This document shows, in pieces, positions 1 through 64,000 of a stretch of 64,000 nucleotides of DNA. The notes under the pieces were generated by a model. It was given only the letters and a program-made list of their open reading frames with translations, made no database searches and was not told the DNA's origin. This DNA is from an uncultured Candidatus Saccharibacteria bacterium (lineage in GTDB: Bacteria > Patescibacteriota > Minisyncoccia > Phycocordibacterales > UBA9973). The translations under genes and the position numbers were made by a program. Where the stretch lies: NCBI GenBank assembly GCA_964599225.1, contig CAZRDO010000001.1, forward strand, positions 15,153-79,152, in the 5' to 3' direction. Positions within the stretch are counted from its first letter, which is position 1. Each line of letters begins with the position of its first letter.

Positions 1-1
1 T

Positions 2-88
2 GACAGGACCTGGGAGTCGTATAAGAAGACTGTTGAGGGTCAAGCTGATCAATTGGCTGAAAAATTAGGAAGTGTGGGTGTGCTCTAA
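2..88 (+). CDS. 3' end of an upstream CDS of unknown product, partial at window start
   Basis: Frame 2 is open from the window edge to TAA at 86-88 (…DRTWESYKKTVEGQADQLAEKLGSVGVL*), immediately before the rsmH ATG. Confidence 0.3.
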   Translation, partial: DRTWESYKKTVEGQADQLAEKLGSVGVL

Positions 89-991
89 ATGAACAACACT
101 ACCCCTGCTACGCATATTAGTGTTCTTTTACACGAATCAATAGATGGACTCGCACTTCGTCCAGGCATGACGATTGTCGACGCGACATTTGGAAATGGCG
201 GTCATAGTAGAGAAATACTTAGACGACTTAATGGAGAAATAAGAATCATTGCACTTGATCTTGATCCGACAATGCTTGCTCGGGGCAAGGAAAATTTCAA
301 AGATGTCAAAGATAAAATTGTCTTTGCAGAAGCATCATTTCGCGATATTGATACAGTGCTCGCCAAATATAACGTGAGCGAAGTACAAGGTGTGCTCTAT
401 GACCTCGGACTGAATTCACTTCTCTTAGAAGAGAGCAATAAAGGTTTTAGTTTCCAAAAGGATGAGCCACTTATTATGACCTTTTCAGATAATGCGCCCT
501 TTACCGCCGAAGACATTGTAAATGACTGGTCTGAAGAGACGATCGCAAATATTCTCTATGGGTATGCTGATGAACGCTACGCTAGACGTATTGCCAAAGC
601 GATCTGCGACGCTCGTACACGCATGCGTATTAAGATGACAAGCGAACTTCGTGAAATCATATTTGCGTCAGTACCAGCAGGGTATCGCCACGGACGAATC
701 CATCCAGCCACTAAAACATTTCAAGCACTGCGCATTGCAGTTAATGATGAGCTTACTGCACTTACCGAGAGTTTAAAGAAAAGTTTTGCGGTTTTATCTC
801 GAGGGGACCGAATTGCTGCCATTTCGTTCCACAGCCTCGAGGATAAAATCGTAAAACATTTCTTTAAAGATCTCAAGGAAGAAGGAAAGGCCATCATTAT
901 TACAAAAAAGCCAATAACGCCAAGCAAGGAAGAACTCATTACTAACCCACGATCTCGAAGCGCTAAACTTCGCATAGTTCAAAAAATATGA
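89..991 (+). CDS. rsmH: 16S rRNA (cytosine1402-N4)-methyltransferase RsmH/MraW
   Basis: 300 aa with the MraW hallmark N-terminus (HISVLLHESIDGL, DATFGNGGHS). Sits first in a dcw-type cluster ahead of ftsL/ftsI. Confidence 0.9.
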   Translation: MNNTTPATHISVLLHESIDGLALRPGMTIVDATFGNGGHSREILRRLNGEIRIIALDLDPTMLARGKENFKDVKDKIVFAEASFRDIDTVLAKYNVSEVQGVLYDLGLNSLLLEESNKGFSFQKDEPLIMTFSDNAPFTAEDIVNDWSEETIANILYGYADERYARRIAKAICDARTRMRIKMTSELREIIFASVPAGYRHGRIHPATKTFQALRIAVNDELTALTESLKKSFAVLSRGDRIAAISFHSLEDKIVKHFFKDLKEEGKAIIITKKPITPSKEELITNPRSRSAKLRIVQKI

Positions 992-1314
992 CAAAAAAAT
1001 ACAAAAATATTAAATACTACCTTAGAGAAAACGGAAAATTCCTAGTTAGAATTGCCGGTACTCTTGCTATCTTCTCATTCATCTTCTATACGTATTTTCT
1101 TGGCCATACCATTTATAGTGTTGTAGACCGTAAGGCAGTTGAGCATTCAAATGACGTACTCGCCAGTGAAGTGAGTGCAATGGAGTTAGAGTATCTCACT
1201 AGTGTAGGGTCAATCGATCGTGAGTTTGCGCTTAGTCATGGTTTCGGCGAGCCTTTGCATACGTACTATTCAAACCAAAACATTCTCCTAAGTTTCAGAG
1301 ATGATGTCCGCTAA
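988..1314 (+). CDS. ftsL: FtsL-like bitopic cell-division protein
   Basis: 108 aa with a short N-terminal cytoplasmic tail, one TM helix (IAGTLAIFSFIFYTYFL) and a short ectodomain. Sits in the canonical slot between rsmH and ftsI with overlapping stop/start. Confidence 0.5.
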   Translation: MTKKYKNIKYYLRENGKFLVRIAGTLAIFSFIFYTYFLGHTIYSVVDRKAVEHSNDVLASEVSAMELEYLTSVGSIDREFALSHGFGEPLHTYYSNQNILLSFRDDVR

Positions 1315-3016
1315 ATCATTTCATGTTCGTATAGTCATCCTCTCAATAGTAGTTTGTGTTTCTGCCGCGCTACTCGTTGGCAAGCTTTTCTATGTTCAAG
1401 TGGTCCATGCAGGGAACTATAAAGACCGAGCAGACCACCAATATGTGCAAGCGCCTGGAAGTGCCACTGCTCGAGGGACAATTTACTTGACTGAGAAGGA
1501 TGGTCTTCTGATTGGTGGAGCAGTGGATGAAGCTGGGTATAAGCTTGCTATTAATCCATCCCTCATCAAAGACAGTGAGGTAACCTATCAGGCTCTTAAT
1601 GAGATTGTTCCGATTGAGCACTCAGACTTTACAGCGAAAACAAAAAAAACCACTGACCCCTACGAAGAAATCGCATTTAAATTAAATAAAGTAGAGGCTG
1701 ATAAAATTACGGCATTGAAACTTCCTGGTGTAAGTGTATTTAAATCAAAATGGCGTTTCTATCCAGGCAACACACTTGCCGCTCAAACTCTTGGATTCGT
1801 AGCCTATAAAGATGATGCAATCACTGGACGCTATGGGCTTGAGTACATGTACAATGACGTATTGGCGCAAGAATCGCCAGAGCTGTATGTGAATTTCTTT
1901 GCACAAATCTTCTCCAGTATTTCTAAAAGTCTTTTTAGTACTGGCCAAGCAGATGGTAATCTTGTGACCACTATTGAACCAAACGTACAAGGATACTTTG
2001 ATGACGCCCTCAAAGATCTCGAGGCGAACTGGAATGCTGACCAAGTTGGTGGAATTATTATAGATCCAAAAACTGGAGAAATTATCGCTATGGCAAGCAG
2101 TCCTGGTTTTGATCTCAATAGTTTCCAGAATGTAGAAAATGCTTCAGTCTATTCAAATCCAAATGTAGAGAGCGTGTTTGAATTTGGTTCGGTGATTAAG
2201 CCTCTGGTTATGGCAGCAGCAATTAACGAGAAAGTCGTGACGCCAGAAACTACCTACACTGACCTTGGCTCAGTGACTGTTGATAAAAAAATAATTTATA
2301 ATTTTGATAAAAAAGCTCGTGGACTTACTACGATGCAAGGTGTGCTTAACGAATCGCTCAACACAGGTATGGTCTTTGTGGAAGGTAAGCTTGGTAAGAA
2401 CAACGAGCGCGATTACTTATATAAATATGGTCTTGGCGCAAAAACTGGCATCGATTTACCAAATGAGACGCGTGGGCTGACTGATAACTTAAAGAGTCCA
2501 CGAGAACTTGAGTATGCGACTGCAGCATTCGGTCAAGGCATTGCTCTTACGCCTGTACAAGCTGTGCGTGCGTTCTCGGTGCTTGCTAATGCTGGTGTGA
2601 GAGAAATCCCACATGTGGTGCGAGCAATTAAATATGATTCAGGCAGTGAGAAGGAGCTTGAGTTTAAAGACGGGGAAGAGGTTATCAGTGCTGAGAGTGC
2701 ACGTACAATTACCGATATGCTTGTCCGCGTGGTAGATGAAGGTTATGCACAGTACAAACTCGCACTTCCACATTATTCTGTAGCCGCCAAAACGGGTACT
2801 GCCCAGATTCCAGACCATAAGAATGGGGGATATATTGAGGGACAAAACTTGCATTCGATGTTTGGTTATTTCCCAGCGCAAGATCCGAAATTTCTTGTGT
2901 TAATTTATACTAAAAACCCAAAAGGTGTGAAGTATGCTGTGCAATCAACCTCACCAACATTTTTTGATGTCGTGAAATTTCTTCTCTCGTACTATAACGT
3001 AGCACCAGATCGCTAA
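1301..3016 (+). CDS. ftsI: peptidoglycan D,D-transpeptidase FtsI/PBP2-family class B PBP
   Basis: 571 aa with an N-terminal TM anchor and the transpeptidase motifs SVIKP (SxxK), SLNTG (SxN) and KTGTA (KTG). Confidence 0.88.
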   Translation: MMSAKSFHVRIVILSIVVCVSAALLVGKLFYVQVVHAGNYKDRADHQYVQAPGSATARGTIYLTEKDGLLIGGAVDEAGYKLAINPSLIKDSEVTYQALNEIVPIEHSDFTAKTKKTTDPYEEIAFKLNKVEADKITALKLPGVSVFKSKWRFYPGNTLAAQTLGFVAYKDDAITGRYGLEYMYNDVLAQESPELYVNFFAQIFSSISKSLFSTGQADGNLVTTIEPNVQGYFDDALKDLEANWNADQVGGIIIDPKTGEIIAMASSPGFDLNSFQNVENASVYSNPNVESVFEFGSVIKPLVMAAAINEKVVTPETTYTDLGSVTVDKKIIYNFDKKARGLTTMQGVLNESLNTGMVFVEGKLGKNNERDYLYKYGLGAKTGIDLPNETRGLTDNLKSPRELEYATAAFGQGIALTPVQAVRAFSVLANAGVREIPHVVRAIKYDSGSEKELEFKDGEEVISAESARTITDMLVRVVDEGYAQYKLALPHYSVAAKTGTAQIPDHKNGGYIEGQNLHSMFGYFPAQDPKFLVLIYTKNPKGVKYAVQSTSPTFFDVVKFLLSYYNVAPDR

Positions 3017-3265
3017 CTAAATTTGGAATTAAACCAAGTCACTATCGGAAATAAGGCAACCAGAAAAGACAAGCAATAAAGATCATAATAATCCCTATAA
3101 AGAAGGCGAATATCAATAGATTTTTGTCTATCTGTTTTGGTGTACTAAGCCATACATGATTTCTAATATATCGTTTTTTTTCCGTAGTTTAAGGAAATTT
3201 CGTAAGCTCATAAATATAGTATGAGTTGAAATTTTGCTAATGTAAAGACTGTTAAAATAGACACT

Positions 3266-3277
3266 GAACGAACGTTC
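3266..3277 (+). promoter_or_regulatory. Cheo-type LexA/SOS box (GAAC-N4-GTTC) abutting the lexA start codon
   Basis: Sequence GAACGAACGTTC lies directly before the ATG at 3278 and matches the Gram-positive-type LexA operator core GAAC-N4-GTTC. Possible -35 TTGCTA / -10 TAAAAT just upstream. Confidence 0.55.
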
Positions 3278-3856
3278 ATGTATACTTACCGCATGGAATA
3301 TACTCTTGATCGAATCAGATATTTTTATGAAAAAGAGAATCGCATGCCCTCATATGAGGAAGCGACGAAGCTCTTTGGTTATCAGTCTAAAAACGCTGCT
3401 TATGGCCGTATACGGAAGTTTATCGAAGAAGGCTATCTCGCTAAGAGCGCACGGGGCAAAGTCATTCCTGGGCCTCGATTTCACCAAATTAAGCTTCTCG
3501 GTCTGGTTGAGGCAGGCTTTCCAACCCCAGCTGAAGAGAACCTCCTCGATACGGTGACACTCGATGAGTATTTGGTGAAGAATAAAGAAGCGACGTTCAT
3601 GCTTCAGGTCAAGGGGGATTCGATGTATGACGCAGGTATTCGCGAGGGTGACATGGTGCTTGTCGAGCGTACTCGAGAAGCCAAGAATGGCCAGATTGTG
3701 ATTGCTGAAGTCGATGGGGCATGGACAATGAAATATTTTCGTCGTGAAGGCAAGCATACCTACCTCGAACCTGCTAACAAAAAATATAAACCTATTATTC
3801 CGAAAGAGAGTCTCACCATTACGGCAGTCGTGAAAGCAGTGATTAGGAAATATTAA
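3278..3856 (+). CDS. lexA: LexA repressor (S24 peptidase)
   Basis: N-terminal wHTH followed by the S24 autoprotease module (GDSMYDAGIREGDMVLVER…NGQIVIAEVDGAWTMKYF). Confidence 0.88.
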   Translation: MYTYRMEYTLDRIRYFYEKENRMPSYEEATKLFGYQSKNAAYGRIRKFIEEGYLAKSARGKVIPGPRFHQIKLLGLVEAGFPTPAEENLLDTVTLDEYLVKNKEATFMLQVKGDSMYDAGIREGDMVLVERTREAKNGQIVIAEVDGAWTMKYFRREGKHTYLEPANKKYKPIIPKESLTITAVVKAVIRKY

Positions 3857-3877
3857 CCCGCCAATAATTTTTAAAAT

Positions 3878-4141
3878 ATGCATTATGTCTATGTTTTGAA
3901 AAGTAAAAAGGATGGTGCATTGTATACTGGGTGTACAAAAGATTTAAAGACTAGATTAGACTTACGTAATGCAGGGGAGATTACATCCACAAGACTTCGC
4001 AGGCCATTTATACTCATTTATTACGAAGCTTTGCTCGACAAAAGTGATGCATTCGCGCGAGAGCAGTGGTTAAAGACTGGCTGGGGCAGAAACCACTTAC
4101 ATAAAATTCTTTCTAACTATTTTAAAAATTATGGCGGGTAA
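3878..4141 (+). CDS. GIY-YIG domain small nuclease (UPF0213/YhbQ-like), copy 1
   Basis: 87 aa containing YVYVLKS…LYTGCTKDLKTRL…RRPFILIYYEA (GIY-YIG core). Embedded between lexA and dinB with a 10-nt overlap into dinB. Confidence 0.7.
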   Translation: MHYVYVLKSKKDGALYTGCTKDLKTRLDLRNAGEITSTRLRRPFILIYYEALLDKSDAFAREQWLKTGWGRNHLHKILSNYFKNYGG

Positions 4142-5369
4142 AATGATTCTTCACGTTGATGGCGACGGATTCTTTGCTTACTGCGAAATGGCAGCCTACC
4201 CGGCGCTTCGTGGGAAGCCTGTGGCAGTGGGTGCTGAGCGTGGTATTGTCACTGCTTCAAGCTACCCGGCTAAGCGTATGGGAGTGACGCGAGGGTTACC
4301 TATGTTTAAACTACGTAAAGAATTTCCTAGTGTAACCGTGCTCCCGTCACACTTCGAACTCTACGAAGCCTACTCAGCAAAGCTCTATGGAGTCCTCACG
4401 CGTCACAGTGATAGAGTTGAACGCTACAGTATCGACGAGTGCTTTGCAGTACTTGAAGATAATGGTGAGGATTGGGATATGAGGCTCCGTGCAATCAAGA
4501 CAGAGGTGCAGGAGGATTTAGGAATCACCTTTTCATTTGGCTTAGCAGAGACAAAGTCACTGGCGAAACTCGCCTCGAAATGGCAGAAGCCTGATGGTGC
4601 GACAGTTATCCGTTCTGGAGAAGAAAGGTTATACCTTGAAGGTACACCAATTGGGAAAATTTGGGGTATTGGTAGGCGAACTGCACAAGTGTGTCTCGAG
4701 CGAGGCATTCGTACCGCACTTGATTTGCGGAGTCTCACACTCCAGGATGTCATGCAGTATTTCTCTCTACCTATTGTCGAAATTTGGCATGAACTTGGTG
4801 GGATACCTATGCATGATGTAGGTAATAATGATGAATCTCGTAAATCGCTTCAAGCCACCCGTACGTTTCCTAAAATACGTGGCGATGCATCAGCGGTTTT
4901 TTCAGAACTCTCATACAACACTGAAGTAGTGACAGCGCGGGCAAGAGAAGAAGGGCTTTTTGCACGAGCGGGCAATATATTTTTAAAAACTAATGATTTC
5001 CGCTACTATACACGGGAGTTTGTGCTACCCGAATACAGTGCTGATCCCAAAGAACTCCTTGCGGTAATTGAGCCAATATTCCAGGAGCTTTATAAACCAG
5101 ATGTCTATTATCGAGCTACTGGCATTACACTCAGTGGTTTACGCGAAGAAGATGAGATAGCACGAGATTTATTTGGCGCACGGGAAGCTAAGCTCAAATC
5201 TGATACATCGTTTCTCACGGCGCTTGATAGCGTACATGAGCGCTTTGGTACTCATGCGCTTTTCCTTGGTTCAAGTTTGGGGGCAGTGGCGAGAAGGGAA
5301 GATACTGTCAGTGTGACTGATAGGTATATTCCAGGATTACCGTATCCGTATTTAGGGGAGGTGGTGTAA
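4131..5369 (+). CDS. dinB: DNA polymerase IV (Y-family, DinB)
   Basis: ILHVDGDGFFAYCEM…YSIDECFAVLED catalytic motifs of Y-family polymerases, 412 aa. Confidence 0.88.
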   Translation: MAGKMILHVDGDGFFAYCEMAAYPALRGKPVAVGAERGIVTASSYPAKRMGVTRGLPMFKLRKEFPSVTVLPSHFELYEAYSAKLYGVLTRHSDRVERYSIDECFAVLEDNGEDWDMRLRAIKTEVQEDLGITFSFGLAETKSLAKLASKWQKPDGATVIRSGEERLYLEGTPIGKIWGIGRRTAQVCLERGIRTALDLRSLTLQDVMQYFSLPIVEIWHELGGIPMHDVGNNDESRKSLQATRTFPKIRGDASAVFSELSYNTEVVTARAREEGLFARAGNIFLKTNDFRYYTREFVLPEYSADPKELLAVIEPIFQELYKPDVYYRATGITLSGLREEDEIARDLFGAREAKLKSDTSFLTALDSVHERFGTHALFLGSSLGAVARREDTVSVTDRYIPGLPYPYLGEVV

Positions 5370-5389
5370 ATATAGCTTTTAAACAGAAT

Positions 5390-5764
5390 TTATATATGAC
5401 CTACGTCAAAGGAGATTAATTTTTTAAGATTTTCGCTGGTTACATTATTATGCAAAAGATGTCTAGGAAGTAAGCTATCTTCTATAATATTATCACTCAA
5501 AAAAGGCAGAATATACACATCATTATTTCTCCCTAAAACAACCTTTATTCCTTCATTTTTACACCTTTCGATTATTATATCTATAGGGGTAACATTGCCA
5601 GGATACTCTTTATCATCAGCACTGATTCTCTCGTACACGTCAGATTTAATCCCAGGAAATGGGAATTTCTCTCCACTCTCACTGAGTTCTCTTGCTAACT
5701 CAAGCTCTTCTTTTTTTCTACTCAATTTGCTGTCACCATTTTCAACTTTATTTAGTTCTTCCAT
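5390..5764 (-). CDS. hypothetical protein (acidic, 124 aa)
   Basis: Intact ORF with no recognisable motif. Lies in the accessory stretch between dinB and tRNA-Glu. Confidence 0.4.
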   Translation of the reverse strand: MEELNKVENGDSKLSRKKEELELARELSESGEKFPFPGIKSDVYERISADDKEYPGNVTPIDIIIERCKNEGIKVVLGRNNDVYILPFLSDNIIEDSLLPRHLLHNNVTSENLKKLISFDVGHI

Positions 5765-6187
5765 ATGAAGGAGTATAGCATGGGCAAGGTATGCTTCACA
5801 TTCATATTTAATGTGGTCACAAGTTACTAAGTCTACTCATCATACAAATGATTGTGCGTGGACTAAGTACTTGCGACCCTGTCTGCCGACAGGCAGGCCC
5901 GCCTCGGCGACAAGTATTTTGTCAGCACAAAATCTTGTATACCGCCTGTGGCTTCACAACGCCAGAAAAATCCCAAGCAGTTGGGATTATCTCTAGGCGC
6001 TGTGAGCCACTGTACAGGATGTTCGAACTATACTACACAGTATCGACGATCCTGACTTTGATATACCAGTACATGTACCAAACACCTATCAAAAAGGCAA
6101 AGTTAATATTGCTGCGGTGAATACGATAGGTACATGGTTTATAAATAATAAAAGGCGAGATAGCTCGCCTTAGTAGTTTTGGAATGA

Positions 6188-6382
6188 TTGCCCAAATGGT
6201 TGATGCGTTGGTGGGTGGTTTCCACTGACAATTTCATTTATGTATTGACATATCGAGCCAGACATGCTATTATAATATCAGTACTCTTATATATACTAGT
6301 TATTCGGTTGTGCTTGTTGGGTTTTCCTTGGCTCTTCGAAGGGATAAGGAAAACTCAACAAATTTTTAAACACAACAAATAA
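6188..6382 (+). CDS. hypothetical small membrane protein
   Basis: 64 aa with a hydrophobic core. Weak call. Confidence 0.25.
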   Translation: MPKWLMRWWVVSTDNFIYVLTYRARHAIIISVLLYILVIRLCLLGFPWLFEGIRKTQQIFKHNK

Positions 6383-6388
6383 CTCCAT

Positions 6389-6730
6389 ATGTCAGTACAA
6401 AAAATTAGTTTTAATTGTCACACAATCCCTGAATTAAAGGATTGGAAAAATTCTCTCTTTACACCCATCAATAAACAGGAGAATAAAATTATCCTTGTTG
6501 TTGATGATAAAGAGGCGACAAAAGTGACTATCCAGCGGCTGCTAAATGTAAAGGAAATACCACTGAAGAAAGAGGTAAAGATTGCTTTCCACGGCCTTCT
6601 TGGTGAAGTACAATCCTCAAAAGTTTATGACTCTGAAACAGTTTACTTTGACGGGGAAATAAATTTTACGAGAAAAACCTGTAAATTGAAAATGCAGGTC
6701 AATCTCAAGAAACATTTTTTTGCGGATTGA
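6389..6730 (+). CDS. hypothetical protein (113 aa, basic)
   Basis: Intact ORF immediately after the previous small ORF. No recognisable domain. Confidence 0.4.
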   Translation: MSVQKISFNCHTIPELKDWKNSLFTPINKQENKIILVVDDKEATKVTIQRLLNVKEIPLKKEVKIAFHGLLGEVQSSKVYDSETVYFDGEINFTRKTCKLKMQVNLKKHFFAD

Positions 6731-6859
6731 AATTCACTCAACTTATCTACGGAACTCATTATTGCAATGAGTTCCTTTTCATTTTTATTCGATATGGAAT
6801 AGCTTTGCCACAAACATCAATTTACCCCGCCTATCCTACCTCCTCTCTCCTCGCTAGAC

Positions 6860-7135
6860 TTGGTGTATATGGCAATACCAAATAACTTAAAACAAGTTAG
6901 AAAAGCCTGTGGACTGACACAAGTGACAGTCGCAAAGAAGCTAGGCTTCAAAAACTCGGACAGAATATCTAAGTGGGAGTATGGGCAGATGTATCCTCAC
7001 ATGGTGAATCTGCTGAAGTTGAGTCTTATTTATGAGACGAGGGTGGAAGATTTGTATCCGGAGTTGTTGTGGAAGCTTGGAGAGGAGATGAGGCCGAAGC
7101 CGGTGTATTCGTCTGTTCCTTCCGTATTATCCTAA
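6860..7135 (+). CDS. XRE-family helix-turn-helix transcriptional regulator
   Basis: LKQVRKACGLTQVTVAKKLGFKNSDRISKWEYGQ is a classic Cro/C1-type HTH. Confidence 0.75.
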   Translation: MVYMAIPNNLKQVRKACGLTQVTVAKKLGFKNSDRISKWEYGQMYPHMVNLLKLSLIYETRVEDLYPELLWKLGEEMRPKPVYSSVPSVLS

Positions 7136-7148
7136 AATTTATGAACCC

Positions 7149-8153
7149 TTATTTGGAGGACCGGGGACCAGGCGATGGAGGTATAGGTCTTTCAATCGGA
7201 CCACGATTATTAGGAAATTGACCTGGTCTTGCTGGTAACTGAACTATAGGCTGTTGTTGAACTACTTTATACATTCCCTTACCTTGATAATTTTCAAAAA
7301 TCTTAAAGGCTGGAGTTATAAGAAAAGTTAATGTAACTGTATAATTTATATCTTGTATTATTGATTCAAGTGATGGGTTACATTCACTTCCTTTCCTTAC
7401 CTCAACTAATCTTTTTTTAAGCTCATCAATATCAATTAGGCGTCCATGGGATAGATGTCTATCTCCTGCAAGAAATTTACTAGCTACACTAGCCTTGTTT
7501 TTTGCTCTAGGCTTTCCTTTTAACATATAGTCAGCTAACCATTGCTTAACTAGCGTTTCTGTGAGAGCGAGTGCATTCTTACATTCTGTTAAAAGAGAAG
7601 GTCCGTACTGTTGTAAAATTGGCAACCAAGCTGTAATGAAATCCTTATTTCTTTTGAGTTCTTCTTTGGCAGTTTGAAATTGTTTCAATATTGCATGGGC
7701 AGGACTCAATTGTTTTCCATTGATAATCATCTGTGGATCTGTAGGACCAAGTTCGGCATATTCACCAACAATAATTTCATCTCCTGACATAGCAAGCATA
7801 GTTGCAGCACTTTTAGCTATACTTGGAATAATAAACCTAATATTTTTAAATCTAGATCTTAGAAGCTTAACAATAGACTCAGTTGCTTCAGGTGATCCGC
7901 CAGGACTATGAAGTATTACATCAAGATTATCTCCACTGATATCCCTTAACACCTCAAAAAATCCATCCCTATCTCCAAGATTTATAGAAGTATCACCACC
8001 AGCAAGTTGCGCTTTTTTGGCGTTAAACATTTCAACTGCATACAAAATGCATGGCCTACCAGTCATCTGTGAAAGCTCCGCAAGCTTTCCTCTTCTTACA
8101 AGATCAATGTTACCAGAAGCTACCTGAGCATTTAGTTGTTCCCATGTTGCCAT
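7149..8153 (-). CDS. ClpP/crotonase-fold serine protease, SDH (serine dehydrogenase proteinase)/S49-like, with Pro-rich C-terminal tail
   Basis: ILYAVEMFN…DVILHSPGGSPEATESIV…FIIPSIAKSAATMLAMSGDEIIVGE resembles the SDH_sah / SppA-ClpP clan. The C-terminal 35 aa are P/G/Q-rich low complexity. Confidence 0.5.
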   Translation of the reverse strand: MATWEQLNAQVASGNIDLVRRGKLAELSQMTGRPCILYAVEMFNAKKAQLAGGDTSINLGDRDGFFEVLRDISGDNLDVILHSPGGSPEATESIVKLLRSRFKNIRFIIPSIAKSAATMLAMSGDEIIVGEYAELGPTDPQMIINGKQLSPAHAILKQFQTAKEELKRNKDFITAWLPILQQYGPSLLTECKNALALTETLVKQWLADYMLKGKPRAKNKASVASKFLAGDRHLSHGRLIDIDELKKRLVEVRKGSECNPSLESIIQDINYTVTLTFLITPAFKIFENYQGKGMYKVVQQQPIVQLPARPGQFPNNRGPIERPIPPSPGPRSSK

Positions 8154-8335
8154 TGTGTATTTTTGAAACTTATAACAGTCGCCTCACCTGAAGATGCATT
8201 TACAGCTTCATTATATTTTCTTTCACTTATACCAAAAATTTTGAGACTCCTTTCAATTTCAGGATTGCATCTTAGGAATGTTTTGATTTCTTTTGTCAGA
8301 TTGAGTTCCTTCTTGAAACTAGTTTTTCTGGTCAT
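8132..8335 (-). CDS. small hypothetical protein co-transcribed with the protease (overlaps its start by 22 nt)
   Basis: 67 aa, basic. Its stop overlaps the protease start codon, suggesting translational coupling. Confidence 0.4.
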   Translation of the reverse strand: MTRKTSFKKELNLTKEIKTFLRCNPEIERSLKIFGISERKYNEAVNASSGEATVISFKNTQWQHGNN

Positions 8336-8351
8336 AGTTTAAACATAACAT

Positions 8352-8420
8352 ACCATCATACCTTAGACCATTAGTTAGAAATCGGTCTACATAGGAAAGT
8401 TCGATTCCCACTAGGGTACT
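8352..8420 (+). pseudogene. tRNA 3'-half-like fragment (T-arm/acceptor-like), opposite orientation to tRNA-Glu
   Basis: …GTTCGATTCCCACTAGGGTACT resembles a T-loop (GTTCGATTC) plus an acceptor 3' strand and echoes TTCGATTCCCGGTAGGGTCACC of the adjacent tRNA-Glu. The T-stem cannot pair, so it is not an intact tRNA. A TAGACC…GGTCTA hairpin lies upstream. Confidence 0.25.
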
Positions 8421-8487
8421 AGGTATTTTGGTGAATATGAAGACCTAATAAATCCTTATTTTATAAAGCTTTGGTGATAGTAACAAA

Positions 8488-8561
8488 GGTGACCCTACCG
8501 GGAATCGAACCCGGATTAACGGCTTGAGAAGCCGGCGTCCTAACCGTTAGACGATAGGGCC
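8488..8561 (-). tRNA. tRNA-Glu (anticodon CUC)
   Basis: The reverse complement folds as a canonical cloverleaf: acceptor GGCCCTA/TAGGGTC, D-arm GTCT/GGAC, anticodon loop TTCTCAA (CUC), T-arm CCGGG-TTCGATT-CCCGG and discriminator A. CC but not the full CCA is encoded. Confidence 0.85.
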
Positions 8562-8650
8562 ATGTTGCTAGTTGGTAGGTTGTAGTGAGTAGGAGATAGA
8601 ATATACTACCAGCTACCATTTAGCTCTTGAAATATAACATATAGAATAGG

Positions 8651-8677
8651 AAAAGAAAAAACCTGCTTTAGGCAGGT
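8651..8677 (-). terminator. intrinsic terminator hairpin overlapping the stop of the upstream minus-strand gene
   Basis: Stem ACCTGCC/GGCAGGT flanked by an A-run on the plus strand (T-run on minus) and T7 on the plus strand. Potentially bidirectional. Confidence 0.45.
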
Positions 8678-9222
8678 AGCTTTTTTTGGAGAAATATTTT
8701 CATGAATTCTTCAAAACTCGATTTAGTACTCAATCCTGTTTTATGGAGTCCGAGCTTATCGACTAAGAAGGGCTTATGCTGAACTCCCTTTTCATTTGAG
8801 TATTTAATTTCCACCTCTTCCAGCATTCTAAAGAAATCATATGCTCTACCCCTCCATAGTTTTTCAAATAACTTTGGAACAAGCTTAACGCCCAAGATAT
8901 TTGTTTTTAGATGGAGGGTTTGGGCTTCTGAATGGAGTACAGTAATAATGTGTATAGCTCTGATGTCAAAGCCTGTGTTTAAAGGGTATAGCTGGAATTC
9001 AGCTTCCTTTATTGGTTTTGGGGCTCCTGGATTTGCACCAGATGCAGAGATAAGAGTGGTATCTTTTTCATAAACCGCATCATTTATACGGTCAGGATTA
9101 TACACTTCCCAGGGTTTTGCGAAACCTTTGACATAAGGAAGCACAATAGCAGGGAATTCGCTAATGCTTTGCAGGGCTACTAAATCTATTTTGTAAAACA
9201 TATTTTGACTTTTTCTAGTCAA
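8668..9222 (-). CDS. hypothetical protein (184 aa)
   Basis: Intact ORF with no recognisable motif. Confidence 0.4.
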   Translation of the reverse strand: MTRKSQNMFYKIDLVALQSISEFPAIVLPYVKGFAKPWEVYNPDRINDAVYEKDTTLISASGANPGAPKPIKEAEFQLYPLNTGFDIRAIHIITVLHSEAQTLHLKTNILGVKLVPKLFEKLWRGRAYDFFRMLEEVEIKYSNEKGVQHKPFLVDKLGLHKTGLSTKSSFEEFMKIFLQKKLPA

Positions 9223-9252
9223 AATATACAGGAACTATTTAATTTGTAAAGC

Positions 9253-10173
9253 CTACGAATTTTTATGAAGCCAGAGGTAGATATCTTCGAGGGCTTTGAC
9301 CGCATCACCCGCGGCGATATTGTTCTGATGATAGCGGCCGTCAGTGACGTCGCCTGCTGCCCAAATGCCTGAAACAACAGTCATTTGAGATCTTGGATCA
9401 ACTGGAATCCTATTTAATTCATCGAGTGTTAGCACACCTCTGGCAAAATCACTATTTGGAATCTGGCCAATTTCAACGAAAATTCCCTGCACTGGAAGCA
9501 TGGTTTCATTTCCGGATGAGTCGCGGTAGGTGAGAGAGGAGACCATGCCAGAGCCTTCGATTTTTACAAGTTCAACATTTGTAATAGCTTTGATCTTGGG
9601 ATTAGCAAGAACTTTCTCAACTGTCACTTCATCAGCACGGAACGTATCGCGTCGATGTATGATAGTGACACTTTTACAATAGGCCACAAGTTGTGCCGCG
9701 CTTTCAAACGCTGCATTGCCACCTCCAATAACTGCTACATCCATGTCTGCAAAGAGTGGCCCATCACAAGAGGCGCAATAGGTGATACCTTTGTTTTCAA
9801 ACTCTGCCGCACCAGGAATTTCAAGCTTTCGTCGAGAGCTACCTGAAGTTATGAGAATCGCGCGTGCTTGGTAGCTACCAGTTTCAGTTAGAACGGTGAA
9901 TATTGAGTCAGATTTCGAAATATTTTTGACCTTCTCACCTTCTTTTATGACAAAGCTCTCACTCTCATACTTTTTGGTGTGGGTTTTTAAGTTCTTAGCC
10001 AACTCTTCTCCGGAGATGACTGGTGTACCAATCCAGTTTTCAATGCCTTCTGAGACAGTCGATTGACCGCCAAATTCGGTAGCAATAAGAAGCGTCGAGA
10101 GACGCTTACGTGCGGCATACACTGCTCCAGCCACTCCAGCTGGCCCACCTCCGATAATTATTAGGTCATGCAT
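9253..10173 (-). CDS. trxB: thioredoxin-disulfide reductase
   Basis: IIGGGPAGVAGAVYAAR FAD site, the redox-active CASCDG motif and a GGGNAA NADPH site. Confidence 0.9.
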   Translation of the reverse strand: MHDLIIIGGGPAGVAGAVYAARKRLSTLLIATEFGGQSTVSEGIENWIGTPVISGEELAKNLKTHTKKYESESFVIKEGEKVKNISKSDSIFTVLTETGSYQARAILITSGSSRRKLEIPGAAEFENKGITYCASCDGPLFADMDVAVIGGGNAAFESAAQLVAYCKSVTIIHRRDTFRADEVTVEKVLANPKIKAITNVELVKIEGSGMVSSLTYRDSSGNETMLPVQGIFVEIGQIPNSDFARGVLTLDELNRIPVDPRSQMTVVSGIWAAGDVTDGRYHQNNIAAGDAVKALEDIYLWLHKNS

Positions 10174-10236
10174 AAGTAAATAGTAAGTAGTAAATGGTAA
10201 ATAGGAGGACAGTATACAGGACTAGTCAGTCTGAGG

Positions 10237-10262
10237 CAAAATAAAAACTCTACAATGTAGAG
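10237..10262 (-). terminator. rho-independent terminator of the secreted-protein gene
   Basis: On the minus strand: CTCTACA-t-TGTAGAG hairpin followed by TTTTTATTTTG. Confidence 0.6.
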
Positions 10263-10673
10263 TTAGTTGAGCTTACCTTCAAGGTCTATTATTTGTATTT
10301 CGACAAGTCGATATTCAATTACAATTTTATATAGATGTTTATCATCAGTAGTAGAAACGTTTACTGTTTCTTTACTATAAACCGAATCTTTTTTGATGAT
10401 ATCTTTCGAAATATACCACTCTGGTTTAATAGCATTTTCTACTCCATCAAGTGTAACGGTGACCTTTTGGATCACCACTTTGTCACCAGCTTTAAATAGC
10501 CACAATGGAGCTTCTTCACAATTACGTATAACTACAGATTGCCCGTTACTAAGGACCTTAGCCTTTGCTCTCTGTTTTGTCTGGTCTTGGGCCAGTGCGC
10601 AATTAGTCCCAACACTTAGAATTAAAAGAAAAGTGATAATTTTTTTCATGACTACGATTTTTTCTAAGTCCAC
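10263..10673 (-). CDS. secreted hypothetical protein with signal peptide
   Basis: An internal start at 10649 gives MKKIITFLLILSVGTNCALA (Sec signal) followed by a ~110 aa beta-rich domain. Confidence 0.5.
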   Translation of the reverse strand: MDLEKIVVMKKIITFLLILSVGTNCALAQDQTKQRAKAKVLSNGQSVVIRNCEEAPLWLFKAGDKVVIQKVTVTLDGVENAIKPEWYISKDIIKKDSVYSKETVNVSTTDDKHLYKIVIEYRLVEIQIIDLEGKLN

Positions 10674-10699
10674 CTTACTATGCTTTATATAAATGTCAA

Positions 10700-10721
10700 A
10701 GTCGCGCCGTAAGGCGCGACT
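10700..10721 (-). terminator. GC hairpin terminator downstream of ftsZ
   Basis: Perfect AGTCGCGCC-GTAA-GGCGCGACT hairpin (9 bp stem, GNRA-like loop) between the ftsZ stop and the next gene, with T-rich flanks. Confidence 0.55.
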
Positions 10722-10761
10722 TATTACTATTTACTACTAACTATTTTCTATTTACTGATTT

Positions 10762-11934
10762 CTATCGTTTCGTTCTTCGCAAAAACGCAGGGACATTCCA
10801 TTCTTCATCGTCATCACCTTCAAAGACGCTCTCATCAACTTTCTTTGGCGCTGTTGCACTCTCGGAACGTTTTACATAATCGGAAGGCAAGGTGTTGTGG
10901 ATCTCCTTTTTTGGCGCATCGAGAGGAGTGTCATTCTTGGACCCTGCTGCTTGAGTGAAAAGAGATTTTTTTGGTCCATCAGTAGGGAAGCCGGTTGCGA
11001 TGACAGTAACTTTGATTTCACCTTTTTTCAAGCGCTCATCCTTAATCGTACCGAAGATAACCTTGGCATCTTTATCGATACTCTCAGTGATAATTCGAGC
11101 TGCTTCTTGGATTTCAAGTATACCGAGATCGTCGCCACCAGAGATTGCAAAGAGTACACCGTGAGCGCCATTGATTGAGATATCGAGAAGTGGAGAGTTG
11201 ATCGCTTCAAGCGCAGCGTGTTCTGCACGCTTGTCGCCACTTGCTGTTCCAATACCCATGAGGGCTGAACCAGCGTCTTGCATGACTGCGCGAATATCTG
11301 CGAAGTCGACGTTGATCACGCCTGGAGTAGTGATGAGATCAGTGATACCTTCAACTGCTTGGCGAAGAATATCATCACAGAGTGCAAAGGCTTGTTTGAA
11401 TGACATTTCCTTACTTGCAATCATGAGGAGTCGATCATTTGGAATGACGATGATTGCATCAACTTCGTTTGAGAGTTCTGCGAAAGCCGCTTCAGCAATG
11501 CGTCCACGTTGGGCACCTTCGAAGGCAAATGGTCGTGTGACTACGCCGACTGTGAGAATACCTTGCTCCTTGGCAGCGCGAGCAACAATAGGGGACGCTC
11601 CGGATCCTGTACCACCACCGAGTCCGGTTGCGATAAATACCATGTCAGCACCTTTGATGACATCTTGGATTTCAGCTTTGGTTTCTTCTGCAGCTTTTCT
11701 TCCCACATCTGGACTCATGCCAGCGCCAAGACCCTTGGTAAGGTTCTTACCAATGTGAATTTTCTTATCAGCAAGTGATTTGTGTAAGTCCTGCGTATCG
11801 GTATTCATGGCGATGAATTCGACACCCTTGACTTTGGAATTAATCATGTGATTAATTGCATTTCCACCCGATCCGCCTACGCCGATTACCTTAATTCGGG
11901 CAAAAGATTCTATGTCTGGATTAACTTTTGGCAT
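10762..11934 (-). CDS. ftsZ: cell division GTPase FtsZ
   Basis: GGGTGSG tubulin signature within VIGVGGSGGNAINHM…FIATGLGGGTGSGASPIVA, 390 aa with an acidic C-terminal tail. Confidence 0.95.
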   Translation of the reverse strand: MPKVNPDIESFARIKVIGVGGSGGNAINHMINSKVKGVEFIAMNTDTQDLHKSLADKKIHIGKNLTKGLGAGMSPDVGRKAAEETKAEIQDVIKGADMVFIATGLGGGTGSGASPIVARAAKEQGILTVGVVTRPFAFEGAQRGRIAEAAFAELSNEVDAIIVIPNDRLLMIASKEMSFKQAFALCDDILRQAVEGITDLITTPGVINVDFADIRAVMQDAGSALMGIGTASGDKRAEHAALEAINSPLLDISINGAHGVLFAISGGDDLGILEIQEAARIITESIDKDAKVIFGTIKDERLKKGEIKVTVIATGFPTDGPKKSLFTQAAGSKNDTPLDAPKKEIHNTLPSDYVKRSESATAPKKVDESVFEGDDDEEWNVPAFLRRTKR

Positions 11935-12028
11935 GGTATTTGTTTCTCCCCCGTGAAATTATAAATATATTCATATACTAGCAGACCCTTCAAAAAAGGG
12001 AAGTCCCACTCTTGAGCTGCTATGGTAC

Positions 12029-13189
12029 TTAGGGAAGGAGTTGTTTGAAAAAGTTTTTGATCGTGTCTTTGAATGTTCCTTCATCGACATCATAATGTCG
12101 CTCTGTTTGGGCACCAAGAAGTGTACTGTAAACAGGAAGACCTGCTGCAGTGAGCCAAACTGCATCTTTGGGAATAAATTTGTTTCCTTTCAATTCAAAT
12201 TCTCCGATGCGGGCAGGAAGTCCGAGCACATCACGTGCGATCTCAGCTATATGTGCAATACGTGCGCCACCACCAGTGAGAATGACACCAGCCGGGAGGA
12301 GGCCACTGCGTTTAATTTTACGAAGCTGTGCATCGATGTGTTCAAATATATCAATGAGTCGCGCAGAAATGATTTCTTGAATTTTTTTCTGTGAATGTTC
12401 CTGAAAAATATTTCCAATTTTTATACTCTCAGCTTCTTCAAGCGAGACCTTTAATCCAAGAGCAATATCATTAGTGATATCGTTTGAACCGATTGGGATG
12501 ACGAAGAGAAGCGTGACAAAGTCATCTTCAAATACTGAGACTGACACTGTATCTGAGCCAATATTAATCACTGCGCACCCAGCTGTGCGCTGTTTTTCAT
12601 TGGTCGAAATAATACTTCCCGCTAGTGGCCCAGCAATGACATCAACAACATCAAGTCCAACAGAGCTCGCGACCGAAACGAAATCATCAACGTGTTGAGC
12701 GAGAATACTAATGAAGAGTGCTTTGGTATCAAGCTTAATGCCTTGCATACCCTCAGGTCTACCAATGACAGGCTTCGAATCAATTGAAAATGAAAGGGGA
12801 ATAGTGTGGAGGATTTTTCTATTGGTGAGTTTTAAACTATGTTCAGCATCACGAAGCGATTTTTCTACATCAAGTGAGGTCACTTCACCATCTGCTTTAG
12901 ACATGATCGCAGAACCTACTGCAATCGAGGAGAGAAGTCCGACCCCATTTGCAGCGAGTATGGCATGTCTTGGTGAGACACCCGCGACGCGTACTGCATC
13001 ACCGAGCGCACGCTTGACTGACTCAAGGGCTTTATGTGGATGGATGATATAACCTTCGCGCATACCAAGAGCATCAGCACTACCAGTGCCAATAATTTTT
13101 GGGAATTTTTCTCCCTTTTCAAATTGTGCGATTGCAATTCTTGTGGTGCTTGATCCAATATCAATACACGCAACAGTATTTCTGGCCAT
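12029..13189 (-). CDS. ftsA: cell division protein FtsA
   Basis: Actin-fold ATPase (ACIDIGSSTTRIAIA…) directly upstream of ftsZ in the conserved ftsA-ftsZ order. Confidence 0.9.
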   Translation of the reverse strand: MARNTVACIDIGSSTTRIAIAQFEKGEKFPKIIGTGSADALGMREGYIIHPHKALESVKRALGDAVRVAGVSPRHAILAANGVGLLSSIAVGSAIMSKADGEVTSLDVEKSLRDAEHSLKLTNRKILHTIPLSFSIDSKPVIGRPEGMQGIKLDTKALFISILAQHVDDFVSVASSVGLDVVDVIAGPLAGSIISTNEKQRTAGCAVINIGSDTVSVSVFEDDFVTLLFVIPIGSNDITNDIALGLKVSLEEAESIKIGNIFQEHSQKKIQEIISARLIDIFEHIDAQLRKIKRSGLLPAGVILTGGGARIAHIAEIARDVLGLPARIGEFELKGNKFIPKDAVWLTAAGLPVYSTLLGAQTERHYDVDEGTFKDTIKNFFKQLLP

Positions 13190-13227
13190 GTGAAATTGAG
13201 TAAGTTACGCGAGAGAAAGTGTGAGCA

Positions 13228-13635
13228 CTATTCGTGATCGGGGTATGCAATATTAAAATATGCGCACCACTTTCTTTCAGCTTGCTTCATTGTACTACCA
13301 TGCTCATACTCCGCCAAATGAAGTAGGCCGTGGATAAACAAAAAAAGTAGGAATTTTGATTCTTGCATAGCAAATTCTTTTGCTTGGGCACGTATAGTCT
13401 TTGGTTCAAGTATGATCTCTCCACTTGATTTGGAAAGCGGGAAACTAAGGATAGTAGTGGGATAGTTTTTGTTTCTAAATTCCTTATTAAGTTTCGCCGA
13501 AGTGCGAGCACTTACACATGAGACTGAGAGCTCATAGCGCTTACCGAGGATTTTTTCTTTAGCCATAACGAAAGATATTCGCGGTATGCGAATATTCTTT
13601 ACTTCTTTTATGATCTGGAAATTCTCTTGGCTCAT
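13228..13635 (-). CDS. ybeY: rRNA maturation endoribonuclease YbeY
   Basis: HGLLHLAEYEHG matches the YbeY metal-binding HGxLHLxGYDH motif, 135 aa. Confidence 0.75.
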   Translation of the reverse strand: MSQENFQIIKEVKNIRIPRISFVMAKEKILGKRYELSVSCVSARTSAKLNKEFRNKNYPTTILSFPLSKSSGEIILEPKTIRAQAKEFAMQESKFLLFLFIHGLLHLAEYEHGSTMKQAERKWCAYFNIAYPDHE

Positions 13636-13647
13636 TGAGCTTCGGTA

Positions 13648-13875
13648 TTAAGCAATTTTACCAAGCTTGCGGAGACGATCGTTGGCTTTACGACGAACAA
13701 TACGCTTAAGCATACTTGTTTTTTGAGAAAGCTTAGATGGTTTGCGAACCTCGTGGCGGCGGGCTTTGACAAGTTGTACAAGTCGAGATTCCTGTGCACT
13801 TCGAGAAAAGCGTCGGAGAAGACTCGAGTTCGATTCGCTTCCTGATTTTTTTACTTCAATTACAGTCATTGACAT
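13648..13875 (-). CDS. rpsU: 30S ribosomal protein S21
   Basis: 75 aa, very basic, LLRRFSRSAQESRLVQLVKARRHEVRKPSK matches the S21 core pattern. Confidence 0.65.
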   Translation of the reverse strand: MSMTVIEVKKSGSESNSSLLRRFSRSAQESRLVQLVKARRHEVRKPSKLSQKTSMLKRIVRRKANDRLRKLGKIA

Positions 13876-13911
13876 GACTAAAGAATAGCACAGATATACC
13901 CCTACTGCAAG

Positions 13912-15879
13912 CTACTGTATGAGCCCTTCTGGGTTAATAGTAGTCGAAAGTGCTTCTTGGGCCATCTCAATGAGCATCTCTCTACAGCGCATAGACTCGG
14001 GTGATGGTGGAAGAGTCATTAATGCTTCCCAGTAGGGAGTAGGAATCCGCACCATCACACAAGTACCAGAAATATATTTCCCACGTATTACCTCGTTGAA
14101 TGCAAATGTATTGAGTTCAACGACATATGGGTGTTGTATGAGCTCGTCAGTAAGTGGTGCATTATTTTTGAAAATAAAACGTACGGTCGTCACAAATGGG
14201 CTATAGTGAAGTTCTTTTCGCTCTTCGAGATCATCACGAATAATTTTTGGATAGGCAGACCGTTCAATATCGGTGAGGACTTTATTGTCAGGTGCCCGAG
14301 TCTGGACGATACAGGCATCTATCGCAAGTGCACGAAGTAGCAAAATGAGTCGTAATGCTTTTTCGACTACGACATAAATTGGAAGTGAGAACATTGAATC
14401 GATCGACACGACTACGACTGTAGCAATATCTTTGAGATACGGAATTGCTTGTTCGGTGCCCACAAGAATACCTCCTTCAGTTTCGTAAAATTTCTTTATG
14501 AAAAGTTCTCGAGCACGGATGGTCTTGATAGTACTCTGATCAAAGGGGAATACTCGCTCATCACCAAAGTCTTTCTTTAATTCATCAATAATACGTTCAT
14601 TACCCAGACCGTATTCCTTGAGATTCCAGCTTTTACAATACGGACATGCAAAGTTTGCACGCTCGACGATGCGACAGCGATTACACATGAAATAACGCTC
14701 CTCAACTTTTTTAATAGTTGCTGATTGATTTTTCTGTTTAGTAATTATTTTGTCCGTATAAAGTACGAGTGGACTTCCACAGCGTCCACAGGCACAGATA
14801 TGTCCACAGTCCTGACAGAGTGTTGTTGTTGCCAAGCCTTTGCGATGAGTGAGTACAAAGACATGTTTCCTTTGGCGAAGTGAATCTGCTATCTGCTTTC
14901 CAGTCTTACTCGAGAAAACCTTGAATTTATTTTTATCCTTTATTGTCGCTTCATCGTCCAACATATTTACAATCGAAAAGGTTTTCTGCTCTCTAGGGGC
15001 AATCGTGAGTGGTCTCAGTTCTACAAATTCTTTAAGCTGGTGTCGATAGAGTGTTTCAAATCGCAAAAGCGTATCTGCCAGAATAAATCGTACATGGAGT
15101 TCTTCCGCAAGTATCTCAAGCAATACTCTCCAATCAATCTGATTACGATCAAACGTACGGTAATCACTTGAAGACTCACGTTCCAAAATTATAGTTCTGA
15201 GATCACGTCGGGGTATTGTCGAAAATGAGGGAGTAGCAATAATAAGTACCGGATGGGTTTTACTAAGAATTTCTCCGATCATTTTCTTTATGACTGGATT
15301 GGCTAGTTGACTATGTAGTGTATACACATATTCTCCTATGCCACGTGCTACTTCTTGTTCGATACGGATACATTCAATTATCGTCGGGGCAATAATCATG
15401 CAGGATTCGTTGCGGGCAAAAGCTTCTCGCACGAGTGTTCGATACAGTGACCTGCGCTCATCAGTAGGAAGCTCTAAGACACATTTTTCTGACTGTGGAA
15501 GTTCATGTGTCGATCGAGCTACAGTTGGTGACTTGGCAGAGAGTGTCTCATCAATAAGGGTGAGCGGTAAGAGAAGTCCGAGCATACTACTCGTACTCGT
15601 CAGAAAATGGAGTGCAGAGCGCTTTGCTGTAGTAAATAATGCAGACGAAAATGGAGAAGGCCCAAGTGCGCGGATTACTTTTTTCATTTTAAACCGTTCT
15701 TTTTTCAGCGAGAGTTTTGTGGTTTCAATTGGTCGTACTTCTACTACTAATGCAGTAACCTCTCGACTGCCGATCATAACGACAACCAAATCTCCCTCAC
15801 GGATATCAAATGAGGAAAAGTAGGATAGGGTGTCTTTGGGCAGTCCACGCACTATAGGAATTACGGAAACGGAGATCAT
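13912..15879 (-). CDS. priA: primosomal protein N' (PriA) homolog with degenerate Walker A/B motifs
   Basis: N-terminal 3'-DNA-binding-like domain and the PriA Cys-rich zinc-binding region (CQDCGHICACGRCGSP…CNRCRIVERANFACPYCKS). The helicase core aligns to PriA but has LPTDERRSLY in place of GxTGSGKT and ILERE in place of DEEH. Confidence 0.6.
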   Translation of the reverse strand: MISVSVIPIVRGLPKDTLSYFSSFDIREGDLVVVMIGSREVTALVVEVRPIETTKLSLKKERFKMKKVIRALGPSPFSSALFTTAKRSALHFLTSTSSMLGLLLPLTLIDETLSAKSPTVARSTHELPQSEKCVLELPTDERRSLYRTLVREAFARNESCMIIAPTIIECIRIEQEVARGIGEYVYTLHSQLANPVIKKMIGEILSKTHPVLIIATPSFSTIPRRDLRTIILERESSSDYRTFDRNQIDWRVLLEILAEELHVRFILADTLLRFETLYRHQLKEFVELRPLTIAPREQKTFSIVNMLDDEATIKDKNKFKVFSSKTGKQIADSLRQRKHVFVLTHRKGLATTTLCQDCGHICACGRCGSPLVLYTDKIITKQKNQSATIKKVEERYFMCNRCRIVERANFACPYCKSWNLKEYGLGNERIIDELKKDFGDERVFPFDQSTIKTIRARELFIKKFYETEGGILVGTEQAIPYLKDIATVVVVSIDSMFSLPIYVVVEKALRLILLLRALAIDACIVQTRAPDNKVLTDIERSAYPKIIRDDLEERKELHYSPFVTTVRFIFKNNAPLTDELIQHPYVVELNTFAFNEVIRGKYISGTCVMVRIPTPYWEALMTLPPSPESMRCREMLIEMAQEALSTTINPEGLIQ

Positions 15880-15993
15880 ATGAGAAGAATACCATGAGAC
15901 TACTATCAGAAACCAAGATCGTCGTGATATACTCGAATAATCTCTGAATTTATTTACTATTCCCTATAACCTTATCACTACACGCTAATTTAT

Positions 15994-17007
15994 ATGGCCT
16001 TATTTTCAAATCGTTTAGGAATAGATTTAGGCACCGCCAATACGCTTGTATTCGTACCAGGTAAGGGAATTGTATTAAATGAACCTTCAGTGGTGGCGAT
16101 TTCCGAGGTAAATAATCGCGTACTTGCTATCGGAAATGAAGCGAAAGAAATGATTGGCAAAACCCCGGAGAGTATTATTGCCTACCGTCCGATGAAGGAT
16201 GGTGTTATTGCTGACTACCGTGTGACTGAAGCCATGCTACGATACTTTATTGATAAGGCACTTGGTAAATTTCATTTCTTCAAACCTGATGTCATGATTT
16301 CTGTGCCAGCCGGCGTCACCTCAACTGAACGACGCGCAGTCATCGAAGCGGCACTCCGCGCTGGTGCGAAAAACGCCTATGTGGTCAAAGAGCCTATACT
16401 TGCCGCGATTGGTGCTGGGATTCCTATTCACGAATCCTGTGGACATATGGTTGTCGACATTGGTGGTGGCACAACAGATGTCGCCGTTATTTCTCTTGGG
16501 GGTATCGTGGCATCAACCTCAGTGAAATGTGCGGGTAATAAAATTGATCAGGCAATCACAGACTATATAAAGCGGGCATACAATTTAGGAATTGGTGATA
16601 AGACGGCCGAAGATATCAAGATAAAAATTGGAGCGGCGGTACCGCTTGAGGAGAATCTCACAATGACAGTCAAAGGGCGTGATTTTATTCAAGGGCTTCC
16701 ACGTACGACAGAAATTTCGACCAATGAAATCGTCAAAGCAATTGATAGTGAGCTTCGTCAGATACTCAAGGCAATCAAAGATGTGCTCTCAGAGACACCA
16801 CCAGAACTTGCCTCCGACATTATTGATAAGGGTATTATCATGACTGGTGGTACATCACAACTTCGTAATTTCCCAGAACTTGTTTTTCGAGCGACTGGAG
16901 TTAAAGCCAGACTTGCTGACGATGCACTCTATTGTGTTGCCAAGGGTACCGGCATTGCGCTTGCCCATCTTGATTCATATAAACGTACTATTATAAGTAA
17001 ACGTTAG
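15994..17007 (+). CDS. mreB: rod-shape determining actin homolog MreB
   Basis: LGIDLGTANTLVF…MVVDIGGGTTDVAVISLGG, the typical MreB phosphate-1/2 motifs. Confidence 0.92.
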   Translation: MALFSNRLGIDLGTANTLVFVPGKGIVLNEPSVVAISEVNNRVLAIGNEAKEMIGKTPESIIAYRPMKDGVIADYRVTEAMLRYFIDKALGKFHFFKPDVMISVPAGVTSTERRAVIEAALRAGAKNAYVVKEPILAAIGAGIPIHESCGHMVVDIGGGTTDVAVISLGGIVASTSVKCAGNKIDQAITDYIKRAYNLGIGDKTAEDIKIKIGAAVPLEENLTMTVKGRDFIQGLPRTTEISTNEIVKAIDSELRQILKAIKDVLSETPPELASDIIDKGIIMTGGTSQLRNFPELVFRATGVKARLADDALYCVAKGTGIALAHLDSYKRTIISKR

Positions 17008-17010
17008 TAT

Positions 17011-17688
17011 ATGTTTGGGGTTCCACTCTCAAAATTGCAGCATACATATATTGTTGGCGGGGAATTAGAGGAAGCTGAAGAAATTCTGGCCTATCTAAAA
17101 ACGGAGGGCATCGAGACTCTCGGTAATCCTGGAGTGATAGTCGAACATCATGAGCAGTTTGGTATTCTGGAGTCGAGAATATTTAAGGAGAAGTGTATTC
17201 TCTCATCTATAACTGATCATACCTTCTACATACTATGCGCAAGATCACTAACTCGTGAAGCAGAACAATCGCTTTTGAAACTTCTTGAGGAACCAATCAA
17301 AGGACTTCATTTTTTCTTAGTTACACCATACCCAGATCAATTACTTGATACACTTCGCTCCCGTGCTCAGGTAATAACACGTATTAAAAATAAGGAAACG
17401 CAAAATGCATTCCTTAAAAAAACTATTGCTTCACGATTAGGTGAAATTCGCACACTACTTAAAACAACTGATGGAGATAATGAGACAGAGTCACTCACGT
17501 CAGCGAAAGCGCTCAAGTTTGTGGAAAGTATAGAGCGTGAGCTTGCAAGCGAAATGCATACAAAAAAGAACTACCACCTTGTGCCCTACCTTGCTCAGTT
17601 ACTTTCGTTCAAACGCCATCTCCATGCTCGTGGCTCGTCAGTGAAAATGATTCTGGAACACCTAGCACTCACATTGCCTCAATTATAA
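17011..17688 (+). CDS. holB: DNA polymerase III delta'-like clamp-loader subunit (HolB-like), short form
   Basis: SLLKLLEEP and TLRSRAQ motifs (sensor-1/SRC-like) aligned with delta', with no Walker A at the N-terminus. Confidence 0.55.
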   Translation: MFGVPLSKLQHTYIVGGELEEAEEILAYLKTEGIETLGNPGVIVEHHEQFGILESRIFKEKCILSSITDHTFYILCARSLTREAEQSLLKLLEEPIKGLHFFLVTPYPDQLLDTLRSRAQVITRIKNKETQNAFLKKTIASRLGEIRTLLKTTDGDNETESLTSAKALKFVESIERELASEMHTKKNYHLVPYLAQLLSFKRHLHARGSSVKMILEHLALTLPQL

Positions 17689-17713
17689 AATCAAATTATA
17701 CTTACTCACATAT

Positions 17714-18253
17714 ATGTCTACATACGTAAAAGAGTTAAAGGATTCACTCATAAAGGTTGGTGAATGGTTATCCAAAGAATATGGATCTGTTCATACGGGT
17801 AGAGCGAGTCCTTCTATACTTGATAATGTCAGAGTGGATTCATACGGATCACTTCAACCGATTGGAAATATTGCTTCAGTCAATGTTGAAGATCCGAAGA
17901 CACTTCGAATTGTTCCTTGGGATAAAGGCACAATTAAAGCTATTGAGAAAGCAATTGGCGCAGCCAATACTGGACTCTCGGTTGCTTCTGATGATCAAGG
18001 ATTGAGAGTTATTTTCCCAATGTTAACAACAGAGAATCGTGAACGTACAGTAAAAGTACTGAAAGAAAAGCTTGAAGACGCACGCATTAGTGTTCGCAAA
18101 GAACGTGAGACTGCTATGAAAATGCTCAAAGACCAAGCAGGTAGTGAAGACGAAGCGGAGCGTGAGAAAGTTGAAATTCAAAAGTGCGTTGACGAAGCCA
18201 ATCAAAACCTTGAGCTTATTTTCCAGAGAAAAGAAAAGGAGGTGCTTAACTAA
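17714..18253 (+). CDS. frr: ribosome recycling factor
   Basis: 179 aa, full-length similarity to RRF (…SILDNVRVDSYGSLQPIGNIASV…). Confidence 0.92.
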   Translation: MSTYVKELKDSLIKVGEWLSKEYGSVHTGRASPSILDNVRVDSYGSLQPIGNIASVNVEDPKTLRIVPWDKGTIKAIEKAIGAANTGLSVASDDQGLRVIFPMLTTENRERTVKVLKEKLEDARISVRKERETAMKMLKDQAGSEDEAEREKVEIQKCVDEANQNLELIFQRKEKEVLN

Positions 18254-18335
18254 TACTTACTTTCAATGCAGATGTTTGACCCGAACGTTTACGGGTTATC
18301 TTTCAACTTAGCCTCTTTTACTTTATACTGAGCTG

Positions 18336-19430
18336 ATGTCCATCATTATATTTATACTCATTCTACTTGTACTTATTCTTGTCCATGAATATGGGCATTT
18401 TATTGTTGCCAAAAAGTCCGGCATTCGAGTAGATGAATTCGGTATTGGCTTCCCACCAAGAGCGCTGAAACTCTTTACTCGGAAGGGCACACTGTTCTCA
18501 CTCAACTGGATTCCATTTGGTGGATTCGTAAAAATTTTTGGTGAAAATCCTGATGATGAATCAGAGAGTGGTCCCGATGCAGCACGTGCACTCGTGAACA
18601 AACCACGAGGAATTCAAGCACTCGTACTTATTGCTGGTATTGTATTTAATATTTTACTTGCTTGGCTCCTCCTCTCAGTTGCATTTATGTTCGGACTACA
18701 GGCATCAAGTTCTTCATTTGATAAAACGTTGGTACAAAACTCAATGCTAACGATCACGCAGGTTTCAGAGGAGACTCCAGCTCATGCGGCTGGTCTTGAA
18801 GCTGGTGATAAGGTTGAAAGTATTTCCTATCTAGAAGAAAAAATCTCAGATCCGTCACCAGAAGTATTTCAAGAATTTGTGCATACTCATGGTGACCTAC
18901 CTATTATGCTTAGTGTTGTTCGTGACAGTGAAGCTATGGATATTATGGTCACGCCAACTATAAGTGAAGGAGGTACTGTTCCCATGATTGGTGTCTCACT
19001 TGATGAAGTAGGAACACTCAAACTGCCATTTTTTAAATCTTTCATTTACGGTGCCAAAACCACAATCAATGAGACGAGTAATATTGTCAAAGCATTTGGG
19101 GGACTCCTTGGAGGTGCTGCAACTGGTAATGCTGATCTCTCTGATGTCGCAGGTCCAATTGGAATCGTAGGACTTGTAAAACAAGCACTTAATCTCGGAT
19201 TCGCTTATGTACTCTATTTCACTGCGCTAATCTCAATTAACCTTGCGGTTATTAATCTATTCCCATTTCCAGCACTCGATGGCGGACGTCTACTTTTTCT
19301 CCTCATCGAAGCAATTCGTGGTAAACGCCTCAACCAAAAATTCGCAAATTACGCCAACAGTATCGGTTTTATAATTCTCATCGGACTAATGATTGTAATT
19401 ACCGTGCATGATGTCATTAAATTGTTTTAA
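18336..19430 (+). CDS. rseP: RIP metalloprotease RseP (site-2 protease, M50) with PDZ domain
   Basis: HEYGHFIVAKK (HExxH in TM1), a central PDZ-like region and the C-terminal LDGG motif (PALDGGRLLFL). Confidence 0.9.
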   Translation: MSIIIFILILLVLILVHEYGHFIVAKKSGIRVDEFGIGFPPRALKLFTRKGTLFSLNWIPFGGFVKIFGENPDDESESGPDAARALVNKPRGIQALVLIAGIVFNILLAWLLLSVAFMFGLQASSSSFDKTLVQNSMLTITQVSEETPAHAAGLEAGDKVESISYLEEKISDPSPEVFQEFVHTHGDLPIMLSVVRDSEAMDIMVTPTISEGGTVPMIGVSLDEVGTLKLPFFKSFIYGAKTTINETSNIVKAFGGLLGGAATGNADLSDVAGPIGIVGLVKQALNLGFAYVLYFTALISINLAVINLFPFPALDGGRLLFLLIEAIRGKRLNQKFANYANSIGFIILIGLMIVITVHDVIKLF

Positions 19431-19474
19431 TTAGCGATTAGGGTATAGCGGATAGGGGATAGTAAAAAATAAAA

Positions 19475-19500
19475 ACCTGCTTTGATAGTATCAAGCAGGT
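19475..19500. terminator. bidirectional terminator hairpin between convergent rseP and the 19528..20070 gene
   Basis: ACCTGCTTTGATA-g-TATCAAGCAGGT imperfect 12-bp stem, flanked by A-runs upstream and ATAAAATAT downstream. Confidence 0.45.
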
Positions 19501-19527
19501 CATAAAATATAGTAGGAATATGTAGCG

Positions 19528-20070
19528 TCATGAAAGTATTGCGTAGATTGTCCTTAATTCACTTGTTGGCGTATTTAATGGTCTAAAGACCAGTTTAATA
19601 TCGTAGCCATCCGCAATTTTCAAACTTTTGATGCAAGGTACAAATTTAACACCGTTTTTATATATCACAGTTCCCCGGAATACAACTTCTGTGTTTTCTA
19701 ACCAGGTCGCAGGTATATATTGTGAGTATTGGGATAGAGCAATTGCCTCCTGCAACCCAAGGTTTTTATTTGGGTACCTGTTACTTTCTGTTTGAGTAAC
19801 TTTCTGGAGATCTAAATACCAGAAATCGTTCTCATTTTTGATTGTAATTATATCTGTGTCTGAAGTTTGCAGAAACTCTTTGATGATTTTGTTCCTGCAA
19901 GTTTGGTCACATTTAAGCATTTGTTGTGAAACCAGTAATGATTTTGCAGAGGACTCAGATTGGGTTTCCCTGCGTACCTTTTCGTGGCCGAATTGGATAC
20001 CAATAATTAATTCGGTACAAAGGAATCCTATGATTCCTAATACTAAAATTGCATTGGCTATTCTTTTCAT
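19528..20070 (-). CDS. hypothetical membrane-anchored protein (180 aa)
   Basis: N-terminal TM helix then a soluble domain with several Cys. No recognisable family. Confidence 0.45.
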   Translation of the reverse strand: MKRIANAILVLGIIGFLCTELIIGIQFGHEKVRRETQSESSAKSLLVSQQMLKCDQTCRNKIIKEFLQTSDTDIITIKNENDFWYLDLQKVTQTESNRYPNKNLGLQEAIALSQYSQYIPATWLENTEVVFRGTVIYKNGVKFVPCIKSLKIADGYDIKLVFRPLNTPTSELRTIYAILS

Positions 20071-20220
20071 TTTTTCAATTGCGGAGCAAATTGCTCCCAG
20101 GTGCTTATATTCCGATCCTCACCGGTCTAGAGGTATGATACCATACATTAGTCACAAAGTCAATGAAATGATTGGAGGATCAAGAAGGTCTGTCAGCTTT
20201 AGTATTATCCATTTGAGGGA

Positions 20221-20270
20221 GTAAGCCTTTTATAGCCCGCTGTTCCTACATAGGGCTATAAAAGGCTTAC
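20221..20270. repeat. perfect 18-bp inverted repeat with 14-nt spacer in a divergent promoter region
   Basis: GTAAGCCTTTTATAGCCC-gctgttcctacata-GGGCTATAAAAGGCTTAC, plus flanking CCCGCT/AGCGGG complementarity. Confidence 0.6.
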
Positions 20271-20352
20271 GAGCGGGTACTTGACGGAACTTTTCCACAG
20301 TGATAGTATAAAACTCAACATAATAAGTATTAGTTATTTAACTGTCAAACAA

Positions 20353-21381
20353 ATGCCAAAACTATCATTTAAGCCAAAACAGGTCACCAAAAAGATCCTC
20401 TCACCACTCTCACCCCGAGCGCATGAGGTTATTTTTTATCGTTATGGTCTTGGTGATGATGCTGAACGTCGTACGCTTGAATCAATTGGGCAGAAATACA
20501 ATATTACTCGTGAACGCGTTCGACAAATCGAAAATGCTGCTCTCGCGACACTCCGTAAATCTGATGTCTACAAAGAACACGAGTATGTTTTTACTGAACT
20601 CCATGATTACATGAAGGAACTCGGTTCAGTCATTGCTGAAGAAGATCTTCTCAACCACGCCTCACCTGACGAGAACACTCAAAACCATATTAATTTCTAT
20701 CTTGTTCTCGGTGATGCATTTACGAAGCACAAAGAAGATGAACATTTTCGTGCGCGCTGGTCAGTGGATAGTGATATTGCCGATGAAGTTCATGATGCAC
20801 TAAAGCGTATGTATACCAAACTCACTGATGATGAACTTGTGCCAGAGGGGAAGTTTATTGAAGATTTCTTGGGTGAACTTAAAAATGTTAATGGTGAACT
20901 TCTCAATGAAGAAATTGCACGTCGCTGGCTCAATATCTCCAAGCGCATGGGTAAGAACCCATTTAATGAATGGGGCCAGTCAGATTCATCTAATGTCAAA
21001 GTTCGTGGCGTACGCGACTATGCTTACCTCGTCATGCGTAAACATGGTTCACCACTTCACTTCCGTGAAATTGCTGATTCTATTACCAAACTTTTCAATC
21101 GCAAAACTCACGTAGCAACAACTCACAATGAAGTGATTAAAGATAAGCGCTTTGTACTTGTTGGCCGTGGTACATACGGCCTTGCTGACTGGGGTTACCG
21201 AAAAGGTGTGGTGCGAGATGTTATCAAATCAATCCTCAAAGAATCAGGACCACTTTCCAAAGACGATATTGTTGACCGTGTCTTGAAAGAGCGTTTTCTC
21301 AAACGAAATACCATTCTCGTGAACCTCCAGAATCCAAAATATTTCAAGAAAATGAAGAACGGACTTTACACAATCGCATAA
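20353..21381 (+). CDS. sigma-70 region-4-like HTH protein fused to a C-terminal HARE-HTH-like winged helix
   Basis: N-terminus LSPRAHEVIFYRYGLGDDAERRTLESIGQKYNITRERVRQIENAALATLR is sigma-70 region 4.2. C-terminus LHFREIADSI…DKRFVLVGRGTYGLADWGY resembles the HARE-HTH of RpoE-delta. No sigma region 2 is present. The ORF could alternatively start at 20281. Confidence 0.55.
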   Translation: MPKLSFKPKQVTKKILSPLSPRAHEVIFYRYGLGDDAERRTLESIGQKYNITRERVRQIENAALATLRKSDVYKEHEYVFTELHDYMKELGSVIAEEDLLNHASPDENTQNHINFYLVLGDAFTKHKEDEHFRARWSVDSDIADEVHDALKRMYTKLTDDELVPEGKFIEDFLGELKNVNGELLNEEIARRWLNISKRMGKNPFNEWGQSDSSNVKVRGVRDYAYLVMRKHGSPLHFREIADSITKLFNRKTHVATTHNEVIKDKRFVLVGRGTYGLADWGYRKGVVRDVIKSILKESGPLSKDDIVDRVLKERFLKRNTILVNLQNPKYFKKMKNGLYTIA

Positions 21382-21458
21382 TGTACATGTAAAAGTCGCC
21401 CTCTGGCGATTTTTACATTTCTCGGCGTTCTGAAATTCGAACATGGTATACTAGACTC

Positions 21459-21932
21459 GTGCATAAGATTGGATTTTGGGACATCGTACTTATAATAGCT
21501 GGCTTTATCTTTATAGTATTTCTCCTTGGCTATGGAGTCTTTTCGAAGAGTGTAGAAGAAACAAAGGCAACTCTTCCGGAGAACCCACTGCCTGCGGTCA
21601 TCCAAAAAATCGGCAAGGCTGGCTCTCCATGCATTGCACTTACAAGTCCAGATATAGAAAAATCAATCCATTTTCCTGTCACAGTAGTAGGTACAGTAAA
21701 TGGCTGTGGTTGGAAAGAAGGGAATGGAAGTATCGGTACTATGGTAATTCTTGATGCCAATGGCCAGGCTATCTCAAACATATACACCATGGATGTACTT
21801 ACGAAAGAAGCGACTACCTATACTTTTTCCAAGAAAATCTATCTCAATCATACGCCCACGACGCATGAGGGCTCTATTCTTTTTCGGACACTCGATAAAA
21901 AAAGCGCCTACACAATGGCCATTACTTTCTAA
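21459..21932 (+). CDS. hypothetical membrane-anchored extracytoplasmic protein
   Basis: N-terminal TM helix (IVLIIAGFIFIVFLLGYGVF) followed by a ~125 aa beta-rich domain. Confidence 0.45.
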   Translation: MHKIGFWDIVLIIAGFIFIVFLLGYGVFSKSVEETKATLPENPLPAVIQKIGKAGSPCIALTSPDIEKSIHFPVTVVGTVNGCGWKEGNGSIGTMVILDANGQAISNIYTMDVLTKEATTYTFSKKIYLNHTPTTHEGSILFRTLDKKSAYTMAITF

Positions 21933-21973
21933 ATTTATCGACGAATTGGACTAATCACGTTATACTTTAAATT

Positions 21974-23281
21974 ATGATTTTTGGAGATCTCCTCACTATT
22001 GGTTCACGCGAAGCACTCTACTATGTGTGGCATTATATTCCGTATGCGATTGTACCTATTCTTGGATTAGTTTCTTGGCATATGTGGCTTAATTACATTC
22101 GCCATGCCTATCTTGCCTCGCTTAATTTTAAGCTTCTTGAAGTCAGAATTCCCCAAGAAATTTGGAAATCACCGCAAGCGATGGAATTTATTCTGATGAA
22201 CGCCCTCTATCAAACAGGTGGTGTCTCAACTTGGAAGGCAAAGTATTGGGATGGCAAAGTCTTACTCTGGTTTTCGCTTGAGATTACTTCGATCGAGGGT
22301 GATATCCATTTTTATATTCGTTGTCCCGCACAGTATAAATCTCTTGTAGAATCACAAGTATATTCTCAGTATCCTGATGTCGAAATTGCCGAAGTGCCAG
22401 ATTACACAGAAGCCGTTCCACCTTTTACGAAAGATAATGGTTGGGAGATGTTTGGTTGGCAGTACAAACTTGCAAAGCCCGATCCATTTCCAATCAAAAC
22501 CTATATCGACTACGGTATGGACAAGCAATTCTCACTAGAAGAAGAACAGAAAATTGATCCACTGACTCCGCTGTTAGAATATTTTGGTTCAATTGGTAAA
22601 GGTGAACAGCTTTGGATGCAGATTATTACTCGTGGAGTGCCTGCGAAAGGTACCTCAGCGTTTTCATTTGGTCGCTACCCATCAAAAGATCATTACTTCC
22701 AAAAGGATTCACTTCAGGAACTTGGTGCCCAACAGAGAGCTGAATATATAAAAAAGGAAATTAAGGCACTTGTTGATTCAGGTCTTGTGACGGCCGATAA
22801 AGCCAAAGATAACCCAATTGCGCTTCTCACTGATGAGAAAAAGGATGTACTTAAATCAATGGAGCGAAATATGCAGAAGTTTTCATTTGACTGTGGTATG
22901 AGAATTCTCTACATAGCACACAAGGATAAATACTCTGGTATGCAGGTACCAAACCTCTCGGTACTCTTTAGACCATTTAGTTCGCCATTTTCAAATACTA
23001 TTGTTCCATCAGGTGCCAAAAGTGCTGTGGCGTTTGACCATCCCTGGCAAGATTTTTCAGGTAACCGCTTTTTACGTAAGAAAATTGACTTCTTTAAAGC
23101 CTACAAGCTTCGCCAATACTACTATCCACCTTTTTTTGATACGACACATCAAGATCCTTTCGTACTCTCAACTGAAGAACTCGCGACACTCTACCACTTC
23201 CCAGGACGTGTTTCAGAAACTCCGTCATTTAAGCGCATTGATTCCAAAAAAGCTGAGGCTCCGACAGACCTTCCGATTTAA
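21974..23281 (+). CDS. hypothetical protein, 435 aa, N-terminal membrane helix
   Basis: Long intact ORF, aromatic-rich, with no catalytic motifs recognised. Confidence 0.45.
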   Translation: MIFGDLLTIGSREALYYVWHYIPYAIVPILGLVSWHMWLNYIRHAYLASLNFKLLEVRIPQEIWKSPQAMEFILMNALYQTGGVSTWKAKYWDGKVLLWFSLEITSIEGDIHFYIRCPAQYKSLVESQVYSQYPDVEIAEVPDYTEAVPPFTKDNGWEMFGWQYKLAKPDPFPIKTYIDYGMDKQFSLEEEQKIDPLTPLLEYFGSIGKGEQLWMQIITRGVPAKGTSAFSFGRYPSKDHYFQKDSLQELGAQQRAEYIKKEIKALVDSGLVTADKAKDNPIALLTDEKKDVLKSMERNMQKFSFDCGMRILYIAHKDKYSGMQVPNLSVLFRPFSSPFSNTIVPSGAKSAVAFDHPWQDFSGNRFLRKKIDFFKAYKLRQYYYPPFFDTTHQDPFVLSTEELATLYHFPGRVSETPSFKRIDSKKAEAPTDLPI

Positions 23282-23284
23282 TTC

Positions 23285-24277
23285 ATGGATACTTATTACA
23301 ACGAACCTATAAGTGAATACAAAGTGGCTCACACGAAAAAAGTGAGGAAAACTGCGGTGCTCCTTGTAAGCATTGTGATATTTCTTTTGCTTATTGCGAC
23401 TGTTGCACCAGGGGCTTCTCTTGCCTCACCAATCTATATAACCATTAATAAAGGTGAGACTCTCAAGGAGCTTGCACAAGATTTACATGAAGCTCACCTT
23501 ATTCGTTCAAAATTACTTTTCACGTCACTGGTAGTACTTCTGGGAAAAGAGAAGACTATCATTCCAGGGGATTACTATTTTAAAACTACTGGAGGGACAT
23601 TGGATGTAGCCGAGAGGATTAGTAGTGGGGATTTTGGTATTGAACAAGTAAAAGTGACATTTCCAGAGGGGATTACTCGGCTTGAAATGACAAGAGTTTT
23701 GGAAGATAAATATCCAAATTTTGATTCAGTGCAGTTTATGGACGACACTAAAGGATTAGAAGGATACTTGTTCCCAAGCACGTACTTCTTTAGCCCCATT
23801 GCAAGTGAGGCTGATATTAGAGATCGTATGCACCAAGAATTTGAACATCAAACAGAGTCTCTCAAAGTAAAAAGTATAGAGACTACACATAGTTGGGCTG
23901 ACTATGTGACGATGGCTTCAATTGTTGAAGCTGAGGCAGGTGAGAGTGATGATCGGGCAATTATTGCGGGGATCTTGTGGAAGCGAATCAAGCAAGGGAT
24001 GCATTTGCAAGTTGATGCGCCGTTTGGGTACATCCTACACAAGACGAGTGCCGAACTCACCATTAAAGATCTTGAAACTGACACCCCATACAATACGTAT
24101 ACAAACGCAGGTTTACCACCAACTCCCATCGGTAATCCCGGCCTTGCTTCACTAGAAGCTGTCCTCTCGCCAAAAGATTCGCCTTATTACTTTTATCTGC
24201 ATGACAAGACTGGCATAATTCACTATGCCAAGACATTTACTGAGCATAAGGCTAATATCGACAAATACTTACGCTAG
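23285..24277 (+). CDS. mltG: endolytic murein transglycosylase MltG (YceG-like)
   Basis: N-terminal TM, then the YceG domain with ASIVEAEAGESDDRAIIAGILWKR…YNTYTNAGLPPTPIGNPG. Confidence 0.85.
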   Translation: MDTYYNEPISEYKVAHTKKVRKTAVLLVSIVIFLLLIATVAPGASLASPIYITINKGETLKELAQDLHEAHLIRSKLLFTSLVVLLGKEKTIIPGDYYFKTTGGTLDVAERISSGDFGIEQVKVTFPEGITRLEMTRVLEDKYPNFDSVQFMDDTKGLEGYLFPSTYFFSPIASEADIRDRMHQEFEHQTESLKVKSIETTHSWADYVTMASIVEAEAGESDDRAIIAGILWKRIKQGMHLQVDAPFGYILHKTSAELTIKDLETDTPYNTYTNAGLPPTPIGNPGLASLEAVLSPKDSPYYFYLHDKTGIIHYAKTFTEHKANIDKYLR

Positions 24278-24333
24278 TCTTATAGTATAAAACGTCTATT
24301 AACTATTTTCTACTTATCTATTTACTAATTCGT

Positions 24334-24885
24334 ATGTTTAAACAAAACCTAGCATTCATAGACATCGAAACAACTGGTCTCAATTTACTTGTGCATGAGA
24401 TTATTCAAATTGGTGTAGTAGTAGTTGGGCAAAGTGTTGATCCGGTCAAGGGTCAGCTCTTTGAAGTGATTGAAGAATTTGAACTAAAAATTAAACCCGA
24501 ACGAATTGAGCAAGCAGAACGCGGTGCACTTCGGGTGAATGGCTACTCGGCAGAAGATTGGGCACTCGCGTACTCACTCCCAGAAGCTCTGAAAATATTT
24601 AGTAAAAAAACTGAAGGGGCAGTTATGGTTGCACACAACATAAGCTTCGACTGGTCATTTATTGCTAAAGCCTTTGCTGAGACCGGCGTCGAGAATAAAA
24701 TGCATTTCCATAAACTCGATACTATCTCAATTGCGTATGCCAAAGCCAAGAAGCGCGAAGATATTGAAAAATTTTCACTCTATTCACTCTGCCAACTCTT
24801 TGGTGTTGAGAACAAAAATGCCCATACCGCACTATCTGACTCCCGTGCCACATTTGAGCTCTATAAAAAACTTATTGCCTTGTAA
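24334..24885 (+). CDS. DEDDh 3'-5' exonuclease (DnaQ/epsilon-like)
   Basis: Exo I FIDIETTGL, Exo II VAHNISFDWSF and Exo III HTALSDSRATFELY motifs. Confidence 0.8.
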   Translation: MFKQNLAFIDIETTGLNLLVHEIIQIGVVVVGQSVDPVKGQLFEVIEEFELKIKPERIEQAERGALRVNGYSAEDWALAYSLPEALKIFSKKTEGAVMVAHNISFDWSFIAKAFAETGVENKMHFHKLDTISIAYAKAKKREDIEKFSLYSLCQLFGVENKNAHTALSDSRATFELYKKLIAL

Positions 24886-24963
24886 GATCGGCTAGTACTA
24901 GCATAGGGTTTATTGAGGATACTTGCTGTAAGAGGAATTTTCTAGTAGTTTCAGTGTACCTCT

Positions 24964-26061
24964 ATGATAAAGATGAAAGGAAAAAAAGTATTCGTTGGAG
25001 TATCTGGCGGAGTTGATTCAGCAGTCACACTTGCGCTTCTTCGAGATGAGGGTTATGAAGTAGTAGGGGTGTATATGAAAACATGGCAGCCTGATTTTAT
25101 TGTCTGCACATGGCCCGAAGAGCGACGTGATGCAATTCGGGTTTGTGCACACCTCGGGATTCCATTTATGGATTTTGATGCGGAAACTATCTACAAAGAG
25201 AAGGTTGCAGACTATATGATTAAAGAGTATCAAAAAGGTAGAACTCCAAATCCTGATGTAATGTGTAATCGGGAAATAAAATTCGGTGTCTTTTGGGATT
25301 TCGCCAAAGCACATGGTGCAGACTATATTGCGACAGGACACTACGCACAAAATCAATTAAAAAATGGTAATTATCAATTATATAAAGGTAAAGATCCAGC
25401 CAAAGATCAATCCTATTTCCTTTGGACACTAACACAGAGTGATTTGGTACACGTGCTTTTTCCGGTAGCGAAAATGGAGAAAGCCGATGTGAGGAAACTC
25501 GCAAAGAAGTATGATCTTCCGAACGCAGAGAAGAAAGATAGTCAGGGAATTTGTTTCTTAGGTGAGGTAGATATGAAAGAGTTTCTCTCGCACTACATAC
25601 AAACAGAGCAAGGGAAAGTACTAAATGAAGATGGGGAGGAAATTGGCTACCACGATGGTGCACTCTTTTATACGCTTGGCGAGCGTCATGGATTTACTAT
25701 AACTAAAAAATCCGCTACTGATTCTAAGCTTTTTGTTATTGCAAAAGATATAGAAAAAAATACTATCACGGTAGCCGAGAAGAAAAGTAATATTCAAATG
25801 GATCATTCCAACATTCTGACGGATGCTAGAATGATTACACAAGTAAATTGGATTTCAATTAAACCAATAGAAAATAAAAGATATACCGCTCAAGTTCGTT
25901 ATCATGGTGAGGAACTTGCATGTCGTATTGAATATGAAAATACAAGTAGAATTGAGGACGAAGTTAAAATTATTTTTGAAAAACCAGTCTTAGTTTCAGC
26001 TGGTCAATCGATAGTCCTTTATGACGGAGGAATGTGTCTCGGTGGTGGCGTTTGTGAGTAA
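24964..26061 (+). CDS. mnmA: tRNA-specific 2-thiouridylase MnmA
   Basis: PP-loop SGGVDSAV and conserved Cys pattern (…DVMCNREIKFG…), 365 aa. Confidence 0.9.
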   Translation: MIKMKGKKVFVGVSGGVDSAVTLALLRDEGYEVVGVYMKTWQPDFIVCTWPEERRDAIRVCAHLGIPFMDFDAETIYKEKVADYMIKEYQKGRTPNPDVMCNREIKFGVFWDFAKAHGADYIATGHYAQNQLKNGNYQLYKGKDPAKDQSYFLWTLTQSDLVHVLFPVAKMEKADVRKLAKKYDLPNAEKKDSQGICFLGEVDMKEFLSHYIQTEQGKVLNEDGEEIGYHDGALFYTLGERHGFTITKKSATDSKLFVIAKDIEKNTITVAEKKSNIQMDHSNILTDARMITQVNWISIKPIENKRYTAQVRYHGEELACRIEYENTSRIEDEVKIIFEKPVLVSAGQSIVLYDGGMCLGGGVCE

Positions 26062-26101
26062 TGATTTTCCAAATAGCTCTGACTTGCTATACTCTATACA
26101 T

Positions 26102-26590
26102 ATGGAACAACAATTTTTCTCGCTCTACGGAGATATAATTATTAAACTTTTTCTCGCGATGGGACTTGGTATGGTGATTGGTATTGAGCGTGTATTTGCA
26201 CACAAGACTGTTGGGATGCGTACCTACGCACTTGTCTCAATGGGTTCAGCACTCTTTATAATCATTTCAGAACTCGTTGGTGAACAATATGCAGGACTTG
26301 CTGGATTTAATCCTACATTTATCGCTGGACAAATTATTACCGGTATTGGATTTCTCGGCACTGGCTTAATTATTCTTCGCCATACACATTTAACCGGAAT
26401 TACGACTGCGACAAGTATTTGGGTCGCAGCTGGTATTGGTATGGCGGTAGGGTTTGGCTTCTATCCGCTTGCACTTATCGTAACAATACTTACGCTCTTT
26501 ATTTTCTTAGTCCTTTGGCTCGTTGAGCATAGGCTTCGAGAATTTACAGATACTAATGAGGAAGATAAAAATGAAGAAACAAACGGATAG
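26102..26590 (+). CDS. MgtC/SapB family membrane protein
   Basis: [36 protein letters not shown] is the MgtC signature. The start was chosen downstream of the mnmA stop. Confidence 0.7.
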
Positions 26591-28397
26591 TCCAGAAACA
26601 TTTCTAATACATCTAAACAAAACGAATGTAGAACTTCACAAAAGATATGAAGATCTTTTCTGGCTCTCATACATGGGAGATCACAGTGTAGATGAAAATA
26701 TGCAGACCGCACTCAAAGCACGGGACAAATTCCGTTCAGATAAGGCGCTTGCAGAGGAAGTTGATAGGTTTTTGAAACTGAAAAACATAAACCAATCTCA
26801 CAAGGAGCGACTTAGTTACTGGAAGCTTTTCTTTAGCCGTTTTCAAATACCAGATGAGGCGAAGAAATTGAAAGAAAGAATAGATTTACTTGAAGCTAAA
26901 ATTCATAAAATCCGTGCAACAAGAAAAGAAGGCTACCGTGATCATGAGTCTGGTAAATTTGTCGCAGCTTCTGAGAATAAAATGCGGATGATAACTGTTA
27001 CTCACAAAGATGAGGAGGTCCGGAAGGCATCATTTATGGCGCGCGAAGGACTCGCTGTAACGCATATTAAAGAGTATCTAGAACTTATTAAACTACGCAA
27101 TACATTCGCTCGAACACTTGGGTTTTCTGATTTCTATAGTTATAAACTCAAAACTGAAGAGGGAATGACCAAGAGAGAACTCTTCTCCATTTTTGACAAA
27201 ATTTATGCAAAAACAAAGTTTGCATTTCTAAATATTAAGAAACTTGAGAAAACCATGCCTGGACTTCTTAAACCATGGAATTTTTGGTACATGATGAGCG
27301 GTGATTTTACCAAAGAAGAAGATCCATATTTCCAATTTGGTGACGCGCTCATTCGCTGGGGTAGATCGTTTGATGCGCTTGGAGTAGATTTCAAAGGTTC
27401 TCGTATTACACTCGATCTTTTGGATCGCAAAGGTAAATATAGCAACGGATTCTGCCACTGGCCGGATATTATTTACAAAGTAGATAATAAGCGGTTTACA
27501 GGTTCCTCTAATTTCACTTGCAACGTTGTTTATGGACAAGTTGGCTCAGGGTATCAAGGAATGCATACGCTCTTCCATGAGGGAGGGCATGCTGCACACC
27601 TACTTAATTCAGAGATTTCAGAATCTTGCATTAATACAGAATACCCACCTGCTTCTACTTCCTGGGCTGAGTCGCAAAGTATGTTTATGGATTCAATGTT
27701 TGGAAGCAATGAATGGAGAGATCGTTATGCAAAAAATAAAGAAGGTAAATCATATCCTTTTGAACTTTTTGAGCGAAAACTTGAGAAAATTTACCCACTC
27801 ATGCCACTGTCTCTTATGAGTATCATGGCAGTTGCGTATTTTGAGAGAGCACTTTACAGCTCAAAAAATCTCACAGTTGAAAAAATTAAAACTCTGGCAA
27901 AGAAAGTAAATCATATCTATGCACCACGCGATGAGGATTCACTCTCGCTGTTGAACGTACCTCATATATATACTTGGGAAAATGCTTGCTCATACCATGC
28001 CTATGGTTTGGCAGAACTCGCGGTGGCTCAGCGAAGAGAATACTTTTATAAAAAATATGGCTATATAGTTGATAATCCAAAAGTTGGCAAAGAACTTCAA
28101 AAAGCCTGGGAACTTGGCTCAGCGAGAACCTTTCCTGAATTTGTACAAATGACTACAGGTAAACCGCTTAGTGCTAATGCATTTATAAGTAGTGTCACTC
28201 GCTCGAAAACGAAGATATTTGAAATAGCGAAAAAGAGGATCCTTCGTCAGAGGAAAGTTCCCTTAAGCAAGAAAAACATTGAGATCAATGCTAGTATCCG
28301 GCTTGTACATGGCAAAGAGTTAATTGCTGACAATCAAAAAGGATTTGAGTCTATGGCGAAGATATATAAAAAGTGGCTTGAAACCCAAAAATCTTGA
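26571..28397 (+). CDS. pepF: M3-family oligoendopeptidase (PepF-like)
   Basis: HEGGHAAH zinc-binding HExxH and M3B-like overall length. Start ambiguous (26523, 26556 or 26571). Confidence 0.75.
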
Positions 28398-28490
28398 GAA
28401 GTTTGTAAAAAACTTGTGAGAACAGTACAGGCCGTTTCTATTTGACAAATATTTACTTCTTTGCATAATTGTAGTTAGAAAACTAACTCT

Positions 28491-28721
28491 ATGAAACCCC
28501 TACATTTCTTAGTCTCTTTCTGCTATATTTTTTTGTTGGCGATAATTATAATTTTGTTCGTGCATCTTATAAAAAGTGTTAAAAGGGAGACAATACTAAG
28601 TGAACAAGTTAAAAGGTATCAGGATAGGATCGAAATGCAGACCATGAACTCTGACACTATTACAACAAGGAAGAGTATAAAAATTATAGGACCAGACCTC
28701 AATTCTGGAAGACACTTCTGA
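28491..28721 (+). CDS. small hypothetical membrane protein
   Basis: 76 aa, one TM helix, followed by a clear terminator. Confidence 0.35.
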   Translation: MKPLHFLVSFCYIFLLAIIIILFVHLIKSVKRETILSEQVKRYQDRIEMQTMNSDTITTRKSIKIIGPDLNSGRHF

Positions 28722-28734
28722 AATATACAATTCA

Positions 28735-28768
28735 CGGATACTAAATAATTTGTATCCGTTTTTTATTT
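28735..28768 (+). terminator. rho-independent terminator
   Basis: CGGATAC-taaataattt-GTATCCG hairpin followed by TTTTTTATTT. Confidence 0.65.
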
Positions 28769-28793
28769 GCCCGATATATGGTAGTTTACATAT

Positions 28794-30557
28794 ATGCAAT
28801 CTGAAGAAATCCGAAAGCGATTCCTCACATTTTTCGAGAAACGTGGCCATGCAATCTTGCCTTCGGCCTCACTTGTACCTGAGAATGATCCATCAGTACT
28901 TTTTAATACTGCTGGGATGCAGCCACTCGTACCATATCTGCTTGGTCAGAAGCATCCGTCAGGAAATCGACTGGTGAATATCCAAAAATGTGTTCGCACA
29001 GGTGACCTTGATGATATCGGCGACAATCGCCACTTCTCATTCTTTGAAATGATGGGCAATTGGTCGTTAGGTGCATATTTTAAAGAAGAGGCTATTGAGT
29101 ATAGTTTTAAATTTTTAACTATTGGAGATAATGAAGATGAAGGCAACAAGGGTCTTGGACTTAATCTATCCCAACTTTATGTTACGGTATTTGAAGGTGA
29201 CGAGAATGCTCCGTTTGATGAAGAGTCAAAGAAGGTTTGGATGAAGTTCGGAATTCCTGAAAATCGCATTTATGCGTTACCTGCTGATGACAACTGGTGG
29301 AGCCCAGGAGACAACGGCCCATGTGGTCCATGTACCGAAATGTTTTACGATGTGACTGGTAGGATTGGAGATCTGTCGCATGAGCAATTTATTGAAGCGG
29401 TCAAAAAAGAAGATGTAATCGAAATATGGAATGACGTTTTCATGGAATATGAAAAAAAAGATGGAAAGGTTATCGGTAAACTTTCACAACGCAATGTTGA
29501 TACCGGTGCTGGTCTTGAGCGAATCACAGCTGTCATGCAGGGCAAGAAGACTGCATATGATACAGATTTGTTCGGGGGGATAATCACAAATCTTAGAAGT
29601 GCTGCAATAAATAAAGATGAGAGAGCAATTAGAGTAGTAGCAGATCACATAAGAACAGCTATTTTCATTATTAATGATGGAGTTCTGCCCTCCAACAACG
29701 GTAAAGGCTACGTATTACGAAGATTAATTCGTCGTGCAGTTAGATTTGTGGATTATCTTGGTCTTAAATATGGAACCATTGATTTCTTGGTTGATGATTT
29801 TATTCAAAAATATAAAGATGCATATCCTGACTTAGTAGTTAATCTCGAACACATCAAAAGAGAACTAGATAAAGAAGAAATCAAATTTCATCAAACACTG
29901 GAAACTGGCCTAAAAGAATTCGAGAAAGGCACTGATCCATTTGTCCTGTTTACCACCTATGGTTTCCCAATTGAACTGACGCTCGAGCTTGCCACAGAAA
30001 AGGGACAGATAATTGATCTCGATGATTTCAATATAAAAATGGTAGAGCATCAAAAGCTTTCCCAAACTGCTTCAGCTGGTATGTTCAAAGGTGGACTCGC
30101 CAATCATAATGAGCAAACAATTAAGCTCCACACTGCCCACCATTTATTACTTGCTGCACTACAACAAGTCTTGGGCAAAGAAGTTAAGCAGCGGGGAAGT
30201 AATATTACCGAAGAGCGATTGCGAATAGATTTTGTATTTGATCGGAAGATGACTGATGAAGAGAAGATCAAAGTTGAAAATAGTGTAAATGAGTGGATTA
30301 CACAAGACCTTGAAGTAGTACGTAAGGAAATGCCACGCGAGGAAGCTAAAAAGATCGGAGCAGAAATGGAATTTGGTGCCAAGTATCCTGATATGGTTTC
30401 TGTATATATGATTGTCGATAAAGATGGTAATCCGATATCCAAAGAATTTTGTGGTGGCCCACATGTCTCACGTACGAGTGAACTTGGAATTTTTAAAATC
30501 CAGAAAGAAGAAGCTTCATCACAAGGTGTACGAAGAATCAAAGCAATTCTTTCTTAG
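28794..30557 (+). CDS. alaS: alanine--tRNA ligase, short form lacking the C-Ala domain
   Basis: Class II catalytic core (FFEKRGHAILPSASLVP…), tRNA-recognition region and editing domain (HTAHHLL…CGGPHV), ending right after the editing domain at 587 aa. Confidence 0.9.
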   Translation: MQSEEIRKRFLTFFEKRGHAILPSASLVPENDPSVLFNTAGMQPLVPYLLGQKHPSGNRLVNIQKCVRTGDLDDIGDNRHFSFFEMMGNWSLGAYFKEEAIEYSFKFLTIGDNEDEGNKGLGLNLSQLYVTVFEGDENAPFDEESKKVWMKFGIPENRIYALPADDNWWSPGDNGPCGPCTEMFYDVTGRIGDLSHEQFIEAVKKEDVIEIWNDVFMEYEKKDGKVIGKLSQRNVDTGAGLERITAVMQGKKTAYDTDLFGGIITNLRSAAINKDERAIRVVADHIRTAIFIINDGVLPSNNGKGYVLRRLIRRAVRFVDYLGLKYGTIDFLVDDFIQKYKDAYPDLVVNLEHIKRELDKEEIKFHQTLETGLKEFEKGTDPFVLFTTYGFPIELTLELATEKGQIIDLDDFNIKMVEHQKLSQTASAGMFKGGLANHNEQTIKLHTAHHLLLAALQQVLGKEVKQRGSNITEERLRIDFVFDRKMTDEEKIKVENSVNEWITQDLEVVRKEMPREEAKKIGAEMEFGAKYPDMVSVYMIVDKDGNPISKEFCGGPHVSRTSELGIFKIQKEEASSQGVRRIKAILS

Positions 30558-30585
30558 AATCATTTGCTTGGTATATAATAAGACC

Positions 30586-31767
30586 ATGTTTTTTGGAAGT
30601 AAAAAGAAAAATGGAAATTCAGATCTTAGACTTTCTATTGACTTAGGCTCTGGTTCAGTTGGAGCCGCGCTAAGTCACACCATAGTAAAAGATGGTAAGA
30701 CGAAAACTGAAATCCTTGCTAGCGTACGCAAGCCTGTTTTTTTCAAAGATGATTTAAATTTCCAGATTTTTCTCACGGGCATGATGAGCGCGCTCAAGCA
30801 GGCACTCACTGAAATCCATGACGTACATATTGGTACTCCATCGAGTATCTCAGTATTTCTTCGTGCTCCGTGGTATAGCGCACAAGTAAGGCGCGTTGTC
30901 TCTTCACGGGACATAGAGTTTTCTGTGACCCATAAACTATTAAATGAAATGCTTCGTCGCGAATCGGACATCTTTGAATCAGCTGCGAATGCGAAATATC
31001 AGGAACTGCATAATGCGCTCGAAACGATTGAAGAAAAGACGCTCAATGTCGAGCTCAATGGCTACCCTGTGAATCACCCAATTGGGGCACGTGCTAAATC
31101 ACTTGCCCTCACTTTTTATATTAGCGCTAGTCCCAAAATCGTTCTTGATACGATAACTGATACTGTGCGTGGAATTTTCCCACACAAAAAAATTGTATTC
31201 CATTCGTATCTACTCTCACTCTATGTACTCATTAGGGATTTCGTAGGTGCCCAGGAAGATTTCATATTCTTAGATATAGGTGCAGAAATCTCAGAAATTT
31301 CAATAATTAAAAGTGGAGTTCTGACCCAATCAGCGACATTTCCAATCGGTATACACAATATCGTACGAGCACTTATGGATGGGTATACGATTGGTTTTGA
31401 GTCGGCCTATTCGAAAATTAGAATGTATTCAGAAAAAGCACTTAGTCTTGATGAGCAAAACAAAATTTCTGGTATACTAAAGAGCGTAAATGAAAATTGG
31501 GTAAAGGAATTTAGTAACGGGCTGACGAGTCTCATGAAAAATGGAACAGTGCCAAGCATACTCTATCTTAGTGCAGACGAAGCAATACTTACTTGGAGTA
31601 AGGAGGTGATTGAAAATGAGGCATTCCATCGCTATACTGCTACTGACCGAGCTTTTGAGGTTATTCCGATCGCGACGAAACTATTTGCAGACCATATTCG
31701 ACTCAGTACTAATGTTGCCCGTGATCCATTTCTTGCCGCTGAAGTACTCTATCAAGCTACTAACTAA
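30586..31767 (+). CDS. actin-like ATPase of the FtsA/PilM superfamily
   Basis: N-terminal phosphate-1 motif LSIDLGSGSVGAALS and actin-fold length (~394 aa). The upstream part of the ORF (30412..) overlaps alaS, so the start was set at MFFGS. Confidence 0.5.
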   Translation: MFFGSKKKNGNSDLRLSIDLGSGSVGAALSHTIVKDGKTKTEILASVRKPVFFKDDLNFQIFLTGMMSALKQALTEIHDVHIGTPSSISVFLRAPWYSAQVRRVVSSRDIEFSVTHKLLNEMLRRESDIFESAANAKYQELHNALETIEEKTLNVELNGYPVNHPIGARAKSLALTFYISASPKIVLDTITDTVRGIFPHKKIVFHSYLLSLYVLIRDFVGAQEDFIFLDIGAEISEISIIKSGVLTQSATFPIGIHNIVRALMDGYTIGFESAYSKIRMYSEKALSLDEQNKISGILKSVNENWVKEFSNGLTSLMKNGTVPSILYLSADEAILTWSKEVIENEAFHRYTATDRAFEVIPIATKLFADHIRLSTNVARDPFLAAEVLYQATN

Positions 31768-31775
31768 TTATTTAT

Positions 31776-33224
31776 ATGCCAAAAAATATTGAAGATATTA
31801 AACCACCGAAAAAAGAGCCATCAGCTTTCTTTCTAGAACTATCAAAAGCCAAAGCAGAGGCTGTAGGTAAGAAAACAACAAAAGCAACTGCTCGAGTTGA
31901 GGTAGAAAACGAAACTTCATTTGAGAGAAGTGAACCTAGACCAATGGCTGTTACTGCTCCGCAAGAAATTGATACAAGGGAATCACGCGTTTACTCACGT
32001 GAACCCGAGCCAGTTGTTACACGTTCATATAGAACACCAACGTCACGCCGATTTTTGTTCAGGAAACGTGTATGGGTCAGTGCAATAATCTCAGTGTGCG
32101 CTCTAGTCGCTGTACTCTCGATTGTTTTTTCGGGGACAAAGATTACGGTGACTCCAAAAGTTGCTGATTTCACTGTCAGTTCTTCGTACACGGCTTCAAA
32201 AGATAGTGTCACTAACTTATCATTTCAAGTTATGTCTCTAAAAGATACTAATACTGTTTCAGTGGCCAAAAGTGGCACTGCTACGGCTCCAACTAAATCG
32301 ACTGGCACAGTGGTACTTTATAATGCCTATAGTACAAGTCCACAAAACCTTTTAATAAATACTCGTCTCACACGGCCCGATGGCAAGATTTACTTTACTG
32401 ACAAGGCGCTTACTATTCCTGGATTCACAACAAAGGATACTGTTGTGACACCTGGATCTATTGAAGTAACGGTTACTGCTGAAAATTCAGGTGAAGCCTA
32501 TGATAGTGAAGCAACTGATTTCAAGATTCTCGGTTTCAAAGGTTCAGCAAAATACGACAAAATCTATGGTAGATCTAAAACTGCACTTACAGGTGGCACA
32601 AACGAGCTGCAAAATACTATTACGCTAGCAGAAGCAACTACCGCTTTTGAGCAAGCAAAAGGCGGGTTAAGAGACAAGCTTCTGGAAAAAGCGCGAGCAC
32701 AAATTCCTGCTGACTTCATACTCTACGATGATGGTGTCTTTATTACCACCGATACTTTGGCACCAAAGGTTTCCTCAAAAGAAGAGCAGATTCCGGTGGT
32801 TGCTAGTGGTACTCTCACGGCTATCTTCTTCTCAAAAGCTACCCTTACCAAAACAATCATGGAAGAACATTTGAAGGCTCCAGTTAATGCAACAGACATT
32901 CTTATAACAAATCTTGAATCACTTGAGTTTAAGATCCAGAACAAGCAATTAATTGATCCACTTACCGCTAAGAATATTACATTTAGTGCTTCAGGAGCTC
33001 CTCATGCACTCTGGCAGATTGATGAGACCAAAGTTAAAGAAGCACTCAGTGGCAAGCCCAAAAGTGAAGTGGGCACAATTTTGGAATCGTTCCCTGGTAT
33101 ACTTCATGCAAGAGTGACCATGCGACCGTTCTGGGCGACTAAATTACCTACTGATCCAAATGAAATTACATTAATTATTGAAAGTGACGGTATAGTACCC
33201 GATAAATCTGTTGACTCAGAGTAA
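31776..33224 (+). CDS. bitopic membrane protein with a large extracytoplasmic beta-rich domain (FtsQ/DivIB- or PilN/O-like by topology only)
   Basis: ~95 aa charged cytoplasmic N-terminus, one TM helix (VWVSAIISVCALVAVLSIVF), then a ~370 aa Thr/Ser-rich outside domain. Follows the actin-like gene with a 9-nt gap. Confidence 0.45.
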   Translation: MPKNIEDIKPPKKEPSAFFLELSKAKAEAVGKKTTKATARVEVENETSFERSEPRPMAVTAPQEIDTRESRVYSREPEPVVTRSYRTPTSRRFLFRKRVWVSAIISVCALVAVLSIVFSGTKITVTPKVADFTVSSSYTASKDSVTNLSFQVMSLKDTNTVSVAKSGTATAPTKSTGTVVLYNAYSTSPQNLLINTRLTRPDGKIYFTDKALTIPGFTTKDTVVTPGSIEVTVTAENSGEAYDSEATDFKILGFKGSAKYDKIYGRSKTALTGGTNELQNTITLAEATTAFEQAKGGLRDKLLEKARAQIPADFILYDDGVFITTDTLAPKVSSKEEQIPVVASGTLTAIFFSKATLTKTIMEEHLKAPVNATDILITNLESLEFKIQNKQLIDPLTAKNITFSASGAPHALWQIDETKVKEALSGKPKSEVGTILESFPGILHARVTMRPFWATKLPTDPNEITLIIESDGIVPDKSVDSE

Positions 33225-33253
33225 GATACCTGTTATATTTACTACGTCAATTC

Positions 33254-33475
33254 ATGCAAAACAATAATGAGAAAGAAGAAACAATCGTCGATGGACGAGT
33301 AGTGGAAGCACTTCCTAATACAATGTTTAGGGTAGAGCTTGCAGACGGTACTATCATTCTTACCTATTTAGCGGGACGCATGAGATTGCATAGAATCAAA
33401 GTATTAATAGGCGATAAGGTCCAAATTCTGCTTGATCCATATGGGGGCAAAGGTAGGGTTGTCAAACGTTTATAA
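33254..33475 (+). CDS. infA: translation initiation factor IF-1
   Basis: S1-like fold, GRVVEALPNTMFRVELADGTIILTYLAGRMR, 73 aa. Confidence 0.9.
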   Translation: MQNNNEKEETIVDGRVVEALPNTMFRVELADGTIILTYLAGRMRLHRIKVLIGDKVQILLDPYGGKGRVVKRL

Positions 33476-33558
33476 ATACGTTATACTCTCTAGAAGTTTA
33501 GAGAGTACTAAGAAAGAGGTCATTCCTCTTCTTTGCGTGCGCTCTAAATACGACACTA

Positions 33559-33669
33559 ATGAAAATACGCTCAAGGATCAAAAAAATATGTGACAATTGC
33601 AAAATTGTGAAGCGCAAGCGTCATTTTCATGTCATTTGCTCAAATCCAAAACATAAACAAAAACAATAA
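33559..33669 (+). CDS. rpmJ: 50S ribosomal protein L36 (zinc-ribbon type)
   Basis: Hand-translated [39 protein letters not shown] (36 aa, C-x2-C…C-x4-H). Below the ORF-track size cutoff. In the conserved infA-rpmJ-rpsM position. Confidence 0.85.
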
Positions 33670-33674
33670 TTTTC

Positions 33675-34055
33675 ATGAGACTTTTAGGTATCACAATTCC
33701 AGAAGGCAAGCGACTTGAGTACGGACTCACGGAGCTCTATGGTATTGGGCTCTCAACTTCAAGAAAGATTTTGGCAGATGCAAAGGTTGACTTTGCTTCA
33801 TTACCAAAAGATGTCTCAACTGAAGCGGAGAACAAGATCCGCAAAACAATTGAGACTATGAAGCTCGAAGGTACACTTAAACGTGAAGTCTCAGCTCATA
33901 TTAAACGTCTCAAGGATATCAAGAGCTACCGAGGCGTGCGTCATATGAAGAGACTTCCAGTCAGAGGCCAACGTACCAAAACAAACTCACGCACTATCCG
34001 AGGTAATGTCCGCAAAACAATGGCGAGCGGACGTCGTAAGCTTGAGAAAACATAA
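33675..34055 (+). CDS. rpsM: 30S ribosomal protein S13
   Basis: …YGIGLSTSRKIL…YRGVRHMKRLPVRGQRTKTNSRT. Confidence 0.92.
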   Translation: MRLLGITIPEGKRLEYGLTELYGIGLSTSRKILADAKVDFASLPKDVSTEAENKIRKTIETMKLEGTLKREVSAHIKRLKDIKSYRGVRHMKRLPVRGQRTKTNSRTIRGNVRKTMASGRRKLEKT

Positions 34056-34081
34056 CATATAGATTTGTAATAATTATTCCA

Positions 34082-34519
34082 ATGGGTAAGAAAAAAATTA
34101 TAACTAAAGAAGAAGCAGGTGCTACTAGCGATGCAAAGAAAGATCCAGTAGTGTCTAAAAGCTCGAAGAAAAAAGTTACTTCGGGTACTTTGCATGTGGA
34201 AGCAACATTTAATAACACAAAGGTAGTACTTTCAGACCAAAAAGGTAATACCCTCGCTTGGTCCTCAGCTGGCTCACTGGGCTTTCGTGGAGCAAAGAAG
34301 GGTACTCCATTTGCAGCGTCAAAAGTTGCAGAAATCCTTGCAGAAAAAGCAGCCAATTTTGGAATTAAAGATGTCAATGTTGTCGTCAGAGGCGTTGGTT
34401 CAGGTCGCGAATCAACTATCCGCTCATTTATGGGACATGGGTTTGATGTCACAGGAATCGAAGATATTACCCCTGTGCCCCACAATGGTGTTAAGGCCAA
34501 AAAGCCACGTCGCGTCTAA
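34082..34519 (+). CDS. rpsK: 30S ribosomal protein S11
   Basis: …LAWSSAGSLGFRGAKKGTPFAA…VRGVGSGRESTIRSF. Confidence 0.92.
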   Translation: MGKKKIITKEEAGATSDAKKDPVVSKSSKKKVTSGTLHVEATFNNTKVVLSDQKGNTLAWSSAGSLGFRGAKKGTPFAASKVAEILAEKAANFGIKDVNVVVRGVGSGRESTIRSFMGHGFDVTGIEDITPVPHNGVKAKKPRRV

Positions 34520-34542
34520 TTTCAATTTTTTACATACATACT

Positions 34543-35145
34543 ATGAAACGATCACCACAATATAAAATCTGTAGACGTCTTGGACCGGGAGTGTTTGATA
34601 AATGTCAGACAACTAAGTTTGCCACGTCGACGACGGGTAAAAATAAAAAGTCCGGCTCACGACCTAAAGCTCTCTCTGACTACGCAGTACAGTTTCTTGA
34701 GAAACAGCGTGTCCGACTCACGTATGGTGTCACTGAGAGACAATTTTCAAATTATGTGAAGAAGGCTCAAACTGATGGAGGAAGTGCCGCAGAATCTCTC
34801 TACAAAGCACTTGAAACTCGCCTAGACAATGTCGTGTACAGACTTGGACTTGCTGCTTCACGTGCCCAAGCTCGCCAAATGGTTTCTCATGGACATTTCA
34901 CCGTTAATGGCACAAAAGTACGAGTTCCTTCCTATACCGTTAAGACTAATGATGTCATAGCAGTTCGACAGGGAAGTACAGGGAGTGCGCTATTTTCAGA
35001 ACTTGATAAGAAATTAAAGAACACTACAACTTCAGATTGGCTCGCGTTTGATATTGCAAAACTGGCTGCCACGCTCAAAGGCTATCCGAAGAATCCAGAA
35101 AGTAGTGCTGGTTTTAGTACTGTGCTTGAATTTTATAGTCGATAA
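34543..35145 (+). CDS. rpsD: 30S ribosomal protein S4
   Basis: N-terminal KICRRLG… and an S4 RNA-binding domain (RLDNVVYRLGLAASRAQARQMVSHGHFTVNG). Confidence 0.92.
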   Translation: MKRSPQYKICRRLGPGVFDKCQTTKFATSTTGKNKKSGSRPKALSDYAVQFLEKQRVRLTYGVTERQFSNYVKKAQTDGGSAAESLYKALETRLDNVVYRLGLAASRAQARQMVSHGHFTVNGTKVRVPSYTVKTNDVIAVRQGSTGSALFSELDKKLKNTTTSDWLAFDIAKLAATLKGYPKNPESSAGFSTVLEFYSR

Positions 35146-35180
35146 TTTTAATAATTAAGTGAACAGATAGTGTTATATCT

Positions 35181-36167
35181 ATGAGCGATCAAAACATCAT
35201 TCTCCCATCAAAGCCACGCGTTATCTCAGAAGAGGACATGCGAGGCGTGTACGAAATCGATAGTCTCTATCCAGGATACGGATATACGATCGGTAATTCG
35301 TTGCGAAGAATTATTCTCTCATCTCTTCCGGGAGCGGCAATTACTATTGTTAAAATAGACAATGTTGCGCATGAATTTAGTACGATCGAAGGCGTGAAGG
35401 AGGACGTCGTATTACTTCTCCTTAACCTCAAAAAAGTTCGCTTTAAGCTCAACACAGAAGAACCACAGGAAGTCATGCTTACTGTGAAGGGAGCAAAGAC
35501 CGTGACTGCGGCTGATATTAAGACCACAGGCCAAGTTGAAGTACTCAATCCAGACCAATATATCTGTGAACTTACATCAAAGAGCGCTGAAATTTCAATC
35601 TCACTCCGTATTGAAAAAGGCCTTGGATTTGTACCAAAAGATCAACATCAGAAAGCTAAAGTTGAGATTGGTACTATTGCGCTCGATGCAATTTTCTCAC
35701 CAATTCGTCGCGTAAATTACGAAGTTGAAGATATGCGTGTCGGCGATAAAACTAACTTTAATCGACTCAGAATCCTCATTGAAACTGACGGTACACTTTC
35801 TCCACGATTCGCACTTGAAAGTGCAATTAAGATTATGGTAGAACAACTCCAGGCCATGCTTGATTTTCGTGTTGAGACCCCAGGATTCGGCGGACAAATT
35901 GATGCGAGTGATGCGCTTGATGAAGAATCAGCAAGTACAGATTCACCTGAACGCAAAGAAGAGCTCGCAGAGATTATGAAAACTCGACTCGATACACTTG
36001 AGCTCTCAACCCGAGTTATGAATGCACTCACGAATGCAAATATTAGAACACTCGGTGGCCTTGTTCGAAAGCGCAAGGAAGACTTGCTTGATATCGAAGG
36101 CATGGGTGAGAAAGGAGTTCAGGAACTCAAGCGTCTCTTATCAAATTACGGAATTACGTTAAAATAA
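35181..36167 (+). CDS. rpoA: DNA-directed RNA polymerase subunit alpha
   Basis: NTD motif GYGYTIGNSLRRILLSS and CTD with helix-hairpin-helix (LELSTRVMNALTNANIRTLGGL). Confidence 0.92.
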   Translation: MSDQNIILPSKPRVISEEDMRGVYEIDSLYPGYGYTIGNSLRRIILSSLPGAAITIVKIDNVAHEFSTIEGVKEDVVLLLLNLKKVRFKLNTEEPQEVMLTVKGAKTVTAADIKTTGQVEVLNPDQYICELTSKSAEISISLRIEKGLGFVPKDQHQKAKVEIGTIALDAIFSPIRRVNYEVEDMRVGDKTNFNRLRILIETDGTLSPRFALESAIKIMVEQLQAMLDFRVETPGFGGQIDASDALDEESASTDSPERKEELAEIMKTRLDTLELSTRVMNALTNANIRTLGGLVRKRKEDLLDIEGMGEKGVQELKRLLSNYGITLK

Positions 36168-36203
36168 CTCGTAATTTGAAATTCATAATTCGTAACTAAT
36201 TAT

Positions 36204-36557
36204 ATGCGTCACAGTAATGTAAACAGAAAATTCGGCCGACCAGCAAATCAGCGACGTGCACTTCTTCGTGCGCTAGCCCTTTCACTTTTTGAACGTGGCA
36301 AAATTACTACAACACTTGCTAAAGCTAAAGAGCTTCGTCCATATGCAGAGAAGCTTTTGACACTTGGCAAACGAGGTACACCTGCAGCGCGCAAACTACT
36401 TGCATCACGCCTTTATAATAATCGCGAGATCGTGAAGAAACTCTGTGATGATATTGCACCAAAGTATGCCGATCGTGCTGGTGGATACACACGAGTTACG
36501 AAGCTTACTCGACGCCTTTCTGACGGATCAGCGATGGCTGTTATTGAATTTGTATAG
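36204..36557 (+). CDS. rplQ: 50S ribosomal protein L17
   Basis: MRHSNVNRKFGRPANQRRALLRALA… typical L17. Confidence 0.9.
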   Translation: MRHSNVNRKFGRPANQRRALLRALALSLFERGKITTTLAKAKELRPYAEKLLTLGKRGTPAARKLLASRLYNNREIVKKLCDDIAPKYADRAGGYTRVTKLTRRLSDGSAMAVIEFV

Positions 36558-36574
36558 ACACTAATTACACTACT

Positions 36575-36925
36575 ATGACTACTACTTACACAATTGATGC
36601 AACAGGAAAAGCGCTTGGCCGTGTCGCGAGCGAGGCTGCTAAAATGCTTATGGGCAAAACACTACCTTCGTACCGAACTAACACTGTCCCAACAACTACA
36701 GTGACGGTAACTAACGTTAAGCTTCTTAAGCTGACGGAGAAGAAGCTGCAAGACACTTCACATGCAAGGTATTCAGGTTATCCAGGAGGACTCAAATATA
36801 CTACCTATGCTAAGACTATTGAGAAAGCTGGACACCAAGCGCTCCTCCTCAAAGCTATTAGTGGCATGATCCCGAAGAATAAACTTCATAAAGAAATTCT
36901 TAGTCATCTTAAAATTAGCGAATAA
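36575..36925 (+). CDS. rplM: 50S ribosomal protein L13
   Basis: …[21 protein letters not shown]…GMIPKNKL. Confidence 0.88.
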
Positions 36926-36927
36926 GT

Positions 36928-37329
36928 ATGTCAGCAACTACAAAATACATCGAAACAATCGGACGACGCAAAACTGCCACAGCTCGTGTACGTCTTGAGA
37001 AAGCCAAAGATTTTAAAATTACAATAAACGGTAAGTCACTCAACGAATATTTCAAAACTGAAACAGAGCGAAACTCAATCAAGGAACCTTTTGACAAAGC
37101 TGGTATTGATTCTCACTATACTATTTCTGTTGTAGTGCAAGGTGGGGGACTCATGTCACAGTCGGGAGCGGTTCGCCATGGTATCTCACGCGCGCTTATC
37201 ACGCTTGATGAAGAACTCCGTGGAGCACTCAAGAAATCAGGACTTCTCAAACGTGACCCTCGTGTGAAAGAGCGCCGCAAGTTCGGTCTCAAAAAAGCTC
37301 GCAAGGCTCCACAGTGGTCAAAACGTTAA
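36928..37329 (+). CDS. rpsI: 30S ribosomal protein S9
   Basis: [12 protein letters not shown]…[19 protein letters not shown]…[12 protein letters not shown]. Confidence 0.92.
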
Positions 37330-37345
37330 CACGCCACACAAAATC

Positions 37346-37367
37346 CCGCTCCAAGCGGTTTTTTGTT
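37346..37367 (+). terminator. intrinsic terminator after rpsI
   Basis: CCGCT-cca-AGCGG short hairpin followed by TTTTTTGTTG. Confidence 0.5.
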
Positions 37368-37384
37368 GTATTGAAGAGAGATAT

Positions 37385-37981
37385 TTGTATAATAGACATA
37401 CAATGAAAGATGAAGATACAAAAAATGAATTAAATCCTGAGGAAGATGACGATGTGGTTGAATTAGTCTTTAATGACGACGGGGAGGAAGATCTCAAAGC
37501 GACACTGAAGAAATTCAGAGCTGATCTAAAGGCTTGTCGTAAAGAGAAGGAAGAATATCTGGCTCAACTTCAGCGTGAACGGGCAGATTTCATAAACTAT
37601 AAAAAGGAAGAGGACTCACGATTTAAGCGAAGCATTGAATACAATCAAGAGCGCTTTATCAGTGATCTTCTTCCTGTGCTTGATTCATATGATATGGCTT
37701 TCTCGAACAAAGAAGCCTGGGAGAAAGTAGATAAGAATTGGCGCATGGGCGTGGAGTATATTCACCAGCAAATTTTGAAAGTACTCGCTGAGTATGGCGT
37801 CACACCAATTGAAGTAAAAATAGGGGACGCTTTTGACCATAATATTCACGAACCGATTGAAAATACTGAAACTGCTGATGTCTCACAGAGTAATACAATA
37901 TCAGAAATTACACAGTCAGGTTATAAAGTAGGAGAACGGGTACTTCGTCCTGCCAGAGTAAAAGTTTACAAGAGTACTTAG
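37385..37981 (+). CDS. grpE: nucleotide exchange factor GrpE
   Basis: Coiled-coil N-terminus and the GrpE core (…ERADFINYKKEEDSRFKRSIEYNQERFISDLLPVLDSYDMA…). Confidence 0.88.
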   Translation: MYNRHTMKDEDTKNELNPEEDDDVVELVFNDDGEEDLKATLKKFRADLKACRKEKEEYLAQLQRERADFINYKKEEDSRFKRSIEYNQERFISDLLPVLDSYDMAFSNKEAWEKVDKNWRMGVEYIHQQILKVLAEYGVTPIEVKIGDAFDHNIHEPIENTETADVSQSNTISEITQSGYKVGERVLRPARVKVYKST

Positions 37982-38505
37982 CTGAAGAAGGTCTTTGAGA
38001 GCCCAGTTAGGGTCTCAGAATCAACAGTGCTTGATAGGATAATTATCATTTCCGATGATAACCCCAGATCTCTTTTTATGTTTTCAAACAAATGTTCATA
38101 AGGGTATGGAGAAATCCAGACAGAATTTTTAAGCATCACAAAACCAGCCTTTTTAAGTAAATAGCGAAGGCTTTCACGTTCATCTTTTCGACTCTCAGGT
38201 AGATCTAAGAGTATAATCCGCCATTTACCATCCCATTCATTCAAAAGTGAATTCTTAGTCGTAAGTTTAAGGCTATTGGCTTTAACTCGGCCAGTTTTAG
38301 AAAGTCTGGCATATTCATTTTGACCTGATGATATCGACTCAATTAAGCCGGAGTCAGTAAGATTTGAAAGTGAGCGATTTATAGCATAAACCTGCTTCTG
38401 CGTTGGCTTTTGTACTACTTTTTTGACCAAGGTAGGCAAAGAAACAGCCCTGCTTTCGGAGAGGATTTTTATGATTTCCTTTGAAATTTCAGGCTTTTTC
38501 TTCAT
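37978..38505 (-). CDS. winged-helix transcriptional regulator with PaaX-C/Cas2-like C-terminal domain
   Basis: N-terminal wHTH (…VSLPTLVKKVVQKPTQKQVYAINRSLSNLTDSGLI). C-terminal WDGKWRIILLDLPE…LRYLLKKAGFVMLKNSVWISP pattern. Convergent with grpE (4-nt overlap) and divergent from the dnaK unit. Confidence 0.45.
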   Translation of the reverse strand: MKKKPEISKEIIKILSESRAVSLPTLVKKVVQKPTQKQVYAINRSLSNLTDSGLIESISSGQNEYARLSKTGRVKANSLKLTTKNSLLNEWDGKWRIILLDLPESRKDERESLRYLLKKAGFVMLKNSVWISPYPYEHLFENIKRDLGLSSEMIIILSSTVDSETLTGLSKTFFS

Positions 38506-38509
38506 ATAT

Positions 38510-38537
38510 TTGACAGTTTATCACACATGACTATAAT
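38510..38537 (+). promoter_or_regulatory. consensus sigma-70 promoter (TTGACA-16-TATAAT) for the DUF3467-dnaK unit
   Basis: TTGACA at 38510-38515 and TATAAT at 38532-38537, with a 16-nt spacer. Confidence 0.6.
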
Positions 38538-38543
38538 ATCAAC

Positions 38544-38569
38544 ATCTATTTAGCGGTCGCGAAATAGAT
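38544..38569. promoter_or_regulatory. 8-N10-8 palindromic operator-like site at the predicted transcription start
   Basis: ATCTATTT-agcggtcgcg-AAATAGAT begins ~7 nt after the -10 hexamer. It is not a CIRCE sequence. Confidence 0.45.
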
Positions 38570-38609
38570 GTATAATACCTTATAAAATTACTAATTAAGA
38601 ACAAATACT

Positions 38610-38885
38610 ATGGTAGATCCAAAAAAAGTAGATTTTAATCAATTACCTAAGAAATTCTGTGATGGAGCACTTGGGGCATTTAGTAAGGAAGCGATAATGT
38701 TTTGTATGACATCAGGTAATAACCTAGACCCATACGCTACGACGCCACAAGTTGCTAAAAGTATCGCATTATTTTTCACACGACAGATAGAAAATTACGA
38801 GAAGCAGTTTGGAGTAATCGATACAACGCCAGCATCTATACCAAGTCCACTCCAATCATCAGATTTTGAAGATAAAAATAAATAA
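38610..38885 (+). CDS. small protein, DUF3467-like (recognised from memory of the family pattern)
   Basis: 91 aa with …TTPQVAKSIALFFTRQIENYEKQFGVI…. Directly upstream of dnaK. Confidence 0.4.
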   Translation: MVDPKKVDFNQLPKKFCDGALGAFSKEAIMFCMTSGNNLDPYATTPQVAKSIALFFTRQIENYEKQFGVIDTTPASIPSPLQSSDFEDKNK

Positions 38886-38908
38886 TTATTAATTAAAATA
38901 TAATATAT

Positions 38909-40807
38909 ATGTCAAAAATAATTGGAATCGATTTAGGAACCACCAACTCAGCATTCGCAATTGTTGAAGGTGGACAGCCAAAAATAATTGAAAACATCGA
39001 GGGTAACCGTACGACACCTTCAGTACTAGCTATTACTAAAACTGGCGATCGCCTCGTTGGACTTCTGGCCAAGCGACAAGCGGTTACCAACCCACTTAAT
39101 ACAATTTACGAGATTAAGCGCTTCATGGGTCATCGCTTTTCTGATCCAGATGTTCAGAAGGATATCAAAAACCTGCCATACAAGGTTCGCGAAGGCTCTG
39201 ATGGAGGTGTTGAAGTTGAGATCATGGAGAAGTGGTATAGGCCAGAGGAAATTTCAGCTATGATTCTTCAGAAAATAAAGGCTGACGCTGAAGCAAAGCT
39301 CGGTGAGAAAGTGACTGAAGCAGTCATTACAGTGCCTGCGTATTTCAATGATGCCCAGCGCAAAGCTACCAAAGATGCCGGCGCCATTGCCGGTCTTGAT
39401 GTCAAACGTATCATTAACGAACCGACTGCAGCCGCATTGGCTTATGGGCTCAACTCAAGAAAGAATGACAAAATTGTTGTCTATGACTTGGGTGGCGGAA
39501 CCTTTGATGTCTCAGTGCTTGAAGTTGGTGATGATGTCATTGAAGTCAAATCTACCGATGGTGACGTACATCTCGGTGGAAGTGATTTTGATCGTGTCAT
39601 CATGAACTGGATTGCTGATGAATTCAAGAAAGAATCAGGTATTGATGTGACCAAGGATACACTTGCGCTTCAGCGCTTAAAAGAAGCTGCTGAGAAAGCC
39701 AAGCATGAGCTCTCAACTGTTCCAGAAACTGAAATCAATATTCCGTTTATCACGAGTGATGCTTCTGGCCCTCGCCACTTACTCTTGAAACTAAGTCGCG
39801 CAACACTTGAGTCTCTCACAAAGGAATTTATTGATCGCTCAATTGAAATTCTCGGCCGCGCCATTAACGCCTCAGGATTTACCAAAACTGATATAAACGA
39901 CATTATTCTTGTTGGAGGTCAGACACGAATGCCAGCAGTGTTTGAAGCAGTGAAATCATTCTTTGGCAAAGAGCCAAACCGCACGATTAATCCTGACGAA
40001 GTCGTCGCTCTTGGAGCAGCAACGCAAGGAGGTGTGCTGAAGGGTGAAGTGCGCGATATCTTGCTCCTTGATGTCATTCCACTCTCACTCGGTATTGAAA
40101 CCCTTGGCTCAGTGGCAACCAAACTTATCGAACGTAATACCACAATCCCTACAGCACGCTCCCAAACATTCTCAACTGCTGCTGATAACCAGACAAGTGT
40201 CGATATTCATATTGTGCAAGGGGAGCGTCCGATGGCTTCTGACAACAAATCACTTGGACGATTTATCCTTGATGGTATCCCGCCATCCCCACGAGGCATT
40301 CCACAAATTGAGGTTACGTTCGATGTTGATGCCAATGGTATCCTCTCTGTGACTGCTAAGGATAAAGCCTCGGGCAAGAGCCAATCTATTCGTATTGAAG
40401 CAACCTCTGGTTTAACAGACGCTGACATTAAGCGTATGCAAGACGAAGCGGCAACACATGCGTCTGAAGATGCTAAAAAGAAAGAAGTTGCAGAAGTCAA
40501 AAACACTGCTGAGATGACCCTCTATACTGCAGAGAAGGCACTCAAAGATAACGAATCAAAACTGCCAGAGGATCTCAAAACTTCTGTAAATGAGAAAATG
40601 ACTGCGCTTAGAGGAGTGAAAGATGGTCAGGATATGGAGGCAATTAAAACTGCCACAATGAACCTTTCAACTGAGATGTCAAAAATGGGTGAAGCTATGG
40701 CAAAAACTGGAGGTACTAATGAGACACCAGCAGGAGATGCTCAAGCCCCTGAGGAACAGGGGCCAGAGATCAAAGACGCTGAAACAGGGGAAGCGCCAAA
40801 AAGCTAG
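38909..40807 (+). CDS. dnaK: molecular chaperone DnaK (Hsp70)
   Basis: [18 protein letters not shown] and the full substrate-binding and lid domains, 632 aa. Confidence 0.97.
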
Positions 40808-40825
40808 TTATCTGTATTGAAAAAT

Positions 40826-40860
40826 AAAAGACGCGGGCTATGTAGCCTGCGTTTTTTGTT
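40826..40860. terminator. bidirectional terminator after dnaK
   Basis: ACGCGGGCTA-tg-TAGCCTGCGT hairpin followed by TTTTTTGTTG and preceded by AAAAATAAAAG. Overlaps the stop of the convergent minus-strand ORF. Confidence 0.6.
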
Positions 40861-41320
40861 GTATGGAGAGATTTTTTTGCTGAGAATTGATTTTATCAAT
40901 CTTATCTCTCAGCTCCTCAGTCTCTTTCGAAGGTCCTTTCTTTTTTATCAGGCAAGAACGCTGAAAATGATATGCCTGTTTCTGTTTATATAATATTTCT
41001 TGTTGAGAAATATATTCATCAATTAGAAAAAATATTTCAACAATTGCCCTAATTTTTCCCTTATTTAAGTCAAGGACTTTGCTAAGATGACTATGTGCAT
41101 CAAGCTTATTTTTTTGACCAACAATGCAAGCAGTCAACTGATTTACCAAATCCTCTGATATTGCATTTGAACCAATGGTTGTGATTAATTCGCTATTGAT
41201 AAAATTAGCAATTTCAACCGCCCTCCGTTGGGGCTTTATATGCCGTATCGTATCAAGTACTTGATGACAAAAAGGGTTGGGGAAATAATTTCTTAATAAT
41301 TTAATTACACTCAGGATCAT
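40838..41320 (-). CDS. hypothetical protein (160 aa)
   Basis: Intact ORF, convergent with dnaK. No recognisable motif. Confidence 0.4.
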   Translation of the reverse strand: MILSVIKLLRNYFPNPFCHQVLDTIRHIKPQRRAVEIANFINSELITTIGSNAISEDLVNQLTACIVGQKNKLDAHSHLSKVLDLNKGKIRAIVEIFFLIDEYISQQEILYKQKQAYHFQRSCLIKKKGPSKETEELRDKIDKINSQQKNLSIQQKTQAT

Positions 41321-41395
41321 AATATGCTTATTTTCTCCTTATATAATAAGGCTAAATTGAGTTTTTGTCAAACCTGAGCTTTTGTATCCTAACTT

Positions 41396-42859
41396 GTGGG
41401 AGCGAGATTAATTCACTATACTGAAAGCATGAACGCCTATTACCCAACAATCGGCCTCGAAATCCACGCCGAACTCAAAACAAATTCAAAAATGTTCTGT
41501 GGCTGTAAGAATGATCCTGATGAAGAGAGTCCTAACACAAATATCTGTCCTGTCTGTACAGCAGAGCCCGGTGCACTTCCCGTGCCAAACAAGAAGGCGA
41601 TTGAACACGTCATTCGTACAGGTCTCGCAGTTGGTGGGACGATTGCTGATTTCACAGAATTCGATCGTAAGAATTATTTCTATCCTGATATTCCCAAAGG
41701 ATATCAGATCTCTCAGTATAAATACCCGATCGTCTCAGGTGGTATGCTTGCCGACTTCTCACTCACTCGCATCCATCTCGAGGAAGATACTGCGAACAAC
41801 AAGCACGATCGTGGGGACTATTCTCTGATTGATTTTAATCGCTCTGGGGTACCACTGATGGAACTTGTTACTGAACCGCATACATTCGAGAGTGCTGAAA
41901 ACGCGGCCAAAGCGGCAGGGAAGTTTGCGAGAGAGTTTCAGTTACTTCTCCTCTATCTCGGAGTGTCAGAAGCTAATATGGAGAAAGGTGAGCTTCGAGT
42001 TGAGGCAAATATTTCATTATCAAACAGTAAAGAGAAGCTCAATGATAATAGAGTCGAAGTCAAAAATTTGAACTCATTCCGATCAGCTGAGAGAGCAATC
42101 ATATTTGAACTCAACCGGATGCAGAAATTATTTGAAGAAGGAAAGGAAAGCGAAATTGTCCAGGAAACTCGTGGTTGGAACGAAGCGAAGCAGGAGACAT
42201 TTTCGCAGCGAACAAAGGAAAATGCACAGGATTACCGCTATTTCCCAGAACCAGACATCCCTAAGTTTAAACTGCACACCCTCTTTGATATTGAGAAATT
42301 AAAAACTGAACTTCCAGAATTACCAGAGGCTAAACGAGCTCGCTATCGAAGTGAATATGGAATCAAGGATGAAGATATTGAAAGCTATGTCACTGATGTG
42401 GCACTCGGAGCCTGGTTTGAAGAAGTTTCAAGCATACTTCAAGATAAAGAAAAAGTTAAAGTTGCTTCCAACTATGTCACCTCTGATCTTATAGGAATTC
42501 TAAAGAAAGATAGTCCTTCAAAAATGCCCAAGGCTCTGCACTTTGCAGAATTGATTTCTATGGTTAGCGATGGATTGCTTACTTCACGAAGCGCAAAAGA
42601 TATATTACTTGTACTTACAACGACAGAGATTTCGCCAAACCTCTATGCCAAGGAAAAAGGATTACTACAGAGCACGGACAAGGATGCATTCAAAAAAATG
42701 GTACAAAATGTCATAGCTTCAAATCCGAAAGTGGTGGCTGATTACAAATCTGGCAAGGGAGCATCTCTCCAGTTTTTGGTAGGACAAATTATGAAAGAAT
42801 CCAAGGGCTCTGCAAACCCGAAAGTCATTACAGAACTTCTCACTGAGCTTTTACAATAA
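41396..42859 (+). CDS. gatB: Asp-tRNA(Asn)/Glu-tRNA(Gln) amidotransferase subunit B
   Basis: IGLEIHAELKT…CGCKND…NICPVCTAEPGALP and a C-terminal GatB/YqeY domain. Probable start at 41429 (MNAYYP). Confidence 0.9.
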   Translation: MGARLIHYTESMNAYYPTIGLEIHAELKTNSKMFCGCKNDPDEESPNTNICPVCTAEPGALPVPNKKAIEHVIRTGLAVGGTIADFTEFDRKNYFYPDIPKGYQISQYKYPIVSGGMLADFSLTRIHLEEDTANNKHDRGDYSLIDFNRSGVPLMELVTEPHTFESAENAAKAAGKFAREFQLLLLYLGVSEANMEKGELRVEANISLSNSKEKLNDNRVEVKNLNSFRSAERAIIFELNRMQKLFEEGKESEIVQETRGWNEAKQETFSQRTKENAQDYRYFPEPDIPKFKLHTLFDIEKLKTELPELPEAKRARYRSEYGIKDEDIESYVTDVALGAWFEEVSSILQDKEKVKVASNYVTSDLIGILKKDSPSKMPKALHFAELISMVSDGLLTSRSAKDILLVLTTTEISPNLYAKEKGLLQSTDKDAFKKMVQNVIASNPKVVADYKSGKGASLQFLVGQIMKESKGSANPKVITELLTELLQ

Positions 42860-42886
42860 GTGTACTTAATGATATAGATATACTAT

Positions 42887-43384
42887 ATGAAAAATTCAAT
42901 TATATTTGTCGCTATTACGGTCTTAGTTCTTGGTGGAATTTACTTTATTCACAAAAGTAGTGGCGAGATTGAGAAAGCCACAACTGTCGCTGGCACCTCT
43001 TCAAGTCGTGATGTTGCACTTCTCTGTACTACTGACATGGCCACTCAATATCACATTCACCCAATACTAGAAATTATTATAAATGGTGAAAAACAGGTTA
43101 TTCCAAAAGATATTGGCATCACGCCGACATGCATGCGCTCACTCCACACGCATGATGAGACAGGCACGCTCCATGTAGAGTCACCAGTACAGAAGGATTT
43201 CACACTGGGCGATTTCTTCGCAGTCTGGGACAAACCATTTGATAGCATGCATATTCTTAACATGACAGCAACGGAACCAGGTCTTATTACAATGACCGTC
43301 AATGGTACAGAAGTTGATACATTTGAGAACACAATCCTCCATGATAAAGACCAGATTGTAATTACGGTAACTTCATTGAATTGA
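42887..43384 (+). CDS. hypothetical membrane-anchored extracytoplasmic protein
   Basis: N-terminal TM helix then a ~140 aa domain with His/Cys residues. Confidence 0.45.
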   Translation: MKNSIIFVAITVLVLGGIYFIHKSSGEIEKATTVAGTSSSRDVALLCTTDMATQYHIHPILEIIINGEKQVIPKDIGITPTCMRSLHTHDETGTLHVESPVQKDFTLGDFFAVWDKPFDSMHILNMTATEPGLITMTVNGTEVDTFENTILHDKDQIVITVTSLN

Positions 43385-43416
43385 GATTTTAGAGGCGCTT
43401 TGTTACACTAAAGCCT

Positions 43417-44448
43417 ATGAATACAAAGAAAATACGAGTTGCGATTAATGGCTTCGGACGCATTGGCCGAGCATTTCTTAAGCTCGCCTGGGAAAGATCA
43501 GAAATTGAGATTGTTGCGGTTAATGACCTTGGTTCAATTGAGAGCCTCGCATACTTACTTAAACACGACACAGTCTACCGAACATGGGGGCATGAAGTTA
43601 CAGTTCTCGGAACTGATTTAGTCATTGATGGGAAAACAGTTAAATTTATTTCTGAGAAAGACACGACAAAACTCCCATGGCGCGATCTCTCGATCGATGT
43701 AGTCGTTGAATCGACTGGTCTCTTTACTGCTTTTGATAAGGCACAATTCCATATCGACAATGGCGCGAAGAAAGTTGTCATTTCAGCACCAGCAAAGGAA
43801 GGGGATAACGCTGGAGTAAAAGGTGAGACAATATTACTCGGGGTAAATGAAGACAAATTCGGTACCTGCGATATTACTTCAAACGCTTCATGTACGACGA
43901 ATGCCGCGAGTCCTCTTATTGCGATTCTCCATGAAGCTATTGGTATCGAGAAAGCAATTCTCAATACAGTACATGGTTATACCGCGAGCCAATCGCTTGT
44001 TGATGGGCCAAGTAAGAAAGACCTTCGTGAGGGCCGTGCAGCTGCCCAGAATATCGTACCGAGCTCAACTGGGGCTGCCATTGCAGTCACCAAAGCTTTC
44101 CCTGAGCTCACAGGCCTCTTCGATGGTATCTCTATCCGTGTGCCTGTACCTGCTGGTTCAATCGTCGATGTGACATTTATTGCTAAGCGTCCTACAACTG
44201 CAGAAGAAGTGAATGGAATTCTTACTAAGGCTTCAAATGACCCGCGCTGGAAGAATATATTTGCAGTTACTAATGAACCACTTGTCTCCTCTGACATTCT
44301 TGGTAATCCTCACGCTTCAATCGCTGACCTCGCCATGACACGAGTGGTGGATGGTAATCTTGTGAAAGTCATGGGTTGGTATGATAATGAAATGGGGTAT
44401 ACAGCTACTCTCGTCGATCATGTCATCAAGACAGGGAAGACTATCTAG
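43417..44448 (+). CDS. gap: glyceraldehyde-3-phosphate dehydrogenase
   Basis: INGFGRIGR NAD site and ASCTTNA catalytic Cys motif, 343 aa. Confidence 0.95.
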   Translation: MNTKKIRVAINGFGRIGRAFLKLAWERSEIEIVAVNDLGSIESLAYLLKHDTVYRTWGHEVTVLGTDLVIDGKTVKFISEKDTTKLPWRDLSIDVVVESTGLFTAFDKAQFHIDNGAKKVVISAPAKEGDNAGVKGETILLGVNEDKFGTCDITSNASCTTNAASPLIAILHEAIGIEKAILNTVHGYTASQSLVDGPSKKDLREGRAAAQNIVPSSTGAAIAVTKAFPELTGLFDGISIRVPVPAGSIVDVTFIAKRPTTAEEVNGILTKASNDPRWKNIFAVTNEPLVSSDILGNPHASIADLAMTRVVDGNLVKVMGWYDNEMGYTATLVDHVIKTGKTI

Positions 44449-44449
44449 T

Positions 44450-44665
44450 ATGGAAACAATCTACGTAAAACTCTTAGATGAAGGAACTGAAGTATTTAGA
44501 CCAGTACCTTCAGTCGAAGTAGAAACCAATGTATATAAACTAGGTAGTTTAGAATCAACTGAAGGTGATGAAAAATGGGAATTTGAGCCAGGAAGTATAG
44601 TAACTGTAGAGAATCGAATTTTAGGTGATGAATCAGTTCCTGTTGCGATTAAGTTGGTATCGTAA
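44450..44665 (+). CDS. small hypothetical protein (72 aa) inserted immediately after gap
   Basis: METIYVKLLDEGTEVFRPVP… begins 2 nt after the gap stop and ends inside the duplicated gap-3' fragment. Confidence 0.4.
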   Translation: METIYVKLLDEGTEVFRPVPSVEVETNVYKLGSLESTEGDEKWEFEPGSIVTVENRILGDESVPVAIKLVS

Positions 44666-44730
44666 TGAATTAGCATATACAGCTACCCTTATAGAGCATG
44701 TTATTAAGACAGGTAACCAAATAAAATAAT
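44652..44730 (+). pseudogene. diverged duplicate of the gap 3' end (C-terminal ~20 codons only)
   Basis: Translates as …NELAYTATLIEHVIKTGNQIK*, versus the authentic gap end …NEMGYTATLVDHVIKTGKTI*. About 70 % nucleotide identity to 44381-44448. Confidence 0.6.
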
Positions 44731-45222
44731 ATGGAAGATATAACAAAAAACCCAGGACAAATTATAGAGGAAAAATTTAAAAAACTTTTTAACTCTAAAT
44801 ACACTATTAAAGATGGTGACTCAGTTTGTGAAGTAGAGAAAAACCTTGTACAAACCTTCGAAAAAAATAATTTTATTGCCTGTATTTTTACTGAAAGATT
44901 TAATATTAAAGCACTTAAAGATGATGGTACCTGGAATTATATTGTTGTAGTAAATGTAGAGAATAATAAATATGGAGAAACTGAACATGATGACGACGCT
45001 AAAGAAATAATCGAACAATCTGAGGAGACCCACGGAAAATTAGAAACTAGGCCTTCAATAACATACTCTGAAATTATAGACTTAAAAAGCGATACGAGAA
45101 ACTCGAACAAAGTTCACGTAACGATTAAAATGGTGGATGGTTCAGTAAAGACAGAGACCATTAAAATTGATCCTGATAGTGATTTTAATAGCAAGACGGA
45201 AGATTCTGATCAAAAATGGTAA
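44731..45222 (+). CDS. hypothetical acidic protein (163 aa) in low-GC islet
   Basis: Intact ORF, very AT-rich codon usage compared with neighbouring housekeeping genes. Confidence 0.4.
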   Translation: MEDITKNPGQIIEEKFKKLFNSKYTIKDGDSVCEVEKNLVQTFEKNNFIACIFTERFNIKALKDDGTWNYIVVVNVENNKYGETEHDDDAKEIIEQSEETHGKLETRPSITYSEIIDLKSDTRNSNKVHVTIKMVDGSVKTETIKIDPDSDFNSKTEDSDQKW

Positions 45223-45413
45223 AATATTATTGAGACTGTCAAGAAATAATAATTTTACTGAATCTCAAATCGAAAGTTTGATAACTAAGCTTCGGAGCCT
45301 AATTCCAGACGAAAACCACATTCCGTAAGGATAGAGAGATAAAGAATTTAATTGATGAGTATGAGAAAAATATTTAATTATCATTTTAACCATCTTTAAT
45401 AAAATTTGAATAT

Positions 45414-45647
45414 ATGTCAAAAAGATTAAAGATATTGCTAATAACTGCCGCACTTATTGTAGTAGCGTCTCTGCCTATAATCCCAAAACAGATAGCCACA
45501 GGAGATGTGATTCCATGCTCAAATGAAGAGTCGGACAGACAGTCATGGAATGGCGGACTACCATACATCCCTATCTGTTATAGGGAGTCTAAAATTTTTG
45601 TGAGTGCCTTCGATTATTTTATTAAATGGAATAATATTTCGTTATAA
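45414..45647 (+). CDS. small secreted/membrane-anchored Cys-containing peptide A
   Basis: 77 aa with an N-terminal hydrophobic segment (ILLITAALIVVASLPII) and a short Cys-containing ectodomain. Confidence 0.4.
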   Translation: MSKRLKILLITAALIVVASLPIIPKQIATGDVIPCSNEESDRQSWNGGLPYIPICYRESKIFVSAFDYFIKWNNISL

Positions 45648-45654
45648 AAATACT

Positions 45655-45939
45655 ATGTTAATTTTTGCTATTTTAATAATCGTAATACTAATTTTAGTAT
45701 TGCCATTCAAAAAGTCACGGAGCTTTAAGTTCTCTCTCCTGGCTATAAGTATCCTTTTAGCTATCTTTTTTGTTAGATGCATACCAGTAGCCCAGGATTT
45801 AAGCTTTTGTGAAGGAGATTGCCCAAAAACACAAAAAACTACTATAATGGGATACATCGTGAAATTGGTAGACAAGGGCTATCCTGAACCTTATGTCTAT
45901 ATGCCTGGTGAGTCAGATGGCAAAAGATTGCCTATATAA
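45655..45939 (+). CDS. small membrane-anchored Cys-containing peptide B
   Basis: About 94 aa from MLIFAILIIVILILVLPF, with two hydrophobic segments and an FCEGDCP motif. Confidence 0.4.
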   Translation: MLIFAILIIVILILVLPFKKSRSFKFSLLAISILLAIFFVRCIPVAQDLSFCEGDCPKTQKTTIMGYIVKLVDKGYPEPYVYMPGESDGKRLPI

Positions 45940-45957
45940 TAATTAATTTACATTCAA

Positions 45958-46191
45958 ATGATCAAAACAGTCATCATTATTGCAATAGTCGCACTTGGTT
46001 GGTACTCATGGACTCATCCGATCATCCCATACAAAGGTGAGAAGATAACTCTGGCTTCAATTATTAAGCCGCTCATCGAAAACCATACCGTTGAAGTTGG
46101 TTGTACGATGGAAGCTAAGATTTGTCCTGATGGCTCAGCAGTCGGTCGCAGTGGCCCATTGTGCGAATTTGAAAAGTGTCCAGGAGAATAG
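45958..46191 (+). CDS. small membrane-anchored Cys-motif peptide C
   Basis: 77 aa, N-terminal TM helix, then …GCTMEAKICPDGSAVGRSGPLCEFEKCPGE. Confidence 0.45.
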   Translation: MIKTVIIIAIVALGWYSWTHPIIPYKGEKITLASIIKPLIENHTVEVGCTMEAKICPDGSAVGRSGPLCEFEKCPGE

Positions 46192-46247
46192 AGGCTCAGA
46201 GATAGACACTTATCCTAGTCATTAAATTAATAATTAGACCTACTAAA

Positions 46248-46430
46248 ATGTCGGAAAGAACGAAAATAATTCTCTTTGGGATTGCAATTCTACTGCTTAT
46301 CTATTTTTTCGTTCCAATTGTATCGGTCTCTAATAACTGTCAGGACTTTGCTGGACCAGGATCATCTTCTTGTGAAATAGAAACCACTTGGGTACCATTG
46401 TATAAATGCCACGCTATTACTACTTGTTAG
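46248..46430 (+). CDS. small membrane-anchored Cys-motif peptide D
   Basis: 60 aa, N-terminal TM helix, then NNCQDFAGPGSSSCEIETTWVPLYKCHAITTC. Shares a C-x-D-x-x-G-x-x-S-x-C spacing with peptide C. Confidence 0.45.
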   Translation: MSERTKIILFGIAILLLIYFFVPIVSVSNNCQDFAGPGSSSCEIETTWVPLYKCHAITTC

Positions 46431-46448
46431 GTTAAATTTAAGTAATTT

Positions 46449-46931
46449 ATGAAAATTTACATTGGAGCAGATCATGCAGGGTATACACTCAAGGGCCTTC
46501 TCAAAGCCTATTTGAGCGAATTAGGGTATGAAGTAGAAGATAAAGGGGCATTTGAATTCGTTGAGCATGATGACTACCCTGATTATGTGAGCGCTGTTAC
46601 AGAATCAGTTCTAGGTACGCCTGGAAGTTTTGGTATTGTGCTCTGTGGCACAGGAGAAGGCGAGATTATGGCAGCCAATAGAGTTCCTGGTATTAGAGCT
46701 GCACTTTTCTATGGCCCAATGCTACCAAAAAGTCCCGTGGAAATTAACGGCCGAGAGAGTACTGATCCGTATGAAATTGTGAAGCTCGCCCGACTCCACA
46801 ATGATGCAAATATTCTTGCACTCTCAGCTCGCTTTATTAGTGAGGATGAAGCGCGAGAGGCAATTCGGGTATTCCTCGAAACTAAATTCTTGAACGAAGA
46901 GCGTCATGTTCGAAGGCTTTCAAAATTCTAA
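46449..46931 (+). CDS. rpiB: ribose-5-phosphate isomerase B
   Basis: MKIYIGADHAGYTLK…VLCGTGEGEIMAANRVPGIRAAL. Confidence 0.88.
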   Translation: MKIYIGADHAGYTLKGLLKAYLSELGYEVEDKGAFEFVEHDDYPDYVSAVTESVLGTPGSFGIVLCGTGEGEIMAANRVPGIRAALFYGPMLPKSPVEINGRESTDPYEIVKLARLHNDANILALSARFISEDEAREAIRVFLETKFLNEERHVRRLSKF

Positions 46932-46942
46932 TCCAAATAATT

Positions 46943-47647
46943 ATGGCCAAAATTATACCCTCAATTCTCACTGATGATTTCGAAGAAATTCGTAATAAAA
47001 TCCAACAATCTACTGCGCTTGGAGCTACTGAAGTCCAACTTGATATCTGCGACGGTGTATTTGTGCCAAGCCAGACGTGGCCGTATGCGAATAATGATGC
47101 TGGTGGAGAACTCGCGAGAATTTTAAGCGAAGAAGAAGGATTACCGCTATGGTCTCAAATTGATTATGAATTGGATCTTATGGTCTCCAGAGCGCATGAG
47201 CAGTTTGCGCTCTATTTGAAACTTGGTGCTAAGCGCATTATATTTCATATCGAAGCAGAGGGAAATCTTGATGAGTTTAAGGAATTCCTTGAGGGAATTG
47301 ACCTGGTCACACGTGACTTTACTAAAATCGGAGTCTCGATTGATATTGAAACTCCCATCGAGAAATTATTTTCTCTTCTCCCATATATAGATTTCGTTCA
47401 ATGTATGGGCATAGATCACATTGGTGCACAAGGAGAAGAGTTTAATCCAAAAGTCATAGAGAAAATTAAGGCACTGAATACTTATGAAAGCGACATGGAA
47501 ATCTCAATCGATGGAGGGGTAAATCTAGAGAATGCTCCCACTCTGATTGAAGCAGGTGCGAGTCGTCTGATGGTGGGCTCGGCACTATGGAAGAGCTCTA
47601 ACCCAGCCGATACTTTCCGAAAACTCCAAGAAATAGCAGAGGATTGA
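46943..47647 (+). CDS. rpe: ribulose-phosphate 3-epimerase-like TIM-barrel protein (divergent)
   Basis: IPSILTDDFEEI…QLDICDGVFVP…VSIDGGVNLENAPTLIEAGASRLMVGSAL follow the Rpe layout, but the first metal-binding His is replaced by Gln and there is an insertion. Confidence 0.6.
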   Translation: MAKIIPSILTDDFEEIRNKIQQSTALGATEVQLDICDGVFVPSQTWPYANNDAGGELARILSEEEGLPLWSQIDYELDLMVSRAHEQFALYLKLGAKRIIFHIEAEGNLDEFKEFLEGIDLVTRDFTKIGVSIDIETPIEKLFSLLPYIDFVQCMGIDHIGAQGEEFNPKVIEKIKALNTYESDMEISIDGGVNLENAPTLIEAGASRLMVGSALWKSSNPADTFRKLQEIAED

Positions 47648-47671
47648 GAAATGATATACTAGTGCCTCAAG

Positions 47672-49441
47672 ATGACCCAAAGTGAAGCACTCACTATTTT
47701 AAAAACTGGTGCCAATGTCTTTCTGACTGGAGAGCCAGGCTCGGGCAAAACACATACTATTAATGAGTACGTGAAGTATTTACATGCACACGCCATCACA
47801 CCTGCGATTACTGCTTCAACAGGTATTGCTGCCACACATATTGGTGGGATGACGATACACTCATGGAGTGGACTCGGGATTCGAACGGAGCTTGATCGCT
47901 ACGCACTTGATAAAATCGCAACGACTGAATATGTTGCCAAGCGTATTCATCAAACCAAAGTACTCATCATTGATGAAATTTCAATGCTCCACTCAAACAT
48001 GCTCACAATGATTGATCGAGTGATTCGAGAAGTGAAAGGTACTGATGAACCATTTGGAGGGATGCAAGTGATTTTAGTTGGAGATTTTTTTCAACTACCA
48101 CCTATTTCCAAGGAAAACGGCAGTCGAGGTATTTCGAAAACTAGAAAATCAATATTTGATGAGACTGAATTCACGTATGATTTTTCTGAGAATACGAAAC
48201 CAGCTCTTCCAGAACTTGATTCAGATTTTGCGTTTAAATCATCATCTTGGGCAAGCTTAAAGCCGGTTGTCTGTTATCTAACTGAACAACATCGCCAAGA
48301 CGATGATGTGTACCTGAGTGTACTTAGTGCAATTCGTAGCAATAAATTTGATAGCACACATCAATCCTACCTTGAGGAGAGAATTGTGACTGATAGTAAT
48401 CTGCCTGAGGCCATGACACGACTCTTCTCACACAATGCCAACGTTGATGAACTCAATAACACGATGCTAAAGGGGTTAGCAAGTGTGGCCCATACGTACA
48501 CAATGTCAAGTCAGGGCAAGGAAGCTCTTGTCGCATCACTTAAAAAAGGCTGCCTCTCACCAGAAGAGCTAACCTTAAGAGTAGGGGCAAAAGTAATGTG
48601 TACCAAAAATAATCAGAATGCTGGTTTTGTAAACGGCACTCTCGGTGTGATTATTGATTTTGAGAAAGGCTCTCTTAGTCCAATTATTAAAACAACGAGT
48701 GGTAAACAAATTACGATCGAGCCGCAGACATGGAGTATTGAGGAGAACGGTAAGATTCGGGCAAGTATTTCTCAAATCCCACTTCGCCTCGCTTGGGCAA
48801 TCACGGTGCACAAAAGCCAGGGTATGAGTCTCGATGAAGCACTCATGGATCTGCGCGATATATTTGAATATGGACAAGGCTACGTCGCACTTTCACGCGT
48901 ACGAAGACTCTCTGGGCTCCACATCATTGGCTGGAATGAAAAAACATTTAAGGTACACCCTGAAATACTCAAAGTTGATGAAATGCTTCGGACTCAGTCT
49001 GAAAATGCAAGAATTGCATTTTCAGCGCTATCCGATAACGAACTAACAACAATGTACTCTAATTTTATTACTGCATCAGGCGGGAGACTTATGTCGAATA
49101 TTACGACAGATACACTCCATATAAAAAATAAAGAGCTTTCAACTCGTCACATAACTTTGGGATTACTGCGTGAAGGTCACTCTCTCGAAGAAATTATAGA
49201 CACACGAAATCTCAAAGCTGAAACCATACTCTCACATATTGAAGACCTCATTCGAGAGAGAGTGATTGCACCTCATGAAATTACTCGATTACTAAAACCA
49301 GAGGTAACAGATTCTCTTTCCTATATTCACAATATATTTAGAGAACTTGATACTGACAAATTGACCCCAGTTTACGAAGCACTCGACGGTAAATACTCAT
49401 ATACTGAGCTTCGCATTGCTCGGATTCTCCTAAACGCATGA
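47672..49441 (+). CDS. Pif1/RecD-family 5'-3' DNA helicase
   Basis: Walker A GEPGSGKTH, motif II LIIDEISM and the family-specific TVHKSQGMSLD near the C-terminal end of the core, plus a ~150 aa C-terminal extension. Confidence 0.75.
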   Translation: MTQSEALTILKTGANVFLTGEPGSGKTHTINEYVKYLHAHAITPAITASTGIAATHIGGMTIHSWSGLGIRTELDRYALDKIATTEYVAKRIHQTKVLIIDEISMLHSNMLTMIDRVIREVKGTDEPFGGMQVILVGDFFQLPPISKENGSRGISKTRKSIFDETEFTYDFSENTKPALPELDSDFAFKSSSWASLKPVVCYLTEQHRQDDDVYLSVLSAIRSNKFDSTHQSYLEERIVTDSNLPEAMTRLFSHNANVDELNNTMLKGLASVAHTYTMSSQGKEALVASLKKGCLSPEELTLRVGAKVMCTKNNQNAGFVNGTLGVIIDFEKGSLSPIIKTTSGKQITIEPQTWSIEENGKIRASISQIPLRLAWAITVHKSQGMSLDEALMDLRDIFEYGQGYVALSRVRRLSGLHIIGWNEKTFKVHPEILKVDEMLRTQSENARIAFSALSDNELTTMYSNFITASGGRLMSNITTDTLHIKNKELSTRHITLGLLREGHSLEEIIDTRNLKAETILSHIEDLIRERVIAPHEITRLLKPEVTDSLSYIHNIFRELDTDKLTPVYEALDGKYSYTELRIARILLNA

Positions 49442-49471
49442 TATACCCGCACACTTATTTTTTGCTTAAAT

Positions 49472-49735
49472 ATGTTTTACGTATACATACTCAAAAGTGA
49501 AATAGATAATGAACTATATATTGGCTCAACAAATGATCTAAGACGTAGGATTAAAGAGCACAATGAAGGCAAGAGTTTTTCTACACAATATAGAAGACCA
49601 TTTATTTTAATCTATTACGAAGCATATAGGGATGAGAGTGACGCAAGGAAAAAAGAAGCCTCATTAAAACTTCGTGGCAGTTCTCGTTTCCATTTGAAAC
49701 AGAGGATTATTAATTCACTTATAGCTAAAAAATAA
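49472..49735 (+). CDS. GIY-YIG domain small nuclease, copy 2
   Basis: MFYVYILKSE…LYIGSTNDLRRRI…RRPFILIYYEA. Paralog of the 3878..4141 gene with an identical RRPFILIYYEA block. Confidence 0.7.
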   Translation: MFYVYILKSEIDNELYIGSTNDLRRRIKEHNEGKSFSTQYRRPFILIYYEAYRDESDARKKEASLKLRGSSRFHLKQRIINSLIAKK

Positions 49736-50623
49736 GTGTGCGGGTATAATTACAAAATGTATTTGTCCGACTCCAAAATTAAAGAACTTGAGCTCACAGC
49801 AAATTCCATTCGCGAATCGATAATCAAAATGCTACTGGAAGCGGGAAGTGGTCATACTGCTGGACCCCTTGGCATGACTGATATCTTCACCCTCCTTTTC
49901 TTTCATGTACTCAAACATGATGCAAAGAATCCTTCGTGGGATGAGCGCGATCGCGTAGTGCTCTCAAATGGTCATATTTGTCCGGTCTATTATGCGACCA
50001 TGGCCCATGCTGCATATTTCCCTATAGAGGAGCTTCAGACACTGCGTAAATTTGGCTCACGACTCCAAGGTCACCCGCACAGAGAATTTATGCCATGGCT
50101 TGAGACAAGTTCTGGACCACTCGGAAGCGGACTCTCTCAAGCAGTCGGCATGGCACTTGCAATTAGAATTGATGAAGGCAATAGTTCTGACAAATTTGTG
50201 TACTGTCTCACCTCTGATGGCGAACACGATGAGGGTAATACCTGGGAGGGGATTTTATTGGCGGCTAAGGAAAAACTTCGAAATTTAATTGTCATCGTTG
50301 ATCGCAATAATATCCAGATTGACGGCTTTACTGAAGATATTATGCCGCTAGATGACATGGCCAAAAAATATGAGAGCTTTAATTGGCATGTGCAGGAAGT
50401 TGATGGGCATAATTTTGAAGCGCTCAACGATGCCATCTTGAAAGCTAAAGCAGTGTACGAGAAACCTTCAGTCATAATTGCCCGCACAATCCCAGGCAAA
50501 GGCGTGAAAGAATTCGAACGAGATTTTCATTGGCATGGTAAAGCACCGAATAAAGATGAAGCGATGATGGCATTGAAAGAATTGCGGACCTTAGGTGGTA
50601 AAATTAAAAGCGAACATCAATAA
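49736..50623 (+). CDS. tkt: transketolase, N-terminal (TPP-binding) subunit
   Basis: …GSGHTAGPLGMTDIFTLLF…GHPH…LETSSGPLGSG…TSDGEHDEGNTWE. Start probably at 49757. Confidence 0.88.
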   Translation: MCGYNYKMYLSDSKIKELELTANSIRESIIKMLLEAGSGHTAGPLGMTDIFTLLFFHVLKHDAKNPSWDERDRVVLSNGHICPVYYATMAHAAYFPIEELQTLRKFGSRLQGHPHREFMPWLETSSGPLGSGLSQAVGMALAIRIDEGNSSDKFVYCLTSDGEHDEGNTWEGILLAAKEKLRNLIVIVDRNNIQIDGFTEDIMPLDDMAKKYESFNWHVQEVDGHNFEALNDAILKAKAVYEKPSVIIARTIPGKGVKEFERDFHWHGKAPNKDEAMMALKELRTLGGKIKSEHQ

Positions 50624-50624
50624 T

Positions 50625-50801
50625 ATGAAAGATAAAATTCCTAAAATACTAATTATTATCGGGTTTGTACTTTTAGCTTTTCAAATATTCTTGTTATTTT
50701 CAGATAGTTGGTCAATAAAAGGCGGATATTCACTTAAAATGATACCTCTTGGACTCCTAGCACTTTTGATCGGATTTACAAACCTGAAAGCTAGAAAATA
50801 A
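50625..50801 (+). CDS. small hypothetical membrane protein
   Basis: Two hydrophobic helices in ~58 aa, lying between the tkt halves. Confidence 0.3.
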   Translation: MKDKIPKILIIIGFVLLAFQIFLLFSDSWSIKGGYSLKMIPLGLLALLIGFTNLKARK

Positions 50802-50893
50802 ATGCTAAATCAAAATCTAAAACTAAATTATAAACTCACGGAATGAAGTATTATGAGAAATTTCGACTACGCCGTTAAAACTAATTTAAAAAT

Positions 50894-51118
50894 ATGAGAG
50901 ATCTAGTTCTTATAATTGTTATTGGAGGATTGATATCTGTCGGCTATTATTTTTGGCAAGATCATCAAAATTCTCTCACCCTCACTCAATCACACGAGAG
51001 CCAATGTGAAGACAATATGAAAACTATGAAATTTGATTCCCAGCAAGCAAGTGACGATTACTTTATCAACTGTCTTTCTGGCCAAATTGATTTACAGCAA
51101 CCCGGACTTCATGATTAA
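50894..51118 (+). CDS. small hypothetical membrane-anchored protein
   Basis: 74 aa with an N-terminal TM helix and two Cys in the ectodomain. Confidence 0.3.
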   Translation: MRDLVLIIVIGGLISVGYYFWQDHQNSLTLTQSHESQCEDNMKTMKFDSQQASDDYFINCLSGQIDLQQPGLHD

Positions 51119-51146
51119 ATTATGAATAATATTATAGATAGTTAAA

Positions 51147-52139
51147 ATGCTTAATCCTGAACAAAAACTAAATCAGAAACTTTTCCTTGATGATGTCGAG
51201 CAGGTTCCTATTCGTAAAGGATTTGGCGAAGGCTTAGCTGAAGCCGGTGTGGATAATAAAAACATCGTTGCACTTTGTGCCGACCTTACTGAGAGTACCC
51301 AAATGCATCTTTTCAAAGATAAATTCCCAGAGCGATTTATTGAAGTCGGCGTGGCGGAGCAGAATCTTGTCACAGTTGCTTCAGGTATGGCAGCAATGGG
51401 GAAGCGAGCATTTGTCTCTTCATATGCCATGTTTAGTCCTGGACGCAACTGGGAGCAAATTAGAACGACTATTACCTATAACGATCGCGGAGTTGTGATC
51501 GTGGGCTCCCATGCTGGTATCTCAGTGGGACCAGACGGTGGTACGCACCAAGCAATTGAAGACATGGCGCTTATGAGAATACTTCCAAATATGATTGTCC
51601 TCTCACCCTCTGATGCAATTGAAGCCAAGAAAGCCACAATTGCCCTGGCAAAGATCAATACACCAACCTATTTGCGACTCGCTCGTGAAAAAACCCCAGT
51701 CATGACCACCACCGAGACACCATTTGAGATTGGTAAAGCACAGATTTTCTACCGCCCTGACGGTATTGCACATGTCGGTATTATTGCCACAGGAGCGCTT
51801 GTCCACAAGGCACTACTCGCCGCACGTGATCTTGAGAAAAAGGGAATTAAGGCACTTGTGGTGAATCTTGCGACAATAAAGCCACTTGATCACGAGACAA
51901 TACTTACTGTTGCCAAAGAAACTCGTAAAATTGTCACCGTCGAAGAGCATCAAATCGCTGGCGGAATGGGAAGTGCTGTAGCTGAATACTTAGCAAGCAT
52001 CTTTCCAGTACCAATTGAGTTTGTTGGAGTACACGACAAATATGGCCAGTCAGGCACACCAGCTGAACTTATTGAGCACTATGGTATGGGAAAGAATAAT
52101 ATTATTGAAGCCGTACAGAAAGTTATTGACCGAAATTAG
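51147..52139 (+). CDS. tkt: transketolase, C-terminal (pyrimidine-binding + C-terminal domain) subunit
   Basis: …FIEVGVAEQNLVTVASGMA…SHAGISVGPDGGTHQAIEDMALMR…. Confidence 0.88.
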   Translation: MLNPEQKLNQKLFLDDVEQVPIRKGFGEGLAEAGVDNKNIVALCADLTESTQMHLFKDKFPERFIEVGVAEQNLVTVASGMAAMGKRAFVSSYAMFSPGRNWEQIRTTITYNDRGVVIVGSHAGISVGPDGGTHQAIEDMALMRILPNMIVLSPSDAIEAKKATIALAKINTPTYLRLAREKTPVMTTTETPFEIGKAQIFYRPDGIAHVGIIATGALVHKALLAARDLEKKGIKALVVNLATIKPLDHETILTVAKETRKIVTVEEHQIAGGMGSAVAEYLASIFPVPIEFVGVHDKYGQSGTPAELIEHYGMGKNNIIEAVQKVIDRN

Positions 52140-52408
52140 TTCTCCTGATTATTTCCTGAAATCTGACTTTTACTAATCTTCTGAATTACTTCAGCCATAC
52201 CAATTTCACCTTTTATTCGTTCAATACGACCACTTAGTTTAAGTCTCTGATCAGGATCTTCAGTATGTAAAAATTCTTGATTAAGCCTTTGGAGTTCAAG
52301 AGTTTTGGTATCAGCAATCTGCTCCTTTGCTTTAATTTCATTTTGCCAAAACTCTGGTCTAAAATCTTTAGGTGATCCTTTATTAAATGATTCAGGAGTA
52401 TTTTTCAT
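52136..52408 (-). CDS. hypothetical protein (90 aa)
   Basis: Intact ORF between tkt and the kinase. No recognisable motif. Confidence 0.35.
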   Translation of the reverse strand: MKNTPESFNKGSPKDFRPEFWQNEIKAKEQIADTKTLELQRLNQEFLHTEDPDQRLKLSGRIERIKGEIGMAEVIQKISKSQISGNNQEN

Positions 52409-52424
52409 TTAAATTTTCTTTAGG

Positions 52425-53435
52425 TTAGATTTGTTGCGGCTTATAGTCCTCTGGTGCTCGATCAAGGAATTCTTGGAGTTTTTCTGCACTAAGGAGACCC
52501 TCTTGAGCTCCTATACCCTGAGTAACTGACATAGCATTAATTGGCGCCCAGAGTAGTGCTTCTTCTAGCGTTTTTCCCATTGAGAGACACGAAGTAAGGG
52601 TTGAGCTAAACGCATCACCTGCACCAGTCCGTTCAATCGGTGTGTGAGGGTAGACTGGCATAAACCAGTACGTTCCATCTTTATCTCTCGCATAAGCGCC
52701 ATCAATCCCGTCAGTCATGATAATTATTTTTGGTCCGAGTTTGGAAAGTCTATCCATCAATTTTTTCTTGCCCTCTATTGATTTTGCTGGCTCACCATCG
52801 GTGATGCCAAGAATTCGCTCGGCTTCTTCAACATTACAGAAAAATATTTCTGACATTTCATAAACGTCTTTTATTTTTTCAAGACCTAGTTTGATTTGGA
52901 ATGTCCCCGGCTGGAAGGCAAGCTTTGTTTCAGGGTGTGCTCGAAGCCACTCGGCAATCTCATGATGAAATGCTTCTGTGTTCTCTCCAAGAGAGGAAAG
53001 ATAGATCCACTTCGGTGAATTTTCTAGGACTGGCATATGACGGATAAACGGTGCGTGCTTAACCAAAATTGTCCGCTCAACACCATACCAGAGCACGTAG
53101 TGGTAATTTGTTGGCAAACTAGGATCAGTTTCAACGAGCTCAGTCATGACACCATTTCCTTCTAATGCTGAGATGCATCCTTTACCATTTTCATCATTTC
53201 CCACAACTACACTGAGTGCTGAATTGAGTCCAAGTCGTGATGCTGCGACAGCTGCATTTGGACTATTACCCACTGCGTAGATGACCTTCACGTCCTCGTA
53301 GGGAACTTTGTCACCAAAACGCAGACAGAGCTCTTCAGCCAGCTCATTTTTCATATGATGCGTATGTGCATCAGAGAGTTTAATAAACGCGTCAATCACA
53401 ATATCGCCAATCGCAAGAAAGTCTATAGTTTTCAT
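52425..53435 (-). CDS. PfkB-family carbohydrate (sugar-phosphate) kinase
   Basis: Ribokinase fold with N-terminal GG motif (IYAVGNSPNAAV) and the C-terminal TGAGDAFSS signature. Confidence 0.8.
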   Translation of the reverse strand: MKTIDFLAIGDIVIDAFIKLSDAHTHHMKNELAEELCLRFGDKVPYEDVKVIYAVGNSPNAAVAASRLGLNSALSVVVGNDENGKGCISALEGNGVMTELVETDPSLPTNYHYVLWYGVERTILVKHAPFIRHMPVLENSPKWIYLSSLGENTEAFHHEIAEWLRAHPETKLAFQPGTFQIKLGLEKIKDVYEMSEIFFCNVEEAERILGITDGEPAKSIEGKKKLMDRLSKLGPKIIIMTDGIDGAYARDKDGTYWFMPVYPHTPIERTGAGDAFSSTLTSCLSMGKTLEEALLWAPINAMSVTQGIGAQEGLLSAEKLQEFLDRAPEDYKPQQI

Positions 53436-53523
53436 AGGAGTAATTGTAGCAAATACAGTATAAATCTAGCCTGTTGACATTAATGTAGACACGTGCTAGT
53501 TTATACTCAGAAAATAAAAATCA

Positions 53524-53901
53524 ATGAGAAAAGGGAAAAATTATAATTTCGAAAAATTGCCTGAAAACTTCATTACACTCGAAAGAATTGAAGGAGGAAT
53601 AATAGACATGTTCAGGGATAATCCTCAGCATGAAAATTTTTTTAAACTCACACACATCGGGGAATTTACGGGACTAATTCTTACAGAAAACGTAGCATGT
53701 CTGATGCATTATTGTGTAAAAACGGATGTAGCCCAGCTTGCCCTGGCAGATCCGAAAAAAATTACTGAGTATAAAGAACCTCCGACCGTTTTGAAAATCG
53801 ACACCAATGGAATTCATCAGTTTTTCAACCCCGGTCAAGCGCATCCTGAAATAATTCAGGCCTGCAACTTCATTAAACAGCATCTTCAAATCACCGCCTA
53901 A
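53524..53901 (+). CDS. hypothetical protein (125 aa)
   Basis: Intact ORF with no recognisable domain. Confidence 0.4.
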   Translation: MRKGKNYNFEKLPENFITLERIEGGIIDMFRDNPQHENFFKLTHIGEFTGLILTENVACLMHYCVKTDVAQLALADPKKITEYKEPPTVLKIDTNGIHQFFNPGQAHPEIIQACNFIKQHLQITA

Positions 53902-53941
53902 CAGCGGTTTTTTCTTTTTTAAATGCTGGTATACTAGAGAA

Positions 53942-54928
53942 ATGCAGAAAGAAATCATAGAGCGACTTTTTAAAAAGCCCAAAGGAATCCTCGCAATTGA
54001 TGAGAGTATCGAGACCTGTAACAAAAGGTTTAAATCCTATGGAATTCCAGAGACAGAAGAAATGCGACGAGAGTATCGAGAACTTATTCTTACAACAGAA
54101 GGCATTGAGGAATATATTTCCGGAATGATTCTCTTTGATGAAACCATCCACCAAGCTACTAAAGACGGGGTGTCATTTACGACCCTTATGAAAGAAAAAG
54201 CTATCGAAATTGGTATTAAGGTTGACGAAGGCCTCACCAATTTTGGTACAGATGGAGAAAAAATAACAAAGGGTCTGGAAGGATTGCCAGAGAGACTTAC
54301 GCAATATAAATCTCTTGGCGCAACATTTACGAAATTTAGAAGTGTTTACACTATCAGCTCTAGTACTCCAACAGAAGCTCTCATGCACGAGACTGCCAAA
54401 ACATTTGCAGAGTACGCACGTGTAGTACTAGAAGCGGGTATGGTTCCGATAATTGAGCCAGAAGTGCTCATGGATGGTGCACACACGATTGAGCAATGCT
54501 TTGATGTTACGAGTAAAAATCTCGATATACTTTTCCAAACACTTACTGAACAGAATATTCCGATTGACCAGATTATTCTAAAAACAAATATGGTAATCGG
54601 TGGACACGATAATCCTAGCCGCGAGAGTGTGAAAGATGTTGCAGTATTTACACTTAAGTGTCTTCGAGAGCATGTGCCAGAGAGTGTCGGCGGCATCGTG
54701 TTCCTCTCTGGTGGGCAAGACGATACGGAATCAACACTACATCTTGAAGTTATTGAGGAAATGGGTCCACTTCCTTGGCCGCTCACATTTTCTTATGGCC
54801 GAGCAATCCAACATGATGCGCTCACACATTGGGCATCAAACCAAGATGACATTTCTGGTGCCCAAAAACTTCTGCTTGAACGAGCACGGGCAAACAGTCT
54901 AGCTAGTATAGGTAAATATGAAGGATGA
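53942..54928 (+). CDS. fba: fructose-bisphosphate aldolase, class I
   Basis: ILAIDESIETCNKRF…EYISGMILFDETIHQATKDG matches the class I (Schiff-base) aldolase N-terminal region. Confidence 0.75.
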   Translation: MQKEIIERLFKKPKGILAIDESIETCNKRFKSYGIPETEEMRREYRELILTTEGIEEYISGMILFDETIHQATKDGVSFTTLMKEKAIEIGIKVDEGLTNFGTDGEKITKGLEGLPERLTQYKSLGATFTKFRSVYTISSSTPTEALMHETAKTFAEYARVVLEAGMVPIIEPEVLMDGAHTIEQCFDVTSKNLDILFQTLTEQNIPIDQIILKTNMVIGGHDNPSRESVKDVAVFTLKCLREHVPESVGGIVFLSGGQDDTESTLHLEVIEEMGPLPWPLTFSYGRAIQHDALTHWASNQDDISGAQKLLLERARANSLASIGKYEG

Positions 54929-56624
54929 AATAAGAAATATAATTAAAGGTGATGTCGATGATTCATCGGAGACGCTACTCAAATACTCGCATGATGCGAG
55001 TCTCTTTGAGATTACGCCTGCACTCGTAGTCTATCCAAAGGACTCATCTGATATTCAAGCACTCGTCAAATGGGTGAAAGATCATAAGAAAGAATATCCC
55101 ACACTTTCAATCACACCCCGCGCTGCCGGCACTGATATGTCTGGCGGACCGCTTAATGACTCGATCATACTTGATACTTCCAAGTACATGAATATTATTG
55201 GTGAAGTAAGAAGAATCTCACCATATATGATGGTGCCTAAATTTCCTGGTTCACATGAAGTCACTATTACAGGTGAAGTATCTCTACTTCCAGGTGCGTT
55301 TTATCGAGACCTTGAATCAAAAACCCTTCCACTCAATTTACTCCTTCCTTGTTATACAGCTTCGAAGAGTATTAATGCACTTGGAGGCATGGTGGGGAAT
55401 AACTCAGGAGGGGAGCTGACACTCCGTTATGGCAAAACTGAAGATTATGTCAAAGCACTTAAAATAGTGCTCAATGATGGTAATGAGTACACACTACGAC
55501 CACTTACTCGTAAAGAGCTCTATGGGAAAATCGCCGGAGTCGGCTTTGAAGGAGAATTATATAAAAAACTCTACGGAATTCTTGAAGAAAATAGAGAGGT
55601 AATTGAAGCGGCAAAGCCTAATGTTTCCAAAAATTCTGCAGGATATAACCTCTGGAATGTTATGACAAAAGGCGTCACAAGTGATGAAGATATATTTGAT
55701 CCGTGCCAACTCATTGTGGGTTCGCAAGGTACATTCGGAATAGTTACAGAGATTACACTTCGTCTCGTTGATTTACCACAACACACCAAGCTTGCTGTCG
55801 TGTTTCTTCAAGATACAAACCGTTTGGGTGAAATTGTTGATGAAATTCTTCTCACAAAACCACTCTCAGTAGAGTCCTACGACGATAAAACATTTAAGCT
55901 TGGTGTAAAATTTTTTCGAGAATTTGTCCATGCAAAGGGTATTATGGGTTCGCTACGGTTTGGGCTCTCATTTGTACCTGAGTTCACAATGAGTCTCCTC
56001 GGCGGTATTCCAGCCATGATTTTACTTGTTGAATATGATGGTGAATCCGAAACTCTTGTGCACAAAAAGTGTGTTGACCTCATCAAGAGACTCACGAAAT
56101 TTAAACTCCATACTCATATCACTCGAGGCGCTCGTGAGAGTGAAAAGTATTGGGAATTTAGACGTGACAGCTTCTCACTTCTCCGGAAACACGCGGGTAG
56201 TATGCGTACCGCACCGTTTATTGATGACTTTATTGTTCGACCTGAATTTCTGCCTGAGTTTTTACCAAAACTTAACGCACTTTTGAGTAATTATCCTAGT
56301 CTTATCTATACAATTGCAGGACACGCCGCTAACGGCAACTTCCATATCATTCCACTCATGGATGTTCACGCCACACTCAGAGAAGAGATTATTCTCAAGC
56401 TCTCAGAAAGTGTCTATAACCTCGTACTTGAGTACAAGGGCTCGATTACCGCGGAGCATAACGATGGCATTATCCGTTCACCATTTCTCAAGCAAATGTA
56501 TGGAGACAAAATCTATAGCTTATTTCAGCAAGTAAAAAATCTTTTTGATCCAGAAACTATATTTAACCCGCATAAGAAGGTTGGGGTAGGGAAGGAGGAT
56601 ATTGTGAAATATTTACAACATTAA
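54918..56624 (+). CDS. FAD-binding oxidoreductase (GlcD/D-lactate dehydrogenase-like)
   Basis: FAD_binding_4-type N-terminal domain (LVVYPKDSSDIQALVKW…SITPRAAGTDMSGG) and a C-terminal FAD-oxidase domain. Confidence 0.7.
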   Translation: MKDEIRNIIKGDVDDSSETLLKYSHDASLFEITPALVVYPKDSSDIQALVKWVKDHKKEYPTLSITPRAAGTDMSGGPLNDSIILDTSKYMNIIGEVRRISPYMMVPKFPGSHEVTITGEVSLLPGAFYRDLESKTLPLNLLLPCYTASKSINALGGMVGNNSGGELTLRYGKTEDYVKALKIVLNDGNEYTLRPLTRKELYGKIAGVGFEGELYKKLYGILEENREVIEAAKPNVSKNSAGYNLWNVMTKGVTSDEDIFDPCQLIVGSQGTFGIVTEITLRLVDLPQHTKLAVVFLQDTNRLGEIVDEILLTKPLSVESYDDKTFKLGVKFFREFVHAKGIMGSLRFGLSFVPEFTMSLLGGIPAMILLVEYDGESETLVHKKCVDLIKRLTKFKLHTHITRGARESEKYWEFRRDSFSLLRKHAGSMRTAPFIDDFIVRPEFLPEFLPKLNALLSNYPSLIYTIAGHAANGNFHIIPLMDVHATLREEIILKLSESVYNLVLEYKGSITAEHNDGIIRSPFLKQMYGDKIYSLFQQVKNLFDPETIFNPHKKVGVGKEDIVKYLQH

Positions 56625-56662
56625 TCTAAGTTTACGCAAATAAAAAAGCTCATAATAGAGCT

Positions 56663-56866
56663 TCAAATTTTTTCTTCTGCAAGATTATTGGCTATTTCAA
56701 GAGACATCGGGCCAATTAAAAAATTCTGTGAACAGAACTCAAGAACTGCTGGAACAGAGGCCAATTTTAGTCCATTATCAATTATTTCTGTTTTCTTTGT
56801 AGAAGCTTCACTTTCTGTAAGAACTTTTTTTGTGCCATTACAGTAATATACATAGGAGTTATCCAT
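56663..56866 (-). CDS. small hypothetical protein (67 aa)
   Basis: Intact ORF. Weak call. Confidence 0.3.
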   Translation of the reverse strand: MDNSYVYYCNGTKKVLTESEASTKKTEIIDNGLKLASVPAVLEFCSQNFLIGPMSLEIANNLAEEKI

Positions 56867-56944
56867 TACTCAGTGTTATCTAGTTTTTAGATTAACATTA
56901 AACTACAATCTGTCAAATTATCCAGATAACATCAATTCTACCAC

Positions 56945-56972
56945 TTGATCTCCTTTAAAATTCATGTATACT
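56945..56972 (+). promoter_or_regulatory. putative promoter TTGATC-16-TATACT producing a leaderless rplY transcript
   Basis: The -10 hexamer ends 7 nt before the rplY ATG (56980), and there is no room for a Shine-Dalgarno sequence. Confidence 0.4.
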
Positions 56973-56979
56973 ATCACCT

Positions 56980-57636
56980 ATGACCGTTACCCTAAAAGCC
57001 GACGCACGTACCCTCGGCGAAAGTGTTGAAAATATCAGAAAAGCTGGCAAAATCCCGGCTGTTTTTTACGGTGCCAAAGCCTCTTCAACAGCAATTACCG
57101 TCAACGACAAAGAGTTTCTCAAAGTCCTCCACGAGGCTGGAGAATCAACCGCAATTAGTCTCAAAACTCCAACTGAGACCCTTGACGTCATGATTCATGA
57201 TATTCAGTTTGATCCAGTGAAAAATAAGCCTCTTCACGTTGATTTCCTCGTCATTGATATGAATAAGCCAATTACCGTTAAAGTTCCTATCGAATTTACT
57301 GGTATCGCACTTGCAGTCAAAAACAGTCTCGGTAATCTCGTTGAGGTCCTTCATGAAATAGAAATTGAAGCTCTTCCTAAGAATCTGCCACACTCACTTC
57401 CAATTGACGTATCAATACTCGCCGAAGTTGATCAGAAACTTCAAATATCAGACATTGCTGTCCCAGCTGGCGTTACAATTCTTGATAATCCAGAAGAAAT
57501 CGTTGCTCTCATTGCACCGTTTGTTGAGGAAAAGGAAGAAGTAGAACCTATTGACCTCTCAGTAATTGAAGTAGAGAAAAAGGGTAAAAAGGATGATGAC
57601 ACCCCTCTAGCGGAGGCAGAAACTCCTGTTGCATAG
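56980..57636 (+). CDS. rplY: 50S ribosomal protein L25 / general stress protein Ctc (long form)
   Basis: Two-domain L25/Ctc form (…RKAGKIPAVFYGAK…HVDFLVIDM…) with an acidic C-terminal tail. Confidence 0.88.
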   Translation: MTVTLKADARTLGESVENIRKAGKIPAVFYGAKASSTAITVNDKEFLKVLHEAGESTAISLKTPTETLDVMIHDIQFDPVKNKPLHVDFLVIDMNKPITVKVPIEFTGIALAVKNSLGNLVEVLHEIEIEALPKNLPHSLPIDVSILAEVDQKLQISDIAVPAGVTILDNPEEIVALIAPFVEEKEEVEPIDLSVIEVEKKGKKDDDTPLAEAETPVA

Positions 57637-57665
57637 CTCCAAGTAGACTGTGGTATAATATATCC

Positions 57666-59045
57666 ATGGTCCGCTCTATACGCAGTATCACCATAGCACT
57701 ACTTATTACACTTCTTTCCGGAAGTAGTGTTTTTGTGCTATTTGCTCCATCCCAAATTGCAAAAGCTGAAACTGTCCAGGATGTTGAGGCACAAGAAGCC
57801 AAACTTAAAGCTGAACTTGCTGCACTTGAGCTTGAAATTGCGGCAAAACAAAAGGAACTTGATTCACAGAAAGGCCAATCAGCTTCAATTTCTCGAGACA
57901 TTTCAATTCTGACCACTCAAATCAATAAAGCCAAACTTGATATCAAGTCACGCCAACTCACTATCACAAAACTGACTGGGGAAATTAACCAGAAAAGCTC
58001 TGCTATTGAGACACTTGAGGAGCAGATGGCTAATTCAAAAAATTCCTTGGGTCAGATCCTTAGAAAGACCAATGAAATTGATGATCTTTCAATCGTCAAT
58101 GTGGTACTTTCGAGTAATACACTTTCAAATTTCTATGGAGATGTGGACTCTTTTGCTTCACTGAAGCGTTCGATGAAAGTCTCACTTGACCTTATTAAAC
58201 AAAATAAAACTCAGACGGAAACAGAGAAGGATGAGCTGAAGAAAAAACAAGACGCCGAACTTGATGCGAAAGCAGAGATCGAAAACGCAAAGCATAAAGT
58301 TGAAGTTTCAGAGGGTCAAAAGAAGCAACTTCTAGCTGTTAGTAAGGATAAAGAAAAATCATACCAAACAATCCTTGCCGATCGACAAAAGAAGGCTGCA
58401 CAAATTCGAGCGACACTCTTTGCACTTCGTGACACGAGCTCAATCCCATTTGGTGATGCACTGGTCTTTGCAGAAGAAGCACAAAAGAAAACCGGTGTTC
58501 GTCCAGCATTCCTCCTGGCTATACTCACACAAGAGTCATCCCTCGGTAAAAATGTTGGTTCATGCTATCTTACCGATCCTATCACTGGTGCCGGAGTTGG
58601 AGCTAAGACTGGAACAAGTATCCCTAGTGTTATGAAGCCCTCCCGAGACGTGGCACCATTTCTAGAGATCACCAAGGCGCTCGGTCGTGATCCGTACAAA
58701 ACTCTTGTCTCATGCCCAATCGCTGGTTATGGCTACGGGGGCGCAATGGGACCGGCTCAATTTATCCCTTCAACGTGGAAGCTTTTTCAAGCGAAAATTG
58801 CCACGACCACAGGGCATAATCCACCGAATCCTTGGCTTCCAGAGGACGCCTTTATGGCCTCCGCACTCTATTTGGCTGATCTAGGAGCAGGTGCTGGTAC
58901 CTATACAGCCGAGAAAACTGCTGCCTGTCGCTATTACGGAGGAGGTACAGCCTGTACTGCAGTCACCTCTGTCTATGGTAATTCTGTAATGGTGAAAGCC
59001 ACAACTATCCAGCAAACCATGATTGACCCACTGAAGGATTTATGA
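57666..59045 (+). CDS. secreted coiled-coil protein with C-terminal SLT-like lytic transglycosylase domain
   Basis: Signal/TM, ~250 aa coiled coil (EAKLKAELAALELEIAAKQKELD…), then TQESSLG (catalytic Glu-Ser), GPAQFIPSTW and ASALYL, typical of SLT-family transglycosylases. Confidence 0.6.
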   Translation: MVRSIRSITIALLITLLSGSSVFVLFAPSQIAKAETVQDVEAQEAKLKAELAALELEIAAKQKELDSQKGQSASISRDISILTTQINKAKLDIKSRQLTITKLTGEINQKSSAIETLEEQMANSKNSLGQILRKTNEIDDLSIVNVVLSSNTLSNFYGDVDSFASLKRSMKVSLDLIKQNKTQTETEKDELKKKQDAELDAKAEIENAKHKVEVSEGQKKQLLAVSKDKEKSYQTILADRQKKAAQIRATLFALRDTSSIPFGDALVFAEEAQKKTGVRPAFLLAILTQESSLGKNVGSCYLTDPITGAGVGAKTGTSIPSVMKPSRDVAPFLEITKALGRDPYKTLVSCPIAGYGYGGAMGPAQFIPSTWKLFQAKIATTTGHNPPNPWLPEDAFMASALYLADLGAGAGTYTAEKTAACRYYGGGTACTAVTSVYGNSVMVKATTIQQTMIDPLKDL

Positions 59046-59060
59046 TAGAGTTGTCATACT

Positions 59061-59285
59061 ATGCAGAAAAAAATCCATCCAACATATTACGCAAAAGCAG
59101 CTGTCACATGCTCATGTGGCGCAACTTATACTGTCGGTTCTACGATTGAATCATTCAAGGTTGAGATTTGCCGTGCCTGCCATCCTTTCTTCTCTGGAAA
59201 TGAGAAACTCATCGATACTGCAGGACGTGTTGATAAATTCAAGAAGCGTCGTGAAAGTGCAAAGAAACCAGTAAATAGTAAGTAG
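59061..59285 (+). CDS. rpmE: 50S ribosomal protein L31 (zinc-binding type)
   Basis: MQKKIHPTYY…CSCG…CRACHPFFSG. Confidence 0.92.
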   Translation: MQKKIHPTYYAKAAVTCSCGATYTVGSTIESFKVEICRACHPFFSGNEKLIDTAGRVDKFKKRRESAKKPVNSK

Positions 59286-59346
59286 TAAATAATACGTAGA
59301 GAATCATAAGAGATATCCTCTATTATTTACTTTTAACTATCTACTA

Positions 59347-60315
59347 ATGAATCTAGAAGAAGTCAAAAAAAATTATAAAACAGCTTACCTCGGCGAAAGC
59401 TACGAGCATCTTCTGCGTGAAGAAGAAAAAGTACGAGAACTACTTCTTGCTGATCCAACCATGGAGGAACTCGTAACGGAGGAGCTAAAAAATATTCTGG
59501 ATCAGAAAGCTGAGATTGAACGACAAGTCCTAGAAATTGAGAAGCATGATGTCGAGGTAGAGGAGTCACCACGCGAAATCATACTTGAGGTCCGTGCTGG
59601 GGCCGGAGGGGATGAGGCAAGCCTTTTTGCCGCTGAACTAGCAGGGATGTATTCCGGCTACGCAACTGCAAGTGGCTGGTCATGGAAAAAGGAATCAGAA
59701 TCCATTACTGATGTTGGTGGCTACAAAGAAGCGACATTTGAAATTAAAGGTGAAGGAGTATATGATGATCTTCGTTACGAGACTGGTGTCCATAGAGTTC
59801 AACGTATTCCAGACACAGAGAAAAATGGTCGCATTCATACTTCGACTGCATCAGTTGCGGTGCTACCTATTCGCAAAAAAGTGACGTTTGAAATCAATCC
59901 TGCAGACCTCGAAATGGAATATTCTCGCTCAGGCGGCGCAGGAGGGCAGAATGTGAATAAAATTGAAACGGCCGTCCGTCTTGTGCATAAGCCTACTGGT
60001 ATCGATGTACGTGCGACGAGCGAGCGCACTCAACGTGGTAATCGCGAGCGTGCCATGGAAATCCTGACAGCTAAACTTCTCGCACTCAAGGAGGAGGAGG
60101 AAGCTAAGAAATACTCAGCTGATCGCAAGAACCAGATTGGGACAGGGGATAGAAGTGAGAAAATTCGTACGTATAACTTTCCACAAGATCGTGTTACTGA
60201 TCACCGCATCAAAGAATCATGGTCAAATATTCCTGTCATCATGAAAGGCGATATTGCTAAAATTATTGATTCACTTAAGAATTTTACTGGCGAGACTAGT
60301 ATGCTCGAAGAATAG
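59347..60315 (+). CDS. prfA: peptide chain release factor 1
   Basis: GGQ motif ([11 protein letters not shown]) and the RF1-type tripeptide region [14 protein letters not shown] (PxT class, not SPF). Confidence 0.88.
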
Positions 60316-60323
60316 ACTCTTTG

Positions 60324-61049
60324 CTAGAAAGTAATTCTTGAGAAGCGAACAACTCCAAATTGATCTGTGAAGAACTCTGTATGAGGAGCGAGTTTTATAA
60401 TTTCCTCTTGCTGTTCTGGTTCGTGTTCCAGGTACAATATACCTCCTTTGTTTAGGTGTTGAGATACTTCTTTCAATACTCTCTTAATAATCTCAGTTCC
60501 ATGCTCTCCTCCAAATAAGGCTTCATGTGGTTCATGCCTAATGACGTTCTTTTGTATGCGACGCTCGAGTAGGGGATCAATATAGGGAGGGTTACAGACT
60601 ACGACATCATATTTTGTATGAATATTTTCAAACAAATCTCCACCTAAGACTTGGGTTCTCGCTGGATTAATTCCATTTTCTATAATATTTTTTGTAATTG
60701 TGGCATGGTGTGAAGGGTTCATTTCAACAAAATCTGCATTTACGTGTTGAATTTCGTGCAATAGTGCAACACCAATACAGCCTGAGCCTGCACAGAGATC
60801 CAGGATATTTAGCTTAGAAATATTTTTCTCTTTTAATTCTTTACTTAACTCTCCCACCCCATATTCAGTCTCAGTTCGTGGAATAAGAGGCTTTGAATCA
60901 AGATATATTTTCGTGCCGAGGAACGGTACCCACCCAATTACATAAGCAAGCGGCTCACCCTCTTTGAGTCGCTCTATATCAGAATAAAATGCATCAGTTT
61001 TTTGACCTGCATATTTATCTCGTAGTAGCCAAGCTATTTCTTGTTCCAT
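60324..61049 (-). CDS. prmC: release factor glutamine N5-methyltransferase PrmC (HemK)
   Basis: SAM-binding LDLCAGSGCIG and the NPPY catalytic motif, with an N-terminal HemK-type domain (EPLAYVIGWVPFLG). Confidence 0.85.
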   Translation of the reverse strand: MEQEIAWLLRDKYAGQKTDAFYSDIERLKEGEPLAYVIGWVPFLGTKIYLDSKPLIPRTETEYGVGELSKELKEKNISKLNILDLCAGSGCIGVALLHEIQHVNADFVEMNPSHHATITKNIIENGINPARTQVLGGDLFENIHTKYDVVVCNPPYIDPLLERRIQKNVIRHEPHEALFGGEHGTEIIKRVLKEVSQHLNKGGILYLEHEPEQQEEIIKLAPHTEFFTDQFGVVRFSRITF

Positions 61050-61058
61050 TATTTATTC

Positions 61059-61132
61059 GGTGGGCGGCATAAGAATCGAACTTATGACCTCTGTCTTATC
61101 AGGACAGCGTTCTACCACTGAACTAGCCGCCC
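61059..61132 (-). tRNA. tRNA-Ile (anticodon GAU)
   Basis: The reverse complement folds canonically: acceptor GGGCGGC/GCCGCCC, D-arm GTTC-AGTGGTA-GAAC, anticodon loop CTGATAA (GAU), T-arm ATAAG-TTCGATT-CTTAT and discriminator A. Confidence 0.85.
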
Positions 61133-61372
61133 AATGCAAGCTGTTCAATTCATTTAATACTCTATCAAATGTTGTTGAACTATATCAAAAAAACACTAAA
61201 TTGACAATATCAGTAAAATAAAATCACCGGCTTAAAACCAGTGATAAAGTAATAAAGAAACACACGCGATAAGAAGGACTGTTATCCACATAAATCATTG
61301 CAGGTACTATTAGGGGAGCTATACTATCTCAGGTCGAATTAATTTGACCGGTAATGTATATACACTACTCGC

Positions 61373-61804
61373 ATGGTTAAAAAGCTTGCAATAGTGTTTG
61401 GAATTGTTTTCGTTGTTGTCGGCTTACTTGGATTTATTTCAAATCCAATCGTCGGTGATGCGGGAATCTTCCATACAAATGCACTGCACAATATTGTGCA
61501 TCTCTTGGTAGGTATCATCCTCCTCTGTGTTGCAAAAAATGAAAAGAATGCAGCGAAAGCGATGAAAATCTTTGGTATTGTCTATCTTTTGTTAGCAATC
61601 CTCGGTTTCATTTCTTTGGACATCCTTTCATTTATTTCAGCAAATGGGGCCGATAACATACTTCATTTGGTGTTAGGTATTGTGCTTCTCGTTGTTGGTA
61701 TGAAAGCCAGCAAGGGGGCACCTATGAAAATGAGTTCACCTATGACACCTCCAACATCTGGTAGCGCAGATGCTGGTATGTCTGGAGGATCTCCTCATAT
61801 GTAG
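61373..61804 (+). CDS. DUF4383-like membrane protein
   Basis: Four TM helices with the recurring LLGFIS…NI(V/L)HL(L/V)LGI repeat and a Ser/Pro/Gly-rich C-terminal tail. Confidence 0.45.
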   Translation: MVKKLAIVFGIVFVVVGLLGFISNPIVGDAGIFHTNALHNIVHLLVGIILLCVAKNEKNAAKAMKIFGIVYLLLAILGFISLDILSFISANGADNILHLVLGIVLLVVGMKASKGAPMKMSSPMTPPTSGSADAGMSGGSPHM

Positions 61805-61890
61805 TCGCATTGCAAAAATTCGCAAAACACACTCGAAATTCGAGTGTGTTTTGTTTTAGGATTTATGGCGTTTTTCTGTATACTTTCTAG

Positions 61891-62571
61891 ATGAGTACAC
61901 TCTACATAGTCGCTACACCAATTGGGAACCTTAAGGATATTACACTTCGAGCTATTGAAGTATTGGGAAATGTTGACTATATTTTGGCTGAAGACTCTAG
62001 GGTGTCTAAAGTATTACTCGACTCACTCACAATAGAAAAGCCGATCATTTCCTATAAAAGTAGGGCTACTAAAACAGTCCACGACAAAGTGATTCGTCTT
62101 TTGGAAGAAGGCAAGAATCTTGCACTCATTTCCGATGCAGGCACACCTGGGATTCAAGACCCTGGGACGTACCTTGTGGCACTTATTCGAAAGCATTTTG
62201 GAGATGAAGTTCCTATTGTGCCCATTCCTGGCGCTTCAGCATTGACTACCGCACTCTCTGTCGCCGGAATACCGGTAAATGAATTTACTTTTCTCGGCTT
62301 CTTGCCTCATAAGAAAGGGAGGGAGACTTTACTCAAACGCATCAGTAAAAATGATGCTACTTATGTCTTCTATGAATCGCCTCACCGTTTTCTTAAAATG
62401 CTTGACGGTTTAAAAAAGTTTGAATTTAGTGGCACACTTATCATTTTCCGGGAGCTTACTAAAAAATTTGAAGAAATTAAGGCTGGTACTGTGGAAGAAA
62501 TCAAATGCTACTACAATACCCATGCAGACAAGATGCGAGGTGAGTTTGTGATCATTGCACACAACGAATAG
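61891..62571 (+). CDS. rsmI: 16S rRNA 2'-O-ribose C1402 methyltransferase RsmI
   Basis: Tetrapyrrole-methylase fold (LYIVATPIGNLKDITLRAIEVL…ISDAGTPGIQDPG). Confidence 0.88.
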   Translation: MSTLYIVATPIGNLKDITLRAIEVLGNVDYILAEDSRVSKVLLDSLTIEKPIISYKSRATKTVHDKVIRLLEEGKNLALISDAGTPGIQDPGTYLVALIRKHFGDEVPIVPIPGASALTTALSVAGIPVNEFTFLGFLPHKKGRETLLKRISKNDATYVFYESPHRFLKMLDGLKKFEFSGTLIIFRELTKKFEEIKAGTVEEIKCYYNTHADKMRGEFVIIAHNE

Positions 62572-62623
62572 TATGAGCATCATCTGCTTTCCAAATTACA
62601 GGCTCCTTAGTATACTAATCTCT

Positions 62624-62824
62624 ATGACACCAAAATTAGAATACATTTTACTTGCTTTCGGGATTTGGATTATGGGACTTGCATATCTAGGCTTTCCAAG
62701 ACCATTTAAGAATTTACTATATGTTGTAACAGGATTGCTTCTCATTGTACTTGCGTATCTAGTTTATCAGAGGAAAAAAGATCGTATGAAAAGAAAAAAT
62801 TTAGTAGCAACTGAGATTCAATAA
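62624..62824 (+). CDS. small hypothetical membrane protein
   Basis: Two TM helices in ~66 aa. The longer ORF from 62555 overlaps rsmI. Confidence 0.3.
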   Translation: MTPKLEYILLAFGIWIMGLAYLGFPRPFKNLLYVVTGLLLIVLAYLVYQRKKDRMKRKNLVATEIQ

Positions 62825-62833
62825 AATTCACTA

Positions 62834-64000
62834 ATGAAATCTTCTAAAACTACACTTTGCATTATTTTCTGCATTATCGTTGTAGTAGGTATAGTGCTAT
62901 ATAAAGTACAGGACACTGTCTTCTCAATCTCCTATTCACAGCCTGCAGTTGCAAGTTCTGGACTTACGCTCGCAAAAGAACCTGCATTAGAAGTCCCATT
63001 ACCTCCTCCTATAACCCACATAGATACGCCGACAGAGGTTAGAGGGCTTTATATGAGTGCCTGTGTGGCTGGAACACCGAGCCTCCGCAATAAAATGGTA
63101 GGAGTGGTTGAAAGAACTGAAGCCAATACTCTTATTATTGATGTGAAGGATTATTCAGGTGGAATTTCTTTTGTTCCCAATGATGCAAGTCTTGTTCCAT
63201 ATATTTCAACCCGATGTAAAGTTAAAGATATGCAATTATTTATTAATGAATTGCATGAAAAGGATATTTATATTATCGGTCGTGTCACAGCATTCCAAGA
63301 CCCGCTTTTTACAAAGAAAAACCCTGAATCAGCAATCCGGAAGAAAAGCGATGGAGGGATGTGGCTCGATAAGAATGGACTTGCCTATATTGACCCAGCA
63401 TCAAAAGACGCCTGGGATCATTTAGTAAAAATTGCCGAAGATGCACACAATATTGGATTTGATGAAATAAATTTTGATTACATCCGTTATCCATCAGATG
63501 GTCCAATTACGGATATACGTATACCTTCTGGTGAGGGGAGTACGAAGCAGTTTGTACTAAATTCTTTTTTTACCTATCTCCATGAAAAAATGGTTGCGGC
63601 TGAGATAGTTCATTCGGCTGATCTCTTTGGTATGACCACAACGAACACTGATGACCTAGGAATCGGTCAGGTGCTTGAAGATGCGCTCAGAAATTTTGAT
63701 TTTGTCGCGCCTATGGTCTACCCATCTCACTACCCACCAGGCTGGAATAACTATTCATTGCCTGATAAATACCCATATGAAGTAATTAAAGTTGCAATGG
63801 GTAAGGCAGTTGAAAGAGCTACACTCTTAGGTGTTTCTCCAAAGAAACTACGTCCATGGCTTCAAGATTTTGAACTCCATCATGTTCCATACACTGCAGA
63901 TATGGTACGCAAGCAAATGCAAGCCTCATATGATGTTGGGCTCGATAGCTGGATGCTCTGGGATGCTGCTAATACCTACACTGAGTCTGCGCTTCTAGTA
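62834..64000 (+). CDS. membrane-anchored glycoside-hydrolase-like TIM-barrel protein (DUF4015/GHL10-like), partial at window end
   Basis: Hand-translated open frame of 389 codons running to the window edge. N-terminal TM, then motifs seen in YngK-like putative glycosidases (…IDVKDYSGG…NFDYIRYP…MVYPSHY…MLWDAAN). Not listed in the ORF track because it lacks a stop. Confidence 0.5.
   Translation, partial: MKSSKTTLCIIFCIIVVVGIVLYKVQDTVFSISYSQPAVASSGLTLAKEPALEVPLPPPITHIDTPTEVRGLYMSACVAGTPSLRNKMVGVVERTEANTLIIDVKDYSGGISFVPNDASLVPYISTRCKVKDMQLFINELHEKDIYIIGRVTAFQDPLFTKKNPESAIRKKSDGGMWLDKNGLAYIDPASKDAWDHLVKIAEDAHNIGFDEINFDYIRYPSDGPITDIRIPSGEGSTKQFVLNSFFTYLHEKMVAAEIVHSADLFGMTTTNTDDLGIGQVLEDALRNFDFVAPMVYPSHYPPGWNNYSLPDKYPYEVIKVAMGKAVERATLLGVSPKKLRPWLQDFELHHVPYTADMVRKQMQASYDVGLDSWMLWDAANTYTESALLV

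Follow-up and report, generated by a model that had tools for sequence, protein, structure and literature searches.

A PaaX-like protein as a candidate repressor of dnaK, with a conserved 28-bp palindrome as its putative operator, in the candidate phyla radiation

The HrcA/CIRCE system is known from hrcA-grpE-dnaK-dnaJ and groESL of Bacillus subtilis, and the HspR/HAIR system from the dnaK operon of Streptomyces, Helicobacter and Campylobacter, where it serves as the model for DnaK-dependent feedback. PaaX, which acts in the phenylacetate catabolon of Escherichia coli and Pseudomonas, is a repressor that controls its own synthesis and, at divergent promoters, competes with RNA polymerase; its operator is unusually long, with TGATTC-N27-GAATCA as the PaaX box, and the binding of phenylacetyl-CoA is ascribed to its PaaX_C domain in a review (PMC9493321).

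The locus described here belongs to a bacterium of the candidate phyla radiation (Paceibacteria type) and lies in a stretch of 64,000 nucleotides (64 kb), the whole of which was analyzed and is referred to as the window. As shown in Table 1, grpE and dnaK are split by an opposite-strand gene encoding a winged-helix protein of 175 aa, designated REG, whose neighbors are grpE, dnaK and ribosomal protein genes. This arrangement is as given in the initial annotation: the REG and grpE ORFs are convergent and overlap by 4 nt (37978-37981, counting stop codons; that of grpE is TAG at 37979-37981). The grpE gene has its own promoter, downstream of the S9 terminator. On the other side of REG, dnaK starts 23 nt past a gene with similarity to DUF3467, and is followed by the sequence CGCGGGCT-atgt-AGCCTGCG-TTTTTT (40832-40857), a terminator that was missed by a simple terminator scan. 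That dnaK ends in a terminator with no dnaJ behind it, as had been noticed, is plain from the sequence, and tblastn with DnaJ found no dnaJ behind dnaK or anywhere else in the window. The absence of dnaJ after dnaK is peculiar to the lineage of the window, dnaK-dnaJ being present in many relatives.

Table 1. Coordinates of the genes and predicted regulatory features around dnaK (positions refer to the window)
Feature	Position	Strand	Remarks
grpE	37385..37981	+	ORF from TTG 37385, likely start ATG 37403; Pfam GrpE E 5.5e-41
REG (175-aa PaaX-like putative regulator)	37978..38505	-	ORF; PF20803 E 2.4e-21
P1, TTGACA-16-TATAAT	38510..38537	+	perfect sigma-70 promoter (predicted); 12/12 consensus match
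Candidate REG promoter, TTGATA-16-TAAACT	38515..38542	-	TG upstream of -10; consensus scan
28-bp palindromic operator (putative), CATCTATTTAGCGGTCGCGAAATAGATG	38543..38570	.	PWM 32.0 bits; about +1 to +28 of P1
DUF3467-like gene, 91 aa	38610..38885	+	first gene of the putative operator-controlled unit; weak Pfam match
dnaK, 632 aa	38909..40807	+	Pfam HSP70 E 2.8e-246
Intrinsic terminator 3' of dnaK	40832..40861	+	8-bp stem CGCGGGCT/AGCCTGCG, 4-nt loop, T6; read by eye

The position of the DUF3467-like gene within the dnaK unit was confirmed, and its assignment, weak for the protein of the window itself (E 0.009, 16.4 bits versus a cutoff of 25), is firmer by way of its orthologues, seven out of seven of which match PF11950 (best E 4.5e-5). 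The gene occupies the same position in loci L016, L035, L064, L123 and L177 and lies away from dnaK in L091, while L112 is truncated by the end of its contig. It is a variable cargo and no constant part of the regulator-operator system.

A consensus scan identified P1 as the sole 12/12 promoter match in positions 36900-41500, in agreement with the perfect promoter reported earlier, and P1 is predicted to drive the DUF3467-like gene and dnaK. The -35 hexamer of the candidate REG promoter abuts the left end of the putative operator, and its predicted start only a few nucleotides before the ATG would give the REG transcript a very short leader or none. Equivalent minus-strand promoters are present in relatives. 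A dyad, ATCTATTT-N10-AAATAGAT, had been described directly after P1. Its location (38544-38569, beginning 6 nt past the -10 of P1) is right, but not its parsing, since it lies inside a larger, 28-bp element whose most conserved part (cGyG-AC/GT-CrCg) is precisely the supposed N10 spacer. The dyad has one exact match in the window and three with up to three mismatches (about one expected by chance), and the PWM of the 28-bp element finds no second site of at least 8 bits there. The possibility of a chance palindrome was rejected, because the score of 32 bits compares with a shuffle maximum of 14.8 bits and the element is conserved in relatives.

This conservation was examined in 80 species-level genome loci (stretches of about 12 kb each, 809 kb in total). 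The two genes, REG and dnaK, are divergent in practically every locus. An operator sharing the core of the window's element is located between them in 72 loci and upstream of the dnaK unit in seven more, so that the element first seen as a dyad is retained upstream of dnaK in 79/80 relatives. At a threshold of 14 bits, the 809 kb of flanking DNA yield no additional site. In eight loci insertions have come between REG and dnaK, and in seven of these the operator has remained with the dnaK unit. The operator is identical in the two closest relatives of the window, and one relative shares all 94 nt of the intergenic stretch although its REG gene is only 78% identical at the DNA level; the DNA between REG and the dnaK unit is, judging from these comparisons, under constraint. 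In the collection of species-level genomes, relatives of REG are encoded on at least 320 contig stretches; about 170 loci were examined for the operator. In 141/168 loci, the distance from the end of a sigma-70 promoter to the operator is 3-11 nt (mode 9), and the reported order of a promoter followed by a dyad at +1 is conserved in these loci. A second promoter, P2, with its -35 (TTGTCA/TTGCTA) inside the right arm of the operator, is predicted in about 112/168 loci, where the center of the operator falls near -47 of P2. P2 is missing from the window and many relatives, which have P1 alone, with the operator at +1 to +28. When metagenomes were searched with the DNA motif alone, about 100 of the 120 matches adjoined dnaK and/or REG, and of the remainder one lay upstream of clpB, while the others were either weak and ambiguous or chance matches to unrelated DNA (high-GC or eukaryotic). 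Among the 74 dnaK-linked metagenome sites whose far side is long enough to be checked for REG, 73 have it.

As the predicted start of P1 transcription falls at the palindrome or shortly before it in the 141/168 loci, the element might instead act as RNA, forming a stem-loop at the 5' end of the P1 transcript (stabilizing dnaK mRNA, or serving as a thermosensor or processing site), with REG regulating something else. The hairpin of the window has a 9-bp outer stem, and the folded stretch of 83 nt has an MFE of -12.4 kcal/mol (z -2.2). However, in the alignment of relatives individual bases are invariant (G11, G13 and C16; C1, A2, C18 and G28 nearly so) rather than covarying, and the arms show no excess of complementarity over independent half-sites: the observed complementarity equals that expectation at most pairs and falls below it in the outer arms. 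The center (GACC/GGTC) is never self-complementary and is found in both orientations relative to dnaK. These features indicate that the element acts as DNA and not as RNA. Moreover, since the operator overlaps the -35 of P2 and of the clpB promoter described below, it lies outside those transcripts; its distance to the start codon of dnaK is 18-1734 nt, and it touches no ribosome-binding site. The operator region has no Rfam match, the covariation test was negative, and co-occurrence with REG at 73/74 sites also speaks against the RNA explanation, which we regard as very improbable.

A further explanation, that some other factor uses the palindrome as its operator and REG is merely a conserved neighbor with a different target, draws on the indirect nature of the link between REG and the site, on seven loci in which the two are 0.3-3.7 kb apart, and on distant members of the REG family that adjoin unrelated genes. 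It is hard to reconcile with the same co-occurrence, with the distance of 13-45 nt between the operator and the REG start codon in most loci, and with the confinement of the motif, apart from the chance or weak ambiguous matches, to lineages containing the REG orthogroup. The distant paralogues have neither dnaK linkage nor the motif, as expected if regulator and operator co-evolve. This explanation appears decidedly improbable. The idea that a link to dnaK is general to short PaaX-like proteins was also rejected, as two of them (P0255 and P0408) are encoded beside tRNA-synthetase or other genes, with no motif.

The initial annotation had described the regulator as a winged-helix protein, which is correct and can be made more specific. 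Pfam analysis of REG revealed only PaaX_M, a Cas2-like domain (residues 89-163), together with a weak match to Cas2; no MerR domain was found. In the AF2 model (pLDDT 83.9), a winged helix of about residues 1-82 (helices 4-17, 23-30 and 36-51, a β-hairpin at 55-68 and a helix at 70-82) is followed by the Cas2-like PaaX_M domain (about 89-173). A PDB profile search with the REG sequence gave weak winged-helix matches only, and a fold search was needed to reveal the relationship to PaaX: the top Foldseek matches were 8a39 (PaaX of E. coli W; E 1.5e-6) and 3l09, although with low TM-scores (0.40-0.45).

PaaX is thus the nearest protein by both fold and Pfam, sharing the N-terminal winged helix and the Cas2-like central dimerization domain. 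REG, however, has half the size of PaaX: it ends at residue 175 with no PF08223 (PaaX_C) match, and scores 43.3 bits against TIGR02277 (cutoff 264.55), over model positions 37-138 of 279. On the basis of the model, REG is a truncated PaaX-like protein composed of a winged helix and a Cas2-like domain, without the ligand-binding C-terminal domain. Its putative operator differs from the PaaX box, of which the window contains three matches with two mismatches each, far from the locus (5.8 expected by chance), and there are no paa genes near REG.

With HrcA/CIRCE the locus has in common a dedicated (in the case of REG, predicted) repressor gene near grpE-dnaK, chaperone-gene targets, the lack of a small-molecule ligand domain, and a long perfect inverted repeat at the transcription start of a sigma-70 (SigA-type) promoter or just after it. 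The proteins belong to unrelated families: REG matches PaaX_M and has no similarity to HrcA, and tblastn with an approximate B. subtilis HrcA query gave no match in the window or in the 809 kb of related loci; an hrcA gene serving, for example, groESL may lie elsewhere in these genomes. CIRCE has the form TTAGCACTC-N9-GAGTGCTAA, whereas the putative operator of REG is a contiguous palindrome. No CIRCE with up to three mismatches is present in the window, which bears out its reported absence near grpE and dnaK, or in the 809 kb of related loci, where neither of two matches with four mismatches is upstream of dnaK or grpE. The HrcA/CIRCE operon also includes grpE, while here grpE would be outside operator control, the operator being absent from 84 of 85 grpE upstream regions of relatives, with one operator-like site in the other. 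HspR resembles the predicted role of REG as an autoregulated repressor that is genetically tied to dnaK and has a small regulon of dnaK and clpB. It is, however, a MerR-family protein encoded inside the dnaK operon, while the PaaX-like REG is encoded divergently from dnaK. Near dnaK and grpE there is no HAIR element (CTTGAGT-N7-ACTCAAG), and HAIR-like matches occur at chance level, far from the locus.

The best explanation of these data, to which a probability of about 0.65 can be given, is that REG is an autoregulated repressor of the DUF3467-like-dnaK unit, acting through the 28-bp operator. The proposal that dnaK is controlled by the adjacent regulator is supported, at the level of sequence, by the conservation of the operator and its co-occurrence with REG; we infer that REG is the binding protein, that binding means repression and that the system responds to heat. 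Most likely, a REG dimer, or a dimer of dimers, would occupy the palindrome. The operator is located directly downstream of P1 and directly upstream of the divergent candidate REG promoter, and bound REG may thus block initiation or promoter escape at P1, switching off the DUF3467-like-dnaK unit, and probably also limit its own synthesis. In relatives, the operator would also cover the predicted -35 of the second dnaK promoter and, in at least two lineages, that of the clpB promoter. Such a system would amount to a dedicated, autoregulated negative control of dnaK, similar to HrcA/CIRCE or HspR/HAIR, built from an unrelated protein family, and at dnaK it would take the place of the classical HrcA/CIRCE pair. 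Since REG lacks the PaaX ligand-binding domain, its release may be caused by protein-folding stress rather than by a small molecule, either because REG itself is thermolabile or because a chaperone acting as co-repressor, such as DnaK, is titrated away; co-repression by DnaK is no more than a conjecture. In loci where REG and dnaK are parted by insertions, no operator remains at REG, and autoregulation is therefore not obligatory.

Some features fit this model less readily. A palindrome of 28-38 bp is long for a single winged-helix dimer, and the non-self-complementary center is not explained by simple two-fold recognition. A site centered near -47 of P2 would, in addition, suit an activator. 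REG might then act as an activator, or switch between promoters, for instance by turning on P2 or the clpB promoter from about -47 while occluding P1, and in the loci with P2 and at clpB it is indeed the right arm that supplies the -35. We consider this unlikely, because the window and many relatives have only P1, where occupation of +1 to +28 can do nothing but obstruct RNA polymerase, and because the hexamers of P1 and P2 are near consensus and should need no activation. Moreover, the dedicated chaperone-gene regulators of such layout known to us (HrcA, HspR, CtsR and RheA) are all repressors.

Repression by REG may extend beyond dnaK. The window has no further copy of the dyad, but the clpB gene of some relatives, one of the places suggested for a copy, does carry the motif: in L205/L207 it accompanies a TTGTCA-17-TATATT promoter, overlapping its -35, and in L158 it lies 86 nt upstream of clpB. 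Altogether, clpB has the motif in two of the nine lineages examined, plus one degenerate half-site, and a universal operator at clpB was rejected on this count. This sparse occurrence, together with the absence of the operator at grpE, indicates that there is no full heat-shock regulon. The data rather suggest a small proteostasis regulon comprising dnaK (with or without dnaJ and cargo), REG and sometimes clpB, with grpE outside it.

A bolder view, which we hold only tentatively, is that REG is the founder of a new family of heat-shock-type repressors that arose when the PaaX scaffold lost its ligand domain. Such a family would control dnaK, and in some lineages clpB, via the 28-bp operator across Paceibacteria/Minisyncoccia, and would sense proteotoxic stress by means of a thermolabile Cas2-like dimer or DnaK titration.

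No description of the REG-operator-dnaK system was found in the open-access literature. To our knowledge, gene regulation in the candidate phyla radiation, which accounts for much of bacterial diversity and has tiny genomes and very few transcription factors, is almost unknown, and REG, the operator and dnaK provide a concrete putative regulator-operator-target triplet at a central chaperone in this group. A 28-bp oligonucleotide and the purified protein could serve to test the triplet, and so could E. coli RNA polymerase, since P1 is a consensus promoter. If the model is confirmed, the automatic annotation of REG-type genes would be corrected, a new protein family would join the short list of chaperone-gene repressors, and a catabolic repressor scaffold, that of PaaX, would prove to have been trimmed and reused for the control of proteostasis.

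The arrangement described in the initial annotation (window G+C content of approximately 41%) was confirmed as a whole, at the positions listed in the table. The 4-nt overlap of grpE with REG, the gene of a PaaX-like putative regulator, lies at the stop codons of both ORFs. The perfect promoter (P1) preceding the dnaK unit is the sole 12/12 match in the region scanned, and an exact copy of the dyad ATCTATTT-N10-AAATAGAT occurs only once in the 64 kb. No CIRCE sequence was detected in the window at up to 3 mismatches, and neither dnaJ, groEL, clpB or hrcA nor a second REG copy was found there. Since dnaJ is located directly 3′ of dnaK in many relatives, its reported lack behind dnaK is a trait of this lineage and not of the system. 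The ORF convergent with dnaK (no Pfam or NCBIfam family matched) ends within the dnaK terminator hairpin, which may thus be bidirectional. Elsewhere in the window, two adjacent genes, recognized by eye from their translations, possibly form a small SOS module.

Features of the dnaK locus and of the remaining window (window positions)
Feature	Position	Strand	Remarks
LexA-like protein, 192 aa	3278-3856		
DinB/Pol IV-like protein, 412 aa	4131-5369		
Ribosomal-protein/rpoA block	before grpE		ends with L13 and S9
grpE junction	37346-37402		CCGCTCCAAGCGG-T6 terminator after S9, then TTGTAT-16-TATAAT; no operator
grpE	37385/37403-37981	+	Pfam GrpE, E 5.5e-41
REG, 175 aa	37978-38505	-	Pfam PaaX_M PF20803, E 2.4e-21
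P1	38510-38537		TTGACA-16-TATAAT
Candidate REG promoter	38542-38515	-	TTGATA-16-TAAACT
Predicted operator	38543-38570		32.0 bits; includes the dyad, 38544-38569
DUF3467-like gene, 91 aa	38610-38885	+	Pfam DUF3467, weak
dnaK	38909-40807	+	Pfam HSP70, E 2.8e-246
dnaK terminator	40832-40857		8-bp GC-rich hairpin and T6 run, read from sequence
ORF, 160 aa	40838-41320	-	convergent with dnaK; followed by gatB

The AlphaFold model of REG (pLDDT 83.9) contains a winged helix (residues 1-82) and a ferredoxin-like beta-alpha-beta domain (residues 95-173); PF20803 is PaaX_M, the “central Cas2-like domain” of PaaX. The best structural matches were PaaX of E. coli W (8a39, E 1.5e-6), a PaaX-like protein of Jannaschia (3l09) and Rv0674 (3kfw), followed by winged helices of the MarR/ArsR type. 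REG thus shares with PaaX the winged helix and the PaaX_M-type domain, but it lacks PaaX_C, scores only 43 bits against the PaaX equivalog model (cutoff 264) and has no paa genes nearby. The PaaX box, TGATTC-N27-GAATCA (PMC9493321), is not present at the dnaK locus. REG is PaaX-like by fold, yet not a PaaX.

Homologs of REG (1802 detectable in a clustered protein collection, mostly 172-206 aa and approximately 55-66% identical to REG) originate, where the source is named, from Paceibacteria, Nomurabacteria or Minisyncoccia; the JGI annotations of these proteins are automatic. Alignment of 36 members revealed 50 invariant positions. In a search of one genome per GTDB species, relatives of REG were encoded on at least 320 contig stretches, of which the best 80 were analyzed. 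In essentially all 80, REG is divergent from dnaK, with grpE downstream and convergent with REG and S9 beyond grpE.

Alignment of the REG-dnaK intergenic regions yielded a 28-bp palindrome, the predicted operator, with the consensus CAAGTATTTCGCGACCACGAAATACTTG. The dyad of the initial annotation is its inner part; the palindrome itself stood, but the N10 segment is the best-conserved part of the site and not a mere spacer. Positions G11, G13 and C16 are invariant, while C1, A2, C18 and G28 are nearly so. Among the best 80 of the at least 320 loci, the palindrome is conserved upstream of dnaK in 79: in 72 loci it is no more than approximately 200 nt away from the REG start (typically 13-45 nt), and in seven of the remaining eight it is more distant from REG, still upstream of the dnaK unit. 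Across the 809 kb that these loci comprise, no other site scored at least 14 bits against the operator matrix, and the window contained no further site of at least 8 bits (best of 20 shuffles, 14.8 bits). The two closest relatives (REG proteins 82% and 89% identical) agree with the window in P1 and in the operator, the latter being identical. One of the two also has the same 94 nt of intergenic DNA as the window, although the DNA identity of its REG gene is only 78%; the intergenic region would thus be under strong constraint.

Two assemblies contain a repeated locus. MAG GCA_023267435.1 (L008 and L009) carries two REG copies, each with an operator. Opposite one copy lie a 94-aa gene and then dnaK; opposite the other is an unrelated ORF, and the 690 nt of sequence available there contain no dnaK. 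This could reflect either a mixture of strains or a genuine second locus. A 14-kb metagenome contig (L132) carries the REG-operator-dnaK locus twice (3151-5901 and 8356-11106), inverted and identical in sequence, and is probably a palindromic assembly artefact rather than a real duplication.

For promoter analysis, 168 distinct loci were aligned on operator position 1, with P1 defined as TTGACA (at most 1 mismatch), a spacer of 16-18 nt and TATACT, TATAAT or TATATT. P1 ends 3-11 nt (mode 9) ahead of the operator in 141 of the 168 loci, so that the operator would span about +1 to +28, and the predicted location of the dyad at the transcription start recurs throughout these loci. REG and the dnaK unit are back to back: the REG start codon lies inside the P1 -35 (TTGACAT on the dnaK strand) in approximately 100/168 loci, and inside or right beside it in the window (38503-38515). 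A second promoter, P2, in which the right arm of the operator forms the -35 (TTGTCA, TTGCTA or TTGCAA) with TATAAT 17 nt further on, was found in approximately 112/168 loci and is absent from the window. On the opposite strand, a candidate REG promoter adjoins or overlaps the left arm, and its -10 lies approximately 6-9 nt from the REG ATG; the REG mRNA is thus probably leaderless or nearly so. In all of these arrangements the operator lies on core promoter elements or the transcription start, a placement that has the look of a repressor operator; that REG and its site act as an activator or promoter switch is less likely.

A degenerate 22-nt operator pattern, used in a reverse search, matched at least 120 stretches of a metagenome collection. 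Approximately 100 of the 120 matches listed adjoin dnaK and/or REG. Among the matches listed, 74 dnaK-linked sites have 650 nt or more of far-side sequence, and REG is present at 73 of them; binding of the palindrome by another factor is considered less likely than binding by REG. Nearly all other listed matches are due to chance (high-GC bacteria, plant-like retroelements, coding sequence), the exception being contig L158 (36% G+C), in which the motif (3401-3428) precedes a clpB of 908 aa by 86 nt.

Eight more Paceibacteria-type lineages were compared at their clpB loci. In one (L205/L207) a 21.8-bit site (2901-2928) followed by TTGTCA-17-TATATT precedes clpB, and as in L158 the operator is fused to the -35 TTGTCA; another (L211/L212, 2373-2400) has just a degenerate half-site, and the other six have no site. 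Sequence comparison thus places clpB in the putative regulon in some lineages only. The clpB neighborhood is otherwise conserved (IF-2, DUF4446, cysteine desulfurase, clpB). An operator-like site was found upstream of grpE in only 1 of 85 relatives, and grpE thus seems to lie outside the regulon. No groEL was found in the related-locus DNA gathered here.

The P1 transcript would start with the palindrome, which could form a 9-bp outer stem, and an 83-nt stretch folds with a minimum free energy of -12.4 kcal/mol (z -2.2). A role as an RNA hairpin is nevertheless less likely than one as a DNA site. Among 131 distinct 28-mers, arm complementarity equals that expected for independent half-sites and falls below it in the outer arms, with a slight excess at pairs 10-19 and 12-17 only. 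The center (positions 13-16; window 38555-38558) is GACC or GGTC in approximately 90% of sites and GAAC/GTTC in most others; both orientations with respect to dnaK occur, and self-complementary centers are almost absent (0.02 observed versus 0.46 expected). Moreover, at P2 and clpB the operator is not transcribed from that promoter, and the operator RNA has no Rfam match. This pattern fits sequence-specific protein recognition, which leaves the obligatory asymmetry of the center unexplained.

The DUF3467 gene reported in the dnaK unit is indeed located there, but its family assignment in the window is weak (E 0.009; 16.4 bits, cutoff 25); PF11950 was matched by 7/7 orthologs of the 91-aa protein (best E 4.5e-5). 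Such a gene separates the operator from dnaK in the window and in L016, L035, L064, L123 and L177; L112 is truncated by the end of its contig, and L091 carries the gene away from dnaK. Since other relatives hold quite different genes in this slot, the DUF3467-like gene is a variable passenger of the putatively regulated unit and not a core part. Across the 80 loci (operator-to-dnaK distance 18-1734 nt) the slot is an insertion hot spot occupied by unrelated genes. L010 has a J-domain membrane protein there, and L003, L028 and L040 have P-loop kinase-like proteins; DUF3467-like proteins and various small proteins of the membrane or coiled-coil type are encoded in other loci. Each of these genes would be co-regulated with dnaK.

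We consider it reasonably probable (about 0.65) that REG represses the dnaK unit and is autoregulated, repressing its own gene as well. The proposed system would work like HrcA/CIRCE and HspR/HAIR, yet with an unrelated protein and operator. Because REG has no ligand domain, release by thermolability or chaperone titration would be favored. No description of a REG-operator-dnaK system was found in the searchable literature.

The tight REG group (approximately 21 clusters at 50% clustering, E up to 1e-30) is nested in a far larger family (1280 clusters at 50% identity, E up to 1e-10) of short PaaX-like proteins, whose members (P0241-P0390) are approximately 180-200 aa long and combine a winged helix with PaaX_M. 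Two distant members (L219, 3686-4273; L221, 5001-5570) adjoin tRNA-synthetase, KsgA or pyrophosphatase genes and have neither a dnaK link nor the operator. The link and the motif are thus properties of the REG orthogroup and not of the whole family, as expected for a co-evolving regulator-operator pair. The large family may be one of the major transcription-factor families in these bacteria, as yet unstudied.

Follow-up and report, generated by a model that had tools for sequence, protein, structure and literature searches.

Integron cassettes combine one open reading frame (ORF) with a recombination site and are arrayed by a tyrosine recombinase acting in trans. In Neisseria, the 'minimal mobile elements' are variable cassettes located between two conserved genes and exchanged via transformation and homologous recombination. 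As for Patescibacteria (CPR), to our knowledge, gene exchange is barely understood and genetic manipulation is impossible. In E. coli, the element e14 and phage 21 are integrated in the 3' end of icd, with a displaced icdC pseudogene (PMC13626634, citing Hill et al. 1989). As described there, the integrase-bearing element brings an alternative terminus and the enzyme is functional, a C-terminal fragment of the gene lies at the far end of the element, and both ends differ mainly by synonymous or conservative changes (PMC13626634).

We analyzed a stretch of 64,000 nucleotides of patescibacterial DNA (hereafter, the window) in which the gene gap, coding for GAPDH, is followed by a second version of its own 3' end. 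The features of this region are:

43417-44448, forward strand: gap, intact (GAPDH, 343 aa; ORF with Pfam matches to Gp_dh_N, 4.9e-35, and Gp_dh_C, 9.3e-53)
44377-44448, forward strand: working gap terminus, from W319 to the stop codon, attL-like (repeat copy 1)
44450-44665, forward strand: o72, an ORF of 71 aa, the sole gene between both gap ends (ORF call and homologues)
44655-44729, forward strand: displaced gap terminus (WYRNELAYTATLIEHVIKTGNQIK, then the stop codon TAA at 44727-44729), a candidate attR-like scar (repeat copy 2)
44731-45222, forward strand: o163, an acidic ORFan of 163 aa (ORF), beginning 1 nt beyond the displaced stop codon
45223-45413, no strand assigned: AT-rich stretch of 190 nt with no convincing ORF (ORF list)
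45414-45647, 45655-45939, 45958-46191 and 46248-46430, forward strand: four small ORFs, each hydrophobic at the N-terminus and with Cys in the tail (ORF list), outside the repeat pair
46449-47647, forward strand: rpiB and rpe, conserved genes that border the variable spacer on its right (Pfam LacAB_rpiB and Ribul_P_3_epim; synteny in 73 of 81 loci)

The original prediction of a diverged, in-frame second gap end was borne out by alignment: the last 24 codons of gap (44377-44448) are repeated in frame at 44655-44729 with 72-78% identity. The repeat search paired 44375-44438 with 44653-44716 (78% over 64 nt), whereas from the W codon to the last common codon identity was 50/69 (72.5%), with codon differences consisting of six synonymous and seven mostly conservative changes; the stop codon and the T and ATGGAA that come after it are also common to both copies. 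No other convincing direct repeat (minimum length 40 nt, copies up to 6 kb apart) was detected anywhere in the window. A profile built from 80 functional gap ends matched the displaced copy (E = 2.7e-9), and a contig from an independent sequencing run (L191, from SRR10036058) was 100% identical over 43945-44891, repeat included, which excludes an assembly artefact. The Pfam domains Gp_dh_N and Gp_dh_C reach residue 322 of gap, 21 residues before the C-terminus. The protein shares 77-92% amino acid identity with those of 160 related loci, and exact look-up of its sequence retrieved no record. A small ORF right after the gap stop had also been predicted; this is o72, which starts 1 nt past that stop and whose last 11 nt, stop included, overlap the displaced end in a different frame.

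About 146 related species-level genomes of Paceibacteria/Nomurabacteria share the order gatB-gap-rpiB-rpe, with a gap-rpiB spacer that ranges from 0 to 4.8 kb and carries different gene sets in different genomes. In a first set of 81 loci (the window and 80 relatives) we detected 16 extra gap ends in 13 loci, and a metagenome set added seven more in six loci; altogether, 20 of the 136 assessable non-redundant loci possess one or two of them. Where the left edge of a remnant can still be read, it nearly always coincides with the W codon of the WYDNE motif, often as ACA/TGG, and no gap sequence is retained upstream of it (the left edge is uncertain in four weak or decayed matches, those of L013, L026, L073 and the second copy of L080). 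The loci bearing remnants are scattered over the gap tree, beside sisters that have none. Up to two displaced ends can be stacked, the second being more decayed in L030, L037 and L080 but not in L098. In none of the loci with remnants was an integrase or phage gene found within 5-6 kb of gap.

A source for such gene ends was found in phages. Contig L170 encodes a phage integrase (Pfam Phage_integrase, 9.8e-18) and an HTH gene, followed by a leader and then by gctgACA, directly continued by TGGTACAGCAATGAACTAGGGTACAC and closing with TAG; this attP segment encodes WYSNELGYTYTLVNHVIAAGRLV up to its stop codon, and a terminator and early genes of the phage come next. The layout of integrase, HTH gene, leader and ACA/TGGTA up to a stop recurs in a second phage lineage (L189). 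The free form, with the attP mimic beside the integrase, is thus present in L169/L170 and L189, which are related phages and not the window insert. The phage integrase, adjacent to an HTH protein of 79 aa, shares no more than ~25% identity with those of GenBank phages. In addition, four prophages lie at the end of gap (L175, L173, L168 and L154), where gap terminates in phage-supplied codons and is directly followed by shared phage genes, including those for portal, methylase and Rep_O; the presence of dnaE, pth and lepB upstream indicates that the L154 prophage is chromosomal. The gap end of L168 equals the L170 attP from GGGTACAC to past the stop, and its left part is of host type. A prophage contig was walked to 662 nt before its end, integrase and attR not being reached within it, and no single contig showed a complete attL-prophage-attR arrangement, as the right prophage ends were not reached. 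The limited collection of literature searched contained no description of gap as an attachment site or of this phage family.

Phage leader DNA is also found just 5' of the remnants in L086, L098 and L016, and a related element of ~115 nt occupies the same position in L058, L098, L101, L141 and L016; an Rfam search of this conserved leader returned nothing. We considered whether the 45-nt sequence preceding some remnants is the 5' region of gap itself, as expected from an internally deleted gene, and rejected this because gap upstream regions differ and the element is phage-derived.

Hybrid gene ends were observed in several relatives (L006/L008, L037, L056, L058 and L096). Their working end is native on the left and foreign on the right (0.59-0.68 identity to the nearest relatives), whereas in the remnant the right part is native-like (0.82-1.0) and the left part degenerate. 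Reciprocal attL/attR hybrids are seen in L168 vs L170, L006 vs L008, L037, L056, L058 and L096. GC3 was dropped as a marker of native or foreign origin since the native-like remnant of L037 exceeds the gene body in GC3.

With the repeat, its recurrence in other loci with a fixed left edge, attP segments next to an integrase, prophages at gap and hybrids in relatives all observed, we consider it likely that the second gap end is the scar of foreign DNA that inserted in the tail of gap and provided a new one. The attB for integrative elements of this clade of Patescibacteria would be the final ~24 gap codons (TGG of WYDNE to stop), a segment that is imitated by the attP of temperate phages with a tyrosine integrase. 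Recombination within it would join the native left part of gap to a right part supplied by the phage, so that GAPDH remains whole, and would displace the complementary hybrid copy, element-derived on the left and native on the right, to beyond the insert. In the window, 44655-44729 would be this displaced copy, 44377-44448 the matching attL-like hybrid, and the insert would consist of o72 alone; the uninterrupted gap-o163 junction would carry a terminus ending in TLIEHVIKTGNQIK and a stop codon, and o163 was probably the neighbour of gap before the insertion.

The two halves of each copy in the window were judged by analogy, as its nearest relative is just 77% identical at the nucleotide level, using L006/L008, L037, L056, L058, L096 and L168/L170 for comparison. 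The first ~18-21 nt of the displaced end (TGGTATCGTAATGAATTA and following) are of the degenerate type found in other remnants and in the left arms of phage attP; TGGTATCGTAATGAATTA (WYRNEL) is identical to the L080 remnant in 18/18 nt, and the NEL state also occurs in a phage attP (WYSNEL), whereas WYDNE is kept in all 80 functional gap ends. The remainder retains a functional-looking gap C-terminus. This degenerate left part is the only portion of the window that fits the hybrid pattern by itself; in the working end, the left part would be native and the right part, from about 44395/44403 onward, would have arrived with the insert. By analogy with the relatives, the pair in the window would have arisen by the same phage-type route. 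Among the observations that count against a phage scar are the lack of an integrase or phage gene in the window and near the remnants, inserts whose genes and layout are not those of the phages sampled (see below), the rare GCT codon (in YTAT) in both window copies, which a simple reciprocal exchange would not predict, and the distance of just 204 nt between the gap stop and the displaced end. In the metagenome set, no relative of the window exceeded 87% amino acid identity, and therefore its own empty site was not found. The inferred crossover point also varies, from about nt 18-26 in some loci to about nt 47 in others, and both copies of L098 are identical over 47 nt, a pattern that could result from homology-driven exchange or gene conversion.

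The gene enclosed by the two copies provided some clues about what is being inserted. Only seven homologues of o72 were found. Homologues lie directly 3' of Colicin_E5-domain proteins in L083/L084, L184 and L186, and the homologues P0004 and P0007 and the L186 ORF come right after such proteins. From these gene neighborhoods, o72 is predicted to be a homologue of immunity proteins for colicin-E5-type RNase toxins, and an orphan one, as it is preceded by gap and the toxin is absent from the window locus. Its predicted structure is confident and all-beta (pLDDT 87.6); it had no match in the PDB at E <= 0.001, so that o72 is no detectable relative of solved immunity proteins such as ImmE5. Neither o72 nor the other one-gene inserts had a homologue among the phage loci sampled, and a comparison of the inserted ORFs from 12 loci with the phage loci gave only one weak match of 40 aa. 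A tblastn search with the phage integrase had no match in the window or in 164 related loci.

How a one-gene insert devoid of integrase would be delivered can be envisaged in several ways: the integrase may act in trans, the insert may be left over from an excising phage, or homologous recombination may have carried it over later as one unit. A one-gene insert shared by L026 and L096 has an inserted ORF 82% identical between both loci and gap bodies only 72% identical, with an identical stop/start junction, which is evidence from sequence comparison that it moved horizontally between distant hosts. The layout of these inserts is unlike both attP regions, as the ORF abuts both ends and has neither terminator nor leader. 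We put forward, as a tentative proposal, that they might be integrase-less cassettes, each made of an ORF and a ~75-nt mimic of the gap terminus, mobilized in trans by gap-targeting phage integrases and stacked in arrays.

The DNA that follows the displaced end has a different status. The original prediction regarded the 1.7 kb of AT-rich sequence before rpiB as a cassette acquired at the end of gap and marked by the duplicate. Integration with a replacement terminus fits the phage attP mimics, the gap-end prophages and the reciprocal hybrids in relatives; the bounded cassette does not hold, since the copies bracket o72 alone and the AT-rich stretch lies downstream, beyond the repeat pair, and is a mosaic of parts that differ in age. 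Its GC content is indeed low (0.29-0.34 over 44450-45950 vs 0.42-0.49 in gap and rpiB), but this is no sign of this particular insertion, spacer GC being below gap GC in 65 of the 66 relatives with a measurable spacer (the exception is L066). The predicted acidic ORF and the four small ORFs are present. When searched against 5.8 billion proteins, o163 matched only itself; it had no record by exact look-up, and its structure model was unusable (pLDDT 39). The stretch 45223-45413, for which decayed reading frames had been predicted, contains simply no convincing ORF and had no similarity to any of 191 loci. The ORF at 45958-46191 (p77b) belongs to a Cys-motif family spread through Patescibacteria and also adjoins rpiB in the relative L190, with ~83% identity, the same as rpiB-rpe, whereas p60 (46248-46430) is missing from L190. 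No ORF of the islet, o163 included, belonged to a Pfam, PADLOC or PHROG family above threshold, and the proposed check against phages and plasmids yielded no match of the islet DNA in GenBank phages or PLSDB. The window spacer contains neither an integrase nor a phage gene, and Rfam detected only two tRNAs in the window. The remaining AT-rich spacer would be ordinary flexible content of a hypervariable gap-rpiB interval, accumulated piecemeal.

Other explanations for the second gap end can be considered. The first concerns its upkeep rather than its origin and is compatible with a phage-type scar: the copy may have been retained for a function, either as a promoter, given that TGGTAYGAY resembles the extended -10 box of the clade, and/or as a short upstream ORF coupling translation with that of the next gene. 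A TGnTAtAcT box occurs 6-7 nt 5' of the ATG in the gap genes of the clade, a promoter-like site overlies the WYDN codons in the window (44360-44388), and D to N changes in several remnants yield TGGTATAAT or TGGTACAAT. In addition, 10 of the 23 remnants have stayed intact, an in-frame ATG directly preceding the W and the next ORF starting 1-8 nt past the stop, and in L016 a phage-derived promoter and a truncated remnant lie ~60 nt 5' of rpiB, with a second promoter-like box between. However, an equal number of remnants (10/23) are disrupted, promoter-like matches are not enriched (12 vs 11 in shuffled sequence), and the CGT and TTA of the window remnant weaken the box and the start codon. We regard such a function as rather unlikely.

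Somewhat less probable still is that DNA of another Paceibacteria genome was taken up and recombined by RecA, with the conserved gap end as anchor and no site-specific recombinase, a diverged second copy arising by Campbell-type insertion of a circularised fragment or by homology-facilitated illegitimate recombination. The absence of an integrase near any remnant, a crossover point that differs by locus (with the identical tract of L098) and the swapping of spacer content between genomes, like in the Neisseria elements, would all agree with it. Nevertheless, the W edge is fixed in nearly all 23 remnants across unrelated lineages, which is unexpected for illegitimate joins, the identical edge bounds the phage attP beside the integrase, and about 75 nt at ~75-80% identity make a poor RecA substrate. 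Homology-driven exchange may instead account for the secondary spread of existing arrays.

We consider it very improbable that the gap end was duplicated locally, in tandem or as a 'long target' duplication, upon insertion of o72, and that the unused copy then diverged. Direct repeats around a small insert fit this geometry and the rare YTAT codon is common to both copies, but synonymous changes make up half of the codon differences and the V/I and D/E variants occur in the functional gap of other species (e.g., LIEHVIKTGN in L047), which argues that the copies diverged inside working genes of different lineages and not by neutral decay; moreover, in the relatives that can be tested the foreign right part sits in the working copy. 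Finally, a pair of repeats from a diversity-generating retroelement (DGR), with a template and a variable repeat at the gene 3' end, superficially resembles VR-avd-TR in having a small ORF between the copies, and we rejected it on its mismatch spectrum, which is not adenine-specific (A in 3/19 of one copy and 7/19 of the other), there being no ORF of reverse transcriptase size in 43000-47600 and gap being a housekeeping enzyme gene; chance similarity, an alternative already raised by the original prediction, is excluded by the profile E-value, the lack of any other convincing long repeat across the window and the presence of extra gap ends in 20 loci, and we assign virtually no probability to either.

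If a phage-type scar is the correct reading, the AT-rich islet with its duplicated gene end becomes datable and dissectable, the scar revealing the last-arrived gene. The locus also yields a defined attB (the last 24 gap codons) and two phage lineages with matching integrase and attP, which makes it a candidate site-specific integration tool and a lysogeny marker in the phylum. Should the more tentative cassette proposal also be true, an integron-like gene capture, with the coding end of GAPDH as 'attI', would trade small conflict genes among ultra-small bacteria, namely immunity proteins, toxin-antitoxin genes and other small ORFs.

These traits can be compared with those of known systems. 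The gap-rpiB interval, with differing gene sets between conserved flanks, resembles the minimal mobile elements of Neisseria, which however lack both a duplicated target end and an associated phage attP. With the polymorphic toxins of Rhs/CDI systems it shares the arrival of a new 3' end together with a small downstream gene, the orphaning of the old 3' end and an immunity homologue, o72, but the displaced tip belongs here to GAPDH instead of a toxin and the replacement tip keeps the same function. The likeness with integrons lies in one promoterless ORF held tightly between two ~75-nt copies of a site, in the arrays and in the evidence of cassette movement. In contrast, there is no IntI/attI platform, gap heads the array, the flanks carry no recombinase (that of the phages being the only one found), and the site coincides with the coding end of an essential gene and is probably not an attC hairpin; the consensus fold of the remnants is weak (-10.9 kcal/mol, with three covarying pairs and a 7-bp ACATGGT/ACCATGT inverted repeat), as is that of leader and remnant together. 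The e14/icd system differs in its target, icd in E. coli vs gap in Patescibacteria, and in that the window insert has o72 only, the integrase being present in the free phage contigs L170 and L189; furthermore, the window and ten or so other genomes bracket a single small ORF, and up to two displaced ends are stacked. Nonetheless, in both cases the 3' end of a central-metabolism gene is targeted, a replacement terminus is supplied and a displaced fragment is left, and in the window a direct repeat of the target end flanks the insert on both sides, with the upstream copy completing a full-length gap.

The window carries, downstream of its intact gap gene, a diverged copy of the gap 3' end followed by an AT-rich spacer, as the original prediction had described. 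The gap-rpiB interval is organized as follows:

43417-44448, + strand: gap, encoding a GAPDH of 343 aa whose N- and C-terminal Pfam domains extend to residue 322 of 343
44450-44665, + strand: o72, an ORF of 71 aa starting 1 base past the gap TAG
44655 (TGG) to 44727-44729 (TAA), + strand: second gap terminus, encoding WYRNELAYTATLIEHVIKTGNQIK*
44731-45222, + strand: o163, an acidic ORF of 163 aa starting 1 base past the TAA of the second gap end
Between a 190-nt stretch without convincing ORF downstream of o163 and rpiB: four small ORFs, each hydrophobic at the N-terminus and with Cys in its tail
From 46449: rpiB, then rpe, the right flank of the spacer

The working gap end (the terminus of the intact gene) encodes WYDNEMGYTATLVDHVIKTGKTI*, and the last 11 nt of o72 overlap the second terminus in a different frame. 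A repeat search paired 44375-44438 with 44653-44716 (78% over 64 nt), the sole convincing direct repeat of ≥40 nt within 6 kb across all 64 kb, and a profile built from 80 functional gap ends recognized the second terminus with E = 2.7e-9. Aligned at the DNA level, as had been proposed, the two copies are identical at 50 of 69 nt from the W codon to the last shared codon; 13 codons differ, 6 of them synonymously, and several replacements (V/I, D/E) are variants occurring in the working gap genes of other species. An assembly artefact was ruled out because L191, a contig of another sequencing run, is 100% identical through both junctions. Upstream of gap, a TGnTAtAcT-type -10 box lies 6-7 nt before the ATG in the window (43381-43416) and in L001, L006, L024, L030, L046 and L056, and the gap genes of the clade have no visible ribosome-binding site, which together suggests that their mRNAs could be leaderless.

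Relatives were surveyed by scanning one genome per species (80 loci from Nomurabacteria/Paceibacteria MAGs, gap 79-92% identical). The profile search detected 16 extra gap ends in 13 of 81 loci and a metagenome scan 7 further ones in 6 loci; in a non-redundant tally, 20 of the 136 assessable loci had at least one of these displaced ends, hereafter remnants. Carriers are dispersed over the gap tree, beside remnant-free sisters. Nearly all remnants readable at their left edge begin at the W codon, often as ACA|TGG, and they retain no gap sequence upstream of it; the edge is uncertain in L013, L026, L073 and the second L080 copy, four matches that are weak or decayed. Their first six or seven codons are degenerate (D replaced by N, R, S, H or G; M by L, V, I, T, K, P or S), with some states common to unrelated genomes (the window and L080 share TGGTATCGTAATGAATTA exactly); the codons beyond remain GAPDH-like, with mostly synonymous differences. 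The motif WYDNE, which marks this left edge, is kept in 80/80 working ends. Two consecutive remnants occur in four loci; the distal one is more decayed in L030, L037 and L080, and both score equally in L098.

A gap-end pattern search matched one IMG/VR contig, which begins inside gap and continues with the gap stop, a terminator and phage genes (RusA-like, ParB-methylase, portal/Mu-F), and related phage contigs were reached via its portal. L173 and L168 also begin inside gap; L169 and L170 carry only a 24-codon gap mimic starting exactly at W. In L170, a Phage_integrase-family gene (Pfam 9.8e-18) comes first, followed by an HTH-like ORF of 79 aa and a leader resembling a promoter; gctgACA|TGGTACAGCAATGAACTAGGGTACACATACACCCTCGTAAATCATGTCATTGCTGCCGGTAGATTAGTCTAG is next, then a terminator and the early genes that follow gap in prophages. 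This layout identifies the mimic as the phage attachment site, attP. The layout recurs in L189, which represents another phage lineage, as int-HTH-leader-ACA|TGGTATGATAACGAAATGGGGTATAC... with a different right arm. The phage integrase shares at most ~25% identity with any integrase of GenBank phages. The L168 gap end is identical to the L170 attP from GGGTACAC to past the stop and host-type in its left part, so its GAPDH terminates in phage-supplied ...NHVIAAGRLV*. In the metagenome contig L154, lepB, pth and dnaE precede gap, which is followed by these phage genes; integration there is therefore chromosomal. The L170 leader also matches the DNA that directly precedes the L086 and L098 remnants, plus a site in L016. 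Ahead of the remnants in L058, L098, L101, L141 and L016 lies an element of ~115 nt that is related to this leader and has a TTGCTA-N17-TGGTACAAT box.

Several details accompany these sites. A 7-nt inverted repeat (ACATGGT ... ACCATGT), lengthened by the non-gap ACA, spans the W-Y and D-H-V codons in the remnants or attP of L058, L098, L101, L141, L086 and L170. At 8727-8885 of L016, ATGACATGGTACGAC, a remnant cut after WYD, comes after a promoter and leader of phage type, ~60 nt upstream of rpiB, and a second promoter-like TGATATAAT box lies immediately before the rpiB ATG; the outward-facing promoter of the phage may contribute to rpiB-rpe transcription. The working gap end of L053 (6955-7032) reads ...KTGKTISH* and the prophage-supplied one in L175 ...KTGNTISH*, which hints at a past integration in L053 with no detectable remnant.

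Close relatives showed which half of each copy is foreign. The gap genes of L006 (with insert) and L008 (gap-rpiB distance of 1 bp) are ~95% identical, but over the last ~30 nt of its working end L006 matches L008 at only ~68%, and the right part of the L006 remnant has 82-91% identity to the L008 and L085 native ends. L037, L056, L058 and L096 are alike, with native-left/foreign-right working ends and degenerate-left/native-right remnants. This hybrid pattern is the signature left when the gap end of the chromosome and a mimic of it carried by incoming DNA are reciprocally exchanged. In L098 (935-2987), the working end equals the first remnant over the first 47 nt, including rare YTNT codons, and diverges beyond, suggestive of gene conversion between copies.

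By the criteria drawn from relatives and phages, 44655-44729 would be an attR-type displaced end and 44377-44448 an attL-type working end (the hybrid sites right and left of an insert). The left part of the window remnant, WYRNEL, is of element type (phage attP WYSNEL; L080 remnant WYRNEL); its right part (...TLIEHVIKTGNQIK*), with o163 1 nt on, looks like the former gap-o163 junction. The nearest relative for typing the halves is just 77% identical at the nucleotide level, and the rare GCT codon (YTAT) present in both window copies, and elsewhere only in the L093 working end, is at odds with a simple exchange. Integration into the gap end with an incoming replacement terminus, as first proposed, is thus backed by the attP, prophage and hybrid evidence in phages and relatives, but the insert consists of o72 alone.

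Among 5.8 billion proteins, this single gene between the two gap ends has no more than seven homologues. Two of these overlap the stop of a gene whose product ends in a Colicin_E5 RNase domain (an Rhs-type protein in one case), and an additional homologue from a separate viral-contig scan directly follows a similar toxin tip; this adjacency makes o72 an orphan immunity-protein homologue. Its predicted structure is all-beta and confident (pLDDT 87.6), and the model had no structural neighbour in the PDB. In L186 (4388-5219), the high-GC viral contig with this additional homologue, the colicin-E5-like toxin tip and the o72 homologue behind it come ~0.7 kb after a large phage ORF; such toxin-immunity pairs are therefore probably also carried by phages of unrelated hosts.

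In some 10 other genomes, gap stop and remnant likewise enclose just one ORF (57-220 aa, unrelated), which starts 1-13 nt past the stop and ends 0-11 nt from the remnant W. No integrase, phage leader or homologue in the sampled phages was found for these one-gene inserts, so they are not merely decayed prophages of the L170 and L189 lineages. L026 and L096 share an inserted ORF at 82% identity, with the same stop/start junction, although their gap bodies are only 72% identical; at least one such insert has thus been transferred horizontally as a unit.

The remaining AT-rich stretch does not appear to be the one acquired cassette originally envisaged. GC is indeed low (0.29-0.34 across 44450-45950 versus 0.42-0.49 in flanking genes), but this is common to relatives. 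Their gene order gatB-gap-rpiB-rpe is conserved, often with extra genes between gatB and gap; the gap-rpiB spacer measures 0-4795 bp (73 loci), and its GC is below that of gap in every spacer of sufficient length for the measurement, with L066 as lone exception. Low GC is therefore a trait of this flexible interval, not of a single event. Most of the islet, including the ORFan o163 and p77b (45958-46191), lies outside the repeat pair. p77b belongs to a Cys-motif family spread across Patescibacteria; in L190 (Logan SRR26424594, compared with 45958-47720) it adjoins rpiB with ~83% nucleotide identity, equal to that of rpiB-rpe, p60 (46248-46430) is absent and the DNA upstream is unrelated, so the window spacer was built piecemeal. 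The spacer ORFs of the window have no homologue in the gap-rpiB spacers of other loci, where recurrent families include dapF, DEAD-box helicase, YceI, IS30-family transposase and MazF-like toxin, and the suggested search of phage and plasmid databases returned nothing: for the rest of the islet, comparison with phages, plasmids, defence systems and Pfam gave no match. Overall, gap-end integration with a replacement terminus is supported and a single-cassette spacer is not.

Other mobile or variable sequences occur nearby. An IS30-family transposase and a MazF-like toxin lie between gap stop and remnant in L058 (2825-4832), and a Y1_Tnp-like ORF between the two remnants of L030 (7910-8605). The gatB-gap interval is likewise variable (window 42887-43384; L001-L080), and the 165-aa membrane-anchored protein that the window encodes there occurs in few relatives only. 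Elsewhere in the window (~38000-38900, 40850-41300, 49100-49800, 50600-51200), GC also falls to 0.27-0.35 in patches that separate housekeeping genes with values of 0.42-0.49; the direct-repeat search over 64 kb found no gene-end duplicate accompanying them.

The literature searched gave no description of gap as attachment site, nor of these phages. The window locus has some traits of integron cassettes, of Rhs tip displacement and of the minimal mobile elements of Neisseria, but lacks defining ones of each. The closest described case is that of e14 and phage 21, which, according to PMC13626634, occupy the icd 3' end in E. coli, icdC being the displaced fragment. With e14/icd the window shares a flanking repeat and an intact gene, and related phages add an attP beside the integrase; the window insert itself has no integrase. 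The window feature is an integration scar in a gene 3' end with a replacement terminus, of a kind already known, and the integrase-less one-gene inserts are potentially a more novel aspect than the scar itself.

Follow-up and report, generated by a model that had tools for sequence, protein, structure and literature searches.

Four small membrane-anchored ORFs in a gapA-rpiB turnover slot of a Patescibacteria chromosome, one of them carrying a widespread four-cysteine module

The window analysed here, by which we mean the whole 64,000-nucleotide stretch of DNA, contains four ORFs of 60-94 aa between gapA and rpiB, all on the + strand: peptide A (45414-45647, 77 aa), peptide B (45655-45939, 94 aa, or 111 aa from an alternative GTG start at 45604), peptide C (45958-46191, 77 aa) and peptide D (46248-46430, 60 aa). 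The conserved left border is gapA, encoding GAPDH (43417-44448, + strand; Pfam Gp_dh_N/C recorded on the L084 ortholog), and the conserved right border is rpiB (46449-46931, + strand; PF02502 on the orthologs). The upstream part of the variable slot (44449-45413, + strand) consists of two ORFs, a remnant of the gapA 3′ end and a 191-nt spacer. The ORFs encode 71 aa (44450-44665, + strand) and an acidic orphan of 163 aa, E163 (44731-45222, + strand), and neither has a Pfam family; E163 and F72 matched nothing in Pfam or NCBIfam. The gapA remnant, a displaced copy at about 44650-44729, can be aligned with the same end of the gene in relatives, and a direct repeat of 79% identity joins 44400-44438 and 44678-44716. 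From 45414 to 46430, 92% of the sequence is covered by the four ORFs, with gaps of 7-56 nt between them, whereas composition-matched random sequences average 4% and reached 92% in none of 3000 trials. The GC content is 0.33 at 45-46 kb, versus about 0.41 for the whole window. A terminator scan found no terminator-like site in 44300-46600, promoter-like sites occur only at shuffle-level frequency, and an Rfam scan of the window returned two tRNAs only, both elsewhere. Peptides A to D are probably read through together with the surrounding housekeeping genes.

The interval between gapA and rpiB, on a chromosome of Patescibacteria (Paceibacteria/Nomurabacteria-like), is a gene-turnover slot: its gene content varies among five relatives (L084, L085, L002, L003 and L086). 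The gapA product has 95-96% amino-acid identity to those of L084 and L085, and rpiB has 89-91% identity to those of L084 and L002. Neither of the two ORFs upstream of A is present in L084, L085 or L086. Orthologs of C lie directly upstream of rpiB in L084, L002 and L003; in L085 the ortholog lies directly downstream of a gene for a 126-aa membrane protein and the contig ends 64 nt after C, before any rpiB; and in L086 four additional small anchored ORFs separate C from rpiB. D is absent from the closest relatives, with a C-rpiB distance of about 58-59 nt in L002, L003 and L084 versus 257 nt here. The 80 rpiB-anchored genome loci that were collected, the best of 61% identity, are too far diverged to contain A, B or D. 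The original prediction had spoken of a horizontally acquired islet. The differing slot content is in line with one part of this description, but B and C are inherited vertically, no gene of a donor or of a mobile element turned up, and phage or viral similarity is lacking. A phage or viral origin was rejected after blastn gave no match to phages, and A and E163 have no relatives in viral contigs.

The general features that had been predicted for the four peptides were confirmed: hydropathy shows an N-terminal hydrophobic stretch in every ORF (two in B), each peptide has 2-4 cysteines, and FCEGDCP is present in B at 45805-45825. The proposal that C and D share a C-x-D-x-x-G-x-x-S-x-C spacing did not survive inspection, with 12 residues between the cysteines in C, which reads C-P-D-G-S-A-V-G-R-S-G-P-L-C, versus 10 in D, which reads C-Q-D-F-A-G-P-G-S-S-S-C. 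Against a profile of the C module, C scores 77.5 bits, while D (-1.0), B (-1.4) and A (-1.5) score like the unrelated GAPDH. Kinship of C and D is ruled out by the profile score and the cysteine spacing, and recent tandem duplication is ruled out by the lack of repeats shared among the peptide genes. No A-D pair has significant similarity, which, together with the missing DNA repeats and the failure of D on the C-module profile, contradicts the description of the cluster as tandem paralogs. Judged by sequence, A, B and D are non-members of the C-module family. Matches of A-D to curated families are sub-threshold noise only (E of at least 0.037 in Pfam and NCBIfam), and on reading the peptides a lipobox, [LVI][ASTVI][GAS]C, was found in none of them. 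The earlier failure to recognise a family is borne out for these curated libraries, but not for C, which belongs to a very large uncurated family. We consider it likely that A-D are four separate small genes in the gapA-rpiB turnover slot, and not a paralog family, with C as the conserved functional core.

Peptides A, B and D resemble the small membrane microproteins of bacterial variable loci in being 60-94 aa long, hydrophobic-anchored, little or not at all conserved, and placed in a fast-turnover slot; they differ from described small-protein families in having no link to any of them (nothing in Pfam or NCBIfam). Peptide A has a hydrophobic segment at 4-24 and a tail with Cys35 and Cys55. 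It sits alone in its 90% cluster and had no tblastn or phmmer match in 165 loci; its codon score of -0.003 is the best of the six frames, below typical genes. Peptide D has a hydrophobic segment at 4-29 and a tail with four cysteines (31, 42, 54, 60), and matches only itself in a 5.8-billion-protein search. Its reciprocal best weak match lies in L086 (4197-4370), where a 57-aa ORF immediately follows C; the identity is 32%, at the marginal significance of E 4e-4 / 1.8e-3 in a set of 8,058 ORFs and with a cysteine gap of 10 versus 4. Peptide B has two hydrophobic helices (1-21 and 23-47) joined by a basic loop, KKSRSFK, and ends in PEPYVY..G.SDG. Besides Cys42 it has Cys52 and Cys56, which are carried by the F-C-E-G-D-C tail (45808-45822). 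It too matches only itself in the 5.8-billion-protein search, and was found only in the closest relatives of the window, with syntenic orthologs in L084 (3565-3852; 44% identity, E 7e-21) and L085 (3350-3544; 48%, E 1e-23), the latter without the first helix. These orthologs keep C-x3-C, not Cys42, and dN/dS for B is 0.33-0.48. B is a fast-evolving two-helix membrane peptide whose C-x3-C tail would face outside, and A and D are probably young or fast-diverging single-pass peptides that come and go in the slot. On the question of whether homologs exist and keep the cysteine spacing, the four peptides diverge: C has homologs that keep it; B conserves C-x3-C but not its third cysteine; D has a single weak homolog but a different spacing; and A has no homolog in the searches run.

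Three other readings of the cluster can be set against four separate genes. Codon scores of A, B and D are near 0, between those of shadow ORFs (-0.21) and true genes (+0.35) and under the 5th percentile of true-gene chunks (0.15), and the GC content is 0.32-0.37; A and D, and possibly others, might be chance or decaying ORFs in an AT-rich spacer, in which T-rich codons spell out hydrophobic 'anchors'. The want of any homolog for A, the self-only database match of D and the absence of D from L002, L003 and L084 would fit such an origin. We regard it as doubtful, as random ORFs of these lengths are improbable in their intervals (P = 0.004 for at least 77 aa in the case of A, 0.009 for at least the length of D), the tiling was not matched in 3000 shuffles, each peptide's annotated frame outscores the other five, B is conserved with dN/dS below 1 despite the same codon score, and L086 has a positional homolog of D by reciprocal best match. 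Descent from a single secreted Cys-peptide family, diverged beyond recognition into a diversifying surface or immunity array of tandem paralogs, is unlikely. It draws on the run of small anchored ORFs in the L086 slot, the first of which weakly matches D (E 4e-4) and the second (E 0.018), on a weak resemblance between B and the L085 membrane protein of 126 aa (E 0.005), and on N-termini that seem similar on inspection (MSKRLKI / MSKRFKI / MSERTKI / MERRTKI) and in many cases precede a P-[IL]-[IV]-P motif and two paired cysteines. A basic N-terminus with a hydrophobic run is, however, a generic signal-anchor trait, the cysteine spacing differs between D and its L086 homolog, and neither significant mutual similarity of the four peptides, nor a convincing score of D against the C module, nor any DNA-level repeat was obtained. 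That the peptides are bacteriocin or RiPP precursors, or immunity peptides, was suggested by their small size, cysteines, hydrophobic leaders and tandem arrangement, and is now hardly credible. Pfam placed the 56 window ORFs scanned among housekeeping functions and revealed neither an ABC exporter nor a leader peptidase, modification enzyme or regulator. A double-glycine leader was seen in none of A-D on reading the sequences, no neighbour is conserved around 80 module loci, and C belongs to a family of large multidomain surface proteins.

Peptide C consists of a signal anchor (1-19), a 29-residue linker and one four-Cys module at the C-terminus (46102-46182, + strand; CTMEAKICPDGSAVGRSGPLCEFEKCP) with the pattern C-x6-C-x12-C-x4-C-P, its cysteines being residues 49, 56, 69 and 74. 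Going by this layout of anchor, linker and one module, C is a minimal member of its family. Across the five relatives purifying selection on C is as strong as on GAPDH and RpiB, with dN/dS of 0.02-0.16 for C versus 0.02-0.03 for GAPDH. The last 41 codons of C show 4-17 synonymous versus 0-1 non-synonymous codon differences among the relatives. A word-index search returned 36 homologs of C, and every named one comes from Patescibacteria lineages.

The C-x6-C-x12-C-x4-C-P family is uncurated and is defined here by profile A1/A2. Searching with profile A1 retrieved 9,078 representatives of 50%-identity clusters at E <= 1e-3, and 5,461 at E <= 1e-10. Module proteins occur in Patescibacteria, Myxococcota, one diatom and one foraminifer, and a single protein can contain up to about 12 modules in tandem. 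All four cysteines are present in 564 of 564 modules and the 6-12-4 spacing in 368 of 488; D14, G15, V18, R20 and F27 are 92-99% conserved (Phe27 97%), P31 is conserved at 87%, and position 8 is invariably D or E. The module of C has all of these features: the four cysteines, 6-12-4, an acidic residue 8, D14, G15, V18, R20, F27 and P31. The module proteins sampled from loci were collected with the exact peptide CTMEAKIC as seed, and so look more uniform in sequence than they otherwise would. The peptides encoded by 81 distinct module DNAs share an amino-acid identity of 0.85, but where residues are identical the third codon positions agree at a level of only 0.40 (random 0.26), and the constraint therefore lies on the peptide and not on a DNA cassette. 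A DNA-level cassette or mobile repeat was ruled out, with synonymous sites near saturation. Pfam has nothing over the module in ten multi-module proteins or 77 single modules, the best hit of the module profile among PDB sequences has an E of 0.69 to an unrelated protein, and our search of the literature on CPR cysteine motifs found no description of it. The module is not described in Pfam, NCBIfam or PDB. The commonest family neighbouring module genes is found at 5 of 80 loci and is a housekeeping one, so that there is no conserved neighbour to point to a function.

A hydrophobic segment precedes the module in 83 of 90 module ORFs, with a median linker of 10 residues, and a lipobox signal stands ahead of it in about 28 of the 263 distinct module proteins. 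The domains fused to the module, Gmad2, LRR, Peptidase_M23, PKD with PG_binding_1, DUF333 and Kazal, are all of extracytoplasmic types, and one Nannocystaceae lipoprotein is made of three modules. A crude positive-inside count gave 0.93 K+R before the helix versus 1.25 after it, which does not support an N-in/C-out orientation; because of this the topology rests on the lipobox-bearing members and the partner domains. AF2 run on a 77-sequence alignment gave the same hairpin in five of five models (pLDDT 74-77), and with a shallower alignment the best model had the same secondary structure, a small beta-hairpin sheet. The pLDDT noted for the AF2 model of the module is 75-77. Fold searches with the module model gave no match, which carries little weight for so tiny a module. 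Two disulfides most likely staple the module into a small beta-hairpin sheet, and an N-terminal anchor would hold the 27-residue module of C just outside the cytoplasmic membrane. It appears to be a portable surface module, mostly preceded by an anchor or lipoprotein signal and followed by an extracytoplasmic domain to which it is unrelated; tandem arrays of it are found in some proteins of Myxococcota, the diatom and the foraminifer, and C would display it alone. It may serve in binding or as a spacer. The suggestion of a disulfide-stabilised surface peptide family can be retained, as a probable one, for C only, whose spacing is kept in thousands of homologs, and not for A, B and D.

Several alternatives concern the chemistry and activity of the module. 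Its four invariant cysteines within 27 residues could bind metal (Zn, Fe or Cu) in place of forming disulfides, a possibility that we rate as quite improbable. Many Patescibacteria are anaerobes, the window ORFs scanned include no Dsb-like gene or other thiol-disulfide oxidoreductase, the positive-inside count is compatible with a cytoplasmic location of some members, and in L003 the module is fused, without an anchor, to a fragment of a cytoplasmic enzyme. The C-x6-C...C-x4-C spacing, however, has none of the CxxC knuckles seen in zinc ribbons, and members have lipoprotein signals and extracytoplasmic partner domains. In eukaryotes the members are proteins of several modules that begin with a hydrophobic leader, read as a signal peptide, and contain further Cys-rich modules of extracellular type. 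The AF2 hairpin, moreover, is typical of disulfide-rich mini-domains. The module may be compared with known extracellular domains. Like pacifastin (Pacifastin_I; PDB 1KGM, 1GL1, 1KJ0), it would be a disulfide-rich, extracellular domain of about 30-35 residues with a Gly-turn beta-hairpin and then C-x4-C-P, and one could suppose a canonical serine-protease inhibitor loop in a four-Cys relative, with C-E-F-x-x-C-P mapping onto Cys5-Xaa-P1-P1′-Xaa-Cys6 and Phe as P1. Kazal inhibitor domains co-occur with the module (P0070; P0029 and L122 by reading). P1 is usually variable in inhibitor families, whereas Phe27 of the module is nearly invariant, as expected of a core residue. A 2026 paper describes structure-only pacifastin-like domains in CPR and Myxobacteria, some in proteins of 77 aa, an odd taxonomic pairing that the module shares; for pacifastin it states a six-Cys scaffold and an invariant Asn after Cys2 (C-N-x-C) (PMC13388995). 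The module has four cysteines, not six, and no C-N-x-C core; hhalign gave a probability of 0.1%, and 0 of 77 modules match Pacifastin_I. Homology to pacifastin (PF05375) is ruled out at the sequence, profile and fold level, and an inhibitor loop of this kind is very unlikely. DUF333 (PF03891) and Kazal (PF00050) are, as the module would be, short extracytoplasmic Cys-rich modules; they are found in the same proteins but are separate domains after the module, and neither model matches it. DUF333 also has a P-D-G-S turn before a Cys. The LDL-receptor class A repeat is a small disulfide-stapled extracellular domain with a C-x-D-G-S motif that occurs singly or in tandem next to the membrane; it differs from the module in its six cysteines, about 40 residues and D-x-S-D-E calcium cage, and Pfam Ldl_recept_a matched neither C nor the 77 modules. 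A wider conjecture, rather unlikely in our estimate, is that the module is an ancient and hitherto undescribed extracellular mini-domain common to CPR, Myxococcota and protists with a specific conserved activity, not a mere spacer. One version of it may be a membrane-proximal canonical protease-inhibitor or ligand-binding loop around the invariant R20/F27, in a four-Cys cousin of pacifastin. If this were true, CPR cells would present the module by itself, the way C does, or in front of many surface proteins, so as to shield their surface or dock it on host cells.

The cluster itself is unsurprising, as small disulfide-rich surface modules are of a familiar kind. The module of C, however, is constrained like the neighbouring glycolytic enzyme and found in more than 9,000 clusters at 50% identity, yet has no Pfam, NCBIfam or PDB model. 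In a great many surface proteins of Patescibacteria it marks what would be the end nearest the membrane. These bacteria are believed to rely on contact between their cell surface and a host, and their surface proteome is mostly unannotated. As a minimal carrier of 77 aa, C would be a convenient starting point for solving the structure, mapping the disulfides and screening for binding, and the module would be a useful annotation tag.

The locus is also a small and clean example of gene turnover inside a housekeeping cluster, combining ORF gain and loss, duplication of a gene end and fusion of QueD to the module. As a secondary reading, the gapA-rpiB slot may be a cradle in which T-rich spacer DNA yields new membrane microproteins such as A and D. 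The fusion is found in L003 (367-678), where the N-terminal half of QueD, 67 aa of PF01242 (PTPS), is joined in frame to KPLIENHTVEVG and then to the module. The fusion point is matched by the KPLIENH stretch in the linker of C (46066-46086, + strand), and nucleotide homology between L003 and the window begins at 46066.

The block between gapA (43417-44448) and rpiB (46449-46931) holds four small ORFs on the + strand, all with ATG starts and cysteines in their tails: A (45414-45647, 77 aa, two cysteines), B (45655-45939, 94 aa, three), C (45958-46191, 77 aa, four) and D (46248-46430, 60 aa, four). Consecutive ORFs are 7-56 nt apart. Hydropathy analysis places a hydrophobic stretch at the N-terminus of all four; B has two such stretches with a basic loop in between, and an alternative upstream GTG start at 45604 would extend it to 111 aa. 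GC content drops as low as 0.33 here, against ~0.41 across the window. In composition-matched random sequence, ORFs at least as long as A and D occur in their respective intervals with P = 0.004 and P = 0.009, and the observed ORF coverage of 92% (random mean 4%) was reached in 0 of 3000 trials. The descriptive part of the original prediction, namely an ORF cluster with these positions, hydrophobic N-termini and Cys counts, therefore stands. A, B and D have codon scores near 0, above the shadow-ORF level (-0.21 +/- 0.16) and below that of true genes (+0.35 +/- 0.13), with the annotated frame the best of six in each case. Since the same score is found for B, a demonstrably conserved gene, membrane-peptide composition probably accounts for the low values.

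The four peptides had also been proposed to be tandem paralogs, with C and D sharing their cysteine spacing. The spacing differs: 12 residues separate Cys2 and Cys3 in C (C-PDGSAVGRSGPL-C), compared to 10 in the corresponding gap of D (C-QDFAGPGSSS-C). On a profile of the C module, C scores 77.5 bits; the score of D, -1.0 bits, does not exceed that of GAPDH. Because neither BLASTP nor phmmer detects significant similarity between any of A-D, no DNA repeats were found among their genes and D fails the C-module profile, paralogy is not supported. Neither is a bacteriocin cluster.

The part of the locus worth keeping is the module of C, a 27-residue unit with the pattern C-x6-C-x12-C-x4-C-P. A word-index search returned 36 homologs of C, the named ones from Moranbacteria, Ryanbacteria, Paceibacterota and 'Patescibacteria group'; all 36 share the C-terminal block CTMEAKICPDGSAVGRSGPxCEFxxCP and have unrelated N-termini. 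The module profile (A1, 33 positions), scored against 1.84 billion representatives, matched 9,078 proteins at E <= 1e-3, of which 5,461 also passed E <= 1e-10; single proteins contain as many as ~12 tandem copies. The retrieved proteins yielded 564 modules, and every one of them keeps all four cysteines. The 6-12-4 spacing is found in 368 of 488 modules, and the others deviate by one or two residues. Position 8 is acidic in all, D14, G15, V18, R20 and F27 are conserved at 92-99%, and P31 at 87%. C has no match in Pfam or NCBIfam, no Pfam models cover the repeats of ten multi-module proteins, no Pfam family recurs among 77 diverse modules scanned singly, and the PDB holds no sequence relatives. 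The module of C represents a very large family under strong constraint, undescribed in the curated libraries tested. The domain family is new but of a type already familiar, and does not amount to a new kind of system.

Selection was examined in close relatives recovered from public assemblies (L002, L003, L084, L085 and L086). Pairwise comparison of the final 41 codons of C shows 4-17 synonymous and 0-1 non-synonymous codon differences. Nei-Gojobori dN/dS is 0.02-0.16 for C, 0.02-0.03 for GAPDH and 0.03-0.08 for RpiB, and identity to L086 is 71% for C and 55% for RpiB. For 81 distinct DNAs that encode the module in unrelated loci, mean amino-acid identity is 0.85, a uniformity overstated by the seeding of these loci with exact peptide words (e.g. 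CTMEAKIC); where residues are identical, third codon positions agree at a frequency of 0.40 (random expectation 0.26). Strong constraint therefore acts on the module peptide itself, and a spreading DNA cassette is rejected. C is a conserved gene, and its product consists of an anchor and a single copy of the module, which is widespread and strictly four-Cys.

Several features bear on where the module acts. In the fetched loci, a hydrophobic segment precedes the first module in 83 of 90 module ORFs (median linker 10 residues); 73 of the 90 continue for at least 30 residues after it, and 16 end with the module, as C does. Domains C-terminal to the module include Gmad2, LRR, Peptidase_M23, PKD + PG_binding_1 and DUF333; a polytopic DUF6512 lies N-terminal to it in one protein, and a Kazal domain occurs in module protein P0070. 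In a set of 263 distinct module proteins, about 28 carry a lipoprotein signal in front of the module, and in the Nannocystaceae (Myxococcota) protein P0065 a lipobox signal is followed by three modules that make up the protein. A crude positive-inside count over the module ORFs gives 0.93 K+R before the helix and 1.25 after, which does not support an N-in/C-out arrangement. The predicted extracytoplasmic, membrane-proximal position is well supported by the hydrophobic segments, partner domains and lipoprotein signals, and on that basis two disulfides are proposed. They would staple a beta-hairpin sheet and may make the module a compact spacer or binding unit that resists proteases. The module may act purely as a scaffold, as R20, F27 and the D-G turn are all explicable structurally; that the 77-aa C has nothing besides anchor and module argues for an activity of its own. 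No gene family recurs beside module genes (maximum 5 of 80 loci, all housekeeping), so gene context gives no functional clue.

LDLa resembles the module by C-x-D-G-S, a likeness with no Pfam support. DUF333 and Kazal domains co-occur with the module in the same proteins and do not match it. Pacifastin is nearest in form: it spans ~35 residues, contains a hairpin with a Gly turn and ends in C-x4-C-P, which bears its reactive site, but its six-Cys scaffold and C-N-x-C core are both missing from the module. With an hhalign probability of 0.1% and no Pfam or fold match, membership was rejected; an inhibitor-like mode of action has a low probability. Structure-only pacifastin-like domains, including 77-aa proteins, have been reported in CPR and Myxobacteria (2026; PMC13388995), precisely the taxonomic pairing in which the module occurs.

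Proteins with 3-12 tandem modules occur in a diatom (Seminavis robusta; P0043, P0044, P0053), a foraminifer (Rosalina sp.; P0089) and, as P0065, Myxococcota, the diatom and foraminifer proteins bearing the source names 'chitinase', 'PKD' and 'receptor-like protein kinase'. This cross-domain distribution is unusual for a module that is otherwise centred on Patescibacteria. Two or three module genes lie within a few kb in three further loci (L129, 2128-6186; L099, 2799-4726; L058, 9959-12302), with C-terminal domains that differ from gene to gene, which suggests local expansion of module-tagged surface proteins in some Patescibacteria.

B matches only itself in a database of 5.8 billion proteins. 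Its orthologs in conserved synteny are a 95-aa ORF in L084 (44% identity, E 7e-21) and a 64-aa ORF in L085 that lacks the first helix (48% identity, E 1e-23). The orthologs conserve a core, I-P-x-x-Q-[DN]-x-[ST]-[FL]-C-x3-C, followed by an amphipathic stretch, and a C-terminal tail, P-E-P-Y-V-Y...G-x-[SW]-D; Cys42 is not conserved. With a Nei-Gojobori dN/dS of 0.33-0.48, B is a genuine, though fast-evolving, gene. The basic loop between its helices predicts a probable N-out, two-helix topology with the C-x3-C tail outside. D likewise matches only itself in the database and is missing from L002, L003 and L084, where C lies 58-59 nt from rpiB. Its reciprocal best match in a set of 8,058 ORFs is a 57-aa ORF directly after C in the more distant relative L086 (4197-4370; E 4e-4 and 1.8e-3, 32% identity), with a Cys gap of 4 residues versus 10 in D. 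A is the sole member of its 90% cluster, and searches of the fetched loci and of viral contigs found no homologs. Both A and D are candidates for young microproteins.

The content of the gapA-rpiB interval differs in every relative. The window has a 71-aa ORF, a displaced gapA 3' end, a 163-aa acidic ORF and A-D; L084 has a 111-aa ORF, B and C; L085 has an N-truncated B, a 126-aa membrane protein and C, its contig ending 64 nt past C; L002 has the 126-aa protein, within whose ORF the contig starts, and C; and L086 has the 126-aa protein and C, then four small anchored ORFs (57, 65, 52 and 167 aa). In L003, the upstream gene is an alpha-amylase C-terminal ORF, not gapA, and a QueD-module fusion lies directly upstream of rpiB. 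The block had been called a horizontally acquired islet; the variable content bears out a turnover slot, while horizontal acquisition could not be demonstrated, and no phage similarity was found. Terminator-like sites are absent from 44300-46600, and promoter-like sites are as frequent as in shuffled sequence; read-through transcription of A-D with neighbouring genes is the simplest inference.

The additional L086 ORFs (4197-5232) have N-termini such as MERRTKII and MSKRFKIN, with C-x3-4-C pairs past the helix; small membrane peptides accumulate in this slot in different lineages. The L003 fusion (367-678; JGI 3300014059) joins the first 67 residues of QueD (PTPS, PF01242) in frame to KPLIENHTVEVG and the module, with module residues 100% conserved and no membrane anchor. 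KPLIENH at its junction also occurs in the C linker of the window (46066-46086): either the linker derives from a QueD remnant, or the fusion arose by recombination at KPLIENH. A duplication in the window repeats the final ~75 nt of gapA (44400-44438 and 44678-44716, 79% identity, 278 nt apart); its downstream copy retains the ancestral ending ..HVIKTGNQIK*, as in L084 and L085. The 71-aa ORF between the copies (44450-44665) is strongly gene-like (codon score 0.43) with no Pfam family, and the arrangement at 44400-44729 looks like the result of a small insertion with its own replacement gene end. Directly after the gapA remnant, the acidic, non-hydrophobic 163-aa ORF (44731-45222) is gene-like (0.375), the sole member of its 90% cluster, with no homologs in fetched loci or viral contigs.

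The remaining window genes are housekeeping (ribosomal proteins, RpoA, GrpE, DnaK, GatB, FtsZ/FtsA, MreB, PBP, AlaRS, transketolase, aldolase), and the nearest species-representative RpiB, from Nomurabacteria/Paceibacterota MAGs, is only 61% identical. An 87-aa GIY-YIG endonuclease ORF (49472-49735; PF01541, E 4e-18) between a PIF1-type helicase and the transketolase N-terminal gene is missing from L084 (helicase end 7154, transketolase start 7168); it is the second small insertion specific to this lineage and may be a free-standing homing endonuclease. Transketolase is split into an N-terminal gene (49736-50623) and a pyrimidine-binding/C-terminal gene (51147-52139) with 523 nt between, a gap whose L084 equivalent holds an 83-aa ORF. 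Between grpE and dnaK, on the opposite (-) strand, a 174-aa ORF (37978-38505) matches the PaaX central Cas2-like domain (PF20803, E 2e-21).
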